In this document: one piece after another, positions 1-39,466 of the stretch
Position numbering within the stretch: position 1 is the first letter of the stretch
Layout: each line of letters begins with the position of its first letter
Assembly: GCA_018824365.1 (NCBI GenBank)
Contig: JAHJGQ010000100.1
Location: 1 to 39,466 of the forward strand
Length of the DNA: 39,466 nucleotides
Source of the DNA: Nanobdellota archaeon
Lineage (GTDB): Archaea > Nanobdellota > Nanobdellia > Woesearchaeales > GW2011-AR9
Reading direction: 5' to 3'
Translations under genes and position numbers: made by a program
The notes under the pieces: model-generated
Databases searched by the model: none
The model's input: the letters and a program-made list of their open reading frames with translations, nothing else
Told to the model about the DNA's origin: nothing

Positions 1-53
1 TCTTTTATTCTTAAATCTTTCTGAACAATGATAATATAAATAACATAAAAAAA

Positions 54-1316
54 CTAAAAAATAATAACCTCCTTTATTTTCTTTACTCTTTCTTTAACAT
101 AATCGTCTCTTATCAAGTTCTTCATGAAATCTTCCAATTTAGGGTTTTTATTCTTTATCTTGGCATAGATCTTACCATTTTCTTGGAAAGCATCTTTATT
201 CTTTTTCTTAAAATCTTTAACGAACTCTTTCATCTTTAGAGGCGGACCTGCCCTTAGCTCAAACTTAGGCAGCTCTTTTTTCGCTAATAAAAAAAACATG
301 ATCGCTTCATTTTCTTCTTTGTTCTCTTTCCATCTCCATCCAGATCTTTTGATATCAAATTGCGTGAGTTTCCTTTCCAGATGATTGAAGACTTTTAACA
401 ATTTACTTCCTACAACATCCTCCTTGCCTTTTAGGGCATCTAACTGTAAAAAGACAATGTTCTGTTTTTTTTGCTCTGCTTCTCTATTTAATTTATCTAA
501 ATTGATAATCTCTTTTTGAAATAAATTTTTGCTGGGTTTCTTCAAGTATTCCTTAGCAAGTTTCCTGAACAGTAAGTATTTTTCATTTGAAAGGGCGGCA
601 GCGGCGTTCCTGTTTTTGTCAACCGGATCTACAATAATTATCGGTGATTGAAGTTTTGAATTATTGATATGAAATAAAGCGGTCTTTTTTGTATAAAATT
701 TAGACGGATCAACTATTTCTTTATTACCCCATTTTTGTGATGCTTTCAAAAGAGCTTCAAAAGAACCATAATTGATGGTTAGTATCTCTAATACATAACC
801 GCTGAAACCGCTGATGTATGATTCTGCTCCATAAAGATTGTTGGCTTTACAGAATTGTTTAATCAGTCTGATCTCATTTTTTATCTTTTTATCATGTTTA
901 TTGACCCATCTAGAATGAAGAGGAGAGATGTCGGTGATATTGATGGCTTGTTCAGCTTTGTTAATCTTTAAAATGGGAACAATTTCCAAATTAAAGTTCT
1001 GATAAGTTGTTTTGAAATAGTCTCTGCTTCCATGAACTTTCTCTATCTTGATTTTAGGAAAAACTTTCTTTAATATTGGTTCAAGAATTTCTGATAATTG
1101 ATCGGATTTAGCTGAATATCTCTTATAATCGAATAAGACAAAAATATCAATGTCGTGATCCCCCGATAGCCATGTGCCTTTAGCACCACTGCCACCCAAA
1201 ATAGCTTCTGCATATTTAAGCTTGGAGTTCAATTTTTTGATGAATAATGAAGTGATTGATTTTACTTTGTCTGATTCTTTTTTACTCGGTTTTATTATTT
1301 CTAATATGTCTTTCAT
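54..1316 (-). CDS. cca: CCA-adding enzyme (archaeal class I tRNA nucleotidyltransferase)
   Basis: 420-aa ORF. The N-terminal GGSGAKGTWLSGDHDIDIFV matches the class I nucleotidyltransferase G-S/D-x-D signature. Length and layout are typical of archaeal Cca. Confidence 0.85.
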   Translation of the reverse strand: MKDILEIIKPSKKESDKVKSITSLFIKKLNSKLKYAEAILGGSGAKGTWLSGDHDIDIFVLFDYKRYSAKSDQLSEILEPILKKVFPKIKIEKVHGSRDYFKTTYQNFNLEIVPILKINKAEQAINITDISPLHSRWVNKHDKKIKNEIRLIKQFCKANNLYGAESYISGFSGYVLEILTINYGSFEALLKASQKWGNKEIVDPSKFYTKKTALFHINNSKLQSPIIIVDPVDKNRNAAAALSNEKYLLFRKLAKEYLKKPSKNLFQKEIINLDKLNREAEQKKQNIVFLQLDALKGKEDVVGSKLLKVFNHLERKLTQFDIKRSGWRWKENKEENEAIMFFLLAKKELPKFELRAGPPLKMKEFVKDFKKKNKDAFQENGKIYAKIKNKNPKLEDFMKNLIRDDYVKERVKKIKEVIIF

Positions 1317-1382
1317 CTTAATTGGATAAACACCATGCTGGTTTTATTTTTATATAACTATTTTATATAAAGTTTTGCTGTT

Positions 1383-2126
1383 TCAAATTTTCTTAAATTC
1401 TTTCTCAATTTCTTTTTCAATAATGGTGCCTTCTTTTTCTAATTTATGGACATCTTTAATTAACATCTTCTTAATTTGGTGTTTGAATAAGACTACCATC
1501 AATAGTAAACCAACTAAAAGTCTGGAAAAGTAAAGCAGAAAATTTGGTTTTCCTGAAACAATTCCTGCTCCAAAGTAAACTAAGATAACCATTTGGATGA
1601 TAAATCCTAAAGTAGAAACTAAGCAGAACGGCCAAAATCTTATTGTTGTCAGGCCAGCAGTAAAACTTACTAGATCATTGGGAAATATGGGAGTTATCCT
1701 GGCAATGAACAGGGCCCACTTATTTTTTTGACGAAAAAACATATTGAAATGGACAATATCTTTCTTATCAAAGAATCTTAAAGCAATTCTCTTGCCATAA
1801 TGTTTTGAGATGATGAATATGATGGCTGAACCTATAAATGCTCCAATAAGACTGTATGACAGTCCTAAAACTGGACCAAAGATGAATCCAGATACTATTG
1901 TAGTTATCTGTGAAGGGAAAATGGAAATTATTGATTGTATTGTCTGTAATAAGATGATAATTATTGGTGCTAATATTCCATAACCAAGAATTAGATCTTT
2001 AAGTTCAATTGGATTATTTATGTAGTTTTGTATTGTTGTAGATTGGGTTGCGCTATAATATAACAAGATAATTATGGCTGCAAGTAAAAGAAATTTAAGT
2101 TTATAGGCCCTCTTTTTGATGTTCAT
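1383..2126 (-). CDS. TVP38/TMEM64 (DedA-like, VTT-domain) membrane protein
   Basis: 247-aa polytopic hydrophobic ORF with a family-like core (RITPIFPNDLVSFTAGLT). Confidence 0.6.
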   Translation of the reverse strand: MNIKKRAYKLKFLLLAAIIILLYYSATQSTTIQNYINNPIELKDLILGYGILAPIIIILLQTIQSIISIFPSQITTIVSGFIFGPVLGLSYSLIGAFIGSAIIFIISKHYGKRIALRFFDKKDIVHFNMFFRQKNKWALFIARITPIFPNDLVSFTAGLTTIRFWPFCLVSTLGFIIQMVILVYFGAGIVSGKPNFLLYFSRLLVGLLLMVVLFKHQIKKMLIKDVHKLEKEGTIIEKEIEKEFKKI

Positions 2127-2213
2127 AGTTCTGAAAATATCTCTAATTATTTAAATTTTGTTTAATGGTGGGGGTGACATATTTTTTTAAATGGAGTGTT
2201 GTTTAGGTTTAAA

Positions 2214-2504
2214 ATGGCTGTGTTAAGGGCAAGGGTTAAATGTTTTCGTTGCGGTAGGTCGGTTGATAAGACTCAAACCCTTATAACTAAATCCATCACT
2301 AAAGATATAAGATATGAGTGTGCTAAATGTTACAAAAGAAATAAGACTTCTCCTTGGGGTTTAGGTGATGAAATCCCACATAAGATAGAATACTTTTGTG
2401 AACGCTGTAAATATAAGTTTAAGTCTAAGGTTTGTGAATGCCCTTATTGTAACAAGAGAGATAGGGTAACTGAAGCAAGAATTACTGTTAGTGATCTTCT
2501 TTAA
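2214..2504 (+). CDS. Small double zinc-ribbon protein
   Basis: Four CxxC pairs (CFRCG, CAKCY, CERCK, CPYCN). The ORF track starts at GTG 2196, but ATG 2214 seems the more likely start. Confidence 0.5.
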   Translation: MAVLRARVKCFRCGRSVDKTQTLITKSITKDIRYECAKCYKRNKTSPWGLGDEIPHKIEYFCERCKYKFKSKVCECPYCNKRDRVTEARITVSDLL

Positions 2505-2549
2505 ATTTCTATGGAAATATTTATCTATTACCTCTGATTTCTTAATAAT

Positions 2550-2897
2550 ATGTTTAAGTTTAAACACACGGCTAAATTCTATTTTGGAGGATCTTTAATT
2601 ATATCGAGCTTTATTGTAGGAAAGATTACTACAGCTGCATTCATACTTAATTATCATGATTCACTTATGAGGTGGCTGTCAATTTTTATTTACATTATTT
2701 CCTGGCCGATGCTATTAATTGGAGTCTGGTGGGTAGGTAAAGAGTACGCTGAAGAAATAAAAAAGTATATCTCATATAAATTCTATCATGAGTCTGTAAA
2801 ACAGGGGACAAAAATGGTTGTAGATAGGACAAAAACTGAGACTAAAAGGATCCATTCTGTTGTTAAGAATAAATTTAAAAGAAAGAAGGAAAATTGA
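2550..2897 (+). CDS. Small membrane protein with a basic C-terminal tail
   Basis: 115-aa ORF with two or three hydrophobic segments followed by a Lys/Arg-rich tail. Confidence 0.45.
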   Translation: MFKFKHTAKFYFGGSLIISSFIVGKITTAAFILNYHDSLMRWLSIFIYIISWPMLLIGVWWVGKEYAEEIKKYISYKFYHESVKQGTKMVVDRTKTETKRIHSVVKNKFKRKKEN

Positions 2898-2995
2898 GTG
2901 TTATTCTGGACATTATCCAATTTTCCAAAAGGTTTATAATATAAAAGCTTGCTTTTTCTTTCAAAGGTTGATTTTCTGAAGATGTTTAAATTAAA

Positions 2996-3544
2996 ATGGA
3001 AGAATACAGACCAAGATTAGTACAAGTGCCGATTGCACAAATTCGGCCAACTGAATATCTGATTAATCACGATGGATTTTATTCTATAAATTGTCTTTTT
3101 GCAAAAGAATTAAAGTTTAAACCCATCCGCGGCTATTATAACGGAAGAGAATTTTTTCCTGAAGATGGAAATAAAAGATCGCTTTTTCTTCATGAAAAAG
3201 GTGATGAGACTATCTCTGCACGTGTTTATGAGATGGATTGGGAATTTGAAGATGTAGAAGAACTTGCAGAAAGAGCAAGGATGTTCGGTGTTACTAAAAT
3301 ATCTGATTTGAGTAGAAGGAAATTACCTGGAAAAGAATATGGTTTAGTAGATGAAATGTGTTCTAAGATAAGAACTTCAAGAGATTTAGATTATTTTTGT
3401 GATGCTTTTGGAATTAGTTGCTTTGATGAATTTATCTGTAAAGTAAAAATGGACAATAAGTCTGAAATAATAAAAACATGCCGAAGACTGTTTGGAGTTG
3501 ACAGTTATAGTGAAGCTGCTGAAAGGCTTGTTTTTGGCAGGTAA
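2996..3544 (+). CDS. Hypothetical protein, possibly with a ParB/Srx-like N-terminal domain
   Basis: 182-aa ORF. IAQIRPTEYL ... EDGNKRS weakly resembles the ParB-nuclease pattern. Confidence 0.4.
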   Translation: MEEYRPRLVQVPIAQIRPTEYLINHDGFYSINCLFAKELKFKPIRGYYNGREFFPEDGNKRSLFLHEKGDETISARVYEMDWEFEDVEELAERARMFGVTKISDLSRRKLPGKEYGLVDEMCSKIRTSRDLDYFCDAFGISCFDEFICKVKMDNKSEIIKTCRRLFGVDSYSEAAERLVFGR

Positions 3545-3681
3545 TTGAGCAGCATGTTTTTTGATATATTCAATTTTTTGCAGTTCAGGACATAGTGCTA
3601 CGAAAGTGATTGATTGTTGAATTGGTTAATATACCACTAACACCTAAAATAGTTATAAATATCTAAAAAATTAGATTTCAA

Positions 3682-3918
3682 TTAATGCCTAAGGTAAATT
3701 AATAACCTTGTTCCGGCAAGGATGAAGATCAATCCTGCTACAACAAAAAAAGCGAGGTGTTTTGTAAATATGCCTAATATCAATGAAAAGATACCGATGA
3801 AGATATATGCTCCGGCAAAAAATTTGTTTTTTTTCTTGCTCTCAAAAAATAAATTTTTAAAAAAACTATTTTTTTCTATTTTTTTCTTTGCTTTTACCAT
3901 TGTTTTATTATCTGCCAT
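3682..3918 (-). CDS. Small two-TM membrane protein
   Basis: 78-aa ORF with a basic N-terminus and two hydrophobic helices. It overlaps the upstream gene by 11 nt. The opposite-strand ORF 3722-4009 is low-complexity. Confidence 0.4.
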   Translation of the reverse strand: MADNKTMVKAKKKIEKNSFFKNLFFESKKKNKFFAGAYIFIGIFSLILGIFTKHLAFFVVAGLIFILAGTRLLIYLRH

Positions 3919-4612
3919 TTATTTCCTCTTCATTTCTTTTACTTTTATAAATTTTTTTAGGGAAAATTCTAGTTTCAGCTTCTTCAGATGGAATATCTTT
4001 ACTAGATAATAATGGATTGATCAAAAGGTAAGCAATTCTTAAGATGAGTTCTAAAGCAACTATAAAGATAAAATAGTAGATTATTGTCTGCCATAGATCT
4101 GGCAATTGTCTGATCATTAACCAAGAATTATAGTATGAAAAGTTTGAAATGTCAAGTAAAAATATGCCTAAGAGAGCAAAAGGAAGCATCTTGGCAAGAT
4201 CTTTAGAAAGATCTTCATTATAATAAGCGGTGGCTCTTACAGATCCTACCAAAGCCATGGCAACCAGAAGAATATTACTTACTGCTTGAGTTTCAGACAG
4301 AAGCATGATGATTATAGCAAGAACAATGAACCAAAAGAATGTAAATATCGGAAAGAGAAAGAGGTATTCAAACGTGTAAAAGATTAGATGGAAAAAATTT
4401 TCAAGAAATCCACGAAATGACTTACTATGCTTTTTTAGGTTAAGTTTGAAGATATCGCGTCTTGCTACGAAGCGATAAAACTTAAAAACAAAAATTGCGT
4501 AAACTACCATTCCCAGTATAAATAAGAATAATGGTATTAATGATAAGATTGCATCACTAAAAGAAAGGTTTGCTTTTGCAATATTAAGTAATGAAAAATC
4601 TATCAGCACCAT
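3908..4612 (-). CDS. Polytopic membrane protein
   Basis: 234-aa ORF with several hydrophobic helices. Confidence 0.55.
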   Translation of the reverse strand: MVLIDFSLLNIAKANLSFSDAILSLIPLFLFILGMVVYAIFVFKFYRFVARRDIFKLNLKKHSKSFRGFLENFFHLIFYTFEYLFLFPIFTFFWFIVLAIIIMLLSETQAVSNILLVAMALVGSVRATAYYNEDLSKDLAKMLPFALLGIFLLDISNFSYYNSWLMIRQLPDLWQTIIYYFIFIVALELILRIAYLLINPLLSSKDIPSEEAETRIFPKKIYKSKRNEEEINGR

Positions 4613-4751
4613 TTTTTTTATGTTTTTAATAAATCTATTGCCTTTTTTAATCTTTCTTTTTTGTTTTTCCTGAACAAGCTTTAATTGTTTATTTTATGGT
4701 TTCTTTTTCAAAAGCGATATCCTTATATTATCATGAAGATTTCTAAATGAT

Positions 4752-5273
4752 ATGGATTTTTTTGCACATGGCCTTTGGAGTTATATCTTTTTTAATAAGA
4801 CTAAAAAGCCATGGTTGGCAGTTATCTTTGGTCTTCTTCCAGATACAATCTCTTGGGGATTATATTTTGTGTTTAATCTTCTGACTGGTAGCATAAATTC
4901 CGGCCCGCCTATTGTTGAAAATATTCCTGGGTGGGTATTTGGTCTTTACGGATTAGGACATAGTATCATTGTTGCTGTTTTAGTTATCTTGATTGTCTCT
5001 TTAATCATAAAAAAAGTTCCTATATTCATGTTAACATGGCCTGTTGCAATTGTGATGGACATCTTTACTCATACAAGAGAATTTTTACCGACACCTTTCT
5101 TGTGGCCGGTATCTGATTGGAAATTTCCGGGCATAAGCTGGGGAACTAAAACATTTATAATCGTGAATTATTCTTTGATAATTGTTTGTCTAGGTTATAT
5201 CTTTTTGAATAATAAAACAACGTTTTTTAAGAGATTTAGAACGAAAAAGTTGAAACCTAAAAATAGAAATTAA
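4752..5273 (+). CDS. Integral membrane protein (possibly a DUF457-like membrane hydrolase)
   Basis: 173-aa hydrophobic ORF with His residues near the N-terminus (FFAHG) and at FTHT. Confidence 0.5.
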   Translation: MDFFAHGLWSYIFFNKTKKPWLAVIFGLLPDTISWGLYFVFNLLTGSINSGPPIVENIPGWVFGLYGLGHSIIVAVLVILIVSLIIKKVPIFMLTWPVAIVMDIFTHTREFLPTPFLWPVSDWKFPGISWGTKTFIIVNYSLIIVCLGYIFLNNKTTFFKRFRTKKLKPKNRN

Positions 5274-5302
5274 ATCAAAAACAGAATTAAAGCAAATTGA
5301 AA

Positions 5303-5767
5303 TTATTCTTCATCAGATTCTTCTCTTCTAATAACTTTAACTGCATCCATCTTTACGGTGATTGGAATTGGTACGGCAGCTTCCAGTAACTCTACGACGA
5401 TATCTTCTTTTTGCTTATTGATCCTGATAACTTTAGCGTTTTCCCGCTTAAAAGGTCCAGAGATGATCTCAACAATATCGTTTTTCTTTATGTTCATCTC
5501 TACTTTTACTTGCTCAAGCATATGTTCAATTTCAGGATATGGTATCTCCTGTGGAAGCAGACCCCTTGAATAAGGTACTCCTTGTAAAGTGATTTCTGCA
5601 TCTAATTTTGAGGTTGCTTCTATAAAGATGTATCCTCTCATTCCATGCGGTCGGATGACTGTAATGATGCTTGAATTTGAATCCCGCTGTAGTTTTGAGA
5701 TTAGATAATCAACTACTTGGTCTTCCCTGTTAGCAGCAGTTCTTAAACCGAATATAGATGTTTCCAT
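5303..5767 (-). CDS. spt5: Transcription elongation factor Spt5 (NusG homologue)
   Basis: NGN-like N-terminus plus a KOW motif (IVEIISGPFKRENAKVIRI). Lies directly downstream of secE. Confidence 0.85.
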   Translation of the reverse strand: METSIFGLRTAANREDQVVDYLISKLQRDSNSSIITVIRPHGMRGYIFIEATSKLDAEITLQGVPYSRGLLPQEIPYPEIEHMLEQVKVEMNIKKNDIVEIISGPFKRENAKVIRINKQKEDIVVELLEAAVPIPITVKMDAVKVIRREESDEE

Positions 5768-5780
5768 TTTTTTTGTATGT

Positions 5781-5969
5781 TTAAAGCAATAATTGCTTTA
5801 ATAGGAATATGATAAAACCGATTGCTCCGATTATGGCAATTCCCAAGCCGGTTACTTTAACGATGCTCTTAAATTCATTCTTGCTTGGTTTTTTGGTAAT
5901 ACGCAGGACTCTGTAAGTCTCTTTTATAAACCTTTTCACTTTATTTTTCTTACCTTCTTGAAATTCCAT
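5781..5969 (-). CDS. secE: Protein translocase subunit SecE / Sec61-gamma
   Basis: 62-aa ORF with a basic N-terminus and a single C-terminal TM helix. Conserved position between ftsZ and spt5. Confidence 0.75.
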   Translation of the reverse strand: MEFQEGKKNKVKRFIKETYRVLRITKKPSKNEFKSIVKVTGLGIAIIGAIGFIIFLLKQLLL

Positions 5970-6186
5970 TATTACCGATAAGACTAAGATTGTTTTATAA
6001 AATTTTCTCTTTGTAAGTTAAAAATCATAAGAATTTAATAAATGAGAAATCCTAAAAACTGACTGCCCAATCATAGCAAGCTATGGGTATTCACCAGTTT
6101 TCTTCACGGATTTATGGTCATTCCTCGCTATCGTTGCATAGCAATGGGGTATTAAACTTAACTCGAAATAAAATTTAAGATTATCG

Positions 6187-7326
6187 TCAATTTACAAACT
6201 CTATGCCTAATTCAGACTCAATGGCACTTCTCTTCTTACCAAAATAAGTGTTTTTTTGTCCAAAGATTTGGTTAGAACTTACTCCAGTTATTATTAGCAT
6301 GGTACGTATTGTTTTCTCAAGGTCTTTGTAAATTTGCGCACCCCAGATTATTTTAGCTTTTGGATCTAGATTTTCTGCAACTGTTTCTACAATTTTACGT
6401 GATTCATCTAAAGTGAGATTCTCTCCTCCAGAAATATTTATCAGCGCTCCTGTAGCGTTAGAAATATCAACGTCGATTAAAGGGTTTTGTAATGCTTTCT
6501 GGACAGATTCGTCAGCCCTATTCTCAGAGTCAGATTCTCCTACGCCAATAAGTGCAACTCCTCCCTCACCCATGATTGCCTTAACGTCTGCAAAATCAAG
6601 ATTGACTAGGCCTGCTCTTGTAACCAATTCAGCGATACCTTTTACGGAGTTAGTAAGAATTTCGTCTGCAACTCTAAAAGCAGTTTGAAGCGGTAATTGT
6701 GGAGCAATCTCCAATAATTTTTCATTAGGGATAACAATTAGTGTGTTAATACTTTGTTCTAATTTTTCTAAGCCGATCATGGCATTCTCAAATCTATGCG
6801 ATCCCTCCATAGAAAAAGGAATAGTAACTATGCCTACGCTTAGGATACCCATCTTTTTTGCCAGTTGTGCGATAAATGGGGCGCTGCCAGTTCCAGTACC
6901 TCCGCCTAAACCGCATGTTATGAAGACCATATCTGCTCCTTCAAGCAGTTTTTTTAGTTCATGTTCACTTTCTTTTGCAGCTTCTTCTCCAATTTTTGGG
7001 TTTGAGCCTGCTCCTAAACCTTGGGTAAGTTCCCTTCCAATAAGGACTTTCTTATCTGCAGAAGTGTATAATAAATCTTGAGCATCAGTGTTGATGGCAG
7101 CAGTTGAAATTCCTTTAATACCTACTTCAGAAATACGGTTGATAGTATTATTCCCGCCCCCCCCACAGCCAATTACTCTTATCCTGGTTTTTTGATTGGC
7201 GATTAACTGTTGTAATTCTTCGTCGATGTCTAAGTTTGCTTTCTTATGAGAAATCTCTTCAGCGTAAACGTGTGCAACATTTTGTCTTTTATTCTCTTGT
7301 ATGTTCTCTTGGATATATCCGTCCAT
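6187..7326 (-). CDS. ftsZ: Cell division protein FtsZ
   Basis: Tubulin signature GLGGGTGTGSAP and an N-terminal GCGGGGNNTINR motif. Confidence 0.95.
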   Translation of the reverse strand: MDGYIQENIQENKRQNVAHVYAEEISHKKANLDIDEELQQLIANQKTRIRVIGCGGGGNNTINRISEVGIKGISTAAINTDAQDLLYTSADKKVLIGRELTQGLGAGSNPKIGEEAAKESEHELKKLLEGADMVFITCGLGGGTGTGSAPFIAQLAKKMGILSVGIVTIPFSMEGSHRFENAMIGLEKLEQSINTLIVIPNEKLLEIAPQLPLQTAFRVADEILTNSVKGIAELVTRAGLVNLDFADVKAIMGEGGVALIGVGESDSENRADESVQKALQNPLIDVDISNATGALINISGGENLTLDESRKIVETVAENLDPKAKIIWGAQIYKDLEKTIRTMLIITGVSSNQIFGQKNTYFGKKRSAIESELGIEFVN

Positions 7327-7409
7327 TTTAAAATTTACCCTCTACCCTTTTTAGATAAAATATTAGAAAAAGAGGGGATATATAAAGATTATTATCCTCA
7401 AAAAGTAGC

Positions 7410-8087
7410 TTATTTTTCTGTATCTTTTTTTGCTTCTTCTTTACTGAATGTGGTTTCTAATTTTACTAGTTCAGATAATTTATTTGCAAGAAGATCGGTT
7501 ACTTGAGCAGGAAGTTCAAATGGAAGCTTGACTTCAGCTTTATTTTCTTTGACTTCTGCTTTTATCATCTCTTTTGGGATGCCTAAACTCATTGTAATGT
7601 AAGAGATCAGTTTATCTTTAGGCTCTTCAATCCTTTTGTTTATCTTGAATGTGTAGGTTACTTCTTTACCGGATAAAGGATGATTGAAATTAACAATTGT
7701 TCTTCCTCCAGAAACCCTTGAGATTATTCCCATCTCTCCATCGATATCAACCTGTAAGCCTGGATGCGGTTCAACTTTATGTTCCTTGAAGGAATTTGTT
7801 GGAACGATTCTCATCTTTTTGATGTCTCTTTTACCAAAAGCTTTTTCTGGCGGTAAAGTAACAGCATATTCTTTTCCGATATCTTTACCGATCAGCTCAT
7901 CATCTAATCCTGGAAGAACTTGTTTTTCACCAACACAAATTGTTGTTGGAAGATATTTTCTCTTTTCTGAAAATAGATTGTTTTCCTTGGCTACTTTTTC
8001 TAAAGTAGTATCAAAGATTGTGCCATCTGCCAGTTTGCCGGTATAATCCAGTTCTATAAAATCATGTTCTTTGATGGTTTCAGGCAT
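7410..8087 (-). CDS. FKBP-type peptidyl-prolyl cis-trans isomerase (long archaeal type)
   Basis: DFIELDYTGKLADGTIFDTT and NHPLSGKEVTYTFKI motifs, followed by a C-terminal extension. Confidence 0.85.
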   Translation of the reverse strand: MPETIKEHDFIELDYTGKLADGTIFDTTLEKVAKENNLFSEKRKYLPTTICVGEKQVLPGLDDELIGKDIGKEYAVTLPPEKAFGKRDIKKMRIVPTNSFKEHKVEPHPGLQVDIDGEMGIISRVSGGRTIVNFNHPLSGKEVTYTFKINKRIEEPKDKLISYITMSLGIPKEMIKAEVKENKAEVKLPFELPAQVTDLLANKLSELVKLETTFSKEEAKKDTEK

Positions 8088-8154
8088 GTTTCTTTGTTTT
8101 TTTAGTTGATTTATAAGTTTTCTTGTTTTAAATAAAGCATAATGCTTTATTTAC

Positions 8155-8282
8155 GCAAAGAAAAGCAGAAAGAGACAGTCTTTAGACCGGTTATGTCCAC
8201 AGAAAAACAACGATTTTTCTGGGATGCCAAAAAAGTAGTTTCTTTTTTGTGCGAATGCTCTTTCATATCCTGCTTTTCTTGC
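8155..8282. ncRNA. Candidate structured element (13-bp closing stem with internal hairpins)
   Basis: 8155-8168 pairs with 8270-8282 (13 bp, one bulge). Internal perfect hairpins lie at 8169-8183, 8199-8221 and 8229-8247. Confidence 0.3.
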
Positions 8283-8287
8283 GTCAC

Positions 8288-8319
8288 AAAGTGCGGAGTG
8301 AGATTCTTTTCCGCACTTT
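8288..8319. terminator. 10-bp GC-containing hairpin just downstream of the cmk stop codon
   Basis: AAAGTGCGGA (8288-8297) pairs with TCCGCACTTT (8310-8319), with flanking T/A runs. Confidence 0.3.
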
Positions 8320-8340
8320 TATGACAGCTTAAAAGAAAAA

Positions 8341-8925
8341 TTAATTTTTCTTTTCTTGTTTTAAATTGATGTATTTCATAGCTTTATCAGTAGCTTGCTC
8401 TGCAGTTATGTTGGTCGTGTCAAGAACGAAATCATATTGCGATTCATCTCTATGGTCAAAACCGTAATATTTCTTATAACGGGCAGCATCTTCTTCTTCA
8501 CGTTCAATGATCCTTTTCTTAGTCTGCTCAAAAGAAGTGATCTTTCCTTCATTTCTTTTTTCTTTTGTCTGTTTATTTTGTAGATCTTTCCAGATCCTTT
8601 TGGCTCCCTCTTCAAAATCAACCTTAATGTAAATCTTAAGTGATTCTGGCAAAAAGTGAAATTGTGTTCTTCCTTCAACAATGATTATCTGGTTATTCTT
8701 TTCCAGTTCTCTGGCTTCTGCAGAGGCTTTCTTATCAACGTCAACGTCAGTCTCAGGATGAGTCTTAGCATATTCATTCAACTCTTCTAAAGTCATGCCT
8801 TTATCTCTGGCTAATTCTCTCCTGATGCCTCCAACGTAAATTCTCTTAGCGTTTAATTTTTCTACAAGAATCTTAGATACTGTTGATTTTCCAGATCCTG
8901 GTGTTCCTGAAACTGTGATTATCAT
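8341..8925 (-). CDS. cmk: Archaeal-type cytidylate kinase / P-loop NMP kinase
   Basis: 194-aa ORF with P-loop GTPGSGKST at the N-terminus and NMP-kinase size. The subfamily assignment is from memory. Confidence 0.6.
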   Translation of the reverse strand: MIITVSGTPGSGKSTVSKILVEKLNAKRIYVGGIRRELARDKGMTLEELNEYAKTHPETDVDVDKKASAEARELEKNNQIIIVEGRTQFHFLPESLKIYIKVDFEEGAKRIWKDLQNKQTKEKRNEGKITSFEQTKKRIIEREEEDAARYKKYYGFDHRDESQYDFVLDTTNITAEQATDKAMKYINLKQEKKN

Positions 8926-8935
8926 CTTTAAGTTC

Positions 8936-9637
8936 TTACCTCACTTTTTCATAATCGCTTTTCTTCAAATCTCCTAAATAATTATTCATCCATTGTTTGA
9001 TCCAGAAAATTGTTGCTTTTGTCAAACCCCACTTCTTGAATCTTCTCATTGATGTTGTTACATTGGTGTCAATGCATTTAAACTTTTTTCCTGTTTTATT
9101 TTTAAGTTCAATTATTAACTTGCGATGCTCTTTAACGATAATCTCTGGATTGTAGCCTTTAACATTATTAAAATCTTCTTTGCGGCAGATCAAAGCGCCG
9201 CTGCAACCATTATAGATATTTGTAGAGTTGTAAAGATTCTTGAACTTCATCGCTAATCTGTATTTTAAATTATCAGAATCAGGAAGAACTTTAGTTGTAG
9301 CGACTGAATATTCTGATGAGAACTGTTCATTGATCTTTTGCAGCGAATCATCCTCTAAAGTTGTGTCGGCATCTAAAAAGAGAAAAATTTCTCCTTGCGC
9401 CTCAAAAGCTCCCGAATTTCTGGCAATACACACGTTAGCTTTAGATAAAGAGAGATGTTTAGTTTTATCATTTAATCTTTTTTTAACAATTTCTTCTGTT
9501 TTATCAGTACAGCCGTTAGTAACAACTATTGTTTCATAGTTTTGATAAGTTTGATTTTTTATACTATGTAATGTTTTTTTAATATACTCTTCTTCATTAT
9601 GAGCGGGAATTATGATTGAGAATTTTGGAGGCATCAC
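8936..9637 (-). CDS. Family 2 glycosyltransferase
   Basis: FSIIIPAHNEEEYI start and a DxD motif in LFLDADT. Confidence 0.8.
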   Translation of the reverse strand: MMPPKFSIIIPAHNEEEYIKKTLHSIKNQTYQNYETIVVTNGCTDKTEEIVKKRLNDKTKHLSLSKANVCIARNSGAFEAQGEIFLFLDADTTLEDDSLQKINEQFSSEYSVATTKVLPDSDNLKYRLAMKFKNLYNSTNIYNGCSGALICRKEDFNNVKGYNPEIIVKEHRKLIIELKNKTGKKFKCIDTNVTTSMRRFKKWGLTKATIFWIKQWMNNYLGDLKKSDYEKVR

Positions 9638-9800
9638 AGTTTGAAGAAAGAAATTTATTTTAAAGAATTACTATATTGGAAAATATATGTTGAAGTTGTG
9701 GTGAAGTGTTATTAAAGCGCTTTTTTTATGGTTTGATTTTTTATAGTTCAGCCAAATAAATCCATAAATTTTTATAAAATCGTATTTTTTTTTCTTAATC

Positions 9801-10118
9801 ATGGAAACAATAAGAATCGAAAAGAAAGTCTGGCCGGAATATTTCCAGAAAATAATCGACGAAAAGAAGACTTATGAATTAAGGCTTGCTGATTGGGTAT
9901 GTAAAGAAGGAGATTTGTTGGTCCTTAAAGAATGGAATCCAAAAACGAAAGAATTTACCGGAAGAGTTGTTGAGAAAGAAGTGACTTACGTCGGTAAAAC
10001 AAAACACATGAATTTTTGGTCAAAGGAAGATGTGGAAAAGTATGGTTTTCAGGTAATATCGTTTAAATCAAATAAGCAGAAATCTCCTGGATTAATCCTT
10101 GGAGATGAATGCTATTAA
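9801..10118 (+). CDS. DUF3850 / ASCH-like PUA-fold protein
   Basis: WPEYFQKIIDEKKTYELRLADW...GDLLVLKEW...FTGR...VTYV matches the remembered DUF3850 pattern. Confidence 0.6.
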   Translation: METIRIEKKVWPEYFQKIIDEKKTYELRLADWVCKEGDLLVLKEWNPKTKEFTGRVVEKEVTYVGKTKHMNFWSKEDVEKYGFQVISFKSNKQKSPGLILGDECY

Positions 10119-10150
10119 ACAGGCGAGGAGATTTCGCTATATTTGCTTTT

Positions 10151-10282
10151 TGAAAATCCGTCTTGGAAAAGCGGCGTAAATTCCCACCATTTATGGTTGG
10201 TTCTAAGAAATGTTTTGCATTTCTGGAACCCTCAGAAAATCTTTGTTTTCTGTTAGGGGATAGTCGCTTTTCAGGATTTTCA
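10151..10282. ncRNA. Candidate structured RNA (17-bp interrupted closing stem with three hairpins)
   Basis: 10151-10159 pairs with 10274-10282, and 10166-10173 with 10265-10272. Hairpins at 10183-10200, 10206-10224 and 10229-10259. Lies between convergent gene ends. Confidence 0.35.
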
Positions 10283-10301
10283 TTAAGTAAATTTTTCTTT
10301 C

Positions 10302-11384
10302 TTACAAAGTCAGATAATTAGCTGCCCATAACATCCCAGAATCGCAATAATAAAAAGGTGTGCTGAAAGGTTTACCTGCTGCTGAGAAGACTTCTAAAAA
10401 GTTTTTATGTTTCTCAATCAGTTCTTTATATTTCTCTTTATATTTTCTGGATCTATTTTCATCAACTTGCTGTAATAACTTTACATATAATGGACCCATG
10501 TGCATCCAGATAGCATTGCTTTCATAATCTCTAAAAAATAATTCCTGCCAGATGAAATTTATGTTTTCTCTTGAATTAGAGTATTTTAATGGAAAAGGTT
10601 CGTCCAGTTCAGCTTCATGCAGATGAGCAATTGCTGAATGAAGCATTTTTTTATCTTCAACAACACCAAAGATGAAAGGAAAAAAGTTTGCATCTCCTGT
10701 AATGTAATCTTTTTTTGTTAAGTCATCGTAAAAGTAAGCACCATTCCAAAAATGACGTTTGATGATGTCTGGATAATTAAATCCTTTGAAAGGATTGATT
10801 AGTTTCATCTCTTCAAGATCTTTAGCAAGCAAGGCAACCATGCAGTTATCATAACAAGAACTTTTTCTGACAGCAAAATCTTTCATCGAAGAAACGTGTA
10901 AATCTGGTTTGACTAAACCTGTATGTTCGTTAATGAATGTCTTAAAGAATTTTTTAGTTTCCTGATTAAGAAAATTTTTATGTGAATGATGAGGAAATTT
11001 TGATATTTTGATGCTATGGATTAACCAAGGCAGAGAATCAACAGCAGGCAAAGGAAAATCAAAAGGCTTACCTTTGGGAGTAATAGTTGTAGTTATCTTT
11101 TTATATTCCTTAAAACGATTTATTGCATACCTTAAAGTTTGATGTACTTCTTTCTCGTACTTAAGTGTCAGGAGAGATTTAGTACACCATCCAAAATCTC
11201 TTGTCCAAAATTGAGGAAAGTTTGTTGTAGACGTTTGAAAGAATCTATCATTCCAGCAGTCTTTAACTATTTGTTTGCAGATGGTTTCTGCATTGCCTTC
11301 GTATTTTTTCGGTGAGATGCGGTTTTTCCAGCTGGTTAGAAAGATGCGGGTTCCTTGTGTCAGATAATCAAGAATTGAGACCAT
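10302..11384 (-). CDS. Hypothetical protein, possibly an (alpha/alpha)6-barrel glycoside-hydrolase-like enzyme
   Basis: 360-aa ORF. FWTRDFGW resembles debranching-enzyme and trehalase-type motifs. The product call is weak. Confidence 0.45.
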   Translation of the reverse strand: MVSILDYLTQGTRIFLTSWKNRISPKKYEGNAETICKQIVKDCWNDRFFQTSTTNFPQFWTRDFGWCTKSLLTLKYEKEVHQTLRYAINRFKEYKKITTTITPKGKPFDFPLPAVDSLPWLIHSIKISKFPHHSHKNFLNQETKKFFKTFINEHTGLVKPDLHVSSMKDFAVRKSSCYDNCMVALLAKDLEEMKLINPFKGFNYPDIIKRHFWNGAYFYDDLTKKDYITGDANFFPFIFGVVEDKKMLHSAIAHLHEAELDEPFPLKYSNSRENINFIWQELFFRDYESNAIWMHMGPLYVKLLQQVDENRSRKYKEKYKELIEKHKNFLEVFSAAGKPFSTPFYYCDSGMLWAANYLTL

Positions 11385-11571
11385 AAATGTATGATGTAAG
11401 AGGTAATATAAAAATTTGTTGGAAAACGAATGTAATTGTGTTTAATATTTTAAAAAAAATATGAATCTCCCAAGATTACTCATCCTCAGCCTACTTCGAT
11501 CATTCCATTAAGGAATATTCAAGAGTTCTTCATCGGATCTTGAGACTTGGGAAGGAACGGACCCGGGGAGA

Positions 11572-11648
11572 CTTCCAAGGAATTGGTTACGAATAGCTAG
11601 CTATGAGTTACTTAAAACCCATGACTCCAAACCCAAAACCAATTATCT
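11572..11648 (-). other. tRNA-Arg intron 3 (77 nt, T-loop, position 59/60)
   Basis: Central helix UUCA:UGGA stacked on the T stem, bulges AAA and AGU, and an internal 6-bp helix AAUUGG/CCAAUU. The junction is ambiguous by about 1 nt. Confidence 0.6.
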
Positions 11649-11670
11649 TTTGAACTCCCGGTCTTTTGCT

Positions 11671-11687
11671 CTCTTCTCTTTTTAGAG
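11671..11687 (-). other. tRNA-Arg intron 2 (17 nt, canonical position 37/38)
   Basis: RNA sense CUCUAAAAAGAGAAGAG. The anticodon loop CUCC pairs with the intron GAAG, and bulges lie on both sides. Confidence 0.65.
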
Positions 11688-11706
11688 TAGGAGGCAAACG
11701 CCCTAT

Positions 11707-11725
11707 TTGTCTTCCTTTACAGGAA
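11707..11725 (-). other. tRNA-Arg intron 1 (19 nt, D-loop, position 19/20)
   Basis: RNA sense UUCCUGUAAAGGAAGACAA. Bulge-helix-bulge motif: central helix GCCU:AGAC (one C.A mismatch), 3-nt bulges GGU and AAA, and a 4-bp helix with a GUAA loop. Confidence 0.7.
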
Positions 11726-11769
11726 CCAGGCTAGGCTACGGGTCCTTAAAGCTTAAGTTTGATGAATTC

Positions 11770-11778
11770 TTTAATAAG
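11770..11778 (-). promoter_or_regulatory. Candidate TATA box for tRNA-Arg
   Basis: The minus strand reads CTTATTAAA, 25-33 nt upstream of tRNA position 1. Confidence 0.35.
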
Positions 11779-11801
11779 TTTTTTCATAAATTCGTAATTT
11801 T

Positions 11802-11816
11802 GTTAGCTCAACTAAC
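11802..11816. repeat. Palindromic 15-mer GTTAGCTCAACTAAC (copy 1)
   Basis: 5-bp arms GTTAG/CTAAC. An identical copy lies 40 bp away. Confidence 0.8.
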
Positions 11817-11841
11817 AAAGAAATAGCTTTTTCTTTAATTG

Positions 11842-11856
11842 GTTAGCTCAACTAAC
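11842..11856. repeat. Palindromic 15-mer GTTAGCTCAACTAAC (copy 2)
   Basis: Identical to 11802-11816, including the following A. Confidence 0.8.
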
Positions 11857-11956
11857 AGAAACTTCAAATAGTAATTATCATAACAAAATTCTGTTAAATC
11901 CAATTAAACAATTTTTTTTTCTAAAAAAAGAGGATTGAAAGGATAAGGAACCACCC

Positions 11957-12409
11957 TCACCCCTCATGAATCACAATCATAGACTGTGTTTTATCAATCC
12001 CCTCAACCAACTGTAGTTTTCCCAACAATACTTTATCAAACCGTTGAGCATCAGCAACTCTTAGAAAAGCGACCAAATCTGTGCCGCCAGAAACGATATC
12101 TACTTTTTCAATAAAATCAAAACTTTTGATCTCTTTAGCTAAATCATATTGGGTTTTCTTCTTTTGTTTAAGCAATGGTAAATTAGCTGAGAATAAAATA
12201 TATGCTGCGAAACCTTTGCCGATCTTTGAATTATCCAGTTCGACAGTAAATTTTTTGATAATTTTCTCTTTCTTAAGTCTTTTAATCCGGTTATGTATTG
12301 TTGTGATGGGTAATAATGTCTTCTTGGCAATCTGTCTAGTAGTGTAATCACCATGTTCTTTCAACACTTCTAATATTTTTTGGTCTTTATCATCCAAAAT
12401 ATAATCCAT
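11957..12409 (-). CDS. Lrp/AsnC family transcriptional regulator
   Basis: 150-aa ORF with an N-terminal HTH (DDKDQKILEVLKEHGDYTTRQIAKKTLLPITTIHNRIKRL) and a RAM-type C-terminal domain. Divergent from asnA. Confidence 0.85.
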   Translation of the reverse strand: MDYILDDKDQKILEVLKEHGDYTTRQIAKKTLLPITTIHNRIKRLKKEKIIKKFTVELDNSKIGKGFAAYILFSANLPLLKQKKKTQYDLAKEIKSFDFIEKVDIVSGGTDLVAFLRVADAQRFDKVLLGKLQLVEGIDKTQSMIVIHEG

Positions 12410-12617
12410 TATGGAACAAATGTTCCGCTTATATTTAAATATTGCTAATTTTTTGCTGTTTTTTCCATTAATTTTGGAATGATTTTATTAATAAGCTATG
12501 TTAATAGATATTATAAAGAAAAGATGGAGGAAAGAAAATGAAAGAAGAAAAATCATTTGAAATTAATGTGCGATTAGGACTGCCCTATGGTCGTCTGATC
12601 TGTTAGGAGGTAAAAAA

Positions 12618-13646
12618 ATGAAAACATTACCTGAAGATTACAAAGCAAAACTTAACTTTTTCCAGACAGAAAAAGGGATCAAGCTAGTCAAAGACACTTT
12701 TGAAAAAAGATTGGCTGAAAAACTTTCTTTAATCAGGGTATCTGCACCTAGGTTCTTGACAGTAGGCACGGGACTGCAAGATGATCTGGCAGGAACACAA
12801 GTACCGGTCGGTTTTAAAACTAAGTTTACTGATAAACGTGTAGAGATTGTACATAGTCTTGCCAAATGGAAAAGACATGCCTTAGGAAAATATGGATTCA
12901 AGACAGGAACAGGATTATATACAGACATGGATGCAATAAGAAAAGATGAAGACGTAAGCCCGATACATAGTATTTATGTTGATCAATGGGATTGGGAGAG
13001 GATTGTTTCTAAAGAAGAAAGAAGTTTAGAATTCCTTAAAGAGATAGTTCAAAAGATTTACCAAGCAATCTTAGAAACAGAAGAAGTTGTGGGAGAAAAA
13101 TTTTCAGAATTAGAGTCACAGCTACCAAAAACGATTACTTTTGTTCATTCAGAAGAATTAGAAAAAGCTTATCCTCATCTACCATCTAAAGAGAGGGAAG
13201 ATGAAATAACCAAGAAACATAGAGCTGTATTTCTGATTGGAATTGGTCATCCTTTAAGCTCTGGAAAACCTCACGATTTAAGGGCAGCAGATTATGATGA
13301 TTGGATTACAGAAACATCTGCCGAAACAAAAGGATTAAACGGAGATATTCTTGTCTGGGATAAAGTTAGAGAAAAATGCTTAGAGATATCTTCAATGGGT
13401 ATAAGAGTAGATAAAGAATCTTTATTGAAGCAATTAGATATGATGGATCTAGATGAAAGGAAAAGTTTAGAATTCCATAAAAAAATACTTGAAGAAGAAT
13501 TGCCTCTTAGTGTTGGTGGAGGGATCGGTCAGTCTAGGCTTTGTATGCTCCTTTTACAGAAAGCACATATTGGAGAAGTTCAGTCAAGTATCTGGCCGGA
13601 AGAGGTTGTAGAAGAATTTGATAAGAAAAGAATTGCTTTGTTATAA
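12618..13646 (+). CDS. asnA: Aspartate--ammonia ligase (asparagine synthetase A)
   Basis: Collinear with remembered E. coli AsnA motifs: VHSLAKWKR, YVDQWDWE, GDILVW, SSMGIRVD and GGGIGQSRL. An AGGAGG sequence precedes the ATG. Confidence 0.9.
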   Translation: MKTLPEDYKAKLNFFQTEKGIKLVKDTFEKRLAEKLSLIRVSAPRFLTVGTGLQDDLAGTQVPVGFKTKFTDKRVEIVHSLAKWKRHALGKYGFKTGTGLYTDMDAIRKDEDVSPIHSIYVDQWDWERIVSKEERSLEFLKEIVQKIYQAILETEEVVGEKFSELESQLPKTITFVHSEELEKAYPHLPSKEREDEITKKHRAVFLIGIGHPLSSGKPHDLRAADYDDWITETSAETKGLNGDILVWDKVREKCLEISSMGIRVDKESLLKQLDMMDLDERKSLEFHKKILEEELPLSVGGGIGQSRLCMLLLQKAHIGEVQSSIWPEEVVEEFDKKRIALL

Positions 13647-13713
13647 TTTTTTTATTTTCTTTAATTTGATTTTAAGAAAACCTTTTTATAATGATTTGAT
13701 ATTTCACATAAAA

Positions 13714-15012
13714 ATGACAAAATACATTTCAATTCAAGAAGCAATGGACAAAGGAAAAGGCAAAGTATCAGTCAGAGGATGGATTCACAGAGAAAGGGGA
13801 AGCAATAAATTAAAATTCATAACCTTAAGGGATTCAAGCAACGTAATTCAATGTGTTTTTGAAAGGGTTGAATTTGAGAAACGTTGGGAAGAGATTGATC
13901 ATCTTCAAGTTGAAACTTCTATAATGATTCAAGGTGAGATTAAAGAAGATAAAAGGGCTCCAACTGGTTATGAAATTCATGTAGATGATTTTGAAGTGGT
14001 AGGAAAAAGTGAAAATTATCCGATAGGTAAAGATTTATCAGTAGAATTCCTGGCAGATAATCGGCACTTATGGTTAAGAAGCAGGAAGATGATTGCAATA
14101 TTAAAGATTCGTTCTACAGTCTTTGCAGCAATTGATGAATATTTCAAAGGAGAAGGATTTTATGAATACCATTCACCAATTTTTCAGTCAGTACAATGCG
14201 AGGGAGGTTCTACTTTATTTCAAGTGCCTTACTTCGGCAAGAAAGGTGTCTTTTTGGGACAGACCTGGCAATTATATGCAGAACCGGCAATCTTTGCTTT
14301 GGAAAAGATTTACACCATCTCACCTAGTTTTAGGGCTGAAAAATCAAAGACTAGCAGGCATCTGACGGAATATTGGCATGCAGAAATGGAAATCGCTTGG
14401 GCAGATTTTGACGAAATTATTGATTATGGTGAAAGATTAATCAAGCATGTTGTCAAAAAAGTTTTAGAGAAACATAAAGAAGATTTAGAAATATTAGGAA
14501 GAGATATTGAAAAACTTAAACCCTCAATAAAGAAGCCCTTCGTGAGGATGACATACACTGAAGCATTGAAAATTCTGGAAAAGAAATGCGACATGAAAGT
14601 AAAATGGGGTAAAGATTTAAGAACAATCGAAGAAGAAAAATTAACCTTATTGTACGATGTTCCTATCATCGTAACTCATTATCCAAAAAAAGTCAAAGCT
14701 TTTTACATGACTGAAGATCCAGAAAATCCTGACGTTGTTCAGGGAGCAGACTTTTTAGCTCCTGAAGGTTATGGTGAAATTGTTGGTGGATCACACAGAG
14801 AACATGACCTAGAAAAAATAAAGAAGCGTCTGATTGATGATGGTGAAGACCCTGCTGAATACGAATTCTATCTAGATACAAGAAGATATGGCTCCGTGCC
14901 CCACGGCGGTTTTGGTATGGGCGTAGAAAGATTAATCGCCTGGATCTGTAAGTTAGATACGATTAAGGATGCCATTCCTTTTCCAAGGACGATGGAAAGG
15001 TATAAGCCTTAA
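13714..15012 (+). CDS. asnS: Asparagine--tRNA ligase
   Basis: Class IIb synthetase with an OB-fold N-terminus, motif 2 FRAEKSKTSRHLTEYWHAEME and motif 3 GGFGMGVERL. The start is set at ATG 13714, not the track start 13618. Confidence 0.9.
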   Translation: MTKYISIQEAMDKGKGKVSVRGWIHRERGSNKLKFITLRDSSNVIQCVFERVEFEKRWEEIDHLQVETSIMIQGEIKEDKRAPTGYEIHVDDFEVVGKSENYPIGKDLSVEFLADNRHLWLRSRKMIAILKIRSTVFAAIDEYFKGEGFYEYHSPIFQSVQCEGGSTLFQVPYFGKKGVFLGQTWQLYAEPAIFALEKIYTISPSFRAEKSKTSRHLTEYWHAEMEIAWADFDEIIDYGERLIKHVVKKVLEKHKEDLEILGRDIEKLKPSIKKPFVRMTYTEALKILEKKCDMKVKWGKDLRTIEEEKLTLLYDVPIIVTHYPKKVKAFYMTEDPENPDVVQGADFLAPEGYGEIVGGSHREHDLEKIKKRLIDDGEDPAEYEFYLDTRRYGSVPHGGFGMGVERLIAWICKLDTIKDAIPFPRTMERYKP

Positions 15013-15014
15013 TA

Positions 15015-15515
15015 ATGGTTATTAACTTCAATAAAATATTACCAGAATCTTTAGAAAATATTGACTTTAACCGTTATTGCCATTTCTTAATACACGAAAA
15101 AGAAGAAGTAAGAACCTATACTAATTCAGATGAGATAATCAGTAATTATGGTGATGCTAAATGGAATATCATTGACCTGTTAAATGAAAAATTCAATTCC
15201 AACTTTGATTTACATAACTGGATTAATAAAAATAAAGATGACGAAATTTCTTACTTTCTGAATGAAGCTGGTTCAAATAGTTTAAATCATTCGCAATTCA
15301 AAGCACCTTACAAGTTTCATCTGTGGTTAGGAGAAGAAAGTTTTGTAATTGGTATTGAACAGAAAGGAAAAGGTTTCAATGCAAAAGAGATTGATGATAA
15401 AAGAATAAAAGATAATGAAGGTAATGCGTTTGAATTTTTTAGAAATTGTAAAAGCGAAGTTTTCTTTGATGATTGTGAAGATGCTAAGATTGTCTTTATT
15501 GAATTTAAGTTTTAG
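15015..15515 (+). CDS. Hypothetical protein, possibly a small GHKL/HATPase-like fold
   Basis: 166-aa ORF. NEAGSNSLNH (N-box-like) and EQKGKGF (G1-like) are weak matches. Confidence 0.45.
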   Translation: MVINFNKILPESLENIDFNRYCHFLIHEKEEVRTYTNSDEIISNYGDAKWNIIDLLNEKFNSNFDLHNWINKNKDDEISYFLNEAGSNSLNHSQFKAPYKFHLWLGEESFVIGIEQKGKGFNAKEIDDKRIKDNEGNAFEFFRNCKSEVFFDDCEDAKIVFIEFKF

Positions 15516-15534
15516 GATGTTGATTTCTTGACAA

Positions 15535-16878
15535 TTATTCCCTAAACTTAACCAAACCAGTATGAGGATCGTACTTCATCCTTGTAAATATCTTACTGTC
15601 AGTCACTCCATTCTTTTCGTAGGGATCAGCAATCATCTTCATCATCACTAATCTTCCGATCTCTGTATCGTTCAATGCTCTTATTCTCATATTATCTGTT
15701 TCAGGATTCTTTTCAAGCATAACTGTCCTGTAACGCAGCTTGTCTACATAATCAACCATTCCTTTGGATGGTACTAAAAATGGTAATGAATGTATCCTTC
15801 TCTTTTCCCATTCCTGTTCCATCATCGCTTTAAGCCCGTGCAAGGAAGCGATCTCGTGCGGGCAGAAATAATACTCTTTCAACTTTGTATCTTTTCTATC
15901 ACTGCGATAATTCTTATCCTTGCAATAACATTCGCCGAACATGTCCCATACGGTACTTACTATTCGTGGATCTTCTTCTTCAAACATGGGAATGTTGACT
16001 ATCTTAACGTTATATTCTTTGTAAATGTTTGTCTTTGATGGTACAATAAAATTTCTTCCCATACTATGCTTAAATCCGCGCTTGTTGGGTTCAATCAAAT
16101 CTCTCTGCCTAACTTGCAGCTGTGCAACATAATGGCTTAACTCTTTGCCTTCTGTCCTCTGAGATTTTAAATGAGCTTGATACTTGCTTAATTTTCTTCT
16201 TTTTTTCTCCAGTTCTTTTCTGGTAAACTCTTCACCGGTAGCTGAATTTATTCCTGATTCAACTTCCATCTCTAATCTAGGGATTCCTAGTTGATAATAA
16301 GCTAGATTTTGAAATGCTCTTAATTCTGCACCTTTAATATTATTCATTATCGGTACTACCCTAAGACTTTTATCTGCACCGGTCCAGCAGTAACCAATAA
16401 ATTTCCTGTCAATATATTTGTCTTTATGTTGGTTAAGATATTTGAAAGCTGTAGAGATAACATCTTCCGGATGCCAATTAAGTTCTTCTTTTTGTCTTAC
16501 GGTCAATCTTCTTCCCGGATCATTGTTATCTAACAAAGCTCTTCTTATCATTACCTTATCAAGATTAACCATGGAATCCATTTCGTAACAGATCAATTCC
16601 CTGCTCTCACCAGCAGGAATCCGATAAGCAGCAGGTAATATCAATAATCTGTCTCTTTCAAGACTTTTAATCTTATCGACTAAAGCTTGATTATCTAATT
16701 GGTAGGATTTACCATCAAGCAATTGTTCTAAATTCTCTTCTTTTGTTCCTACAATAATATCTACTTCTAACAAATCTTTAGGGACAATCCTTTTCTTGTC
16801 AAGAAATTGTAATAATATTCTTCTAGCATCCCATCTCTTAAAATAATCCTTTCTTGGCTGTGATAGGTTGATGAGCAT
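15535..16878 (-). CDS. SWIM zinc-finger-containing protein of unknown function
   Basis: 447-aa ORF. CYCKDKNYRSDRKDTKLKEYYFCPH fits the CxCxnCxH pattern. Confidence 0.6.
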   Translation of the reverse strand: MLINLSQPRKDYFKRWDARRILLQFLDKKRIVPKDLLEVDIIVGTKEENLEQLLDGKSYQLDNQALVDKIKSLERDRLLILPAAYRIPAGESRELICYEMDSMVNLDKVMIRRALLDNNDPGRRLTVRQKEELNWHPEDVISTAFKYLNQHKDKYIDRKFIGYCWTGADKSLRVVPIMNNIKGAELRAFQNLAYYQLGIPRLEMEVESGINSATGEEFTRKELEKKRRKLSKYQAHLKSQRTEGKELSHYVAQLQVRQRDLIEPNKRGFKHSMGRNFIVPSKTNIYKEYNVKIVNIPMFEEEDPRIVSTVWDMFGECYCKDKNYRSDRKDTKLKEYYFCPHEIASLHGLKAMMEQEWEKRRIHSLPFLVPSKGMVDYVDKLRYRTVMLEKNPETDNMRIRALNDTEIGRLVMMKMIADPYEKNGVTDSKIFTRMKYDPHTGLVKFRE

Positions 16879-16988
16879 ATTATGCTGGATTTATATTTAA
16901 TATATAAAACTTTCTGAGCAATTATTATCTCTCAGTAGTTACACAATTAAAGAAACTCTTTTATTATAGCTTATCTCTCAAAGTAAAC

Positions 16989-17990
16989 ATGTACATCCTT
17001 AAACAACTTCCTGAAGATTTTATCGTAAAAGAAATAAGTAATGTAGAAATAAAAGATAAAGGTAAATATTTCTATTACAAATTAAAGAAAACTAATCGTA
17101 ATACTTTAGATGTTGTTAAAGAAATCGCTAAACAATTGAATGTTAAAGAAAAACAAGTAGGTTTTGCCGGCAGCAAGGACAAGCATGCAGTTACAGAACA
17201 ATTGATATCGGCACCAAAAAAGCTAGATAAGATAAATATTGATAAAGTCTCTTTAGAATTTCTTGGTTATGGAAATAAACCTATTTCTTTAGGTGATCTG
17301 GAAGAGAATGAATTTGAGATCGTTGTCAGACATTTAGAAAATTTTTCTATTGACAAAATTAATCTTGTAGAAAATTATTTTGATGAACAGAGGTTTTCTC
17401 TTCATAATGTTGATATCGGCAGGCATCTGATAAAAAAAGAGTTTGAAGATGCAGTAAAACTTATTGATGACAGCAGAGCAAATGAACATCTGAAGAAACG
17501 TAAGAATGATTTTATCGGTGCCTTAAAGAATCTGCCGATAAGATTGCTAAGGATGTACGTAAACGCTTACCAAAGTTATCTTTGGAATGAAACTTTGGCA
17601 GGTCACTTAAGAAAGAAGGGAAAGGTTCTCAAAGAAGTTGAATACTCATTAGGAAAAATAGTTTTTGTTTCTGATGCAGAAAAATTTGTAGATTTAGAAA
17701 TTCCTTTGATAGGTTTTGGTTGTGAAAGTTTGGATAATTTTAAAGATATAATAAAGAAAATTATGGAAAAAGAAAATCTTGATTATCCCGATTTTGTCAT
17801 TAAACAGATTCCAGAACTTTCTTTAGAAGGAGATTTAAGAAAGGCATTTGTAAAAATAAATAATCTGAAAATCAGTAAAGAAACAAATGATGATTTCAAT
17901 AAAGATAAAAAGAAACTTACAGTTAAATTTTCTTTAGGGAAAGGAAGTTATGCTACCATGGTTGTAAGAAGGATGATATCTTTAGAATAA
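16989..17990 (+). CDS. truD: tRNA pseudouridine(13) synthase TruD
   Basis: Catalytic motif GFAGSKDKHAVTEQ and typical archaeal TruD length. Confidence 0.85.
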   Translation: MYILKQLPEDFIVKEISNVEIKDKGKYFYYKLKKTNRNTLDVVKEIAKQLNVKEKQVGFAGSKDKHAVTEQLISAPKKLDKINIDKVSLEFLGYGNKPISLGDLEENEFEIVVRHLENFSIDKINLVENYFDEQRFSLHNVDIGRHLIKKEFEDAVKLIDDSRANEHLKKRKNDFIGALKNLPIRLLRMYVNAYQSYLWNETLAGHLRKKGKVLKEVEYSLGKIVFVSDAEKFVDLEIPLIGFGCESLDNFKDIIKKIMEKENLDYPDFVIKQIPELSLEGDLRKAFVKINNLKISKETNDDFNKDKKKLTVKFSLGKGSYATMVVRRMISLE

Positions 17991-18156
17991 GAATAAATAT
18001 TTGGATTTTTGTTAAACTCACTAAAACATCTTATATTTTTGCGAAATGATAAAAATTAGTGAACGTACTTTTATCTGTTTTCTTTAGAATTTAATCATCA
18101 ACAGAAGGGGGTCTTACTGCTAACTCTAAGCAAGTTTAACTTCCTTTGTCCCTAAA

Positions 18157-19311
18157 ATGACTGAAAAAAATTCTCATTCCAATAAAGATGAAAATTGGCT
18201 TGAAGAAAGAAAAAAACTCTTAGAATCTCTTCAGAAATTTCAGGAAGTAGCTTTCAAACAGTATCAGCATATCAATTATCTGCAACAAATCGTTGATGAA
18301 CAAAAAGCTTTATTGGAAAAATATGAACAAGGTGTTGAAGATCTTGTTGAGAACGATTTAAATCTTGAAGTAGAAGATGTAACTTTTTCTGATATTGGCG
18401 GTTTAGGTGATGTAATCCAAAAAATTCAGCATTTTCAGTATGGGATTCTCTTTCCGCAAATGTATAAATCTTTTGCTATCAAGCCGCCTAAAGGCTTGTT
18501 GATGCATGGTCCTCCAGGTTGTGGCAAAACGATGATTGCCAAAGCCATGGCTAACGAGATTGATTCATTCTTCATGGAAATACCCATGACTAAGATCATC
18601 AGCAAATATGTTGGAGAAGCAGAAAGGACTCTTGACGAATTGTTGTTACATGCACGGAACACTCACAATGAGTATGGAAAGAAAGTGATCGTTTTCGTTG
18701 ACGAAGCCGAACAGATGTTCAGGAAAAGAGGTTCATATGACCATGGTGTTAATGATAGAATAGTTAATGTCTGGTTAAGGACCATGGACGGCATGTCCGA
18801 ATCAGATGGTTTAATCTTTGTTGCCGCTACAAATCATCTTGAGATGATGGATGATGCAATAACCAGAGCAGGAAGGTTTGATTATGTTGTTGAAATTCCT
18901 AAGCCGGATAAAAAAGGCATAGAAGATATTTTAAGAAAACAAGTTGCATATACAGAAAAGAAAGCTAATCGTACTATCTATCAGATTGATGATTATGGAC
19001 GTCTGGCAGAAATGCTTTATCAGAGAAAAGTCACTGGTGCGGACATTAAAGAAGTTCTTCGTATTACTTCTGAAAGGTTGATCGCTGAATTTATTGAGAG
19101 TGACGATTCGCTTGTTGTTGGTCTTCCTGCAACTTATATTTATCAGAGCCAATTGGAAAAGACCCTTTACTCTTATGGAAAAATAAAACATGAGAAGAAA
19201 ATTGGTTTTAATGTTAAATCTGATGAGGATGATTCTGGCAATTTTGAAGATTTTGTTGATCGCAGTTATCTTGAAAGACAAAAAAGAAAAAATCATCATG
19301 GGGATGGATAG
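18157..19311 (+). CDS. Classical-clade AAA+ ATPase with a coiled-coil N-terminus
   Basis: Walker A GPPGCGKT, Walker B VFVDEAE and SRH AATNHLEMMDDAITRAGRFD. About 70 aa of heptad-rich N-terminus, with no OB domain and no HbYX tail. Confidence 0.85.
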   Translation: MTEKNSHSNKDENWLEERKKLLESLQKFQEVAFKQYQHINYLQQIVDEQKALLEKYEQGVEDLVENDLNLEVEDVTFSDIGGLGDVIQKIQHFQYGILFPQMYKSFAIKPPKGLLMHGPPGCGKTMIAKAMANEIDSFFMEIPMTKIISKYVGEAERTLDELLLHARNTHNEYGKKVIVFVDEAEQMFRKRGSYDHGVNDRIVNVWLRTMDGMSESDGLIFVAATNHLEMMDDAITRAGRFDYVVEIPKPDKKGIEDILRKQVAYTEKKANRTIYQIDDYGRLAEMLYQRKVTGADIKEVLRITSERLIAEFIESDDSLVVGLPATYIYQSQLEKTLYSYGKIKHEKKIGFNVKSDEDDSGNFEDFVDRSYLERQKRKNHHGDG

Positions 19312-19313
19312 AT

Positions 19314-19607
19314 GTGAAAAGACATTCTGATCACATTGACGATTTGATTGCACGTGTAAAAAAAGATTATCAGATCGTCATGAAAGAAGTTGACATCCAC
19401 GATCCAGAGACAAGGAGGACTATCGGTGAAGCAGACTTAATTGGAATAATTAACGGAGAATGGCATCTTTACGAAGTAAAATCTGGTGACAATTTAGAGA
19501 AAGCCAAAAAGCAGTTGTTTAAATTAAAAAGATATTTAGAAGATTATCATGATATTAAACTGTTTTATTATTCTGGGAAGTTGAAAGAAGTTAAGGAGAT
19601 ATGTTGA
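19314..19607 (+). CDS. Minimal PD-(D/E)xK nuclease (Hjc-resolvase-like size)
   Basis: 97-aa ORF with a GTG start 2 nt after the AAA gene stop. The motif is GEADLIGI...HLYEVKSG. Confidence 0.55.
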   Translation: MKRHSDHIDDLIARVKKDYQIVMKEVDIHDPETRRTIGEADLIGIINGEWHLYEVKSGDNLEKAKKQLFKLKRYLEDYHDIKLFYYSGKLKEVKEIC

Positions 19608-19614
19608 GAGTTTG
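19562..19614 (+). repeat. Left direct repeat (the current 3' end of the nuclease gene)
   Basis: About 53 nt, roughly 85 percent identical to 21235-21287. Encodes FYYSGKLKEVKEIC-stop. Confidence 0.75.
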
Positions 19615-19638
19615 GCGAAGATAAGAGTGCAGTGTATG

Positions 19639-20037
19639 TTAAAACATAGAAATAACTTGAGAATACTTTGTTCTTATTTCTTTTAATTTATCTTTTGTAA
19701 GTTTGAAATCATCATCTTTTAAATCCCAGCAAAAATCAGTAACTGGTTCTTCATCAAAATCTAAATAATTCATATCATCGCCACTAGGTCCATATAAAAA
19801 TTCATAATTATAATATGCTAAAAATTCTTGATATTTTTTGATATCTAATTTTTCATAATTATTAATAATGTAATCAATAACTTGAATTATGAATTTTATG
19901 ATTTTTTTGGCAAATTCCTTATCTTCTGGAATTATTTGATCATTATATTTTTTCCAATCATCTTGAATTTTGCTGTATTCTCTATTTATTTCATAATATT
20001 CGTTCTCAAGTTCTTTAGATAATTTAATTTTTAACAT
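19639..20037 (-). CDS. Hypothetical acidic protein
   Basis: 132-aa ORF with no recognisable motif. Confidence 0.5.
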   Translation of the reverse strand: MLKIKLSKELENEYYEINREYSKIQDDWKKYNDQIIPEDKEFAKKIIKFIIQVIDYIINNYEKLDIKKYQEFLAYYNYEFLYGPSGDDMNYLDFDEEPVTDFCWDLKDDDFKLTKDKLKEIRTKYSQVISMF

Positions 20038-20172
20038 ATCAGTTATGGAAATGTTGAATCTTAAAAATTTATCGGAGATATTATGTTTTAATGTTGTTTG
20101 TTGTTAAATATCCCTTGGGAAGACTCAAGTTTAGGGCTTTCCAAACATATAGAATCAATAGGCTTTATTTTA

Positions 20173-20598
20173 TTATGGTTCTTCTTTTAGTCTTTCAATG
20201 ATATTCTTGAACTCTAATTCGTTCCGTTCAAGATAATCTTTCTTGATTGTTAATCCTCTATAATTGATTTCATTCCTTACTTTTCTGAGTTCATCAATCT
20301 TTTGAATCTCAAAATCAAAGTATTGGATTTTTTCTTTGAGATATGCAATTAGACAAAGATGGTTAGTACAGTTATAGCCATTTTTGTAGAGATGAGCAAA
20401 GATTAACTCTTTGATAATATCATAGTAAGCTTCTACTTTGAGAGCAATGAATTTATCATCAACATCTTTATTCCAAAATTCAAGACGAAGATTCGCCATT
20501 TGAAGCATCTGGTTGGATCGTTCTTCATCAGCCTGTGTCTCAGTGATGATATTTCCATCAACACATTCTTTCCAACTCATTTCATTAGCCATTTTCAA
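20173..20598 (-). CDS. HEPN domain protein (toxin-like partner of MNT)
   Basis: 141-aa helical ORF with a C-terminal RKVRNEINYRG (an Rx4-6H-type motif with Y). Lies 8 nt downstream of the nucleotidyltransferase gene. Confidence 0.7.
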   Translation of the reverse strand: MKMANEMSWKECVDGNIITETQADEERSNQMLQMANLRLEFWNKDVDDKFIALKVEAYYDIIKELIFAHLYKNGYNCTNHLCLIAYLKEKIQYFDFEIQKIDELRKVRNEINYRGLTIKKDYLERNELEFKNIIERLKEEP

Positions 20599-20606
20599 TC
20601 TCCATT

Positions 20607-21137
20607 CTACTGAATTTTGATGAAACCGTAAAGCACAATCCCATTAATTATATTGTTTCTTAATTCTTTTGAAAGATTATTAAGATTTGGTTCAAAAAGA
20701 AGATTAATTTTTCTGTTCAGTTTCTTTTCATATTTTGCTATGTTAAATTTAGACTCTTTTGCTTCTACAAAAATATCTATATCGCTCTTCTCAGTAAAAG
20801 TGGCTTTTGCTCCACTTCCAAATAAAATAACTGAGGATGGCAAAGTTTCTTCTTGTATATGTTTGATAATCCCAGAATCAATTAATTTTAAGACTAAATA
20901 ATTCTTTTTGTAAAATTTATATTTTTGATTTTGAGTATCAGCAAAATATGTTGGATATAACGTTTCTTTTTTCTTTTTGATTAATTCTAAATTTTGGAGA
21001 TCATTTATGTATTTTAAAATAGTAGCATGACTTAGATTTAATTCTCTGGCAATTCCTCTAACAGAAAAGTCTTTTGTAGGAAATTCTATGAAGAGTTCCA
21101 GTATCCTATATGTGTTATTTTTGAATATTTCATCCAT
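20607..21137 (-). CDS. wHTH plus minimal nucleotidyltransferase (MNT) protein
   Basis: HTH RGIARELNLSHATILKYINDL and NTase motif ILFGSGAKATFTEKSDIDIFV. Confidence 0.8.
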   Translation of the reverse strand: MDEIFKNNTYRILELFIEFPTKDFSVRGIARELNLSHATILKYINDLQNLELIKKKKETLYPTYFADTQNQKYKFYKKNYLVLKLIDSGIIKHIQEETLPSSVILFGSGAKATFTEKSDIDIFVEAKESKFNIAKYEKKLNRKINLLFEPNLNNLSKELRNNIINGIVLYGFIKIQ

Positions 21138-21234
21138 TTTGCCGCTTGGTTAATTATTTGACCAGTTGGTTACAAAAATGACCGCTTCTATAAAAATGTT
21201 GTGTTTTATTTATTGAGTTTAAGGTGGCTGTGTA

Positions 21235-21287
21235 GTTTTATTATTCAGAGAAGTTGAAGGAAGTTAAGGAGATCTATTGAGGTTTTG
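21235..21287 (+). repeat. Right direct repeat
   Basis: Matches 19562-19614. The first 12 nt are identical (GTTTTATTATTC). Confidence 0.75.
21236..21280 (+). pseudogene. Orphan 3'-terminal fragment of a nuclease-gene paralogue or ancestor
   Basis: Reads FYYSEKLKEVKEIY-stop in frame, 12 of 14 residues identical to the nuclease C-terminus. The stop is at the same position, and a TAG lies immediately upstream. Confidence 0.6.
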
Positions 21288-21334
21288 TGTTATATTGTTA
21301 TAATAATGACATGGCAAGATTAAGTTCTGTTTTT

Positions 21335-21976
21335 TTACTCTCTCAATCTCGCTTTCTTATTTCCCAGAACTTCCAGAACCATATAATTGTTAAACAGATA
21401 AGGGATATAATCTTTAGCATCAGGGAAAGGGTCAGTTCTTAACTTAGAAATATTATCTTTCATCATCTTCTTGGCTTTATCAACCGCACTTTTCGCTGAA
21501 TTCCCTTTTAGCAAAGATTTTACCAGCAGATTAGAAGGCTCTAAGAACAATCTTGCTCTTTTATCCCGGTGAATGCTGGTTTGAGAATAGACGTCCATCC
21601 CTAAAGCAAAATCATCCACATAACCGATAAAAGTAGTTTCTTCATCTGCAACACTTCTCCCTAATTCTGCTGCGGAACTGCATGAAAGAGCATAAATAAC
21701 TTTTCTTTTTAACAAATTATCATTATCTCCTAATTGGATAATTGTTTCATCATTATGGCCGCAAATCATTGAAGTATTGCCGTGGCCATTAAACATGATA
21801 AATTCGAAATCATTCTTTTCAATAACGTTAACAACAACATTTCTGTTTGCATCTTCTTGATTTTTGCTTATTGTTGTAAATCCTTTTAATTCAGATTCTT
21901 TAATCAATTCCTTACTGTAATGAAAAAGGTAAGAAGTTACGTCATCATGCGACGGTCTGACAAATAAAGTTTTCAT
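21335..21976 (-). CDS. Putative caspase-fold (CHAT/gingipain-like) cysteine peptidase
   Basis: 213-aa ORF. A beta-strand then His-Gly (FIMFNGHG), followed 34 residues later by a strand and Cys (VIYALSCSS), matches His/Cys dyad spacing. Confidence 0.45.
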   Translation of the reverse strand: MKTLFVRPSHDDVTSYLFHYSKELIKESELKGFTTISKNQEDANRNVVVNVIEKNDFEFIMFNGHGNTSMICGHNDETIIQLGDNDNLLKRKVIYALSCSSAAELGRSVADEETTFIGYVDDFALGMDVYSQTSIHRDKRARLFLEPSNLLVKSLLKGNSAKSAVDKAKKMMKDNISKLRTDPFPDAKDYIPYLFNNYMVLEVLGNKKARLRE

Positions 21977-21987
21977 TGAACACCTAC

Positions 21988-22197
21988 TTATACAATCCCC
22001 TCCTTTAAAGCACGCATATATCTTAACTGGATATCAATTACTTTCTTTCCTGTAGGGGTTCCATCACGCACTTCCTTAAGCAGGTCATCCTTGCTTAAAA
22101 ATCCACCCTTAGAACCTAGAGCGATCTTTACATTCGGAGACATTGACTTGATTCTCTCCAGTACAATTTTCTGAATGATTTCTTCTTTCTTGCCCAT
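21988..22197 (-). CDS. Small hypothetical protein (69 aa)
   Basis: Lies 11 nt upstream of the peptidase gene. C-terminal DLLKEV...TGKKVI motif. Confidence 0.45.
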   Translation of the reverse strand: MGKKEEIIQKIVLERIKSMSPNVKIALGSKGGFLSKDDLLKEVRDGTPTGKKVIDIQLRYMRALKEGIV

Positions 22198-22199
22198 GG

Positions 22200-22385
22200 T
22201 TATATTATCTCCAAATCAATCATCATTTTTAATATTTTCTTTCCCCTGTCAGTTTCATTATTAATTTCCTCATAAGCCAAATCCCAATTAATCGGCTGGT
22301 CATCGATGACAACTATGGGGACTTTTCTCTCTTCTATCGGAACTCCGGAATGTACCCTGAAGAAACGCTCAGCACCTTTTAGCAT
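22200..22385 (-). CDS. Small hypothetical protein (61 aa)
   Basis: Lies 2 nt upstream of the 69-aa gene. C-terminal DLAYEEI...RGKKIL motif. Confidence 0.45.
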   Translation of the reverse strand: MLKGAERFFRVHSGVPIEERKVPIVVIDDQPINWDLAYEEINNETDRGKKILKMMIDLEII

Positions 22386-22650
22386 TACAATTAGTATACG
22401 GACAGGCTATAAAAATATTTCTATCATATAATTCAGGAGCGTGCAAGCATTTCGGGCTTACTAGCACTTTATGATGCTGTGATGATTATGAAGAATTTGG
22501 AGGTGATTGAATTTTGCTTCTTTGATTTCTTTTTGAGAAGGTTGATTTTACCCCTCTTTTTCCAAAATAATTATCCGAAATTTAAATAGAATGAATCTGA
22601 TCTTTGGCAAAAATAAAATAAATACATAGAGAATCTCAACAAAGTTTGAT

Positions 22651-23313
22651 TTATCTCAACACTCCAACCAACTCCTCAACCCCTTCAATCTTATAATCTG
22701 CTCCTCTACCTTTAAATACCTGCCCATAGGTAGCCAAACAAGTCCTCATACCTACTTTCTTAGCTCCTAAAACATCTCTCTTAGGATTGTCTCCAACGAA
22801 CAAAACCTCTTTCGGCTTAAGTTTCATCTTCCTCAAAGCTTTCCTAAATGGTTCAGAAGATGGTTTTAGTTTGCCGGTATCTTCATAACCTAAGACAATA
22901 TCAAAAAACTCAACCAGATTCATTTCTGTTAATCTAGGCCAAGCCTGTAATTTTGGAGCATCTGAAATCACTCCTAGCTTAATGCCTTTATTCCTTAATT
23001 TCATCAATGTTGATCTTACATGAGGATAAGGGGTTAGTTGCCCCAGTTTGACTTTCCTGTATGCCACAATACCGGCAGAGAGAATTTTGTATTCAACCTT
23101 GTTATTATACTTCTTCAAGAATTTTTCAAAAATTCTTTGGTCTTCAATACCATGCTCTTTATACATGGTAAACATTCTCTTGTAAGCAACTTCTTTCTTC
23201 ATGTTCAGACCAGCATCAACCATAGCAGTAACGGCTGCTTCAGTACAACGTTTCTTCATGGTCATGAAGTCAATTAATGTATTATCTAAATCAAACAATA
23301 CCCCTTTTATCAT
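22651..23313 (-). CDS. HAD-superfamily hydrolase
   Basis: Motif I LFDLDNTLID and motif III/IV VGDNPKRDVLGAKKVGM. Confidence 0.85.
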   Translation of the reverse strand: MIKGVLFDLDNTLIDFMTMKKRCTEAAVTAMVDAGLNMKKEVAYKRMFTMYKEHGIEDQRIFEKFLKKYNNKVEYKILSAGIVAYRKVKLGQLTPYPHVRSTLMKLRNKGIKLGVISDAPKLQAWPRLTEMNLVEFFDIVLGYEDTGKLKPSSEPFRKALRKMKLKPKEVLFVGDNPKRDVLGAKKVGMRTCLATYGQVFKGRGADYKIEGVEELVGVLR

Positions 23314-23416
23314 ATAGAGAAAGAAAGAGTCTTTTTATTTAAAATTTTCTCAAAGTAAAATGCGTCCCACAAGGCTTTTAAACTTCAAAAATTTGGCTTA
23401 AGAATACTAAAATTCA

Positions 23417-23941
23417 ATGGCAAATAAAAAATTAGAATTAGAACGATTAAGAGAAAGAATTATTAAAAAATATTATATCCAAAAGTGGAACGAAGTCTGG
23501 TTCTTTCCAAAAGTAGGTAAAATTGAAGGTTACTATGGAACATCTAAAGCGATGTTGGTAGGATCAAATCCAAGTCTTGGTAGCAAAGGATACAAATCAT
23601 TAATTTCTAAAAAATTAAAATGGTTTTATGACATCTTGGAAAAAGAAGGATATAGTAATGCGCATCTGACAGATGTAATTAAATTGAGGATGAATAATAA
23701 AGAATTTGAAGACTTTAAGAAGAATGAAAATGAAGTGAAAAAGCAAATAAAGATTCTTAAAGAAGAAATTGATATTATTAAACCAAAAAATATTTTAGCC
23801 ATGGGGAAGAAGGCTAAGAAAATTCTTGATGAGTATAATATCCCTTCAAGACAAATAACGCATTATTCTCGCGTTTATCGATTTAAAAAAGATAAAGAAA
23901 AGATGATAAAACAATTACGGGAATATTTATGGAAGAATTAA
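23417..23941 (+). CDS. Hypothetical protein, possibly uracil-DNA-glycosylase-superfamily-like
   Basis: 174-aa ORF. MLVGSNPSLG and C-terminal ITHYS loosely resemble UDG motifs A and B. Confidence 0.4.
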   Translation: MANKKLELERLRERIIKKYYIQKWNEVWFFPKVGKIEGYYGTSKAMLVGSNPSLGSKGYKSLISKKLKWFYDILEKEGYSNAHLTDVIKLRMNNKEFEDFKKNENEVKKQIKILKEEIDIIKPKNILAMGKKAKKILDEYNIPSRQITHYSRVYRFKKDKEKMIKQLREYLWKN

Positions 23942-24023
23942 GAGATAAAGTATATAATTGGTCTATGGAATTAGTTAAGAAAAAAGAAACCATGTTGCAA
24001 GGAATCTTTCTATTATTATCTAC

Positions 24024-24467
24024 ATGGAAAAAAGTTTTGCATATTTTAGATATCATATGAAAACATTTAAACTTAAAGATTTTGAGAGATTACTTAAGAA
24101 ATGTGATTTTGATTATTTTAAAAAGAAAAATTTTGTAGATATCGATTTGAATAATGAGGAAACAAAAAATAAGATCATTAAGATATATGAAGATCTTTCA
24201 AATTTTGAAGGTATACGGTATGTGGGGGCTACTAAAGTTATGCACTTAATATGTCCATATGTTTTTGTAATGTGGGATGTTGCAATAATAGAAGGATACA
24301 AAAAAGAGACTTTAAGAGGATACATTAATACAAGACCAGAAGGATATTATAATTTTATGCGAGAGATGCAAAAAAGATATAAAGAAAAGAAATTTAAAGA
24401 TTTAAAAAGAAATGTACTGGTTCCCCGTGCAATCGACCTCCATAATTGGGATAAGTTCTCTACTTAA
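24024..24467 (+). CDS. Hypothetical protein
   Basis: 147-aa ORF. It may extend upstream through a frameshift at an A6 run (see findings). Confidence 0.5.
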   Translation: MEKSFAYFRYHMKTFKLKDFERLLKKCDFDYFKKKNFVDIDLNNEETKNKIIKIYEDLSNFEGIRYVGATKVMHLICPYVFVMWDVAIIEGYKKETLRGYINTRPEGYYNFMREMQKRYKEKKFKDLKRNVLVPRAIDLHNWDKFST

Positions 24468-25887
24468 CTATTTTCCCCAATTCCTTCACAATCCAAACCA
24501 TCGCTTCTGTATCTAACTTACAATACTTCAACAAATCTTTTCTTACATCCTCACCATCAGCATAGATCATGCTCAGATAAGATAATGCTGCAGTATCTCC
24601 ATCAGCGATTTTTAGTTTAGAATAATCTTTTTCTGTAATAGCAGGCAATACATCTTTAATCGAAGCTGAACCGTGCTGTTCAGAATTGTAGTAATAAAAG
24701 TTTTTGAAAGGAAACCACAAATCCACTACTCTGTCAATTACTTCTGAAACCCATTTCTTATAATCGGGATAAGCATCAGCCAACTCTTTCAATCTAGAAA
24801 TTTCAAAAGATTGGTTATAGACAATGATAGAACCGGATGAACCTAAAACAGTTCTTAATTCAACCAAAAACTTTTCTCTAGGATCACTATTATCATTGGC
24901 TAAAAATTCAAAATGCTTTCCATCAATATGCAAGCTGAACTGAAAGGGAATTTGCTGGTATGGTTTTGTTCCATCAAGTATGGGAATAGCAGTTCTGAAT
25001 GTTTCAAAATCTAGGTAATAAACTGGTTTTTGAATACCTTCTAAGAATTTCTTTAACTTCTCTTTATCTACATGAACTTTTCCAGTTTTCTCACATTTAT
25101 GCTGTATGCCCTGTTTGTCGGTTAATTTGTATTCATGTGGAATATCTTTCAAAGCCAAAATACCTTCTTCAAGAAGTTTAAAACATTTCTGTCCTCCTCT
25201 ATAAAGATCAAATATTGAAGCAGAAGGTAAAAATCCCCAACAGTCATCTTCTAATGGACAATCATAAGGATCAGAACAATCTTTACTTATCTTGACATCA
25301 GGACAGGTTTCACTCTTCATCACATTAAGCAGATTATTTATCCTCTCCTCAATGCCAACAATAGCTTCATTAACTTCTTCAGTAATGTCTTCTTTAGTGA
25401 AGAATTTTTTAGGATCAATCTCTCCACTCTTGACAAACTCATTATTAACATGCATTAAAAAACATTTTCTAATATTCAATCCAGCCAAAGAGTAAACATG
25501 TTTCTGAAAACTTACATCCTGAATATTAACATCTTTGACTTTTGTACCGCTCTTAACCTCAATTATATCCCATTTACTTCCTGCTGGTACAAGTATGTCT
25601 GCCCTGGAGTAAAGATTACCAACCATAAAGGCAGCTTCAAATAAAGGCTTACCTAATTTTACAAATTCTTTAGACTTTGCAATGTTCTTTTTGAAATCCG
25701 CTTCAGGGATATCAATTCCATCTGGAAATAATCCTTTTGCAAGCTGGCCTACAATATGTCCCTGATCAAACTTGTGTTGAGTAGATAAATCAGGTTCAGG
25801 AATCCTATCTTCTTCATGTAATGATACCCAGAAGTATTTAGGACATTGTAATCCTACAAGGTACTTAGATTTAGTTAAGAGTGTCAT
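24460..25887 (-). CDS. DUF2779-type protein (Cas4-like PD-(D/E)xK nuclease fused to a DEDD-like exonuclease domain)
   Basis: N-terminal LTKSKYLVGLQCPKYFW, the nuclease motif WDIIEVKSGTK, the Cys cluster CPDVKISKDCSDPYDCPLEDDC, and YYLDFETF. Confidence 0.75.
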   Translation of the reverse strand: MTLLTKSKYLVGLQCPKYFWVSLHEEDRIPEPDLSTQHKFDQGHIVGQLAKGLFPDGIDIPEADFKKNIAKSKEFVKLGKPLFEAAFMVGNLYSRADILVPAGSKWDIIEVKSGTKVKDVNIQDVSFQKHVYSLAGLNIRKCFLMHVNNEFVKSGEIDPKKFFTKEDITEEVNEAIVGIEERINNLLNVMKSETCPDVKISKDCSDPYDCPLEDDCWGFLPSASIFDLYRGGQKCFKLLEEGILALKDIPHEYKLTDKQGIQHKCEKTGKVHVDKEKLKKFLEGIQKPVYYLDFETFRTAIPILDGTKPYQQIPFQFSLHIDGKHFEFLANDNSDPREKFLVELRTVLGSSGSIIVYNQSFEISRLKELADAYPDYKKWVSEVIDRVVDLWFPFKNFYYYNSEQHGSASIKDVLPAITEKDYSKLKIADGDTAALSYLSMIYADGEDVRKDLLKYCKLDTEAMVWIVKELGKIVK

Positions 25888-25989
25888 TTATACATTTCAA
25901 TAAAATAGATATTAAAAACATTTGGGTTAATTATATTAGCAAAATACACCAACACAAGATTTATTAACATTCCAATCAATCTAACCTGT

Positions 25990-26139
25990 ATGGAAAAGAA
26001 ACTTAAGAAAAATATCACCATCACCAAGAAAGAGCATGACGAGTGGCATAAAAAGCATCCTAAGTGTGGCAATAAGATGGATAAAGAGCATGAACTATGC
26101 CATAAGAAGATAGGTCTTACAGTAAAGAAAAAGGAATAA
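25990..26139 (+). CDS. Possible 49-aa His/Cys-rich basic protein
   Basis: MEKKLKKNITITKKEHDEWHKKHPKCGNKMDKEHELCHKKIGLTVKKKE. More protein-like than the antisense 89-aa track ORF. Confidence 0.3.
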   Translation: MEKKLKKNITITKKEHDEWHKKHPKCGNKMDKEHELCHKKIGLTVKKKE

Positions 26140-26264
26140 TCACAACGTATCACTCATCTCGCTTAAAATTTTTTCTCTAAACGCTCAAGTTGTAACAGAA
26201 TTCTCATACTATCGAGCAATAAAGGGCAAGAATTATAAAATAATGTAAATAAATAACAGATATA

Positions 26265-27104
26265 ATGAAAATTATCCTGAGTAGAAAAGGGTTTGATTGT
26301 GAAAATGGGGGTTATGCTAGCCCGGTTCTTCCCAATGGAAAGCTAATATCTCTACCGATTCCATCAAGTGATGTAATAAAATATTCTGATTTAAAATTAG
26401 ATGACAACAAATCCTATTTTGATTTAATGAAAGAATTAAAACCAAAAATAAAATATAACAAAGAATGGTGCGAATTAACCAAAGAAACAAAATGTCATTT
26501 AGATCCTGATATTTATGTAGATATTCTAAAAAGAGATAGAGATTGGAAAGCTTCTTTTGGACAAATTAACCAATCACAATCACATTTACTAAATGAAGGA
26601 GTTAGAGAAGGAGATCTATTTTTGTTTTTTGGTTGGTTTAGACAGACTATCTTAAATAATGGTAAATTATGTTTTGATAAATCTGCTCCTGATTTACACA
26701 TACTTTTTGGATATCTTCAGATAGGAAAGATAATCCAAGTCAATAATAAAACCAAAATCCCAAAATGGATGAAATTTCATCCGCATGCAGTAGATGAAGA
26801 TAGAATAAAAACTTCTACAAATACAATCTATGTTACAAGAAAGAATTTAACATGGGATGAAGGATTATCTGGAGCAGGAATTTTTAGATTTAATAAAGAA
26901 TTAGTATTGACAAAAGAAGGTCTTTCCCGTTCAAAATGGGGCTTGCCAGATTTTTTTAAACAAGTGAAAATAAGTTATCATTCTGAAAAATCATGGAAGC
27001 CAGAAGGATATTTTAAATCAGTAGATAAAGGTCAAGAGTTCGTGATTGAAAATAATGAAGATGTTGAGAATTGGGCTAAATCAATAATAAAAAACAATAG
27101 TTAA
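26265..27104 (+). CDS. Hypothetical protein resembling the Nmad3 (nucleotide-modification-associated) family
   Basis: The N-terminal MKIILSRKGFDCENGGYASPVLPNGKLISLPIP matches my memory of the family signature. This is unverified. Confidence 0.45.
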   Translation: MKIILSRKGFDCENGGYASPVLPNGKLISLPIPSSDVIKYSDLKLDDNKSYFDLMKELKPKIKYNKEWCELTKETKCHLDPDIYVDILKRDRDWKASFGQINQSQSHLLNEGVREGDLFLFFGWFRQTILNNGKLCFDKSAPDLHILFGYLQIGKIIQVNNKTKIPKWMKFHPHAVDEDRIKTSTNTIYVTRKNLTWDEGLSGAGIFRFNKELVLTKEGLSRSKWGLPDFFKQVKISYHSEKSWKPEGYFKSVDKGQEFVIENNEDVENWAKSIIKNNS

Positions 27105-27317
27105 GTCAAAAATAATTTTTTTAATTCTTCTGCTTCTTTACCAAACTATTTCTATTCTCGCAGAATTTAACGAATGCAAAAATAATTTACACAATAGATA
27201 GAAAAATAACAAACTCCCTCTAAAATCACAATAAAAGAAAAATAAAAACACTAATTTGGCATTTAATTAAAATTTCTCTGAGGTATTTTTATTATCTTCT
27301 TCAACAATTGGTTTTAT

Positions 27318-28097
27318 ATGACTTTTAAAAAATGCGCTTTGACATCACTGCTTCTTACTCTCGGAGCATGCAGCGGAACTAGCTGTTCAAGAACTTATGA
27401 AAGACCTCCTATAACACAGGAAGTGAGAGATAGAAATGATAATAACCTCAATAGTGATACGATTAATGAAATCTTAGATGCTTCAGTGAAGATAAGAAGC
27501 AAGTATACGTATCTTGAAAACATAGATGATATGACTTCTATTGAACTTAAGATAAAAGGGAGCTTGGGTTCAGGTGTAGTTCTATATGATGATGATAAAG
27601 AGGAATTTTATGTGATTACGGCTAATCATGTACTTCCGCCAAAGGAAATAGAGAATGGTATCCTACTGGAACAGACGGTTACAGCAGGGGAAATTGAGGG
27701 TGAAGTGATTAAACGCAATGAAGGCATCGATCTGGCTTTGCTTAAACTTACAGGTGGAAAGTTCATGCCTTATACAAGAAAGTTTGCGCAAGATACAAAC
27801 ATAGGAGATTATGTTATAGGTGCAGGTTTTCCCAGTGGTGGGCAAAAAATTCTCTTTAAAGGATTTATTTCCAGTTATGATATTCGTGATGAGGTTCCTG
27901 TACATACGGTTATAGATTCTAGTATCTCTCCCGGAGATTCAGGATCAGGTACTTACATCTTGCAGAACGGAAAAGCACATCTTGCTGGGATTGTACAAGT
28001 ATATTATCTAAATAAAAGAGGCCAGGCAGGGATGTCACCATTATCATATCTTAGAAACTTTGTCAAAGATACGGATATTGAAGATGAATATCTGTAA
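27318..28097 (+). CDS. Trypsin-like serine protease, probable lipoprotein
   Basis: Lipobox LTLGAC. Catalytic triad context ITANHV / IDLALLKL / GDSGSG. Confidence 0.8.
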   Translation: MTFKKCALTSLLLTLGACSGTSCSRTYERPPITQEVRDRNDNNLNSDTINEILDASVKIRSKYTYLENIDDMTSIELKIKGSLGSGVVLYDDDKEEFYVITANHVLPPKEIENGILLEQTVTAGEIEGEVIKRNEGIDLALLKLTGGKFMPYTRKFAQDTNIGDYVIGAGFPSGGQKILFKGFISSYDIRDEVPVHTVIDSSISPGDSGSGTYILQNGKAHLAGIVQVYYLNKRGQAGMSPLSYLRNFVKDTDIEDEYL

Positions 28098-28214
28098 AAA
28101 AACTTTAGCAAAAGGAAGAATAAAAAAATCAATCTTGCCGTTTGTTAAAAAATTCAATGACTATTTTTATATGATCCAAATTAATTAAATCTTTCATAAA
28201 GTAGTGGTGGTAAA

Positions 28215-28526
28215 ATGGGAAACAATGATTCTTACAAAAAATTAGAATTGCCGAATATAAATATTGCTTTAGTCCATATCGATATGGAAGGCAATAAAAA
28301 TTGTTATGCACTTGGCGAAGATGGTAATCTTTATGCACCGGCAAATCTAGAAGCTTATCTATTCCCTTACTCAGAAAAAGCTTTGTACACCCTTTATTCT
28401 AAAGATAGGTTCTTGATAGAAAAGATACGTTTTCAGTCTATTGAAGATTATCTGATAATAGACGAAGATAATCTTGAAGATTATATGGTTGAGGAGGAAG
28501 ATGAGCCTTACAGAAATGATCGGTGA
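28215..28526 (+). CDS. Acidic hypothetical protein
   Basis: 103-aa ORF. Its 3' end overlaps the start of the next gene by 26 nt. Confidence 0.5.
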   Translation: MGNNDSYKKLELPNINIALVHIDMEGNKNCYALGEDGNLYAPANLEAYLFPYSEKALYTLYSKDRFLIEKIRFQSIEDYLIIDEDNLEDYMVEEEDEPYRNDR

Positions 28527-29316
28527 ATGGGATACTTTTCATCAGATGGCAAGCAAGTCTGAACTTAAACCGACACTTCATTCAAAAACTTTTGATACGG
28601 ATAAATTGACTCTTGTCTTGATGGGAGACATGCATATAGGCAGTAAGTTTTATGATGCAGATAGGCATAAAGAAATCTTAGAATGGTGTTGGGAACAAAA
28701 AACTCCTTTAATTCTTATGGGCGACAATATTGAAGCTGCTACAAGAGATTCTGTCGGAGCAGGTGTTTATGAGCAGTCAGAAATAATAGAAGAGCAGGTT
28801 GAACATTTTTATCATCTGTTTAAGCCTTTCGCTAAAGAAGGTTTGATACTTGGGATGCATGAAGGCAACCATGAAGCAAGAGTATACAAAGCTACCGGTT
28901 TTGATCTGGCAAAAAACATGGCAAGACAATTAGGCATCTCTTATTTTAGCTATTCAAAACTGCATAACTTAATAGTTGGAAATCAAAGTTATACGATGTA
29001 CACAACACATGGTGCCAGCGGAGCTACAAAACCGCATACAAAAATCAAAGGCGCATTGGATCTATCTCATGTTGCTGATACGGAAATATATGCAATGGGC
29101 CATGTCCATACTTTGGATCATCATGTCAGAACTTATTATGAAGTTGATAAGCGTAATAAGAAGATTGTACAGAAAAAGAAACATTTTATCATCACTGGAA
29201 GTTACTTGTCTCATTGGGGAAGTTATGGTCATATCAAGAACATGGAACCCTCACCTATCGGCAGTCCTAAACTTAAATTGTCAGGAGTGGAACACGAAGT
29301 AAGAGTTTCATTATGA
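28501..29316 (+). CDS. Calcineurin-like metallophosphoesterase
   Basis: Motifs GDMHIG, GDNIEA, GNHE, TTHG and GHVH. The start is set at ATG 28501, preceded by GAGGAGG. Confidence 0.8.
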   Translation: MSLTEMIGEWDTFHQMASKSELKPTLHSKTFDTDKLTLVLMGDMHIGSKFYDADRHKEILEWCWEQKTPLILMGDNIEAATRDSVGAGVYEQSEIIEEQVEHFYHLFKPFAKEGLILGMHEGNHEARVYKATGFDLAKNMARQLGISYFSYSKLHNLIVGNQSYTMYTTHGASGATKPHTKIKGALDLSHVADTEIYAMGHVHTLDHHVRTYYEVDKRNKKIVQKKKHFIITGSYLSHWGSYGHIKNMEPSPIGSPKLKLSGVEHEVRVSL

Positions 29317-29492
29317 AAGAATATAAATTCTTCTTTGATGGATACTTTTCCAGAGCTTATGCTTTCGATGAGCAGACTGAAAAATATCTACGTGAAAAAG
29401 ATCTTAAGAAAGTAACTCTCGTCGAACTTACAGAATCGGAACTTGAGATCCTGATGAGAGAGAAGAGAAAAGATGAATTGGAAAATACTTAA
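29313..29492 (+). CDS. Small hypothetical protein (59 aa)
   Basis: Shares an ATGA start/stop overlap with the phosphoesterase gene. Not in the ORF track because it is shorter than 60 aa. Confidence 0.4.
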   Translation: MKEYKFFFDGYFSRAYAFDEQTEKYLREKDLKKVTLVELTESELEILMREKRKDELENT

Positions 29493-29618
29493 ATAAAATA
29501 ATAACTTTCTTAAATCATCATCTGTTGATTAACTAAAAGAAAATTAATTGTTTGTCTTTTGCGATTAAGTAAATATTTCTGAAGATGTTTTTATTTAGTT
29601 CTAGAAGATAGAAAATTC

Positions 29619-29936
29619 ATGAAAGAGTTAGAAGAACTTGCAGGACTTGAAGAGCTTGAAGATCATGAATGGTTAGAAAGGATTGAAAAAGTAAAAAGGA
29701 TCAAAAGAGTAGAAAAGAAAAAATCTCTTCAAGAGATAATCAATTTAGGGGGAGGGAAAATCACGGTAAGAGCTTATGATCCATCACAAAAAAAACATCT
29801 TCCGACGATGCTTAATTATGAAGAATTTTTAGATTATTTGGTCTCTGAAAATTCTTTTTGTTTTCATGGCTCAATAGAAGAAAAAAGAAAAGTATGGGTA
29901 TATGTAAATAATCTTCCGTTTAAGTATGAATGTTGA
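29619..29936 (+). CDS. Hypothetical protein
   Basis: 105-aa ORF with a charged N-terminal half. Confidence 0.45.
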   Translation: MKELEELAGLEELEDHEWLERIEKVKRIKRVEKKKSLQEIINLGGGKITVRAYDPSQKKHLPTMLNYEEFLDYLVSENSFCFHGSIEEKRKVWVYVNNLPFKYEC

Positions 29937-29971
29937 ATTTGGGTGTGGTTTTTAAATCAATTTAAAACTAG

Positions 29972-30090
29972 TAAGTAATAGGTCAGCTTGCACGGCACGA
30001 GTATTTTTGGCTCAAGGTAAAATCTTAACAACTTAATTTAAGCTCAACTTGCCAAAAATGTGCCTCCATTGGCAAAATAGACCTATTACT
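29972..30090. repeat. 119-nt imperfect long hairpin (inverted repeat)
   Basis: 12-bp perfect outer stem (29972-29983 with 30079-30090). Further in: 4 bp (29987-29990 with 30071-30074), 5 bp (29993-29997 with 30059-30063) and 9 bp (30002-30010 with 30050-30058). Confidence 0.7.
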
Positions 30091-30244
30091 TTCTAAACCT
30101 AATTACTCAATGTGCAGGAAATGTAACAAATTTTGCAATAAAGTAGATATTTCTATACAAATCTTTTTAAATTAACAAATCATCGAAAACTAGTGGGTGT
30201 TTTTTTTGTAATTTTATAAATCAATAAATTTTTCAGGAGGACTT

Positions 30245-32623
30245 ATGCTAGAAAAAATAATAGATTTTTTATTCCAGCGTAAACCTACTTATGTCCCTGA
30301 AAATACTTCTGAAAAAGATTTAGTCAATACAGTAGGGAAAGGTCTTAAAGAGAAGCAGTCTAAGTTATTAGACACTTTTAATCTAATGATGCAGCAGAAA
30401 TGGGATCCATTTGATATTTCAAATTCTATTGTGGCATTGAGATTATTAGAAAAAAAACATGATCTTCCAAAAGAAGTTTATCAATTAGTTGAACATGCAG
30501 TTGAATATGGCTCTTTAGAACCTTATCCTTATCATCTATTTAAGATACCCGTTGGAGACCATGAAAAAAAACAAAATTCTTTTTCACAATTAGAAACGCT
30601 ATTAGAAGGGATAAGTATTTTGGAATCTGTAGATAATCCTCCTAGGTGGGTATACACCGACCTTTGGGATAAATGGCACGGAAATAACGATAAAGCAAAC
30701 AGCGATTTTTTCGCATCTGACGTGAAGATCTCAGCAAATAAATTGATCAATGCTAGCGACATGCCAAGGAAAGCGCGGAACTTTTTCTTGAAAGTGATGG
30801 ACAACTTTGTTCCGGATTATGAAGTCTCTTATGGAATAAGAGCGGGAAGGTTAGCAGAAAATATATCGCTGGCAACAGAAGAAACATATTCTGGATCATA
30901 TAGTTATTGTAATGCTCTTTTTGAGATTTTTCCGGAAACCCCGCCGGAAGTTTACGGTGCTTTTCTTTCTCTTCCGCAAAACGTTCCAGATAAGTTTGAT
31001 ACTTTTATAATAAAATTATTAAAATTGCTGCCTGAACAGGCAAAAAAATATCATTACTTAAAGAAGATAGAAGAAGTTACAACAGAAGTGGTTGGCCTGT
31101 TAAGAAACGGACATAACCCTGCTGTAGTCGGGCAGCTTTTTGGTAATTGTGATTTTGAAGCTGATGGTGCTATGAGGGCATTGTATGTGAGGGGACAACT
31201 TTTAGCTAAAATAAAAAAAGAAGTTCCCATCAACCAGATTACCAATAAATTTGTTGGTCTGATCTCAATGCTTGAACATGTAAATTATAATGTTGATCCA
31301 ATAATCTTCCATCTTGCCAGTAAGCTACCGGATCCTGAACAGGAACATTTTAACTGGCACATCGATAATCTAAGAGGCTATACTAACTCTATTGACCTGA
31401 TCATTTTTGCAGACGCATTATATGATTATATGGTAGGTAAACAGCTAAGCCATCTACAGGAAAAAGACTTTGCTACTTTCCTTTCAAGATCCATGCGCAG
31501 CGGTACTAAGAAAAGAAAAGAACGTCAGGAGATTGAAAGCGTCTTAAAGAGTAATCTGGAATCCTTGCAGGATTGTCCTGAACATGTCAAAGAATATTAT
31601 GGTAGTTTGTTTCCTCAAATTATGGTTCAAAATAAAATGCTTGATGTTGGTGAAGATAATGGAGCTTGGTATCTCGACCAGGAAGCGGTTTCAGCTTTTC
31701 TTAAAGCTAAAACAAATCATGATTCCAAAGATGGGAACTTCCTTAATGAAGTAGTTAACAAGCTAATTATGGGGGGTTTATTGGATAACAGAAAACAGAG
31801 AAATATTGTTACGGTTAACCTTGCCTGTGGGTCAGCTTATTCTGAACTTAGGTTCGGCGAAATTTTAGGAAGTAAAAGAAACGGTTTTGATGTCCAATCT
31901 TTGCTTATTGATAATAATGCTCCCATGCTTGAATCAGCAGCACTTAATTGTCAGATCTCCAGAAAGAAAGCATCTTTACTTAAAAAAGATATTAGATATC
32001 TTTCTTATGAAGGAGATGTTTTACCTTACTTCCAGCCGCAGGATAGGCAATTAATACTTACTCTCTTCGGAAGGACTTTCTTTAATCTTGAATTGACTGC
32101 AGAGGTTGTAATTGAAAGGATCTTTGAAATTGCAGAAAGACATTCTCGTAATAGTAAAAGTCCGACGATAGTGCTGCTGGAAGGGGATAAAGAGAAGAAC
32201 ATGAAATATTACCGTGATCCTGGATCAGAACAGATGCATCTTGTTTATTTAGCTAATCGTTTAGATGTCAGAAAAGAAAACTTTTTTGTTAGAAATGAAT
32301 CTACTTATGCAGCTTTATTGACTCCTGATAAGAGCAAAGTAGAATTTTATTTTTTGATCACTGAAGATGTACCTATGGTAAAAACAGCCCTGAACTCTTT
32401 TTGGTTAAGAAGCGGCCGTGTTATCAGGATTGGAGAAAGCAGAACAGTCCAGCCTTCCCTTAGAGATTATTTTGAAAGAAAAGGATTTCAATATGGTGAA
32501 GTTAACAATAAATATGATGAAGTGATGGTCGTTCTTACTCCAGACACCGGTAAATTTTTGACGGTAAAAGACACTCAGCCATTAAGATTGAATAATTATA
32601 AAGGAGGAGTTAAATTAAAATGA
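30245..32623 (+). CDS. 792-aa protein: unknown helical N-terminal region plus a C-terminal EgtD/EasF-like methyltransferase-fold domain
   Basis: AGGAGG lies before the ATG. The C-terminal roughly 270 aa show the motif order NLACGSAYSE, TLFGRTFFNL, LLEGDKEKN..YRDP, VEFYF and IRIGESRTVQPSLRDYFERKGF. Confidence 0.65.
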   Translation: MLEKIIDFLFQRKPTYVPENTSEKDLVNTVGKGLKEKQSKLLDTFNLMMQQKWDPFDISNSIVALRLLEKKHDLPKEVYQLVEHAVEYGSLEPYPYHLFKIPVGDHEKKQNSFSQLETLLEGISILESVDNPPRWVYTDLWDKWHGNNDKANSDFFASDVKISANKLINASDMPRKARNFFLKVMDNFVPDYEVSYGIRAGRLAENISLATEETYSGSYSYCNALFEIFPETPPEVYGAFLSLPQNVPDKFDTFIIKLLKLLPEQAKKYHYLKKIEEVTTEVVGLLRNGHNPAVVGQLFGNCDFEADGAMRALYVRGQLLAKIKKEVPINQITNKFVGLISMLEHVNYNVDPIIFHLASKLPDPEQEHFNWHIDNLRGYTNSIDLIIFADALYDYMVGKQLSHLQEKDFATFLSRSMRSGTKKRKERQEIESVLKSNLESLQDCPEHVKEYYGSLFPQIMVQNKMLDVGEDNGAWYLDQEAVSAFLKAKTNHDSKDGNFLNEVVNKLIMGGLLDNRKQRNIVTVNLACGSAYSELRFGEILGSKRNGFDVQSLLIDNNAPMLESAALNCQISRKKASLLKKDIRYLSYEGDVLPYFQPQDRQLILTLFGRTFFNLELTAEVVIERIFEIAERHSRNSKSPTIVLLEGDKEKNMKYYRDPGSEQMHLVYLANRLDVRKENFFVRNESTYAALLTPDKSKVEFYFLITEDVPMVKTALNSFWLRSGRVIRIGESRTVQPSLRDYFERKGFQYGEVNNKYDEVMVVLTPDTGKFLTVKDTQPLRLNNYKGGVKLK

Positions 32624-34200
32624 GTATCTCAAATACTTTAGAAAAAAGGATTGAAGATAGTGTCTTTCGAGAATTATCAGATAATAAAAAAGGGATACGT
32701 AAGCAGTTCATCAATCTTTTACATCCCTATGCTTATTATGGTCGCGATTTTTATGGAGGAAAAAGAAATCCTTCGTTGAGAGTTGGGATGCTGCCCAGGA
32801 TCACCAAAAGGTTTATGCCTAACTGGATAAATTTAGGAAAAATAGTCCGGATGATCTTCGATTTTCCTGCTGATCAACCTTTAAATCCTCATTTCATGCA
32901 CGATATAAAAGAGCCGCTTCTCGGCGCTTTGAGTAAGATGGGCACTGAATCCTATACGGATGAGTGGAAAGATGTCAGAGCACAAAACGACATATCAGAT
33001 TCCATCGAAGCTTCAACAGATATAACTGTAGTGATGAACAAGCTTTTAGGTTTAGCAAGTGATCAGCATATCATTAAATCTTTTGAGATGATCGAAAGAA
33101 AAGAAATCGATGAATATATTGTTGTTGACCTGGGAACAAGTGTAGAAGGGAATACTATCATAGCTCATCTAAACAGGATCAGATCTTTAGCAGAACAGAA
33201 GAGAATATTACCTAATTATGATAATTATGTGAAAGTTGTCCTTGTTGATGTTGATCCTAGGGCGACGTTTAAAGCTGAAGAAAGATTATACTCTCTTGAT
33301 CTTAAACCGAGACAAGTAGAATCGATCAATACTAATTTTATCGATATGCCTGCAAATAATACTTTAGCGATGAATTATAAAGGAAGAATCAACACTTTTT
33401 TATCTGGTGCGGCATTGATCCATGTAACTGACTTAGAGCCTACATTCAAATTTCTTAATTATATCGCTTCTGAAAATAGTGCTTTTTTTATTTGGGATTG
33501 GCATGCAATGTGTTTTGCCGGCAGATACCTAAGATTAGCGGAAGATGGAGAAGACAAGATTGTCTTCCAATTAAATCATGGTCTAGATAAAAAAAGAAGT
33601 GAAATTAAACTTAATCTAAACGAGGAGATCTCTGGAGAATTACTATCTCGGCTTGCAGATGTGCAGATGAAAACTATCTTTGAAATAAAAGAAGAATACA
33701 TCCCTGCGATTGTTGCAAATGCGATAGCATGGATGGGTTATTGGGGTTTTTCTGTTTTCAATAAAGAAGAGAATAAGATCATAGAAAAAGAAATTGAAGG
33801 CAAACCTTTATCAGCATATTTCAAAGAAACTTTTCATAGAAAAATCAGGTCAGAAAAAGGTTTTGGTTTCATCGACGATTTTGCAGTTGGGATGATCTGG
33901 AAAAACATGATGCGTGGAAATCTCGAACCTTTTTATGGGGTGACACCAAGCAGTTATAACCTAATTGAAGGTTATGGGGATGATTATGCAAGACTGATGA
34001 AAAATGCAGGATTAAATGCGGTTGACATCTCTCTCGACAAATTTTTAAAAAATTCAAATAGGAGAGATTGTTTCGATTTTTTTGATCATCGGATGAGTTA
34101 TGCACAGAAAAGAGTAAAAGATGCAATGCGCTTTACGTTTGGATGCAAGAACAAGGATTATTTTAATGGTTTGTTTTTACCATTCGTAGAAGGAAGATAA
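32620..34200 (+). CDS. 526-aa protein with a divergent class I (Rossmann) methyltransferase-like core
   Basis: Shares an ATGA overlap with the upstream gene. Motifs YIVVDLGTSVEGN, VVLVDVDPRA and TFLSGAALIHV. Confidence 0.65.
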   Translation: MSISNTLEKRIEDSVFRELSDNKKGIRKQFINLLHPYAYYGRDFYGGKRNPSLRVGMLPRITKRFMPNWINLGKIVRMIFDFPADQPLNPHFMHDIKEPLLGALSKMGTESYTDEWKDVRAQNDISDSIEASTDITVVMNKLLGLASDQHIIKSFEMIERKEIDEYIVVDLGTSVEGNTIIAHLNRIRSLAEQKRILPNYDNYVKVVLVDVDPRATFKAEERLYSLDLKPRQVESINTNFIDMPANNTLAMNYKGRINTFLSGAALIHVTDLEPTFKFLNYIASENSAFFIWDWHAMCFAGRYLRLAEDGEDKIVFQLNHGLDKKRSEIKLNLNEEISGELLSRLADVQMKTIFEIKEEYIPAIVANAIAWMGYWGFSVFNKEENKIIEKEIEGKPLSAYFKETFHRKIRSEKGFGFIDDFAVGMIWKNMMRGNLEPFYGVTPSSYNLIEGYGDDYARLMKNAGLNAVDISLDKFLKNSNRRDCFDFFDHRMSYAQKRVKDAMRFTFGCKNKDYFNGLFLPFVEGR

Positions 34201-35153
34201 TTTATCCTGTGTTCTTTATAGACAAGGGTAGCGTTTGAATCCTTAATTGTCTCAGGAAATTGTGCTTTAATGCTTCTTATTAGAAAATGTATATCTTTAA
34301 CGTTTTTCACATGAGCTTCAAATTCAAGGTCGGCATGGCCGAGAGCGTCGGTAACATATACAACATTAGGATTTATTTTTAGAAAACCGATAATATCTTT
34401 TCTTACCTTTTCAGTAAGTTGATGTAAAGAAAGGAATACTTTATAATGCTGATAACCGAGAGTGCTTACATCAATCTTGGTCTTGAAAGCTACAATCACC
34501 TTATTATCTATCAATCTTTTGATTCTGTATTTGACGGTGTTTGGCGGTAAGTTAAGTTTGCTTCCAATATTCAGTGTTGTATTCCTGCAATCTTCAGCGA
34601 GAATTTTTAGAATCTCATTGTCGATCTCGTCAAGCTCTATCGAATCGACTTTACCTCCTATGACTATTTGATTATAATCGTTGGAATCAAAAAGAAAATT
34701 ATGTTTAAAATGATAGATGTTGAGGATGACAGTTGTGACGATATTTTGAAAATATTTTCCGTATTCTGTAAAGAGACCGTCACACATCTCTCTAAATGAA
34801 AAGATGTCTTTTGCCCAAAAAAGAATAACCAAATCGTAAAAACCTTCATATGTTACAACCCACCCCACATTTGGATGATTTTTCAAATGTTTTAATAACT
34901 TCTGTTCTGTTTCAGGACTAAGATCCCTATATTTTATAAAAATCCTGTAAATCCTATATCCAATCTTAGAAGGATCTATCACTGCCCCAAAACCTTTTAT
35001 CACGTCGTTCTGCTGAAGACGTTTTATTCTATAATTAACAACTTCTTTACTGAGGCCTACTTTTTTTGCGATGTTAGAAATAAATTCTCTGCCGTTTAAA
35101 TCTAATTCAAATAATATTCTTTTATCTTTTGCATCAAGAACAAGAACACTCAT
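34158..35153 (-). CDS. Tandem (double) Lrp/AsnC-type transcriptional regulator
   Basis: Two HTH_AsnC modules (residues about 5-50 and about 175-220), each followed by a RAM-like domain. Confidence 0.8.
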   Translation of the reverse strand: MSVLVLDAKDKRILFELDLNGREFISNIAKKVGLSKEVVNYRIKRLQQNDVIKGFGAVIDPSKIGYRIYRIFIKYRDLSPETEQKLLKHLKNHPNVGWVVTYEGFYDLVILFWAKDIFSFREMCDGLFTEYGKYFQNIVTTVILNIYHFKHNFLFDSNDYNQIVIGGKVDSIELDEIDNEILKILAEDCRNTTLNIGSKLNLPPNTVKYRIKRLIDNKVIVAFKTKIDVSTLGYQHYKVFLSLHQLTEKVRKDIIGFLKINPNVVYVTDALGHADLEFEAHVKNVKDIHFLIRSIKAQFPETIKDSNATLVYKEHRINYLPSTNGKNKPLK

Positions 35154-35349
35154 TTTTTATTGTATGTCATCTGAACTATATAAAATTTGCTATAAAATAA
35201 AAATAAATCAGATAAATTTTATATTTATAATCATTTTCTTTAATTTAAATCATCTTAAATATTTTACGATTAATCATTTAACAAAACCAATTCAGTAAAA
35301 ATTCTTTTTGATAAAATATCTTCTGACAAGATATATATTGTCGTCTTAC

Positions 35350-35574
35350 ATGAATTGTTCTATGGAAAGAAAGAAAAAGATTATGCCCTGTAAATGTCTT
35401 TGCAGGGATGGCACTGCCTGCCTAAATAAGGGGAAACATGAGGGATATTGTTGGGTGCACAAAAAACGTGTTGAGTTTGTCAAACTGCAGACTCGGTTGG
35501 GAAATTATCCTGAACATAACATCGCTAGAAGATGGCTGGAAGATATTCCTCTTGAAAGAAGGTTATCCGGATAG
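35350..35574 (+). CDS. Small Cys-rich basic protein
   Basis: CKCLCRDGTACLNKGKHEGYCWVH cluster. The start is uncertain: TTG 35308, ATG 35350 or ATG 35362. Confidence 0.35.
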   Translation: MNCSMERKKKIMPCKCLCRDGTACLNKGKHEGYCWVHKKRVEFVKLQTRLGNYPEHNIARRWLEDIPLERRLSG

Positions 35575-35575
35575 T

Positions 35576-36205
35576 TCATCTTGATAAACTTTTCTTAACA
35601 ACTTTTTTTACAGCAGTATAAACTATTTCTGGTGCTAGTGCTCCATCTACTTTTTTTAAGATGCTTTTTTTAGTGTAGTAGTCGATTAAAGGCTGAGTCT
35701 CTTGGTGATATATCCTGAACCTTTCTTTGATAACTTCCGGCTTATCATCTTTACGTTGCACTAATGGAGAACCATCCTGATCACAGATACCTTCTTTTTT
35801 AGGCGGCAGATATTTGATATGATATCCGTGAGTTCCCTCTTTACAGACTCTTCTTCCAGCAAATCTTTCAATCACTATCTTTTCAGGAACTTCCAAATAG
35901 ATGACGAGAGTTATTCCTAGATCTTCTATCTCTTTTGCTTGTTCTATTGATCTGGGAAAACCATCAAGAATATAATTGTCTTTATTTTTAACTTCTAATT
36001 TTACCATCTCAACAACAAATTTGTTAGGAACTAGTTCACCCCTGTCTATGTACTCTTTTATGTCTTTTCCAATAGTGGTTTTTTTCTGGACTTCTTCTCG
36101 TAATAGTTCTCCTGCAGAAATATGTAATAAATTGAGATCCTTCTCTAACTTCTCTGAAACTGTTCCCTTTCCGCTTCCAGGCGGTCCTAATAAGATAAGC
36201 TTCAT
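35576..36205 (-). CDS. adk: Adenylate kinase (bacterial/eukaryotic long type)
   Basis: GPPGSGKGT, ILDGFPRSIEQA, and a LID with Cys/His/Cys/Asp ligand-like residues. Confidence 0.9.
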   Translation of the reverse strand: MKLILLGPPGSGKGTVSEKLEKDLNLLHISAGELLREEVQKKTTIGKDIKEYIDRGELVPNKFVVEMVKLEVKNKDNYILDGFPRSIEQAKEIEDLGITLVIYLEVPEKIVIERFAGRRVCKEGTHGYHIKYLPPKKEGICDQDGSPLVQRKDDKPEVIKERFRIYHQETQPLIDYYTKKSILKKVDGALAPEIVYTAVKKVVKKSLSR

Positions 36206-36268
36206 ATTATCACCTATTTATTATGGATTGATCAATTGTTTAAAATACTTTGTGGTTTTTCTTAGCTA

Positions 36269-36413
36269 GGCTTTGTAGAAACCCCTGCCAAATAGCGAGT
36301 GAGCACAAGACTATTCGTGAGACAAGCCATGCCCTCTTCTTCGGAAATCACTTCAACTTTGGAGCAATTAGCTAATCAAAAGAGGGTGCGAACGGAAGGG
36401 TTTCTACAGAGCC
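36269..36413 (+). ncRNA. Unassigned structured RNA candidate (16-bp closing stem)
   Basis: GGCTTTGTAGAAACCC (36269-36284) pairs with GGGTTTCTACAGAGCC (36398-36413). The single G.T pair is valid only on the + strand. An inner 7-bp stem CCCTCTT/AAGAGGG is also present. Confidence 0.4.
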
Positions 36414-36528
36414 TCTTAACTATTGAAGTTTTGCGGATTTTCAAGTTTTAAGTATAAAATACTTTGTCTGGTATTCGAAATTTAAGCTTATTTTCCAAAA
36501 AACGCAAAACATCAGTTAACTAGAAAAG

Positions 36529-36537
36529 TTTTTAAAA
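36529..36537 (+). promoter_or_regulatory. Candidate TATA box for tRNA-Thr
   Basis: TTTTTAAAA lies 25-33 nt upstream of tRNA position 1, with a purine-rich stretch just upstream. Confidence 0.35.
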
Positions 36538-36580
36538 CAAGCCGATTTTTTGTGAATCAGTGCCCCTGTGGCCTAGTGGT

Positions 36581-36599
36581 AAGGTCTACACCTCACTAA
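36581..36599 (+). other. tRNA-Thr intron 1 (19 nt, D-loop, position 20/21)
   Basis: AAGGTCTACACCTCACTAA. Central helix AGTG:CACT, bulges GTA and AAA, helix AGGT/ACCT with loop CTAC, flanked by the D stem. Confidence 0.75.
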
Positions 36600-36607
36600 A
36601 TGGCGTT

Positions 36608-36626
36608 AAGACAAAAGTCTCGCTAA
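36608..36626 (+). other. tRNA-Thr intron 2 (19 nt, anticodon stem, position 28/29)
   Basis: AAGACAAAAGTCTCGCTAA. Central helix GGCG:CGCT, bulges TTA and AAA, helix AGAC/GTCT with loop AAAA. Splicing rebuilds TTACC. Confidence 0.75.
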
Positions 36627-36657
36627 ACCTTGGTAAGGTAAAGGTCCCGAGTTCAAA

Positions 36658-36703
36658 TGCAGTCACTAGCGTTCGGTATTTTCCTTCGCTATGGCTCGGA
36701 AAG
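36658..36703 (+). other. tRNA-Thr intron 3 (46 nt, T-loop, position 59/60)
   Basis: The T stem CCGAG/CTCGG flanks a 3-4-bp central helix (TTC:GAA) and bulges AAT and AGT. The junction is ambiguous by 1 nt. Confidence 0.6.
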
Positions 36704-36717
36704 TCTCGGCAGGGGCT

Positions 36718-36723
36718 TTTTTT
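36718..36723 (+). terminator. Oligo-T tract after tRNA-Thr
   Basis: A run of T directly follows the discriminator base. Confidence 0.4.
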
Positions 36724-36777
36724 AATGTTTTTAATAATACAAATATTAATTAATACGCTCTTTTTTGTTTATGATTA

Positions 36778-37731
36778 ATGTTAAACAAAATATCTGATGA
36801 ACTGAAAGAAAAAATAAAGAATTTCACTTCAGAAGATAAGATAATATTTAATAATAAAGTTCTTGATATTAACCATAACTATTTCATTCCTATAACTTCT
36901 GTCATTAAGCAAGAAAATGAAATAAAAAATAAAACAATTACTTTTATCGACGGCGGTCAGGCTGAAATAATCTCTGCAGGGAATTTCTGTCTTAGCTTTA
37001 TCAGAATTGTAGGATTAATTATAAGAAATAATAAAAAAATAAATAATATCAAAAAAGAGTTTTATCTTTTAACTACAGCAAATTATTCTGATAATGAATT
37101 ATTCTACCAATCTAAAATATTCGGAGACAAATTAGTTGATGAGGATGATTTATACATCTCTTCTACTGATAATACGATCAGAACGGGAATGGAAAGAGCA
37201 TCGATAAGTAAAGTTAGCAATGTAGCGAGGAGATTTGCAGAATTGAGTATGGCAAGCTGTGTTAATTCTGATTATGTTGTTCTTGATGGAACTTTAGAAT
37301 CCACTTATAAGAATGAAGATAAATATCTTTCAAGGTTAAATTGTAATGTATGTGCATTGGCAAAATCATCATCTTTGTTTACAACTTCAGGAAATTCTCC
37401 AATCGTTTTGCTGAATAAATTAGGGCCGGAAGGCTGCTGGCATTATTTTTTAGAGCATAAATCTTATTTTGTTAAATTACATGAAAAAGCAAAACATGTT
37501 TTTAGGTTTGAAGGAAACAAAGATGTTTTGGCTGAGCTGTTAGATAACTGTAATGATGCATTGTTTTTAGGTTATCCTTATAGTCTGATTTTGGCAGATA
37601 GATTAGCAAGGGTTGGCAACCAAGAAAAGAAATCATTGCAGATGAGATTTTTGTTAAGTAATGAGAATAGAGAAATAGCTGAATATCTTAATACTGGTAA
37701 TGCCCATGAAATTTTGGATAATTTAGGCTGA
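36778..37731 (+). CDS. nurA: NurA-like 5'-3' nuclease
   Basis: ITFIDGGQAEI, YVVLDGTLES, ALAKSSS and GYPYSLILADRLARV match the remembered NurA motif order. Confidence 0.55.
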   Translation: MLNKISDELKEKIKNFTSEDKIIFNNKVLDINHNYFIPITSVIKQENEIKNKTITFIDGGQAEIISAGNFCLSFIRIVGLIIRNNKKINNIKKEFYLLTTANYSDNELFYQSKIFGDKLVDEDDLYISSTDNTIRTGMERASISKVSNVARRFAELSMASCVNSDYVVLDGTLESTYKNEDKYLSRLNCNVCALAKSSSLFTTSGNSPIVLLNKLGPEGCWHYFLEHKSYFVKLHEKAKHVFRFEGNKDVLAELLDNCNDALFLGYPYSLILADRLARVGNQEKKSLQMRFLLSNENREIAEYLNTGNAHEILDNLG

Positions 37732-37834
37732 TTGGAGATAATTAAGATAATTAAAATTATTGAAATAATTGAAATAATCATCGGTTGATTTAACCAAAAG
37801 GTTAAAAAACATTAATATTTATTATCTTTATTAA

Positions 37835-39466
37835 ATGCTTGATTACGGAATTATTGGGAATTGTGTGACTTGTGCACTTATTAAAAAAAATGCTTCTATC
37901 GATTGGATGTGTTTTCCGACTTTTAGCAGTCTAAGCATCTTTGCAAAATTGTTGGATGAGAATAAAGGCGGTTCTTTAGAGATCAAGCCCATTGGAAATT
38001 ACGAAATAATTCAGCGCTATCTTCCAAATACAGCCATATTGGAAACTACTTTTTCTTCTGCAAAGAATGTGTTTGTTGTTTATGATTTTTTTCCAAGATA
38101 TAAAAAATTAACAAAGAAAAAATATGAAAAGTTGATTAAGCTGAATAATCTGATTAGAATCATCAAGCCATTGAAAGGAAAACCGAAAATAAGAATCAAG
38201 TATTGTCCAAAACCAAATTATGCTCTTGAAGAATCTAATCTTGTCGAAAAAAATGAAACTATTGTCTGTTCCTTTCTAGGGCAGAAAATAGTCTTTAATT
38301 CAAATATTTCTTATGATGACATCATCCATTCTAAAGAGATACTATTAGATAAAGCAAAATATTTAGCTTTAGGTGAAGAGAATGATTTTAGTTTAAGGAG
38401 ATGCTATAAATTACTTCAGGCAACAAAAAAGTATTGGCAGGAATGGTGCAAAACATTAGTTGTTCCTAAGAAGAATAAAGAAGTTATTGTCCGTTCTGCA
38501 ATAACATTGAAACTTCTTACTTATAGCAGGACTGGTGCTGTTATTGCAGCTGCTACAACTTCTGTACCTGAAGAGATCGGCACTGACAGAACATTTGATT
38601 ACCGTTATTGCTGGGTAAGAGATGCTGCTCTTTGTGTCGATGCGCTTAAGAAAATAGGCAGAAATTATGAACCGAAAAAACTCATGGAATTTATCATTAC
38701 CCTTGCTTTAAAGAATGATTACCTTCAAATAATGTATGGGATCGAGGGTGAAATCAGTCTGGATGAAAGATCATTAAACCATCTGGATGGATTTAAAGGT
38801 TCTAAACCCATACGTATCGGCAATGCTGCATTTAATCAGGCGCAGCATGATATCTATGGTGAGATATTAGATATCATTTATCTTTATTTTGTATATTATG
38901 AGTATGAGAAAAAACTTACAAAAAAGTATTGGCGTTTTATCTGTTATGTTGTTAATCAGATTAAATCTAATTGGGAAAAGCCTGATTCAGGAATTTGGGA
39001 ATTTCGAGGACAGTATAAACATTATGTTTATTCCAAATTAATGTGTTATGTTGGAGTTGATCGGGCCATACTTATCGCTAAGCATTATAATAAAGATGAA
39101 AAAATCATTCAAGAATGGATGGAACTAAAAGAAAATATTAAAAAAGAAATTTTAGAAAAAGGTTATAATGATAATGTTAAGTCTTTTACGATGTATTATG
39201 GAAGTGAGAATCTTGATGCATCGCTATTGCAGATGACATATCATGAATTTCTTAAGAATGATGATTTGCAATTGATTGACACAGTCAAAAATATCTATAA
39301 ACACCTTTGTGATGGTTATTTAGTGCAGCGTTATAAGATCAAAGATGATTTTGGTAAATCTAAAAGTGCTTTTACAATCTGTTCGTTTTGGCTGATCGAT
39401 GCTCTTTATTATATCGGTGAAGAGAAGAAAGCAAGAAATCTGTATCAAAGACTGATAAAAAAAGCA
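37835..39466 (+). CDS. Glycoside hydrolase family 15 (glucoamylase/trehalase-like), 3'-truncated by the window edge
   Basis: The frame is open from ATG 37835 to the end of the window (544 codons). Motifs YGIIGNCVTCALI..IDWMCFPTFSS, YRYCWVRDAA, GNAAFNQAQHDIYGE and GIWEFRG. Absent from the ORF track because no stop codon is reached. Confidence 0.85.
   Translation, partial: MLDYGIIGNCVTCALIKKNASIDWMCFPTFSSLSIFAKLLDENKGGSLEIKPIGNYEIIQRYLPNTAILETTFSSAKNVFVVYDFFPRYKKLTKKKYEKLIKLNNLIRIIKPLKGKPKIRIKYCPKPNYALEESNLVEKNETIVCSFLGQKIVFNSNISYDDIIHSKEILLDKAKYLALGEENDFSLRRCYKLLQATKKYWQEWCKTLVVPKKNKEVIVRSAITLKLLTYSRTGAVIAAATTSVPEEIGTDRTFDYRYCWVRDAALCVDALKKIGRNYEPKKLMEFIITLALKNDYLQIMYGIEGEISLDERSLNHLDGFKGSKPIRIGNAAFNQAQHDIYGEILDIIYLYFVYYEYEKKLTKKYWRFICYVVNQIKSNWEKPDSGIWEFRGQYKHYVYSKLMCYVGVDRAILIAKHYNKDEKIIQEWMELKENIKKEILEKGYNDNVKSFTMYYGSENLDASLLQMTYHEFLKNDDLQLIDTVKNIYKHLCDGYLVQRYKIKDDFGKSKSAFTICSFWLIDALYYIGEEKKARNLYQRLIKKA

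Follow-up and report, generated by a model that had tools for sequence, protein, structure and literature searches.

Comparative evidence for a functional tRNA-Arg(CCU) gene with three introns in a Woesearchaeota-type DPANN archaeon

Multiple-intron tRNA genes of archaea were reportedly described by Sugahara et al. in 2008. In archaea, a single tRNA gene can contain as many as three introns. Most of the described cases come from Thermoproteales and Thaumarchaeota (PMC4033280, PMC8450103), where the introns interrupt the canonical 37/38 site as well as non-canonical sites, are flanked by strict or relaxed bulge-helix-bulge motifs and are removed by the splicing endonuclease EndA. Such genes escape the standard tRNA finders; the training set behind the intron models of tRNAscan-SE came from Crenarchaeota, Euryarchaeota and Thaumarchaeota (PMC8450103). 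For DPANN archaea, Kaneta et al. (2018) predicted tRNAs in genomes that include one Woesearchaeota and one Pacearchaeota, reported multiple-intron tRNAs and linked them to EndAs with an extra L3 loop, and took incomplete tRNA sets to imply disrupted tRNA genes that are still unidentified (PMC5829648). The gene described here is close to these disrupted tRNA genes of DPANN, and to the system of the ARMAN-2 epsilon2 EndA (PMC3488258). The tRNA-Ile(UAU) of the red alga Cyanidioschyzon merolae also has three introns, which interrupt its D arm, anticodon loop and T arm (PMC9602550, PMC3728597); unlike the archaeal tRNA-Arg(CCU), this is a eukaryotic nuclear gene served by a different enzyme complex, and the likeness is an analogy only.

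The locus described here is very probably a real and functional tRNA-Arg(CCU) gene with three introns, borne by a Woesearchaeota-type DPANN archaeon. It lies within a stretch of 39,466 nucleotides that was analysed as a whole, referred to below as the window, which has a GC content of 32.8%. The gene resembles the multi-intron tRNAs of Thermoproteales and Thaumarchaeota in the number of its introns, in combining the 37/38 site with non-canonical sites, in the type of its splice motifs and in being missed by standard tRNA finders. It differs from them in that the host is an AT-rich DPANN archaeon and not a member of TACK, and in that many DPANN species have introns at its three positions although the sequences of these introns are replaced over time. 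In the accessible portion of the main text of Kaneta et al., no tRNA-Arg(CCU) interrupted at 19/20, 37/38 and 59/60 is described at the level of the gene, and, as far as that portion of the paper goes, the gene is one of the unidentified disrupted tRNA genes that it foresees (PMC5829648). The multi-intron kind of tRNA gene is already known; the present one adds a member to it and no new mechanism, and it leaves the knowledge of how archaeal tRNA introns work unchanged.

A hidden minus-strand tRNA-Arg(CCU) had been proposed in an initial annotation that noticed a GC-richer island, and the composition bears this out, with 44-47% GC in the island against 22-28% in its flanks. The island sits inside a 572-nt gap between a gene of the Lrp/AsnC type (11957-12409, minus strand) and a gene for a protein of 360 aa (10302-11384, minus strand). 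The latter is conserved and has no Pfam match; an identical protein is encoded on contig JBDRBV010000055.1 of the metagenome-assembled genome GCA_043822325.1, and many homologues at 64-74% identity are labelled Woesearchaeota or Nanoarchaeota where they are named. FtsZ, Spt5/NusG and TruD are also encoded in the window. The tRNA locus occurs in identical form in the samples SRR2544004, SRR6514274 and SRR10598178. The pre-tRNA runs from 11745 to 11558 on the minus strand (188 nt), and it opens with GGACCCGTAGCCTAGCCTGG and closes with TCTCCCCGGGTCCG at 11558, the same letters at both ends that had been claimed. The four exons are colinear on one strand within these 188 nt; a split or permuted tRNA gene is thereby ruled out. 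The parts of the gene and the elements around it are listed in Table 1.

Table 1. Positions of the tRNA-Arg(CCU) gene parts and of neighbouring elements in the window
Feature	Positions	Strand	Remarks
Class I CCA-adding enzyme	54-1316	-	
T8 run	11452..11459	-	first oligo-T after tRNA and small RNA; likely terminator
C/D-box-like small RNA candidate	11479..11544	-	14 nt downstream of tRNA; putative function
Exon 4	11558..11571	-	U60, T stem 3' strand, acceptor 3' strand, discriminator G73
Intron 3	11572..11648	-	77 nt; T loop, between A59 and U60
Exon 3	11649..11670	-	A38-A59; anticodon stem 3' strand, variable loop AGACC, T stem 5' strand, T loop UUCAAA
Intron 2	11671..11687	-	17 nt; canonical 37/38 site
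Exon 2	11688..11706	-	A20-A37; D stem 3' strand, anticodon stem 5' strand, anticodon CCU
Intron 1	11707..11725	-	19 nt; D loop, between G19 and A20
Exon 1	11726..11745	-	acceptor 5' strand, positions 8-9, D stem 5' strand, D loop to G19
TATA-like box A TTATTAAA	11770..11777	-	-32..-25 from mature 5' end
A-rich stretch GAAAAAAC	11778..11785	-	directly upstream of TATA-like box; possible BRE

Deletion of the three introns leaves a 75-mer, GGACCCGTAGCCTAGCCTGGATAGGGCGTTTGCCTCCTAAGCAAAAGACCGGGAGTTCAAATCTCCCCGGGTCCG, which ARAGORN calls as tRNA-Arg(cct) [1,75], all of its stems being paired. None of the 21 cloverleaf pairs is broken, and none of the conserved tRNA nucleotides that were checked is missing (U8, A14, G18, G19, U33, U54 U55 C56 and A58). 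The details on which the proposal had been built can each be read in this 75-mer, namely G15, C48, A20, the discriminator G73, the T arm GGGAG-UUCAAAU-CUCCC, and a perfect anticodon stem of 5 bp (UUUGC/GCAAA) that closes the 7-nt loop CUCCUAA with U33, the anticodon C34 C35 U36 and a purine at position 37. This loop can be aligned column for column with those of 71 archaeal tRNA-Arg(CCU) genes called by ARAGORN among the matches listed. The gene encodes no CCA at its 3' end, and inspection of the 77-nt intron by eye found no C/D boxes (UGAUGA, CUGA). In the bacterial systems that have been studied, ArgRS recognises A20 and C35 as arginine identity elements. A20, C35 and G73 are present in this tRNA and invariant across the DPANN set, in which A20 and C35 are putative identity elements. 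A tRNA-Arg(CCU) is the reader of AGG codons, and AGG accounts for 102 of the 428 arginine codons in the open reading frames of the window.

Standard tools do not find the gene. ARAGORN returned 0 tRNA genes for the whole window and nothing for the unspliced locus when run with its intron options. A search of the window against Rfam at the gathering threshold gave no matches, and at E<=10 the region 11450-11850 gave no tRNA match, just chance-level matches and a weak one to sR10. As a positive control, the Rfam tRNA model was applied to an orthologue without introns that is labelled Woesearchaeota (L060) and scored it at 68.1 bits, against a threshold of 29, so the gene in the window is missed on account of its introns. 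A tRNA-Thr(GGU) gene with three introns elsewhere in the window is also missed by ARAGORN and the Rfam tRNA model. A profile was made for spliced alignment from 56 intron-less archaeal tRNA-Arg(CCU) genes; the aligner charges a fixed 6 bits for each intron whatever its length, and it uses sequence alone, without structural information. Run blind, it placed introns of 19, 17 and 77 nt after G19, A37 and A59, which matches the first gene model to the base. The locus scored 76.8 bits, against a median of -8.9 bits for the window and a runner-up of 27.4 bits among 392 overlapping tiles on both strands, and the runner-up is the other hidden tRNA of the window. The match to the tRNA-Arg(CCU) profile is far beyond chance.

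The splice motifs were assessed with a fixed register definition, in which four exon bases that stop 2 nt short of the 5' splice site pair with four intron bases that stop 2 nt short of the 3' splice site; the splice sites then lie in two 3-nt bulges, and the motif is flanked by an outer helix between exon strands and an inner helix between intron strands. Applied to unrelated archaea of this data set, the definition yields 4/4 central pairs (CUCC/GGAG) at canonical 37/38 introns. At intron 1 of the window, the central helix GCCU/AGAC has 3/4 pairs and one C.A mismatch, the outer helix is a register-shifted D stem of 4 bp, and the inner helix has 4 bp with a GUAA cap. Intron 2 has a central helix CUCC/GAAG with 3/4 pairs and a C34.A mismatch, the 5-bp anticodon stem as its outer helix and 3 bp with an AAAA loop as its inner one. 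At intron 3, the central helix UUCA/UGGA is paired 4/4 with one U.G, the outer helix is the 5-bp T stem, and the inner helix consists of 1 bp followed by a 3x3 internal loop, an 8-bp helix and a long hairpin. The bulge-helix-bulge arrangement around each insert and the single C.A mismatch in two of the central helices had both been described beforehand, and they are found as described. None of the three introns can be shifted to an equivalent placement without changing the spliced sequence. In multi-intron tRNA genes of archaea, two 3-nt bulges around a 4-bp helix bound each intron, with the splice sites symmetrically within the bulges, in a strict or a relaxed form; all three motifs here are of the relaxed form.

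The same register was examined in orthologues, of which a comparative set with exact junctions contains 14 D-loop, 17 anticodon-loop and 14 T-loop introns. Outer, central and inner helices are paired in 96%, 88% and 93% of cells for the D-loop introns (n=14), in 100%, 74% and 71% for the anticodon-loop introns (n=17) and in 100%, 96% and 62% for the T-loop introns (n=14), and pairing of the central helix falls to 18-64% in registers slid by 1-3 nt; the register is thus specific to the proposed junctions. The exon and intron sides also change together. In the T loop, A57 faces U in 5 sequences, and G57 faces C in 7 and U in 2; positions in the D loop likewise covary between exon and intron. The T-loop introns share a recurrent AG|U 3' bulge. 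The C34.A mismatch of intron 2 recurs in 8 of the 17 orthologues, which indicates that it is tolerated.

Relatives were collected by a scan with the exon-2 pattern ATAGGGCGNNNGCCTCCTA, limited to one genome per species, which retrieved at least 120 loci. Since the loci were fetched through exon 2, its constancy among them is not evidence, and the comparison rests on other features; several of the fetched loci carry the title 'uncultured Methanosarcinales', and these taxon labels, which may be unreliable, were given no weight. The matches listed include 71 intron-less tRNA-Arg(CCU) genes, in which the sequence runs uninterrupted across all three junctions (...CTGGATAGGGCG..., ...CCTCCTAAGC... 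and ...GTTCRAATC...). Introns at 19/20, 37/38 and 59/60 together are found, among the matches listed, in L013, L014, L029, L030, L033 and L046, and by eye the same three-site layout was read in L132, from a metagenome scan. Two loci (L035 and L116) have their third intron at 56/57 instead of 59/60, others carry two introns (e.g., L021, L027, L061, L070, L097, L112 and L120), L117 has a single T-loop intron, and no introns are present in L060 and in L103, the latter labelled Nanoarchaeota. Intron lengths among the relatives range from 13 to 146 nt, and the insert sequences are unrelated.

A further comparison is offered by a syntenic orthologue (L006), in which a tRNA-Arg(CCU) lies upstream of a copy of the 360-aa gene with 73% identity. 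Its introns of 42, 35 and 45 nt occupy the identical three sites, their sequences being unrelated to those of the window, and its exons differ from those of the window by compensatory changes: A3:U70 is replaced by G:C, UUUGC/GCAAA by ACAGC/GCUGU and GGGAG/CUCCC by GUGAG/CUCAU. Synteny through the 360-aa gene recovered the tRNA for P0003; in the neighbourhoods of the 360-aa gene in P0048 and P0074, the tRNA is absent from that spot. Across 21 DPANN sequences, either spliced or intron-less, 99.8% of the cells of the cloverleaf are paired, against at most 54% in slid registers, and 10 of the 21 pairs have changed on both sides. The covariation score is 0.392, compared with 0.157 in shuffles, none of 500 of which scored as high. 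The interrupted layout in many species, the compensatory exon changes and the covariation between exons and introns together argue for purifying selection on the gene.

That the locus is instead a decaying tRNA pseudogene, the work being done elsewhere by an intact intron-less tRNA-Arg(CCU) or by a tRNA-Arg(UCU) through wobble, might be suggested by the silence of the standard tools, by the C.A mismatches in two central helices and by the behaviour of the precursor in folding. The minimum-energy fold of the 188-nt pre-tRNA keeps the acceptor, anticodon and T stems together with the intron hairpins, and the exact bulge-helix-bulge conformers differ from it; they lie 5.1, 9.5 and 2.5 kcal/mol above it for introns 1, 2 and 3, respectively (nearest-neighbour, 37 C), and unconstrained folding did not recover them for any of the three introns, so that we relied on the register tests among orthologues. 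Conformers at such energies point to relaxed motifs that need a tolerant endonuclease. A decaying copy is however at odds with 21 of 21 cloverleaf pairs and all checked conserved nucleotides being intact, with an interrupted layout that recurs in many species along with compensatory and exon-intron changes, with a C34.A mismatch common to 8 of 17 orthologues and with a conserved promoter box, and we consider it very unlikely.

The first impression in the initial annotation was of a long non-coding RNA, and the 188-nt strand does fold stably (z-score -3.7). Nevertheless, a coincidental likeness to a tRNA, whether of a structured RNA some 190 nt long or of a GC-rich island that arose by chance, would have to be squared with a score of 76.8 bits at the locus, when no other place in the window exceeds 27.4, and with the recurrence of the same exon set in other genomes around unrelated inserts of 13-146 nt, whereas a long non-coding RNA would keep its inserts too; the score and the unrelated inserts effectively refute this explanation, to which we give almost no credence. 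A further possibility concerns not the tRNA-Arg(CCU) itself but its processing, in that at least one insert, with that of the T loop as the leading candidate, could leave the precursor through a different pathway, or with different junctions, from those of a bulge-helix-bulge endonuclease. The inner helix of intron 3 has 1 bp before the internal loop, the minimum-energy fold pairs UUC/GAA one register off the bulge-helix-bulge, and a search of the window with 10 kb of flanking sequence at each end yielded no EndA gene. Such a route is nonetheless highly unlikely, given that all three placements are unique, that the T-loop central helix is 96% paired solely in the proposed register and shows R57:Y covariation along with the recurrent AG|U bulge, and that relaxed motifs are known substrates of EndAs with broad specificity; DPANN EndAs with an extra loop are moreover linked to disrupted tRNA genes (PMC5829648).

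For the three-intron tRNA-Arg(CCU) gene, a course of expression can be proposed. An A/T box upstream of the gene, spaced as in the tRNA-Thr gene, was part of the original proposal; the TATA-like box A of Table 1 agrees with this, and the box of the tRNA-Thr gene in the window is equally distant from its 5' end. A box of the type YTTTWTAAA ends 22-25 nt before the mature 5' end in nearly all of 19 orthologues, which have A-rich sequence 5' of it as well. In Nanoarchaeum, the box A of tRNA genes lies about 26 nt upstream of the transcription starts (PMC3491384). Transcription would start about 25 nt downstream of the TATA-like box, and the transcript may run on through the C/D-box-like small RNA to the T8 run. 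By analogy with established archaeal tRNA splicing (PMC4090602, PMC4033280), each intron of the pre-tRNA would form a 4-bp central helix with the adjacent exon bases and present its splice sites in two 3-nt bulges, and EndA would cleave the three motifs in any order, the motifs being non-overlapping and the order of cutting hence free. The exons would then be joined by a ligase of the RtcB type, the ends trimmed and CCA added by the CCA-adding enzyme encoded in the window, before the tRNA is put to presumed use in translation. Genes for EndA and RtcB were both searched for, and neither turned up in the window or in the 10 kb that adjoin it at each end. Promoter-proximal repeats and a MITE-like structured element were also observed, and an Rfam search with a 165-nt structured element near the tRNA-Thr gene and with its look-alike in L010 returned nothing meaningful.

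In C/D box sRNAs, a terminal stem joins the C box RUGAUGA and the D box CUGA, internal C' and D' boxes are present, and guides of 10-12 nt are directed to rRNA or tRNA. The small RNA candidate downstream of the tRNA has a C box AUGAAGA (6/7 to RUGAUGA), a D box CUGA, a terminal stem of 7 bp (CUCA/AUCC with GGAUGAG) and an internal hairpin, and no clear C'/D' boxes; its match to Rfam sR10 is weak (11.4 bits, E=2). The same element follows the tRNA-Arg(CCU) in L033, L132 and L133, and four genomes agree in all of the 11 nt directly 5' of the D box. With CCUACUUCGAU as the candidate guide sequence, the search for targets of its guides, which covered the window and the related loci fetched, gave only self-matches. 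In the known system that combines a tRNA with a C/D-box small RNA, the latter lies directly 3' of the tRNA with no promoter or terminator between them, and processing of the tRNA 3' end would release it. The layout is the same here, no T run separating the small RNA from the 3' end of the tRNA, and the distance of box A, about 26 nt upstream of the tRNA there, is comparable; unlike in that system, the small RNA candidate is without clear C'/D' boxes and its tRNA partner has three introns. The candidate and the tRNA-Arg(CCU) possibly share one transcript.

Two further genes have intron sites in common with tRNA-Arg(CCU): the T-loop site is shared by the tRNA-Thr of the window, and the D-loop site by a tRNA-Arg(GCG) with two introns on the same contig outside the window. 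The intron trio may even be an old architecture of Woesearchaeota-type DPANN archaea that is selectively retained and not neutral clutter. Such retention is suggested by positions that persist in many species despite the replacement of the sequences inserted there, by the reuse of the D-loop site in tRNA-Arg(GCG) and of the T-loop site in tRNA-Thr, and by the repeated coupling to a small RNA. We regard this as doubtful; if it were true, the introns or their splicing would serve a function, e.g., in ordered modification, quality control or protection against integrating elements.

Both tRNA genes of the 39-kb window have three introns and both are missed by ARAGORN and the Rfam tRNA model. Because of such misses, tRNA inventories of DPANN archaea that were made with tools of this sort can be wrong, and so can the missing tRNAs, codon reassignments and host dependence that are deduced from them. 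Intron models could be trained specifically for DPANN on the comparative intron set assembled here, and the tRNA-Arg(CCU) set offers a clean case for the study of how introns at fixed positions are gained, lost and replaced.

The window holds a second hidden tRNA gene, tRNA-Thr(GGU), which carries three introns located in the D stem (24/25), the anticodon stem (about 29/30) and the T loop (59/60). The spliced 72-mer is accepted by ARAGORN; as they stand in the window, neither of the two identified tRNA genes (Arg and Thr) was detected by ARAGORN or Rfam. Upstream of tRNA-Thr lies a TTTTTAAAA box ending 24 nt from the gene; downstream, the 3' end is succeeded by a run of seven T (T7).

A further missed tRNA lies outside the window, on its contig some 7 kb past the window start, and appears to be a tRNA-Arg(GCG). 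Read by eye, it contains a 47-nt D-loop intron between G19 and A20 (CCTGG, intron, ATAGG), at the same site as in tRNA-Arg(CCU), and an intron at 37/38, with no T-loop intron. The D-loop site 19/20 of these DPANN genes is also occupied in the tRNA-Arg(CCU) of a Thorarchaeota MAG (L082). Among the matches listed, the T-loop intron is found at 56/57, not 59/60, in the tRNA-Arg(CCU) of L035, L116, L118 and L067, the latter two being labelled Thermoplasmata/Thermoplasmatota. Several multi-intron loci are titled 'uncultured Methanosarcinales', possibly through mislabelling; L033 has a tRNA-small RNA tandem in common with the window.

Features of the window and of related loci (window coordinates unless a locus is named)
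Feature	Position	Strand	Remarks
Class I (archaeal) CCA-adding enzyme gene	54-1316	-	
T8 run near small RNA candidate	11452-11459	-	
C/D-box-like small RNA candidate	11479-11544	-	C box AUGAAGA, D box CUGA, 7-bp terminal stem
27-nt direct repeat, two copies	11791-11817, 11831-11857		85% identity, spacing 40 nt
TruD/Pus7-type tRNA pseudouridine synthase gene	16989-17990	+	
Structured element, ~165 nt	36262-36424	+	long closing stem, ~20 bp
Look-alike in L006	2058-2188		
Look-alike in L010	2271-2445		
tRNA-Thr(GGU)	36562-36717	+	
tRNA-Thr intron, D stem	36585-36603	+	
tRNA-Thr intron, anticodon stem	36609-36627	+	
tRNA-Thr intron, T loop	36658-36703	+	
Apparent tRNA-Arg(GCG)	L134, about 18233-18385	-	read by eye after 33-bit Arg-profile match

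In this tandem, the small RNA candidate starts 14 nt past the 3' end of tRNA-Arg(CCU), and the intervening DNA lacks a T run. The same arrangement is present in L033, L132 and L133. The 11 nt preceding the D box (AUCGAAGUAGG) are identical in all four loci, the second guide region is variable, and the internal hairpin differs among them by a compensatory change. A target search of the window and the related-locus DNA of this analysis found none. Dicistronic tRNA-C/D sRNA precursors have a precedent in N. equitans (PMC3491384).

Upstream of the tRNA-Arg promoter, following the stop of an Lrp/AsnC-type gene, the 27-nt repeat copies each contain the palindrome GTTAGTTGAGCTAAC; binding sites for a regulator are one possible role, small terminator hairpins another. 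Directly upstream of the tRNA-Thr promoter is a structured element that has no Rfam match. Look-alikes occur upstream of tRNA-Arg in the syntenic orthologue locus L006 and, without a tRNA, at the equivalent spot in L010; all share the ends TTAGYT and CTTAACTA. The L010 copy (fold z-score -5.3) has terminal inverted repeats ACGTATTTAGTT/AACTAAATACGT and is flanked on both sides by the direct repeat TCGGAAGACT, so that it resembles a mobile element of the MITE type together with its target-site duplication.

A search of the window and of the 10 kb flanking it on each side found no gene for a splicing endonuclease or for RtcB. Genes for a tRNA pseudouridine synthase and a CCA-adding enzyme are present in the window, and the latter fits with tRNA genes that do not encode CCA.

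Follow-up and report, generated by a model that had tools for sequence, protein, structure and literature searches.

Organization of the locus

The window analysed here is a stretch of 39,466 nucleotides (contig JAHJGQ010000100.1, positions 1-39,466 of the forward strand) from the Nanobdellota archaeon assembly GCA_018824365.1, a groundwater archaeon whose genome is 96% complete. We are concerned with two large adjacent genes, which we call P1 and P2, and with their immediate surroundings. The features are as follows.

29969-30095, no strand: imperfect 127-nt palindromic repeat, MITE-like (MFE; copies on other contigs)
30235-30240, + strand: AGGAGG ribosome-binding site of P1, read directly, 4 nt 5' of the ATG at 30245
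30245-32623, + strand: P1, 792 aa, helical N-terminal region followed by a predicted EgtD-type methyltransferase domain (ORF)
30245-31510, + strand: P1 residues 1-422, helical, with no assignable family or fold (Pfam, NCBIfam, PADLOC, PHROGs, ESM atlas)
31511-32551, + strand: P1 residues 423-769, predicted divergent EgtD-type (Methyltransf_33-like) SAM N-methyltransferase domain (fold and hhalign)
32602-32607, + strand: AGGAGG ribosome-binding site of P2, within the 3' end of P1 (read directly)
32620-34200, + strand: P2, 526 aa, predicted class I SAM methyltransferase of a new small family (ORF, Foldseek, VIA)
33052-33549, + strand: P2 residues ~145-310, predicted Rossmann methyltransferase core (motifs I, II and IV; AF2 model)
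34158-35153, - strand: tandem Lrp/AsnC-type protein, 331 aa, 2 x HTH plus ligand domain (Pfam)

An earlier, sequence-only reading described two genes of 792 and 526 aa overlapping by ATGA at 32620-32623 and converging on, and overlapping, a tandem-Lrp gene. Both + strand ORFs and their overlap are confirmed, all the motifs quoted in that reading are present in the two translations, and the Lrp ORF overlaps the 3' end of P2 by 43 nt in convergent orientation. The ATGA overlap, together with the Shine-Dalgarno site, indicates that P2 is translationally coupled to P1. Contigs of other studies run across the P1/P2 junction (X3 at 31807-33154, X4 at 32023-32984, X8 and X9) and the P2/Lrp overlap (X3 at 34015-34309, X4 at 34041-34280) with 0 differences, which excludes an assembly artefact as the source of this layout.

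The pair had also been described as preceded by a hairpin of 119 nt. A hairpin is indeed present (MFE -38.1 kcal/mol, z -4.66, with 0/200 shuffles as good), but it is imperfect, spans 127 nt, and has no specific link to this operon: 5 further pieces of the repeat lie on four other contigs, namely C28 (96%), C73 (91%), C108 (two pieces, 96%) and C14 (73%), and the copies checked, on C28 and C73, are both intergenic. No Rfam family reaches threshold for the element, and compensatory pairs among four aligned copies number 0/32. The hairpin is a dispersed MITE-like repeat that lies outside the functional module and is not an operon signal.

A divergent EgtD-type domain in P1

The histidine methyltransferase EgtD ranks first in three structure searches with P1, well apart from other methyltransferases. 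It is the best Foldseek match of the C-terminal domain (E 4e-8); its chains align by VIA at Z 17.0-18.8 over 272-290 residues (rmsd 5.4-6.2), as against Z <=15.6 over ~212 residues for the next methyltransferase family; and an exhaustive structure search gives Z 17.6 over 289 residues, compared with 14.8 over 215 for the next. The AF2 model of P1 is of low-to-moderate confidence (mean pLDDT 60.8, with block means mostly 53-89 in the methyltransferase domain), and it has the two lobes of the EgtD-type fold, a Rossmann core and a substrate lobe.

Profile comparison agrees with the fold. When an alignment of 14 P1-family sequences is compared by hhalign with an alignment of 5 true PF10017 proteins (Pfam scores 31-85 bits), which themselves match EgtD chains at 1.2e-14, the two are related with a probability of 96.1% (E 3.5e-9, 265 columns). 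Single-sequence scans fall short of this relation: P1 matches 0 Pfam families at E <=0.1 and stays under the PF10017 gathering threshold, none of the 13 other P1-clade proteins scanned scores (0/13), and the PF10017 model finds nothing at E <=10 in the whole genome. Taken together, fold and profiles support the EgtD/Methyltransf_33 likeness proposed earlier, and we assign P1 residues ~423-769 to a predicted SAM-dependent methyltransferase domain, EgtD-type (Methyltransf_33-like) but very divergent. With this assignment, the EgtD superfamily would take in sequences far beneath the limit at which Pfam detects it. P1 has no membrane segment (max KD19 1.09) and is predicted to be a soluble enzyme.

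The region ahead of this domain, put at about 500 aa in the sequence-only reading, is helical and unplaced as stated there, but its length is nearer 420-460 aa. Residues 1-422 have 0 matches in Pfam, NCBIfam, PADLOC and PHROGs and no feature match in the ESM atlas (TM <=0.30), and their HEAT/TOG-like structural neighbours (TM 0.23-0.34) lie below any meaningful score. The AF2 model is weak here, with block-mean pLDDT mostly 34-72 and residues 245-349 under 50. The region is shared with distant relatives of 607-919 aa, and P1 adds to the superfamily a domain of ~420 aa with no assigned fold. Descent from an Lrp protein is not detectable, hhalign giving no relation to the tandem Lrp (prob 0.08%).

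Conserved residues of P1

Across the alignment of 14 sequences, D556, G609, T611, N614, E646, G647, Y656, Y668, G730, E731 and S732 are invariant, and of the 16 P1-type sequences that cover D582, the motif III Asp, 15 retain it. Among the distant relatives of 607-919 aa, the GCG of motif I, the Asp of motif II (D556 in P1) and the segments G-x-T-x-F-N and EGD..K..YY are present in most of those aligned over these positions. Motif I is fixed across the P1 clade as G-L-A-C-G-D-A; the window copy reads N-L-A-C-G-S-A, lacking the last glycine and the preceding acidic residue.

As described in PMC8593015, EgtD binds the alpha-amine of its substrate through Thr163 and Asn166 and contacts the carboxylate through Tyr206, Ser284 and Tyr56, while Glu282 and Thr213 make the histidine-specific imidazole contacts. 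Our mapping of these residues onto P1 passes through two alignments at 11-13% identity. Thr163 and Asn166 correspond to T611 and N614 (segment G609-R-T611-F-F-N614 against G-S-T-I-G-N), both invariant (14/14), and each of the 24 further relatives that cover the N614 position also has Asn there. Ser284 corresponds to the invariant S732. The equivalent of Tyr206 is ambiguous, being Y668 by the computed alignments and Y656 by eye, both of them invariant, and Tyr56 falls outside the mapping, since the EgtD alignment begins at residue ~60. With an accuracy of about one residue, Glu282 maps to G730 (E731 being adjacent) and Thr213 to N671, and the specificity of P1 therefore cannot be read from these positions. 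Since the amine-binding Asn and Thr and the SAM motifs are invariant, P1 is probably active as a methyltransferase.

P2

The second protein was described earlier as a Rossmann-type core with unplaced flanks. Structural comparison agrees, identifying a class I methyltransferase core flanked by ~145 aa on the N-terminal and ~215 aa on the C-terminal side. P2 matches 27 methyltransferase chains of the PDB at Foldseek E <=0.001; its VIA list is a flat series of generic class I methyltransferases, from Coq5 (Z 13.3, 184 aligned) to rank 50 (Z 10.4), in which no subfamily stands out; and its top 10 neighbours in the ESM atlas are all of Methyltransf_11/25/UbiE types. The AF2 model has low confidence overall (mean pLDDT 45.1), with block means mostly 57-90 over residues ~141-290 (one block at 44) and lower elsewhere, and shows the Rossmann methyltransferase fold. 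P2 stays under the threshold of every Pfam model, and its relatives have only sub-threshold matches, to Methyltransf_11/31. An hhalign comparison with the short PF10017 forms (74%) covers motifs I-IV only.

The core motifs are DLGTS..GNT (I), VLVDVD (II) and SGAALIH (IV). Motif I has the form D-x-G-x-G in 7/8 family members, the window copy alone carrying DLGTS, with Ser at the second glycine. D170, G172, T179, D210, N239, F240, G263, A264, A265, H268 and W292-D-W294 are invariant in the family. We take P2, on its fold, to be a predicted class I SAM methyltransferase; its family is new and tiny.

Distribution and gene neighbourhood

The P1 family, with 28 matches among 1.84 billion representatives, occurs sporadically in Woesearchaeota-type DPANN archaea. 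The P2 family is found solely downstream of P1-type genes: wherever the DNA ahead of a P2-type gene can be read, in 7/7 cases, a P1-type gene precedes it (the window, G229, G290, L049, L050, L051 and the L005 fragment, L050 being a near-duplicate of G229). In L002/L004 and in L003, P1 has no accompanying P2.

A tandem-Lrp gene lies in convergent orientation in 8/8 P1-clade loci that have downstream DNA, abutting P2 in 6 of them and separated by 1-2 small genes in L002 and L003, and it also adjoins a distant P1 relative (L006) and 3/3 long PF10017-type proteins (L026-28), although these counts are inflated by the shared ancestry of close relatives. Cassettes of the G229 type carry two additional small HTH/Lrp genes.

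The window protein matches HTH_24 (6.1e-23) and an HTH_AsnC-type model (2.8e-22) in two stretches each, and AsnC_trans_reg at 21.8 bits, under the cut-off of 25; NCBIfam Lrp-type models match both of its halves. Its identity, where aligned, is 55-60% with the Lrp genes that accompany other P1-type genes. For the neighbours of long PF10017 forms the figure is 40-44%, and for its 5 paralogues in its own genome, which has only 6 tandem-Lrp genes, it is at most 34%. The Lrp tree has no single resolved origin for all the methyltransferase-linked genes. Linkage and identity together indicate that the tandem-Lrp gene is a conserved partner of P1-type genes and not a chance neighbour. Its convergent orientation rules out co-transcription with P1 and P2.

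Among five short-form loci examined, two (L016 and L017) have a short PF10017 protein divergent from a tandem-Lrp gene. The linkage is convergent in the window, with overlapping ends and a second methyltransferase gene inserted, and divergent beside the short forms.

Proposed function and alternatives

We propose that P1 would methylate the amino nitrogen of an amino acid or of a comparable small primary amine, and that P2 would add further methyl groups or methylate a second position, in analogy to the two-enzyme pathways of betaine or choline. The Lrp-type protein, from a family that senses amino acids, would respond to the substrate or the product and control the genes accordingly. We regard such stepwise N-methylation under Lrp-type control, distinct from ergothioneine synthesis, as an evenly balanced proposition.

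A difficulty for a small-molecule substrate is the conserved helical extension of ~420 aa, which is unusual for an amino-acid methyltransferase and would fit a macromolecular one. The N-terminal region might dock a macromolecule, such as the neighbouring Lrp-type protein or a chromatin protein, whose N-terminal amine or lysine would be methylated in the P1 pocket, with P2 serving a second site. Conservation of this region through the whole long-form superfamily is consistent with such a role, as are its weak HEAT/TOG-like neighbours, a link to a DNA-binding protein that persists even where co-transcription is excluded, and the presence of the N-terminal protein methyltransferase ScNTM1 among the structural matches of P1 (Z 13.4). 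However, the HEAT-like matches fall below a meaningful TM score, the equivalents of the carboxylate-contacting Ser and Tyr of EgtD are invariant in P1 when a peptide N-terminus would not need them, and the characterised Methyltransf_33 enzymes, to our knowledge, all act on free amino acids. We therefore judge protein or peptide methylation rather unlikely. The deviating glycine loops raise a different question, since they had been taken earlier as a sign that one or both proteins may bind rather than transfer. In that case the proteins would be pseudo-enzymes that bind SAM or an amino acid and act as sensors or scaffolds. The window copies of motif I, N-L-A-C-G-S-A in P1 and DLGTS in P2, do favour this, but conservation does not bear out the earlier suggestion: the remaining P1 motifs are invariant or nearly so in the clade and mostly kept in distant relatives, motif I of P2 is canonical elsewhere in its family, and D170, G172, D210, N239-F240 and G263-A-A..H268 are kept in all. 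This pattern fits purifying selection on catalysis, and we consider it very unlikely that one or both proteins are pseudo-enzymes.

The closest solved structure would itself suggest that P1 is a distant EgtD that trimethylates histidine to hercynine, and PMC7278568 reports EgtD homologues in archaea (118 by InterPro). Against this, the genome has no FGE-sulfatase/EgtB domain and a single, unlinked rhodanese protein; the histidine-contacting Glu282 and Thr213 are not kept in the transitive alignment; PF10017 does not score P1; and EgtD has neither the N-terminal region nor a P2 partner. Histidine bound for ergothioneine is thus an improbable substrate of P1, and we assign the hercynine reading a minimal likelihood. 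Modification of nucleic acids had been another candidate, and a defence-related methyltransferase pair might be imagined from the sporadic distribution of the family and from an Nmad3 ('nucleotide modification associated') gene 3 kb upstream. Yet neither P1 nor P2 matches any PADLOC or PHROGs family at E <=0.01, in other loci no Nmad3, nuclease or ATPase gene is conserved beside the pair, and the best structural relatives are small-molecule methyltransferases. The candidate finds no support in these searches, and we consider it extremely improbable.

Returning to N-methylation of a small amine, we may ask whether the cassette makes, and the adjacent Lrp protein senses, an N-methylated amino acid, betaine-like and so far undescribed, in ultra-small symbiotic archaea. 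We hold this extension to be quite unlikely. If it were true, the recurrent linkage of Lrp to EgtD-like proteins would point to a regulatory circuit that is widespread but not yet described: the methyltransferase would produce or eliminate the very effector to which its own feast/famine regulator responds. The P1 N-terminal region and P2 would then be additions specific to the clade. As matters stand, a tiny DPANN genome devotes 4 kb to two large putative methyltransferases that no family library recognises, and two hypothetical proteins become a testable idea: which amino acid is methylated, and is the methylated form a signal or a solute?

Comparison with known systems

The pair still matches no described pathway, as had been noted from the sequence. 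EgtD (PF10017; PDB 4pio, 4uy5, 7scf) resembles P1 in its two-lobed fold over residues ~423-769, in motif order, and in a remote but significant profile homology that runs through PF10017 proteins of related archaea. P1 differs from it in being only 11-13% identical and beneath detection by the Pfam model, in its clade's form of motif I, in the extra N-terminal region, and in its coupling to a second methyltransferase and a tandem-Lrp gene, with no EgtB/EanB partner.

Glycine sarcosine and sarcosine dimethylglycine methyltransferases offer a further parallel, in that two adjacent SAM methyltransferases could divide between them the consecutive methylation steps of a single amine. The lists of generic fold matches include GSMT and a putative SDMT (Z 14.1 for P1, Z 10.9 for P2), but outside the class I core there is no specific relation of sequence or fold, some P1-type genes have no P2 beside them, and both proteins have large extra regions.

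The long-form PF10017 proteins G292 (964 aa), G141 (768 aa) and G205 (830 aa), which score 36.2, 32.7 and 20.6 bits (cut-off 23), differ from P1 in a match to the P1-family profile that is confined to the surroundings of motif I, in N-terminal regions with no detectable relation to that of P1, and in the absence of a P2 gene. Nevertheless, they share with P1 a long N-terminal extension before a C-terminal Methyltransf_33-type domain and a convergent tandem-Lrp gene, abutting or overlapping, whose product in two of the three is the one 40-44% identical to the window Lrp.

Gene layout of the cassette

The sequence-only reading had described two overlapping genes that converge on a tandem-Lrp gene, and the open reading frames confirm this layout: the genes of the two proteins, here P1 and P2, share an ATGA, and the end of P2 overlaps the gene for the Lrp/AsnC-type protein on the opposite strand.

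Features of the cassette (window coordinates, strand, description)
30235-30240, plus, AGGAGG ahead of P1, read in the sequence
30245-32623, plus, P1, open reading frame of 792 aa
32602-32607, plus, AGGAGG ahead of P2, read in the sequence
32620-34200, plus, P2, open reading frame of 526 aa
34158-35153, minus, tandem Lrp/AsnC gene, open reading frame of 331 aa, 43-nt overlap with the end of P2

The Lrp protein matches the Pfam families HTH_24 (6e-23) and HTH_AsnC (3e-22), over two stretches each. The host genome (1.23 Mb, 96% complete) contains the window as the entire contig C119, and its closest named relatives carry the label Candidatus Woesearchaeota. Both gene junctions are spanned, with 0 differences, by groundwater metagenome contigs of other studies, and we therefore consider the arrangement to be real. 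Of the 9 runs (5 studies) that contain the locus, none is listed as RNA. A complex prediction for P2 with residues 423-792 of P1 scored 0.00 against a mark of 0.32, a result that counts neither way for binding.

In one metagenome run (X3), a contig of high depth joins position 30217 to position 35224, and the 5006 nt that it skips are exactly P1, P2 and the Lrp gene. The shorter flank of this joint is just 20 nt, and a repeat or another organism is possible; if the joint is real, then cassette-free strains exist.

The hairpin that had been noted before the pair is real (29969-30095, 127 nt, z -4.66) but not specific to the cassette, because copies at 73-96% identity recur on four further contigs of the genome; two other copies were checked, and both are intergenic. 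We rejected it as a structured RNA, given that its Rfam match is below threshold (MIR2670, 21.4 bits versus 117) and that four aligned copies contain no compensatory changes. The hairpin is a dispersed palindromic repeat, and no signal of a P1-P2 operon. One copy of the repeat (G000:C108:29742-29997, in loci L045 and L047) is split in two, with a gap of about 136 nt between the pieces, as though an insertion had occurred in the loop.

Conservation in other genomes

As had been proposed, the gene pair was sought in other genomes, where the three-gene order recurs. In G229 and G290, two genomes from another family of the same order, a P1-type gene is followed by a coupled P2-type gene and by a convergent, overlapping tandem Lrp gene. 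Their P1-type proteins (863 and 827 aa) are 26-28% identical to P1 (E 9e-60 and 7e-82), the P2-type protein of G229 is 31% identical to P2 (E 1e-88), and the tandem Lrp proteins are 57% identical to that of the window. Three metagenomic relatives of P2 stand in the identical order, one of them nearly a duplicate of G229, and at a contig end (locus L005) a distant relative of P1 is followed by a fragment that the P2 profile picks up (E 4e-15). A P1-type gene precedes the P2-type gene in 7/7 cases with readable upstream DNA; P1-type genes without P2 occur at L002/L004 and L003. P2 is translationally coupled to P1 and dependent on it.

A convergent tandem Lrp gene is present at all eight loci of the P1 clade (homologues of P1) that have downstream DNA, with one small gene intervening in L002 and two in L003; in the genome G087 the Lrp gene is truncated by the contig end. 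The same neighbour is found beside a distant relative (L006) and, in three further cases, beside a long protein (964, 768 or 830 aa) with a C-terminal PF10017 match (36.2, 32.7 and 20.6 bits, respectively; cut-off 23). Among five short PF10017 proteins, a tandem Lrp gene is divergently adjacent in two (L016, L017), and none lies inside the examined loci of the other three (L014, L015, L020). The linkage of the cassette to a tandem Lrp gene is conserved, with tallies that overstate independence, since related genomes have common ancestry. No further conserved gene surrounds the cassette in the loci compared: the neighbours vary and include transglutaminase, SPFH, S3Ae, TrkH, SOD, peptidase and phosphoesterase genes.

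The window's Lrp protein is 55-60% identical, where aligned, to those beside P1-type genes, 40-44% to two and 32% to the third of those beside long PF10017 forms, 26-28% to those beside short forms, and at most 34% to five paralogues in its own genome. In an Lrp tree the P1-linked genes fall into two well-supported clades; the base is unresolved, and the tree is silent on a single origin of the methyltransferase-linked Lrp genes. No methyltransferase was seen beside the genome's other tandem-Lrp paralogues in the short loci examined.

Six full-length tandem-Lrp genes are a striking expansion for a genome of 1.23 Mb. The other five lie on contigs C116, C105, C98, C26 and C35 (loci L030-L034), and those on C116 and C105 are near-identical to one another. 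In the clade of G229 two more genes flank the cassette, one upstream for a small HTH_24 protein and one downstream for a single-domain Lrp (L012, 5694-6179 and 12014-12457; equivalents in L049-L051; L040, 799-1329), so that the two methyltransferases are surrounded by three Lrp-type genes. Neither extra is present in the window. Locus L003 (CAZCXW010000015.1) is recorded as a Methanosarcinales MAG. Its order of peptidase, phosphoesterases, P1 relative, tandem Lrp and SOD agrees with the Woesearchaeota contig L002, as does its Lrp at 60% identity, and it is probably a mis-binned DPANN contig.

The methyltransferase domain of P1

The C-terminal part of P1 had been likened to EgtD-type enzymes, and both its fold and its homology are indeed of that type. 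In the AF2 model (mean pLDDT 60.8) block means are mostly 53-89 at residues 440-770, and Foldseek ranks EgtD first (E 4e-8). A second structural comparison aligns EgtD chains to model residues ~423-769 with Z 17.0-18.8 over 272-290 residues, versus Z 15.6 over 212 for the best other family, MfnG; an exhaustive search independent of Foldseek gives EgtD Z 17.6 over 289, versus 14.8 over 215 for the next. For comparison by sequence, true PF10017 proteins were gathered within the phylum: of 201 genomes, 19 have a match (12 above the cut-off), and the window's genome has none. Five of these proteins (Pfam scores 31-85 bits), which match EgtD chains at 1.2e-14, were aligned by hhalign with 14 P1-family sequences, yielding 96.1% probability and E 3.5e-9 over 265 columns (P1 460-744).

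Passages of PMC8593015 describe the EgtD segment G-S-T163-I-G-N166 as binding the substrate alpha-amine, Ser284 as a carboxylate contact, and Glu282 and Thr213 as histidine-specific. By two chained alignments, with an accuracy of one residue or so at best, the segment maps onto P1 G609-R-T611-F-F-N614, Ser284 onto S732, and Tyr206 onto Y668 (or, by eye, Y656), and all of these P1 positions are invariant in the 14-sequence alignment; Glu282 falls on G730, with E731 adjacent, and Thr213 on N671. In the P1 clade motif I reads G-L-A-C-G-D-A. The distant relatives of 607-919 aa mostly have G-G-G-C-G-x-A instead, and most of them also retain D556, D582, G-x-T-x-F-N and E-G-D..K..Y-Y. The P1 motifs thus appear to be under selection, and for this reason we read P1 as an active enzyme rather than a binding-only protein. 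The suggestion that it might bind without transferring is not upheld, as the predicted SAM motifs and the equivalents of the amine contacts are conserved.

Residues 1-422 are helical and common to the distant long relatives. That no motif could be placed there agrees with four libraries (Pfam, NCBIfam, PADLOC, PHROGs), none of which gives a family for this region; the ESM atlas gives no feature match (TM at most 0.30), an origin as a decayed Lrp/HTH array is rejected because similarity to the tandem Lrp/HTH family is absent (probability 0.08%), and P1 has no membrane segment. The structure searches used the whole P1 model, and their result lists were filled by the methyltransferase domain, so that residues 1-422 may yet have a known fold.

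P2 and the rarity of the cassette

The Rossmann-type core that had been assigned to P2 is supported by Foldseek, VIA and the ESM atlas, which return class I SAM methyltransferases throughout with no subfamily ahead (Coq5 at Z 13.3, rank 50 still at Z 10.4). Block means of its AF2 model (mean pLDDT 45.1) are mostly 57-90 at ~141-290, with one block at 44. The deviating glycine loop, D-L-G-T-S, holds for the window's copy but not for the family, which has D-x-G-x-G in 7 of 8 aligned members, two of them nearly identical. Invariant in all eight are D170, G172, T179, D210, N239-F240, G263-A-A-x-x-H268 and W292-D-W294. A paralogous origin from the methyltransferase domain of P1 is ruled out (hhalign probability 0.9%). 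P2 defines a small, new class I methyltransferase family.

Neither protein has a family in Pfam or NCBIfam, even at E 0.1, or a phmmer match in the PDB (0 for each); profile searches of the PDB give nothing beyond noise, with designed helical bundles (E 0.027) as the P1 matches and with E 0.7 or worse for P2. In a set of 5.8 billion protein clusters, just two relatives exist for each of the proteins, self excluded. The P1 profile finds 28 proteins at E <=0.001 among 1.84 billion representatives (13 at <=1e-30); two of the 28 are repeat proteins (PD40, LRR) and apparently spurious. Of 61 related genomes, 4 have a P1-type gene, as do 5 of 301 sampled from the order, the window's own included; P2-type genes occur in 4 of the 301, one being a weak 63-residue match. 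The cassette is real and rare. Open-access searches (Methyltransf_33 in archaea; Woesearchaeota methyltransferase with Lrp; EgtD in DPANN) found no paper on the P1 family, and passages of PMC7278568 on EgtD and DPANN leave it unmentioned.

Other genes in the window

The gene at 26265-27104 encodes a 279-aa protein with a match to Nmad3 (PF18754, nucleotide modification associated domain 3; E 4.8e-70); its position beside P1-type genes is not conserved at other loci. A trypsin-like peptidase (27318-28097; PF13365, 3e-13; a weak PADLOC LmuA-like match) is followed by a metallophosphoesterase (28474-29316; PHROG 7339 'DNA repair exonuclease', 5.6e-39), and in L003, too, a peptidase and a phosphoesterase in this order precede the P1 relative. 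Further along are an 88-aa Cys-rich ORF (35308-35574; DUF5763 sub-threshold, 23.2 bits versus 26.3) and a 317-aa protein with a C-terminal NurA match (36778-37731; 2.4e-07).

Possible function

The Lrp family senses amino acids. We propose that P1 may N-methylate an amino acid or a similar small amine, that P2 would carry out further methylations or act at a second site, and that the Lrp-type protein would respond to substrate or product by regulating the cassette genes. In the main rival reading a protein or peptide would be methylated, and the N-terminal region of P1 would be its docking module; a point against this reading is that the predicted equivalents of the EgtD carboxylate contacts are conserved in P1. 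Ergothioneine synthesis is unlikely, since the genome, 96% complete, has no EgtB-type domain and just one rhodanese protein, which is unlinked, and since the histidine contacts of EgtD are not retained in P1. Modification of a nucleic acid, which had been among the suggestions, and a role in defence find no support in PADLOC or PHROGs, where P1 and P2 have no match, nor in conserved neighbours.

Methylation of an amino acid or similar small amine remains our preferred reading. P1 resembles EgtD in its fold and in its apparently conserved SAM and amine-contact residues, but it differs in having no Pfam PF10017 match, and we therefore call it a divergent long-form relative of EgtD rather than a member of that family.

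Follow-up and report, generated by a model that had tools for sequence, protein, structure and literature searches.

The DNA analysed here, a stretch of 39,466 nucleotides that we call the window, contains a locus that reads as a tRNA-Thr(GGU) gene divided into four exons by three introns, with a second exon of only 8 nucleotides (Table 1). When the exons are joined, the resulting 72-mer, GCCCCTGTGGCCTAGTGGTATGGCGTTACCTTGGTAAGGTAAAGGTCCCGAGTTCAAATCTCGGCAGGGGCT, is called by ARAGORN as tRNA-Thr(ggt) with a standard cloverleaf. It carries a 7-bp acceptor stem in which all seven pairs form, U8, A14, G18G19 and G26, the anticodon loop UUGGUAA, the variable loop AGGUC, the T-loop UUCAAAU and a discriminator U, and the invariant positions of tRNAs are all intact. 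CCA is not encoded by exon 4. The exons are richer in G+C (57%) than the window (33%), and no ORF evidence competes at the locus. Because the four exons are colinear and lie in tRNA order on one strand within 156 nucleotides, the gene is not of the split or permuted type. The preliminary description of this DNA had proposed the 156-nucleotide locus, its exon and intron coordinates, a 72-nucleotide tRNA-Thr(GGU) and intron positions 20/21, 28/29 and 59/60, and our analysis arrives at all of these.

Table 1. Features of the tRNA-Thr(GGU) locus and of other genes on the contig, in window coordinates. [quoted passage not shown]
Feature	Position	Strand	Length	Description
TATA-box-like element TTTTTAAAA	36529-36537	+		putative promoter element; starts 33 nt upstream of tRNA position 1
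tRNA-Thr(GGU) gene	36562-36717	+	156 nt	4 exons and 3 introns, read from the sequence
Exon 1, GCCCCTGTGGCCTAGTGGT	36562-36580	+	19 nt	acceptor 5' strand, U8, G9, D-stem 5' strand, D-loop to U20
Intron 1	36581-36599	+	19 nt	position 20/21
Intron 1 BHB, H	36575-36578 with 36594-36597	+		AGUG/CACU, 4/4; bulges GU↓A, AA↓A; outer helix is the D stem (3 bp after U.U)
Intron 1 BHB, h'	36582-36585 with 36590-36593	+	4 bp	AGGU/ACCU
Exon 2 (micro-exon), ATGGCGTT / AUGGCGUU	36600-36607	+	8 nt	A21, D-stem 3' strand 22-25, G26, U27, U28
Intron 2	36608-36626	+	19 nt	position 28/29, within the anticodon stem
Intron 2 BHB, H	36602-36605 with 36621-36624	+		GGCG/CGCU, 4/4 (one G.U); bulges UU↓A, AA↓A; no outer helix
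Intron 2 BHB, h'	36609-36612 with 36617-36620	+	4 bp	AGAC/GUCU
Exon 3	36627-36657	+	31 nt	A29-A59: remaining anticodon arm (anticodon GGU), variable loop AGGUC, T-stem 5' strand, T-loop to A59
Intron 3	36658-36703	+	46 nt	position 59/60, T-loop
Intron 3 BHB, H	36652-36655 with 36698-36701	+		UUCA/GGAA, 3/4 (3 bp + A.G); bulges AA↓U, AG↓U
Intron 3 BHB, outer helix	36647-36651/36705-36709	+	5 bp	T stem
Exon 4	36704-36717	+	14 nt	U60, T-stem 3' strand, acceptor 3' strand, discriminator U73
Oligo-T run	36718-36723	+	six T's	directly after the discriminator base; a terminator-like match overlaps
Class-I CCA-adding enzyme gene	54-1316	-		Pfam
tRNA-Arg(CCU) gene	11558-11745	-		three introns; spliced 75-mer called tRNA-Arg(cct) by ARAGORN
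tRNA-Arg(CCU) intron 1 (predicted)	11725-11707	-	19 nt	D-loop, 19/20; H 3/4, h' 4, outer helix 4
tRNA-Arg(CCU) intron 2 (predicted)	11687-11671	-	17 nt	canonical 37/38; H 3/4, h' 3, outer helix 5
tRNA-Arg(CCU) intron 3 (predicted)	11648-11572	-	77 nt	59/60; H 4/4, outer helix 5
tRNA-Arg(GCG) gene	upstream on the contig, outside the window			two introns: D-loop (47 nt) and 37/38 (29 nt)

Candidate transcription signals flank the gene. A motif of the form TT[TA]TTAAA[GA], which includes the TATA-like element, is present at -33/-32 in all three tRNA genes found on the contig (at -32 in tRNA-Arg(CCU)); this motif was defined after the data had been seen, and it occurs only 18 times in the window when both strands are counted. 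The oligo-T run is likely, from its sequence and placement, to be an archaeal transcription stop. A hairpin further upstream (36262-36419) has only chance-level Rfam matches, and inspection of the long introns by eye showed no boxes of C/D-box guide RNAs.

In addition to the CCA-adding enzyme, the window encodes FtsZ, Spt5, TruD, AspRS, AsnA and NurA, and the best homologues of NurA (58-67% identity) carry the names Woesearchaeota or Nanoarchaeota. The class-I CCA-adding enzyme, Spt5, FtsZ, NurA and these homologue names indicate that the host is an archaeon, and one that resembles the Woesearchaeota among the DPANN. EndA and RtcB genes were not found with Pfam in 57.7 kb of the contig, comprising the window and its flanks. 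The window is nearly identical to contig JBDRBV010000055.1 of assembly GCA_043822325.1. The tRNA-Thr gene is identical in copies from three other assemblies (L001-L003; loci outside the window are given L numbers), and a 331-nucleotide comparison with these copies has a sole difference, at 36727, downstream of the gene.

The three introns share a splicing motif. We define the BHB register such that the last 6 nucleotides of the 5' exon consist of one strand of the central helix (4 nucleotides) and two bulge nucleotides, and the last 6 nucleotides of the intron consist of the opposing H' strand (4 nucleotides) and two bulge nucleotides. All three junction pairs that the cloverleaf requires are in this register, with 3-nucleotide bulges that would be cut after the second nucleotide. 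The preliminary description had assigned BHB motifs with such cuts to the two 19-nucleotide inserts, and both stand, with complete central helices, 3-nucleotide bulges and exact register; its account stopped at these two, however, and intron 3 also proves to be BHB-like, with three base pairs and an A.G mismatch in the central helix and a long interrupted hairpin as h'. Introns 1 and 2 have the layouts A-AGGU-CUAC-ACCU-CACU-AA, which is that of a minimal BHB intron, and A-AGAC-AAAA-GUCU-CGCU-AA, and they are identical at 11 of 19 positions. The gene as a whole does not conform to the strict hBHBh' form, the substrate of classical alpha4/alpha'2 EndA, in which both bulges have flanking helices, h and h', of 2 bp or more. 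In intron 1 this form depends on formation of the D stem, and intron 2, which has no outer helix either before or after removal of intron 1, is of the relaxed HBh' type.

Motifs of this quality are rare at random junction pairs in the window, with frequencies of 5.9e-4 for H = 4 with h' >= 4 and of 1.7e-3 for H >= 3 with an outer helix >= 5. Multiplying such rates puts the probability that three independently fixed junctions would all fall in BHB register by chance on the order of 1e-8 to 1e-9. The only shift-equivalent junctions are displaced by +1, and these score poorly as BHB motifs. A fold constrained to the three BHB cores and the acceptor and T stems has an energy of -53.2 kcal/mol, which is 3 kcal/mol above the minimum free energy (MFE) of -56.2 kcal/mol and far below the mean of -41.9 +/- 3.7 for shuffled sequences. 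In the unconstrained MFE structure the BHB of intron 1 is not in register.

Related genes were gathered by scans with exon-3 patterns and from loci around homologues of the NurA gene that lies downstream. A scan of a genome collection with a partly degenerate exon-3 pattern yielded at least 11 usable archaeal loci among the matches listed, which are dominated by tRNA-Thr genes of Bacteroidota and do not include the genome to which the window belongs. The 72-mer gives a gap-free alignment with eight related Thr(GGU) genes, in which the mean column identity is 92% and the acceptor stem shows paired changes. Its agreement with genuine tRNA-Thr(GGU) genes amounts to 64-65 of 72 positions, including 64 of 72 for the intronless gene L059, and exon 3 is 100% identical to its counterparts in L005, L033, L057, L059 and L074. 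Among the matches listed, at least five Woesearchaeota or Pacearchaeota genes have no introns (L057, L059, L074, L065 and L070). These intronless genes read GCGTTACCTTGG (GTTACC) across the join at 28/29 and GTTCAAATCTCGG / TTCAAATCTCGG across the join at 59/60, where L070 instead reads TTCAAACCTCGG.

The D region is covered by L133, a syntenic gene that lies upstream of a NurA gene with 65% identity to that of the window and has a single, canonical 37/38 intron. It contains GCCCCTGTGGCCTAGCGGTATGGCGTT unbroken, matching exon 1 plus exon 2 at 27/28 positions and keeping the unusual U13.U22; the counterpart of exon 1 is GCCCCTGTGGCCTAGCGGT, and the 8 nucleotides of exon 2 are joined to their neighbours as GGTATGGCGTTGCA. 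Each predicted join exists as unbroken DNA in some relative: junction 1 is contiguous in L133, junction 2 in L005, L033, L057, L059, L065, L070 and L074, and junction 3 in L033, L057, L059, L065, L074 and L133.

Other relatives have introns at some of the same positions. L005 carries introns at 20/21 (31 nucleotides) and 59/60 (45 nucleotides), both with perfect hBHBh' motifs, and none at 28/29, where it reads GTTACC. Between the window and L005, a compensatory change in the central helix of intron 1 converts a pair of exon U16 with intron A to C16 with G. None of the nine other Thr(GGU) genes in the comparison has intron 2; seven of them read GTTACC across the join and two have a different anticodon stem. 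The syntenic gene L130, from a Woesearchaeota assembly, has three introns elsewhere, in the D-loop, at 37/38 and at 53/54. Intron sites in tRNA-Thr(GGU) genes of the related genomes comprise 20/21, 28/29, 37/38, 53/54 and 59/60. No clean BHB register could be placed for the D-loop introns of L033, L130 and L038, and no tRNA was found upstream of the NurA homologues at L134, L135, L136 and L138. We also observed 9-mers that occur both in introns and at exon junctions within a single gene. Relatives with 0, 1, 2 and 3 introns at shifting positions offer material for the study of intron gain and loss.

The archaeal tRNA splicing pathway of EndA and a ligase is established (PMC4090602, PMC3239211), and the tRNA-Thr locus leaves this known mechanism unchanged. 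Transcription would start from the TATA-like box ~33 nucleotides upstream and end at the oligo-T run. In the 156-nucleotide precursor, the acceptor and T stems would form and each intron would fold as a bulge-helix-bulge, allowing EndA to cleave after the second nucleotide of each 3-nucleotide bulge, at six sites in total. An RtcB type RNA ligase would presumably join the exons, and the CCA-adding enzyme encoded in the window could supply the CCA.

The central helix of intron 2 uses G23-G26, and three of these bases belong to the 3' strand of the D stem, which is the outer helix of intron 1. Since the strict motifs of introns 1 and 2 cannot coexist, removal is probably stepwise, with intron 2 excised before intron 1. 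Once intron 2 is gone, the D stem could form and thereby complete the hBHBh' motif of intron 1. Stepwise removal in any order would keep the 8-nucleotide exon covalently bound to a neighbour, and simultaneous cutting alone would free it, held by ~5 base pairs.

A classical alpha4 EndA of strict specificity might cut introns 2 and 3 poorly, given that intron 2 is without an outer helix and that the central helix of intron 3 includes an A.G mismatch. Broad-specificity EndAs, which cleave relaxed motifs, have been reported in DPANN with an L3 loop and are associated with disrupted tRNA genes (PMC5829648, PMC3239211). The relaxed HBh' motif of intron 2, which lies in the anticodon stem, leads us to the testable prediction of a broad-specificity EndA in this lineage.

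The tRNA-Thr gene is not the only intron-rich tRNA gene on the contig. We scanned both strands of the 39 kb window for anchors consisting of 7-bp acceptor stems, U8 and a T arm, and only two G+C-rich candidates emerged, namely tRNA-Thr(GGU) and tRNA-Arg(CCU). The junctions of tRNA-Arg(CCU) are predicted from BHB register. Placement of its D-loop intron with U20 in the exon gave no BHB, and was solved with the 19-nucleotide tRNA-Thr intron as a template. Together with tRNA-Arg(GCG), all three tRNA genes found in 57.7 kb of the contig have introns (three, three and two, or eight in total), and no intron-free tRNA was found in this DNA.

Three introns on the contig are 19 nucleotides long and have a common layout of one base, a 4-bp hairpin with a tetraloop, the 4-nucleotide H' strand and AA. 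Mini-introns of this template (N-4-tetraloop-4-H'-AA) may spread by local duplication or transposition, with fast turnover. A broader proposal, which we consider conceivable but doubtful, is that nearly all tRNA genes of the lineage carry two or three introns and that the load is driven by a spreading family of 19-nucleotide BHB mini-introns. If nearly all tRNA genes are indeed broken, the intron density would exceed that of any published archaeon, the lineage would offer a natural system in which to study gain and loss of BHB introns, and tRNAs that appear to be missing from DPANN bins would be explained. Three genes are too few to support a claim of a record or of an exceptional genome-wide intron load.

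Such genes escape common tRNA finders. With the sequence unspliced, ARAGORN detects no tRNA anywhere in the 39.5-kb window, and the Rfam tRNA model has no match at its gathering score, nor at E <= 10 in a 400-nucleotide search around the locus. Neither ARAGORN nor the Rfam tRNA model recovers the multi-intron tRNA genes examined, of which the window contains two, the remainder of the contig one and related loci three; the exception is the gene in L005, which ARAGORN miscalls as tRNA-Arg. Bins of such DPANN archaea consequently appear short of tRNAs, which distorts inferences about completeness and host dependence. Incomplete tRNA sets in DPANN were remarked on by Kaneta et al. (PMC5829648), who urged manual curation, and the tRNA-Thr locus is a concrete case of this need. 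tRNAscan-SE 2.0 was built to handle adjacent introns that need sequential removal (PMC8450103).

On spliced sequences, ARAGORN is lenient on the D arm: in a trial on the tRNA-Arg(CCU) gene, 193 of 432 arbitrary deletions in the D region were still called as tRNA. We therefore rejected this program as a test of junctions, and the D-region junctions rest on BHB register and relatives.

The same leniency bears on the possibility that the resemblance to a tRNA arises by chance, as three free deletions might trim many AT-rich sequences into a tRNA-like form. This reading is effectively refuted by the BHB register with its small joint probability, by the alignment to relatives and by L133, and the elevated G+C content of the exons, the close match to real tRNA-Thr(GGU) genes and the recovery of only two G+C-rich candidates from the anchor scan also stand against it. 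The locus is quite unlikely to be a decaying pseudogene that has suffered three insertions and yields no working tRNA while another copy supplies the function. Genes in this group do undergo remodelling, as seen from fossil tRNA-Thr pieces (3' exons) that adjoin working copies in L033 and L130. However, random insertions would not all fall in BHB register, and the exons are undamaged with respect to exon 3 identity, acceptor pairing and invariant positions. The TATA-like box is kept in position along with the oligo-T run, both other tRNA genes on the contig are similarly built in DNA where no intron-free tRNA was found, and a search of metagenome contigs with the exon-3 pattern turned up no other, intact copy in the same samples.

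The gene might also be functional but have its insertions handled otherwise, through different cut sites, frequent skipping of exon 2 or an extra factor. The missing outer helix of intron 2, the imperfect central helix of intron 3 and the out-of-register fold of intron 1 in the unconstrained MFE structure would fit with this, as would an alternative BHB, derived by hand, that combines the 5' site of intron 1 with the 3' site of intron 2 (AGUG/CGCU, AGGU/GUCU) and whose cutting would skip exon 2. Yet only the proposed junctions yield sequence that is contiguous in relatives, junctions shifted by +1 make poor BHB motifs, and relaxed motifs are within the reach of the broad-specificity EndAs mentioned above, those with an L3 loop in DPANN being linked to disrupted tRNAs. 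We give this alternative very little chance. A tRNA-Thr(GGU) gene with three non-canonical introns and an 8-nucleotide exon, as the preliminary description had read it, remains the best reading on the combined evidence of ARAGORN, BHB register and relatives. On these grounds, we consider it highly probable that this is a functional and colinear gene for tRNA-Thr(GGU) in a Woesearchaeota-like DPANN archaeon, divided by three protein-spliced introns of the BHB type.

Judged by its sequence, the locus is a member of the archaeal BHB tRNA-intron family, for which up to three introns per gene are established (PMC3239211, PMC4033280, PMC8450103). Adjacent introns that depend on one another are also known, and so are disrupted tRNA genes in DPANN (PMC3239211, PMC8450103, PMC5829648). 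Its three introns equal the published maximum and do not exceed it. The 8-nucleotide exon, which had been described as unusual in its place between two introns of equal size, is not without precedent and is not the shortest known, because introns at 53/54 and 59/60 of ARMAN-2 pre-tRNA-Pro(GGG) leave an exon of 6 nucleotides (PMC3239211).

Three-intron tRNA genes occur in Thermoproteales (Pyrobaculum, Thermofilum and Caldivirga; Sugahara et al. 2007/2008, cited in PMC4033280 and PMC8450103). The Thermoproteales genes resemble the present one in having as many as three short BHB introns at non-canonical positions, some so close together that the BHB of one cannot form until its neighbour has been excised, and in having similar intron sequences at different positions. 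They differ in that their EndA is of the crenarchaeal (alpha-beta)2 type, whereas the host here is a mesophile-like, AT-rich DPANN. The mean intron load in Thermoproteales is 0.84 per tRNA gene, and P. calidifontis has 71 introns in 46 genes (PMC8450103), compared with eight introns in the three-gene sample from our contig.

ARMAN-2 shares with the present locus a DPANN host, a 59/60 intron, BHB motifs and a micro-exon between nearby introns. Its genes have one or two introns instead of three, and its micro-exon lies in the T-loop, whereas that of the tRNA-Thr gene extends from the 3' strand of the D stem to the top of the anticodon stem. The EndA of ARMAN-2 is of the epsilon2 type. In Aeropyrum pernix, the D-loop of pre-tRNA-Thr2(UGU) is likewise interrupted by a BHB intron, which EndA alone removes in vitro, although more slowly than a canonical one (PMC3241643). 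That gene has a single intron, a crenarchaeal host and biochemical verification, whereas the locus described here is known from its sequence. A nuclear tRNA gene of a red alga also has three BHB-type introns distributed over three arms, but these are handled by the eukaryotic Sen complex, and one of them occupies the canonical site of the anticodon arm or a position close to it.

The introns of the tRNA-Thr(GGU) gene are tied to the exon junctions of that same gene by two exact 9-mers. One (36577-36585) spans the exon 1/intron 1 junction as TGGT/AAGGT and recurs at 36631-36639 as an anticodon-loop stretch, TGGTAAGGT. The other, AAAGTCTCG, lies in intron 2 (36614-36622) and is identical to the intron 3/exon 4 junction (36700-36708). 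Shuffled sequences contained at least two such 9-mer repeats in 1.1% of cases. A CTC-R-CTA-like motif is also present at the 3' side of all three introns, and introns 1 and 2 are identical at 11 of 19 positions. Together, the repeats, the common 3' motif and the likeness of introns 1 and 2 hint that the introns arose by local duplication.

Fragments of tRNA-Thr are also found around the tRNA-Thr(GGU) genes of related DPANN archaea. At two of these loci, L033 and L130, the 3' end of the tRNA is duplicated as a 12-nt copy located 60-75 nt 3' of the working gene. [quoted passage not shown] Partial copies of the 5' end are present upstream of the gene in L033, L070 and L065.

Because the ends of introns 1 and 2 are alike, an alternative BHB is possible across both. 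Identified by hand from the sequences, it involves 36581-36626 and combines the 5' site of intron 1 with the 3' site of intron 2 (AGUG/CGCU and AGGU/GUCU). Cleavage at this motif would skip the 8-nt exon 2.

Two further hidden tRNA genes reside on the same contig. The introns of tRNA-Arg(CCU) are in the D-loop (19 nt), at 37/38 (17 nt) and at 59/60 (77 nt), and this gene was detected neither by ARAGORN nor by Rfam. The tRNA-Arg(GCG) gene has a 47-nt D-loop intron and a canonical intron of 29 nt. The three tRNA genes in 57.7 kb of this contig thus contain eight introns in total, and no intron-free tRNA was found in that span.

Further features on the contig and in relatives, besides the tRNA-Thr(GGU) gene
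Feature	Location	Strand	Remarks
Structured element, roughly 150 nt	window 36262-36419	+	between adenylate kinase gene and tRNA
tRNA-Arg(CCU), second hidden tRNA gene	window 11558-11745	-	three introns
tRNA-Arg(GCG), third hidden tRNA gene	L127 18232-18381; record about 4629-4778	-	same contig, outside window
Loci with downstream 12-nt copies of tRNA-Thr 3' end	L033 about 5435-5738	-	
	L130 about 9405-9620	+	
Conserved structured element, about 190 nt	L130 about 9800-9990; L133 about 2330-2520	+	
Second tRNA-Thr, anticodon AGU	L130 9671-9761	+	adjoins Thr(GGU) gene

The structured element upstream of tRNA-Thr has a 17-bp closing stem (AGGCTTTGTAGAAACCC / GGGTTTCTACAGAGCCT). Its fold reaches a z-score of -3.3, and the sequence TTTAAAA lies ~30 nt upstream of it. 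It matches no Rfam family, and may be a small RNA of no known family. A near-identical contig (JBDRBV010000055.1, assembly GCA_043822325.1) differs from the window at seven positions in 12.7 kb, six of which are within 70 nt (38839-38908) in a glycoside hydrolase 15 gene. The seventh, 36727, is a little past the putative tRNA-Thr terminator.

In two syntenic relatives, L130 and L133, the ~190-nt element is flanked by the tRNA-Thr gene(s) on one side and NurA on the other. Its closing stem has 12 bp (TTGCTTATCTCA / TGAGATAAGCAA), and no Rfam match reached the gathering score. The additional tRNA-Thr(AGU) of L130 scores 53.2 bits with Rfam and has a canonical intron of 18 nt. Its wobble base is A; an earlier study reported tRNAs with A34 from ARMAN-4 and -5 (PMC3239211).

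Follow-up and report, generated by a model that had tools for sequence, protein, structure and literature searches.

The window (the whole 39,466-nt stretch of DNA that was analysed) carries a tRNA-Thr(GGU) gene and a tRNA-Arg(CCU) gene, each interrupted by three introns. Both gene assignments were based on the cloverleafs obtained after in-silico splicing, with which an independent anchor-plus-BHB (bulge-helix-bulge) solver concurred. The four introns of 17–19 nt, close to the smallest size at which such a motif could work, are called minis below. The features of the two loci are as follows, the minis being written as 5′ bulge nucleotide, hairpin, central strand and 3′ bulge nucleotides:

36529..36537, plus strand: TATA-like box TTTTTAAAA, −33 to −25 of tRNA-Thr, preceded by a purine-rich, BRE-like GAAAAG
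36562..36717, plus strand: tRNA-Thr(GGU) gene with three introns, 156-nt precursor and 72-nt mature tRNA
36581..36599, plus strand: Thr-i1, 19 nt, at 20/21 (D-loop), A AGGU-CUAC-ACCU CACU AA
36600..36607, plus strand: micro-exon AUGGCGUU, 8 nt, tRNA positions 21–28, between Thr-i1 and Thr-i2
36608..36626, plus strand: Thr-i2, 19 nt, at 28/29 (5′ strand of the anticodon stem), A AGAC-AAAA-GUCU CGCU AA
36658..36703, plus strand: Thr-i3, 46 nt, at 59/60 (T-loop), from in-silico splicing and BHB geometry
36718..36723, plus strand: T-run directly 3′ of tRNA-Thr
11770..11777, minus strand: TATA-like box TTATTAAA, −32 to −25 of tRNA-Arg, read from the sequence, with a putative function
11558..11745, minus strand: tRNA-Arg(CCU) gene with three introns, 188-nt precursor and 75-nt mature tRNA
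11707..11725, minus strand: Arg-i1, 19 nt, at 19/20 (D-loop), U UCCU-GUAA-AGGA AGAC AA
11671..11687, minus strand: Arg-i2, 17 nt, at the canonical 37/38, C UCU-AAAA-AGA GAAG AG
11572..11648, minus strand: Arg-i3, 77 nt, at 59/60 (T-loop), from in-silico splicing and BHB geometry

On the raw window, ARAGORN returned no tRNA at either locus, and neither did Rfam at its gathering thresholds and at E≤1. Their division into four pieces each, with one piece of only 8 nt, hid these tRNAs from both tools. Rfam gave no match at the loci L088, L041 and L016 of relatives either. After in-silico removal of the six segments, ARAGORN found full cloverleafs of tRNA-Thr(ggt) with 72 nt and tRNA-Arg(cct) with 75 nt; the spliced exons were intact, with all conserved nucleotides in place. 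The top solution of the solver reproduced the boundaries given in the first-pass annotation, together with positions 20/21, 28/29, 19/20, 37/38 and 59/60, and the coordinates and sequences of the four minis given there proved to be exact. The solver yielded 3 anchor candidates and no cloverleaf from 2.6 Mb of dinucleotide-shuffled DNA, compared with 63 anchor candidates and 50 solved genes on real DNA, so that the introns lie far beyond chance. A self-splicing group I or group II identity does not fit: the segments are of 17–77 nt, Rfam gave no match at the loci at E≤1, and a catalytic core would need hundreds of nucleotides.

The tRNA-Thr has U73 as discriminator, and its CCA end is not encoded. 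An identical gene was present in L081 and L083, and the orthologues were syntenic, lying upstream of NurA homologues; at loci L089 and L091 no tRNA was found upstream. About 23 orthologues of the tRNA-Arg gene adjoined the AspRS gene in relatives; their introns lay at the same three sites but differed in length and in which of the sites were filled. By archaeal promoter architecture, the TATA-like box at 36529..36537, with the BRE-like GAAAAG in front of it, is a candidate promoter element of tRNA-Thr, and the T-run at 36718..36723 is probably its terminator. The AspRS was 67–81% identical to AspRS of Woesearchaeota/Nanoarchaeota MAGs, and the window was near-identical to part of GCA_043822325.1. 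The sequence is AT-rich (33% GC) and its protein content archaeal. The host is a Woesearchaeota (DPANN) archaeon.

Bulge-helix-bulge geometry and splicing

All six introns were found in BHB register, with two 3-nt bulges and a central helix of four positions between them, and their inner hairpins folded as predicted. The inner helix was of 4 bp in Thr-i1, Thr-i2 and Arg-i1, and of 3 bp in Arg-i2. It had been stated at first pass that the central tetramer of the minis pairs with the exon in every case. This held fully for Thr-i1 (AGUG/CACU, four Watson–Crick pairs) and Thr-i2 (GGCG/CGCU, one G·U and three Watson–Crick pairs), but one C·A was present in each of the Arg minis, where three of the four positions were paired (GCCU/AGAC in Arg-i1; CUCC/GAAG, with C34·A, in Arg-i2). 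The description of the 3′ bulge as AA↓A (the arrow marks the splice junction) in three of the four minis was correct, as was the observation that Thr-i1 and Thr-i2 share their ends.

The outer helix was formed by the D-stem, beginning after a U·U, in Thr-i1, and by the anticodon stem in Arg-i2. In Arg-i1 it comprised 4 bp, offset by one position relative to the D-stem, and Thr-i2 had no outer helix beside its 3′ bulge (relaxed HBh′ form). The two long introns, Thr-i3 and Arg-i3, were both located at 59/60 and both ended in GGAA(A)G, in agreement with the first reading; these ends are dictated by their pairing with the UUCR of the T-loop. In Thr-i3, the central helix UUCA/GGAA was paired at three of four positions, with an A·G mismatch, and the T-stem (5 bp) served as outer helix. 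In Arg-i3, all four positions of UUCA/UGGA were paired, one as G·U, the outer helix was again the T-stem, and the interior folded as a long hairpin. A 9-nt repeat, UGGUAAGGU, was observed at the 5′ junction of Thr-i1 and in the anticodon arm, with a chance probability of ∼0.05 within the gene, and could hint at a local duplication.

In the proposed splicing model, the last six nucleotides of each intron would provide the 3′ strand of the central helix, paired with exon nucleotides −6 to −3, and two bulge nucleotides. A hairpin of 3–4 bp within the intron would form the inner helix, and the D, anticodon or T stem, where present, the outer helix. EndA would then cut both 3-nt bulges, and an RtcB-type ligase would join the exons. 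Because Thr-i1 and Thr-i2 both draw on G23–C25 of the micro-exon, the former for its outer helix and the latter for its central helix, these two motifs probably form and splice one after the other, in which case the 8-nt micro-exon would not be released.

None of the six motifs was of the strict hBHBh′ form, all being relaxed, so that a tolerant splicing endonuclease, as postulated at first pass, is a reasonable requirement; cleavage of these motifs would depend on the tolerance of the enzyme. That the window itself does not encode this enzyme was borne out by a Pfam search of its ∼40 ORFs, which gave no EndA domain, and by tblastn with M. jannaschii EndA, which gave no hit in the window and 1.2 Mb of relatives' loci. 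A survey that covered a Woesearchaeota genome reported α4-type EndA with an L3 insert from DPANN lineages and associated it with many disrupted, multi-intron tRNA genes (PMC5829648).

Orthologous introns and the origin of the minis

With the solver, 81 introns of 11–125 nt were catalogued in 49 genes. Boundaries in orthologues were refined by BHB scoring; the unsolved or doubtful cases (L044, the third intron of L046, and L009) were left out of the conclusions. Most tRNA genes of the relatives were also interrupted. The orthologues were occupied at the same sites (19/20, 20/21, 28/29, 37/38 and 59/60), with lengths of 16–47 nt at 19/20, 12–103 nt at 37/38 and 19–125 nt at 59/60, and a given tRNA had no intron in some relatives and up to three in others. 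Lengths thus form a continuum of 11–125 nt over a small number of recurring sites, with the minis as its short mode. A bump at 17–19 nt contained 17 of the 81 introns, partly non-independent through orthologues, and a lower limit on size may not be its only cause.

The intron strands followed the exons that they pair with. In L082, the orthologue of Thr-i1 (18 nt) showed a compensatory change of the central helix from AGUG/CACU to AGCG/CGCU, and that of Thr-i2 (19 nt) showed two double compensatory changes in the inner helix, from AGAC/GUCU to GAAC/GUUC. The orthologous introns of Arg-i1 at 19/20 had covarying exon and intron strands (GCCU/AGGC versus GACU/AGUC). At 37/38 the intron strand followed the anticodon, and the GAAG strand of Arg-i2 with its C34·A mismatch was also present in L020, L023, L028, L032 and L035. 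At 59/60, UUCA/UGAA alternated with UUCG/CGAA; among the 25 introns of relatives at this site, the central strand was UGAA in 13 and the bulge AG↓U in 16. Over the catalogue, 0.90 of the cells between central strand and exon tetramer were paired, a value biased by the solver's demand for at least 3/4 central pairs, compared with 0.56 after introns were permuted among genes.

Judging from these sequences, we put at about 0.8 the probability that the six segments are genuine archaeal BHB pre-tRNA introns, the minis among them representing the short mode of a vertically inherited range and not a mobile family. Site by site, the introns would have descended vertically while their sequences and lengths turned over rapidly, and the best sequence matches of the four minis were their own orthologues.

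A less probable, though still credible, reading is that only the two Thr minis are paralogous, one having arisen from the other by local duplication or re-insertion within tRNA-Thr, and that the Arg minis are unrelated to them. Besides the window strain, L082 alone had both Thr-i1 and Thr-i2; a 28/29 intron was missing from eight other Thr(GGU) genes, most of which had a 37/38 intron instead. Both Thr minis have A as the 5′ bulge nucleotide, the same outer two inner-helix pairs (A-U and G-C) and the 3′ end CUC(A/G)CUAA, and their target sites are alike (AGYG-GU↓ and GGCG-UU↓). Against this, the likeness was not significant once the constrained positions had been removed, and the pair is known from two independent genomes only. 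L087, too, had an intron at 20/21, of 35 nt and unaccompanied by one at 28/29, and Thr-i1 may therefore predate Thr-i2.

The first-pass annotation had gone further and regarded all four minis as copies of one 17–19-nt intron type that had reached its four positions in the two tRNAs through duplication or transposition. This is improbable on the present data. The 1+4+4+4+4+2 layout with exon pairing was found 344 times in the window, compared with 339 ± 20 times in shuffles. In tRNA genes it was matched 27 times in 7.0 kb, i.e. 3.9/kb, which equals the background of 3.9/kb (P = 0.55), and only 6 of these 27 matches were real introns. Any BHB intron with a minimal inner hairpin has this layout by definition: one nucleotide from the 5′ bulge, the hairpin, a central strand of 4 nt and two nucleotides from the 3′ bulge. 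A covariance model of the 19-nt unit was dropped, since a unit with no conserved sequence and with a pairing pattern that occurs at ∼4/kb in any DNA would make it near information-free.

Sequence similarity did not join the Thr and Arg minis either. The between-site local scores were 4–7, reached by a fraction of 0.05–0.65 of shuffles, hairpin identity among the four minis was 2–5 of 12, and the only 7-nt match between Thr and Arg minis, AAGACAA, lay in a different structural register. Even between Thr-i1 and Thr-i2, no more than 5 of 12 positions in the hairpin were identical (P = 0.28), the likeness of CGCU and CACU being imposed by the exons. The orthologues of Arg-i1 and Arg-i2 had many lengths at the same sites, which argues for vertical descent with length change.

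Several observations speak for spread nevertheless. The paired Thr minis of the window strain and L082 have AAG...CUC[A/G]CUAA in common; Thr-i2 of the window and the first intron of L082 share AAGA...CUCGCUAA (shuffle P = 0.004), and a CGCU strand can pair with either target site (AGCG or GGCG). Intron spread was also seen in this lineage for other introns. An intron of ∼90 nt at 59/60 was common to tRNA-Arg, tRNA-Asp and tRNA-Lys of L041 and tRNA-Arg of L016 (z of 20–39), and a box C/D-like BHB element occupied two different locations in different genomes. The similarity of Thr-i3 to the ∼90-nt introns of L041 was weak (score 15, z 4.7), and no relation is claimed. BHB-intron transposition has been proposed for Thermoproteales (Fujishima 2010, as related in PMC4033280 and PMC4090602). 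Because 19-nt sequences give little statistical power, a common origin of the four minis is unsupported and not disproved.

A reading of both loci as tRNA pseudogenes in decay, with insertions that are random and stay unspliced, might be suggested by their invisibility to standard tools but is very improbable, given perfect cloverleafs from intact exons, BHB-compatible geometry of every insertion, conservation of genes and introns across genomes with compensatory changes, promoter-like and terminator-like signals at the loci, and the interruption of most tRNA genes in relatives.

A box C/D-like element in the tRNA-Arg trailer

The 3′ trailer of tRNA-Arg contains three further features:

11477..11538, minus strand: box C/D-like RNA element, 62 nt, with its own BHB motif at the borders
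11469..11551, minus strand: outer helix of the trailer BHB, CCCAAG (11546–11551) with CUUGGG (11469–11474), enclosing the element
11452..11459, minus strand: T8 run 3′ of the element, the first T-run downstream of tRNA-Arg

The element was homologous to the 37/38 intron of relatives' tRNA-Arg(CCU) (nhmmer E = 7.5e-12) and aligned collinearly with the introns of L035, L039, L046, L052, L043 and L054. The BHB at its borders, which was read manually together with its outer helix, consists of the central strands CUCA (11541–11544) and UGAG (11479–11482), the bulges AG↓A and UA↓A, and the inner helix UCC/GGA. In the minimum-free-energy fold of the trailer, UUCCCAAG was paired with CUUGGGAG. The same trailer arrangement was found in relatives with a short 37/38 intron. 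The T8 run is probably the terminator of a putative co-transcript of the tRNA and the element.

Boxes of the C type (consensus RUGAUGA) and the D type (consensus CUGA) lie beside the terminal stem of the element, and among 13 homologues UGAnGA and C[U/G]GA were invariant or nearly so. The closing stem covaried (UCC/GGA, CCC/GGG, UCU/AGA and UUAGC/GCUAA), and a covarying internal hairpin (UCCC/GGGA) was present where C′/D′ would be expected. Rfam gave no match to the element at E≤1, and inspection by eye yielded no convincing guide targets. An apparent guide complementarity to tRNA-Arg was dropped, as it corresponds to the intron's own closing stem.

The element was thus located at 37/38 in some genomes, and 13–70 nt downstream in the 3′ trailer in others, including the window genome. 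Its trailer target resembles the 37/38 target (CUCA-AG↓ versus CUCC-UA↓), and the ends of Arg-i2 match those of the cargo-bearing 37/38 intron of L046 (CUCU...AGAGAAG). Arg-i2 would then match an empty form of the 37/38 intron, the same RNA residing here in the trailer within its own BHB; it could equally be a mini-intron of the type that later received an insertion. It is conceivable, and put forward tentatively, that BHB cassettes of Woesearchaeota act as movable packaging for small RNAs, with minis like Arg-i2 as spliceable stubs or landing pads. If this is true, the relocation of a BHB intron has been caught in the act, with EndA acting on RNA outside tRNA, rRNA and mRNA bodies. If RNA data agree, the two alternative locations of the element, intron and trailer, would open the mechanism by which BHB introns move to testing.

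Comparison with known systems and implications

Box C/D RNA in the pre-tRNA-Trp intron of Euryarchaeota was reportedly described by Clouet-d'Orval and co-workers in Nucleic Acids Research in 2001. Several of the relatives studied here likewise carry a box C/D-like RNA in a 37/38 BHB intron. In contrast to that intron, the host tRNA is tRNA-Arg(CCU), Rfam gave no match, and the window's copy of the element is found in the 3′ trailer, where it has a BHB of its own.

Positions 20/21, 29/30, 53/54 and 59/60 as well as three-intron tRNAs have been documented before (PMC4090602). The multi-intron tRNAs of Thermoproteales resemble the present genes in having up to three BHB introns per tRNA, located in the D-loop, anticodon stem and T-loop and at 37/38, with relaxed motifs, and the near-identical introns in different tRNAs of the relative L041 recall the transposition proposed for that order. 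Their hosts are thermophilic crenarchaea, whereas an AT-rich DPANN archaeon is the host here. The Thermoproteales EndA is of the (αβ)2 type with a crenarchaeal loop, whereas an α4 enzyme with an L3 insert would be expected in this lineage. The four minis also form no sequence cluster, which is the defining evidence of the transposition model; shared sequence across sites was found for the L041 introns and the box C/D-like element, and not for the minis.

Multi-intron tRNAs of DPANN archaea were already surveyed in 2018 by Kaneta et al. (PMC5829648), who reported many of them, along with tRNA sets that were incomplete because of undetected disrupted genes. Their study concerns the same superphylum, and the present genes were likewise invisible to ARAGORN and Rfam. 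Kaneta et al. gave per-genome counts, and the sites, the 8-nt micro-exon, the orthologues and the trailer element described here are not from that work. The ε2 EndA of ARMAN-2 has a specificity-broadening insert that was linked with disrupted DPANN tRNA genes (Fujishima et al. 2011, PMC3239211). The ectopic tRNA introns of nucleomorphs and Cyanidioschyzon merolae are very short, some of 3 nt, and often have no BHB (PMC4090602, PMC3728597). They are similar to those of the window in that several short introns occur per tRNA, in the D and T arms; they differ in their eukaryotic hosts, as the protein content here is archaeal and a BHB is present in every intron.

The minis are therefore a known kind of intron, and the claim of a new mobile mini-intron family fails. 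The orthologue series is a compact natural data set for gain, loss and shrinkage of BHB introns. The sequences also suggest the minimal substrate that a DPANN endonuclease would have to accept, in which the central helix may contain C·A mismatches and the outer helix may be absent. The two genes show why DPANN genomes look tRNA-poor, in that two essential tRNAs were invisible to ARAGORN and Rfam, and for such organisms tRNA loss or host dependence should be inferred only after curation that takes introns into account.

Interrupted tRNA genes of the window

No tRNA was detected in the raw window (G+C 32.8%) by ARAGORN or by Rfam, the latter at gathering thresholds and also at E ≤ 1. [quoted passage not shown] The coordinates that it gave for the four short introns (Thr-i1, Thr-i2, Arg-i1 and Arg-i2) matched the sequence exactly.

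Interrupted tRNA genes, their introns and tRNA maturation genes in the same 39 kb
36562–36717, plus: tRNA-Thr(GGU) gene, 72 nt after excision
36581–36599, plus: Thr-i1, D-loop site 20/21; central AGUG/CACU, 4 Watson-Crick pairs; inner 4 bp; outer helix the D-stem, after U·U
36600–36607, plus: 8-nt micro-exon between Thr-i1 and Thr-i2, tRNA positions 21–28
36608–36626, plus: Thr-i2, site 28/29; central GGCG/CGCU, 1 G·U and 3 Watson-Crick pairs; inner 4 bp; outer helix absent beside the 3' bulge (HBh' type)
36658–36703, plus: Thr-i3, 46-nt T-loop insert, site 59/60; central UUCA/GGAA, 3/4 paired; inner weak; outer helix the T-stem
11558–11745, minus: tRNA-Arg(CCU) gene, 75 nt after excision
11707–11725, minus: Arg-i1, site 19/20; central GCCU/AGAC, C·A mismatch; inner 4 bp; outer 4 bp, D-stem register off by one
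11671–11687, minus: Arg-i2, site 37/38; central CUCC/GAAG, C34·A mismatch; inner 3 bp; outer helix the anticodon stem
11572–11648, minus: Arg-i3, 77-nt T-loop insert, site 59/60; central UUCA/UGGA, 4/4 paired with one G·U; inner weak; outer helix the T-stem
54–1316: CCA-adding enzyme gene
16989–17990: pseudouridine synthase TruD gene
26265–27104: Nmad3 nucleotide-modification-associated protein gene

A TATA-like box lay near –30 of each tRNA gene and T-runs followed on the 3' side; neither gene encoded CCA. The window proteins were archaeal (class-I CCA-adding enzyme, FtsZ, Spt5, NurA, TruD), and AspRS, encoded 1.9 kb from tRNA-Arg, shared 67–81% identity with its counterparts in MAGs that carry the labels Woesearchaeota, Nanoarchaeota or Nanoarchaeia. 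Contig JBDRBV010000055.1 (GCA_043822325.1) was nearly identical to the window across the tRNA-Thr/NurA overlap, the only region examined, with an exact match of the NurA product and, by eye, an identical tRNA-Thr gene.

To separate introns from chance, a finder was used with the acceptor stem, U8, A14 and the T-arm as its anchors; it tests all BHB-compatible excision combinations and keeps cloverleafs. For both genes its best solution had the same boundaries as the first-pass annotation. In 2.6 Mb of dinucleotide-shuffled DNA it found 3 anchor candidates and no cloverleaf, whereas real sequences yielded 63 candidates and 50 solved genes; the six introns are therefore real features.

None of the six introns had a strict BHB motif (hBHBh'), and the inner hairpins as drawn formed independently when folded. 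The central tetramer had been said to pair with the exon in every short intron; all four positions paired in Thr-i1 and Thr-i2, but Arg-i1 and Arg-i2 each contained a C·A mismatch. Nucleotides G23–C25 of the micro-exon belong both to the outer helix of Thr-i1 and to the central helix of Thr-i2, so the two full motifs are mutually exclusive; the introns would probably be excised in sequence.

Kinship of the short introns

The four short introns had been proposed to be one intron type with a 1+4+4+4+4+2 layout, spread by duplication or transposition. This was not supported. With at least 3/4 exon pairs, the layout occurred 344 times in the window and 339 ± 20 times in shuffles. In the window and relatives' loci combined, its density was 3.9 per kb both within and outside tRNA genes (27 matches within them, P = 0.55), and only 6 of these 27 were real introns; by the criterion for refutation that the first-pass annotation had itself set, the layout is therefore not a family signature. 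The similarity of Thr to Arg short introns did not exceed that of shuffled sequences (P 0.05–0.65), and the closest matches to the window's short introns were their own orthologues in L082 (L numbers denote loci of relatives). The two long 59/60 introns do share GGAA(A)G ends, but these are no sign of kinship, since the T-loop imposes them: among 25 catalogued 59/60 introns the central strand was UGAA in 13 and the bulge AG|U in 16.

On a narrower idea, Thr-i1 and Thr-i2 alone may be paralogous to each other. They agreed at 11/19 positions and in the hairpin alone at 5/12 (P = 0.28); the remaining identity comes from the A-rich bulges and from a central strand dictated by the exons. In favour of paralogy, their co-occurrence is confined to one clade, AAGA...CUCGCUAA is common to Thr-i2 of the window and the first intron of L082, and a CGCU strand can pair with AGCG as well as GGCG. 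In a metagenome scan for tRNA-Thr(GGU), L081 proved identical and a single relative was recovered, L082, with introns of 18 nt at 20/21 and 19 nt at 28/29 and no T-loop intron. Compensatory changes were present in its first intron (exon AGUG to AGCG, intron CACU to CGCU) and its second (inner helix AGAC/GUCU to GAAC/GUUC). Further syntenic tRNA-Thr(GGU) genes, upstream of NurA homologues, had different patterns, so the 20/21 plus 28/29 pair is limited to the window strain and L082.

Introns of syntenic tRNA-Thr(GGU) genes
L087, 9407–9550: 20/21 (35 nt), 37/38 (18 nt), 53/54 (19 nt)
L088: 37/38 (31 nt), 59/60 (35 nt)
L090: 37/38 only (38 nt)
L092: 37/38 (38 nt), 59/60 (34 nt)
L003 and L007: 37/38 only (47 nt)
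L069: intron-free

The 53/54 intron of L087, between T-stem and T-loop, is ACUCUUAAUUGAGCGGAAA; the BHB of its 35-nt D-loop intron was poor (central 3/4 paired, inner helix 2 bp). About 23 tRNA-Arg(CCU) genes adjoining AspRS in relatives carried zero to three introns in all combinations of 19/20 (16–47 nt), 37/38 (12–103 nt) and 59/60 (19–125 nt). Exon and intron strands covaried at 19/20 (GCCU/AGGC versus GACU/AGUC) and at 59/60 (UUCA/UGAA versus UUCG/CGAA), and the 3' end of the 37/38 intron, GAAG plus 2 nt, recurred together with the C34·A mismatch in L020, L023, L028, L032 and L035.

The catalogue comprised 81 introns in 49 solved genes (one intron in 21 genes, two in 12, three in 12). By length, 7 introns had 10–14 nt, 3 had 15–16, 17 had 17–19, 5 had 20–24, 16 had 25–39, 19 had 40–59, 8 had 60–89 and 6 had 90–130. 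The 17–19 nt class is a mode of the length range and no discrete type, and its count is partly non-independent because orthologues are counted within it. Central-helix cells were paired in 90% of cases versus 56% after permuting introns among genes, a comparison biased by the solver's requirement for at least 3/4 central pairs.

Mobile introns and a box C/D-like element

Signs of mobility were found in other introns. A ~90-nt 59/60 intron was nearly the same (z 20–39) in tRNA-Arg(CCU), tRNA-Asp(GUC) and tRNA-Lys(UUU) of L041 (8160–8346, 11312–11476 and 11482–11656, reverse-complement offsets, minus) and in tRNA-Arg of L016 (8836–9036, reverse-complement offsets). A long hairpin lies within it and Rfam gave no match; it constitutes a genuine intron family spread over several tRNAs.

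A second case lies in the 3' trailer that follows the window's tRNA-Arg.
11477–11538, minus: box C/D-like RNA, 62 nt, beginning 19 nt past the tRNA-Arg 3' end
11469–11551, minus: complete BHB motif enclosing it (outer CCCAAG/CUUGGG, central CUCA/UGAG, bulges AG|A and UA|A, inner UCC/GGA)
11452–11459, minus: T8 run, the first T-run past tRNA-Arg, 3' of the element

With no T-run between tRNA-Arg and the far side of the element, co-transcription of the two is likely. The element has C (UGAnGA) and D (CUGA) boxes adjoining a covarying closing stem, and its internal hairpin covaries across homologues. It is collinear with the 61–70-nt tRNA-Arg(CCU) 37/38 intron of six relatives (L035, L039, L046, L052, L043, L054), and nhmmer matched it to such introns at E = 7.5e-12. 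Relatives with a short 37/38 intron (14–28 nt) carry it in the trailer (L008, L020, L023, L024, L032, L053 and probably L028), where CUCA/UGAG is fully paired, with compensatory CUCG/CGAG in L053. No trailer copy was found in relatives with the element inside the 37/38 intron. These patterns indicate that the element alternates between anticodon-loop intron and 3' trailer of the same tRNA. Arg-i2 (CUCU-AAAA-AGAGAAGAG) has the ends of the L046 intron (CUCUC...AGAGAAGCA) minus the cargo, and can be read as the empty form of the cargo-bearing intron; the change may have gone in either direction.

The tRNA-Met(CAU) 37/38 introns of L023, L028 and L045 (42–51 nt) were mutually related (z 6–9) and contained C-box-like and D-box-like motifs (UGAGCGAUGAG ... 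CGAUGAC ... CUGAG), and possibly represent a second box C/D-like RNA carried by introns in the lineage. In the window, a weak match to sR17, an archaeal box C/D family (25269–25324, minus; E = 0.82 at 21.3 bits, short of the gathering score), falls within the ORF 24460–25887 and is probably due to chance.

Splicing and tRNA annotation in relatives

Several other tRNA loci of relatives were unusual. In L087 the tRNA-Thr 3' end (UCGGCAGGGGCUU) recurs at 9599–9613, ~50 nt on the 3' side of the gene; mobile elements that integrate into tRNA genes leave direct repeats like this one. Another tRNA of L087 (9671–9760), in which the acceptor stem is Thr-like and an 18-nt intron occupies 37/38, has the anticodon AGU under any plausible splice choice; A34 is unusual in archaeal tRNA. 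A conserved non-coding element of ~150–170 nt (CAUUGCUUAUCUCAUUAGGUAUAGCUUAGC ... GGGCCCGGGAGGAUA ... GAGAUAAGCAAC) occupies the tRNA-Thr/NurA interval of L088 (9700–9850), L090 (2350–2490) and L087 (~9810–9950). The window, with a spacer of only 60 nt, lacks it, and Rfam gave no match for it in L088 at E ≤ 0.1. The tRNA-Thr(GGU) of L011 (~18660–18790, plus) is normal to the end of the T-arm, but beyond that a 3' acceptor strand could not be recognised; an intron may lie near 65/66, or the gene may be split or truncated.

As the first-pass annotation had stated, the splicing endonuclease is not encoded in the window: no tRNA-intron endonuclease domain was found in ~40 window ORFs, and tblastn with M. 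jannaschii EndA detected none in the window or the relatives' loci. A tolerant endonuclease, as had been inferred, is consistent with the DPANN genome survey of Kaneta et al. 2018 (PMC5829648), which included one Woesearchaeota and by which the disrupted-tRNA phenomenon is already documented. Reviews (PMC4090602, PMC4033280) describe positions 20/21, 29/30, 53/54 and 59/60, three-intron tRNAs and a transposition model for Thermoproteales. The earlier interpretation is thus partly supported, as to BHB introns and a tolerant enzyme but not as to a single spreading short type. Kaneta et al. also took incomplete tRNA sets to suggest undetected disrupted genes. In L001–L080 (1.18 Mb), ARAGORN with intron search reported only 29 tRNAs, 21 of them intron-bearing, and the BHB-aware solver recovered many extra multi-intron genes from the relatives' loci; standard annotation therefore under-counts the tRNAs of these MAGs.
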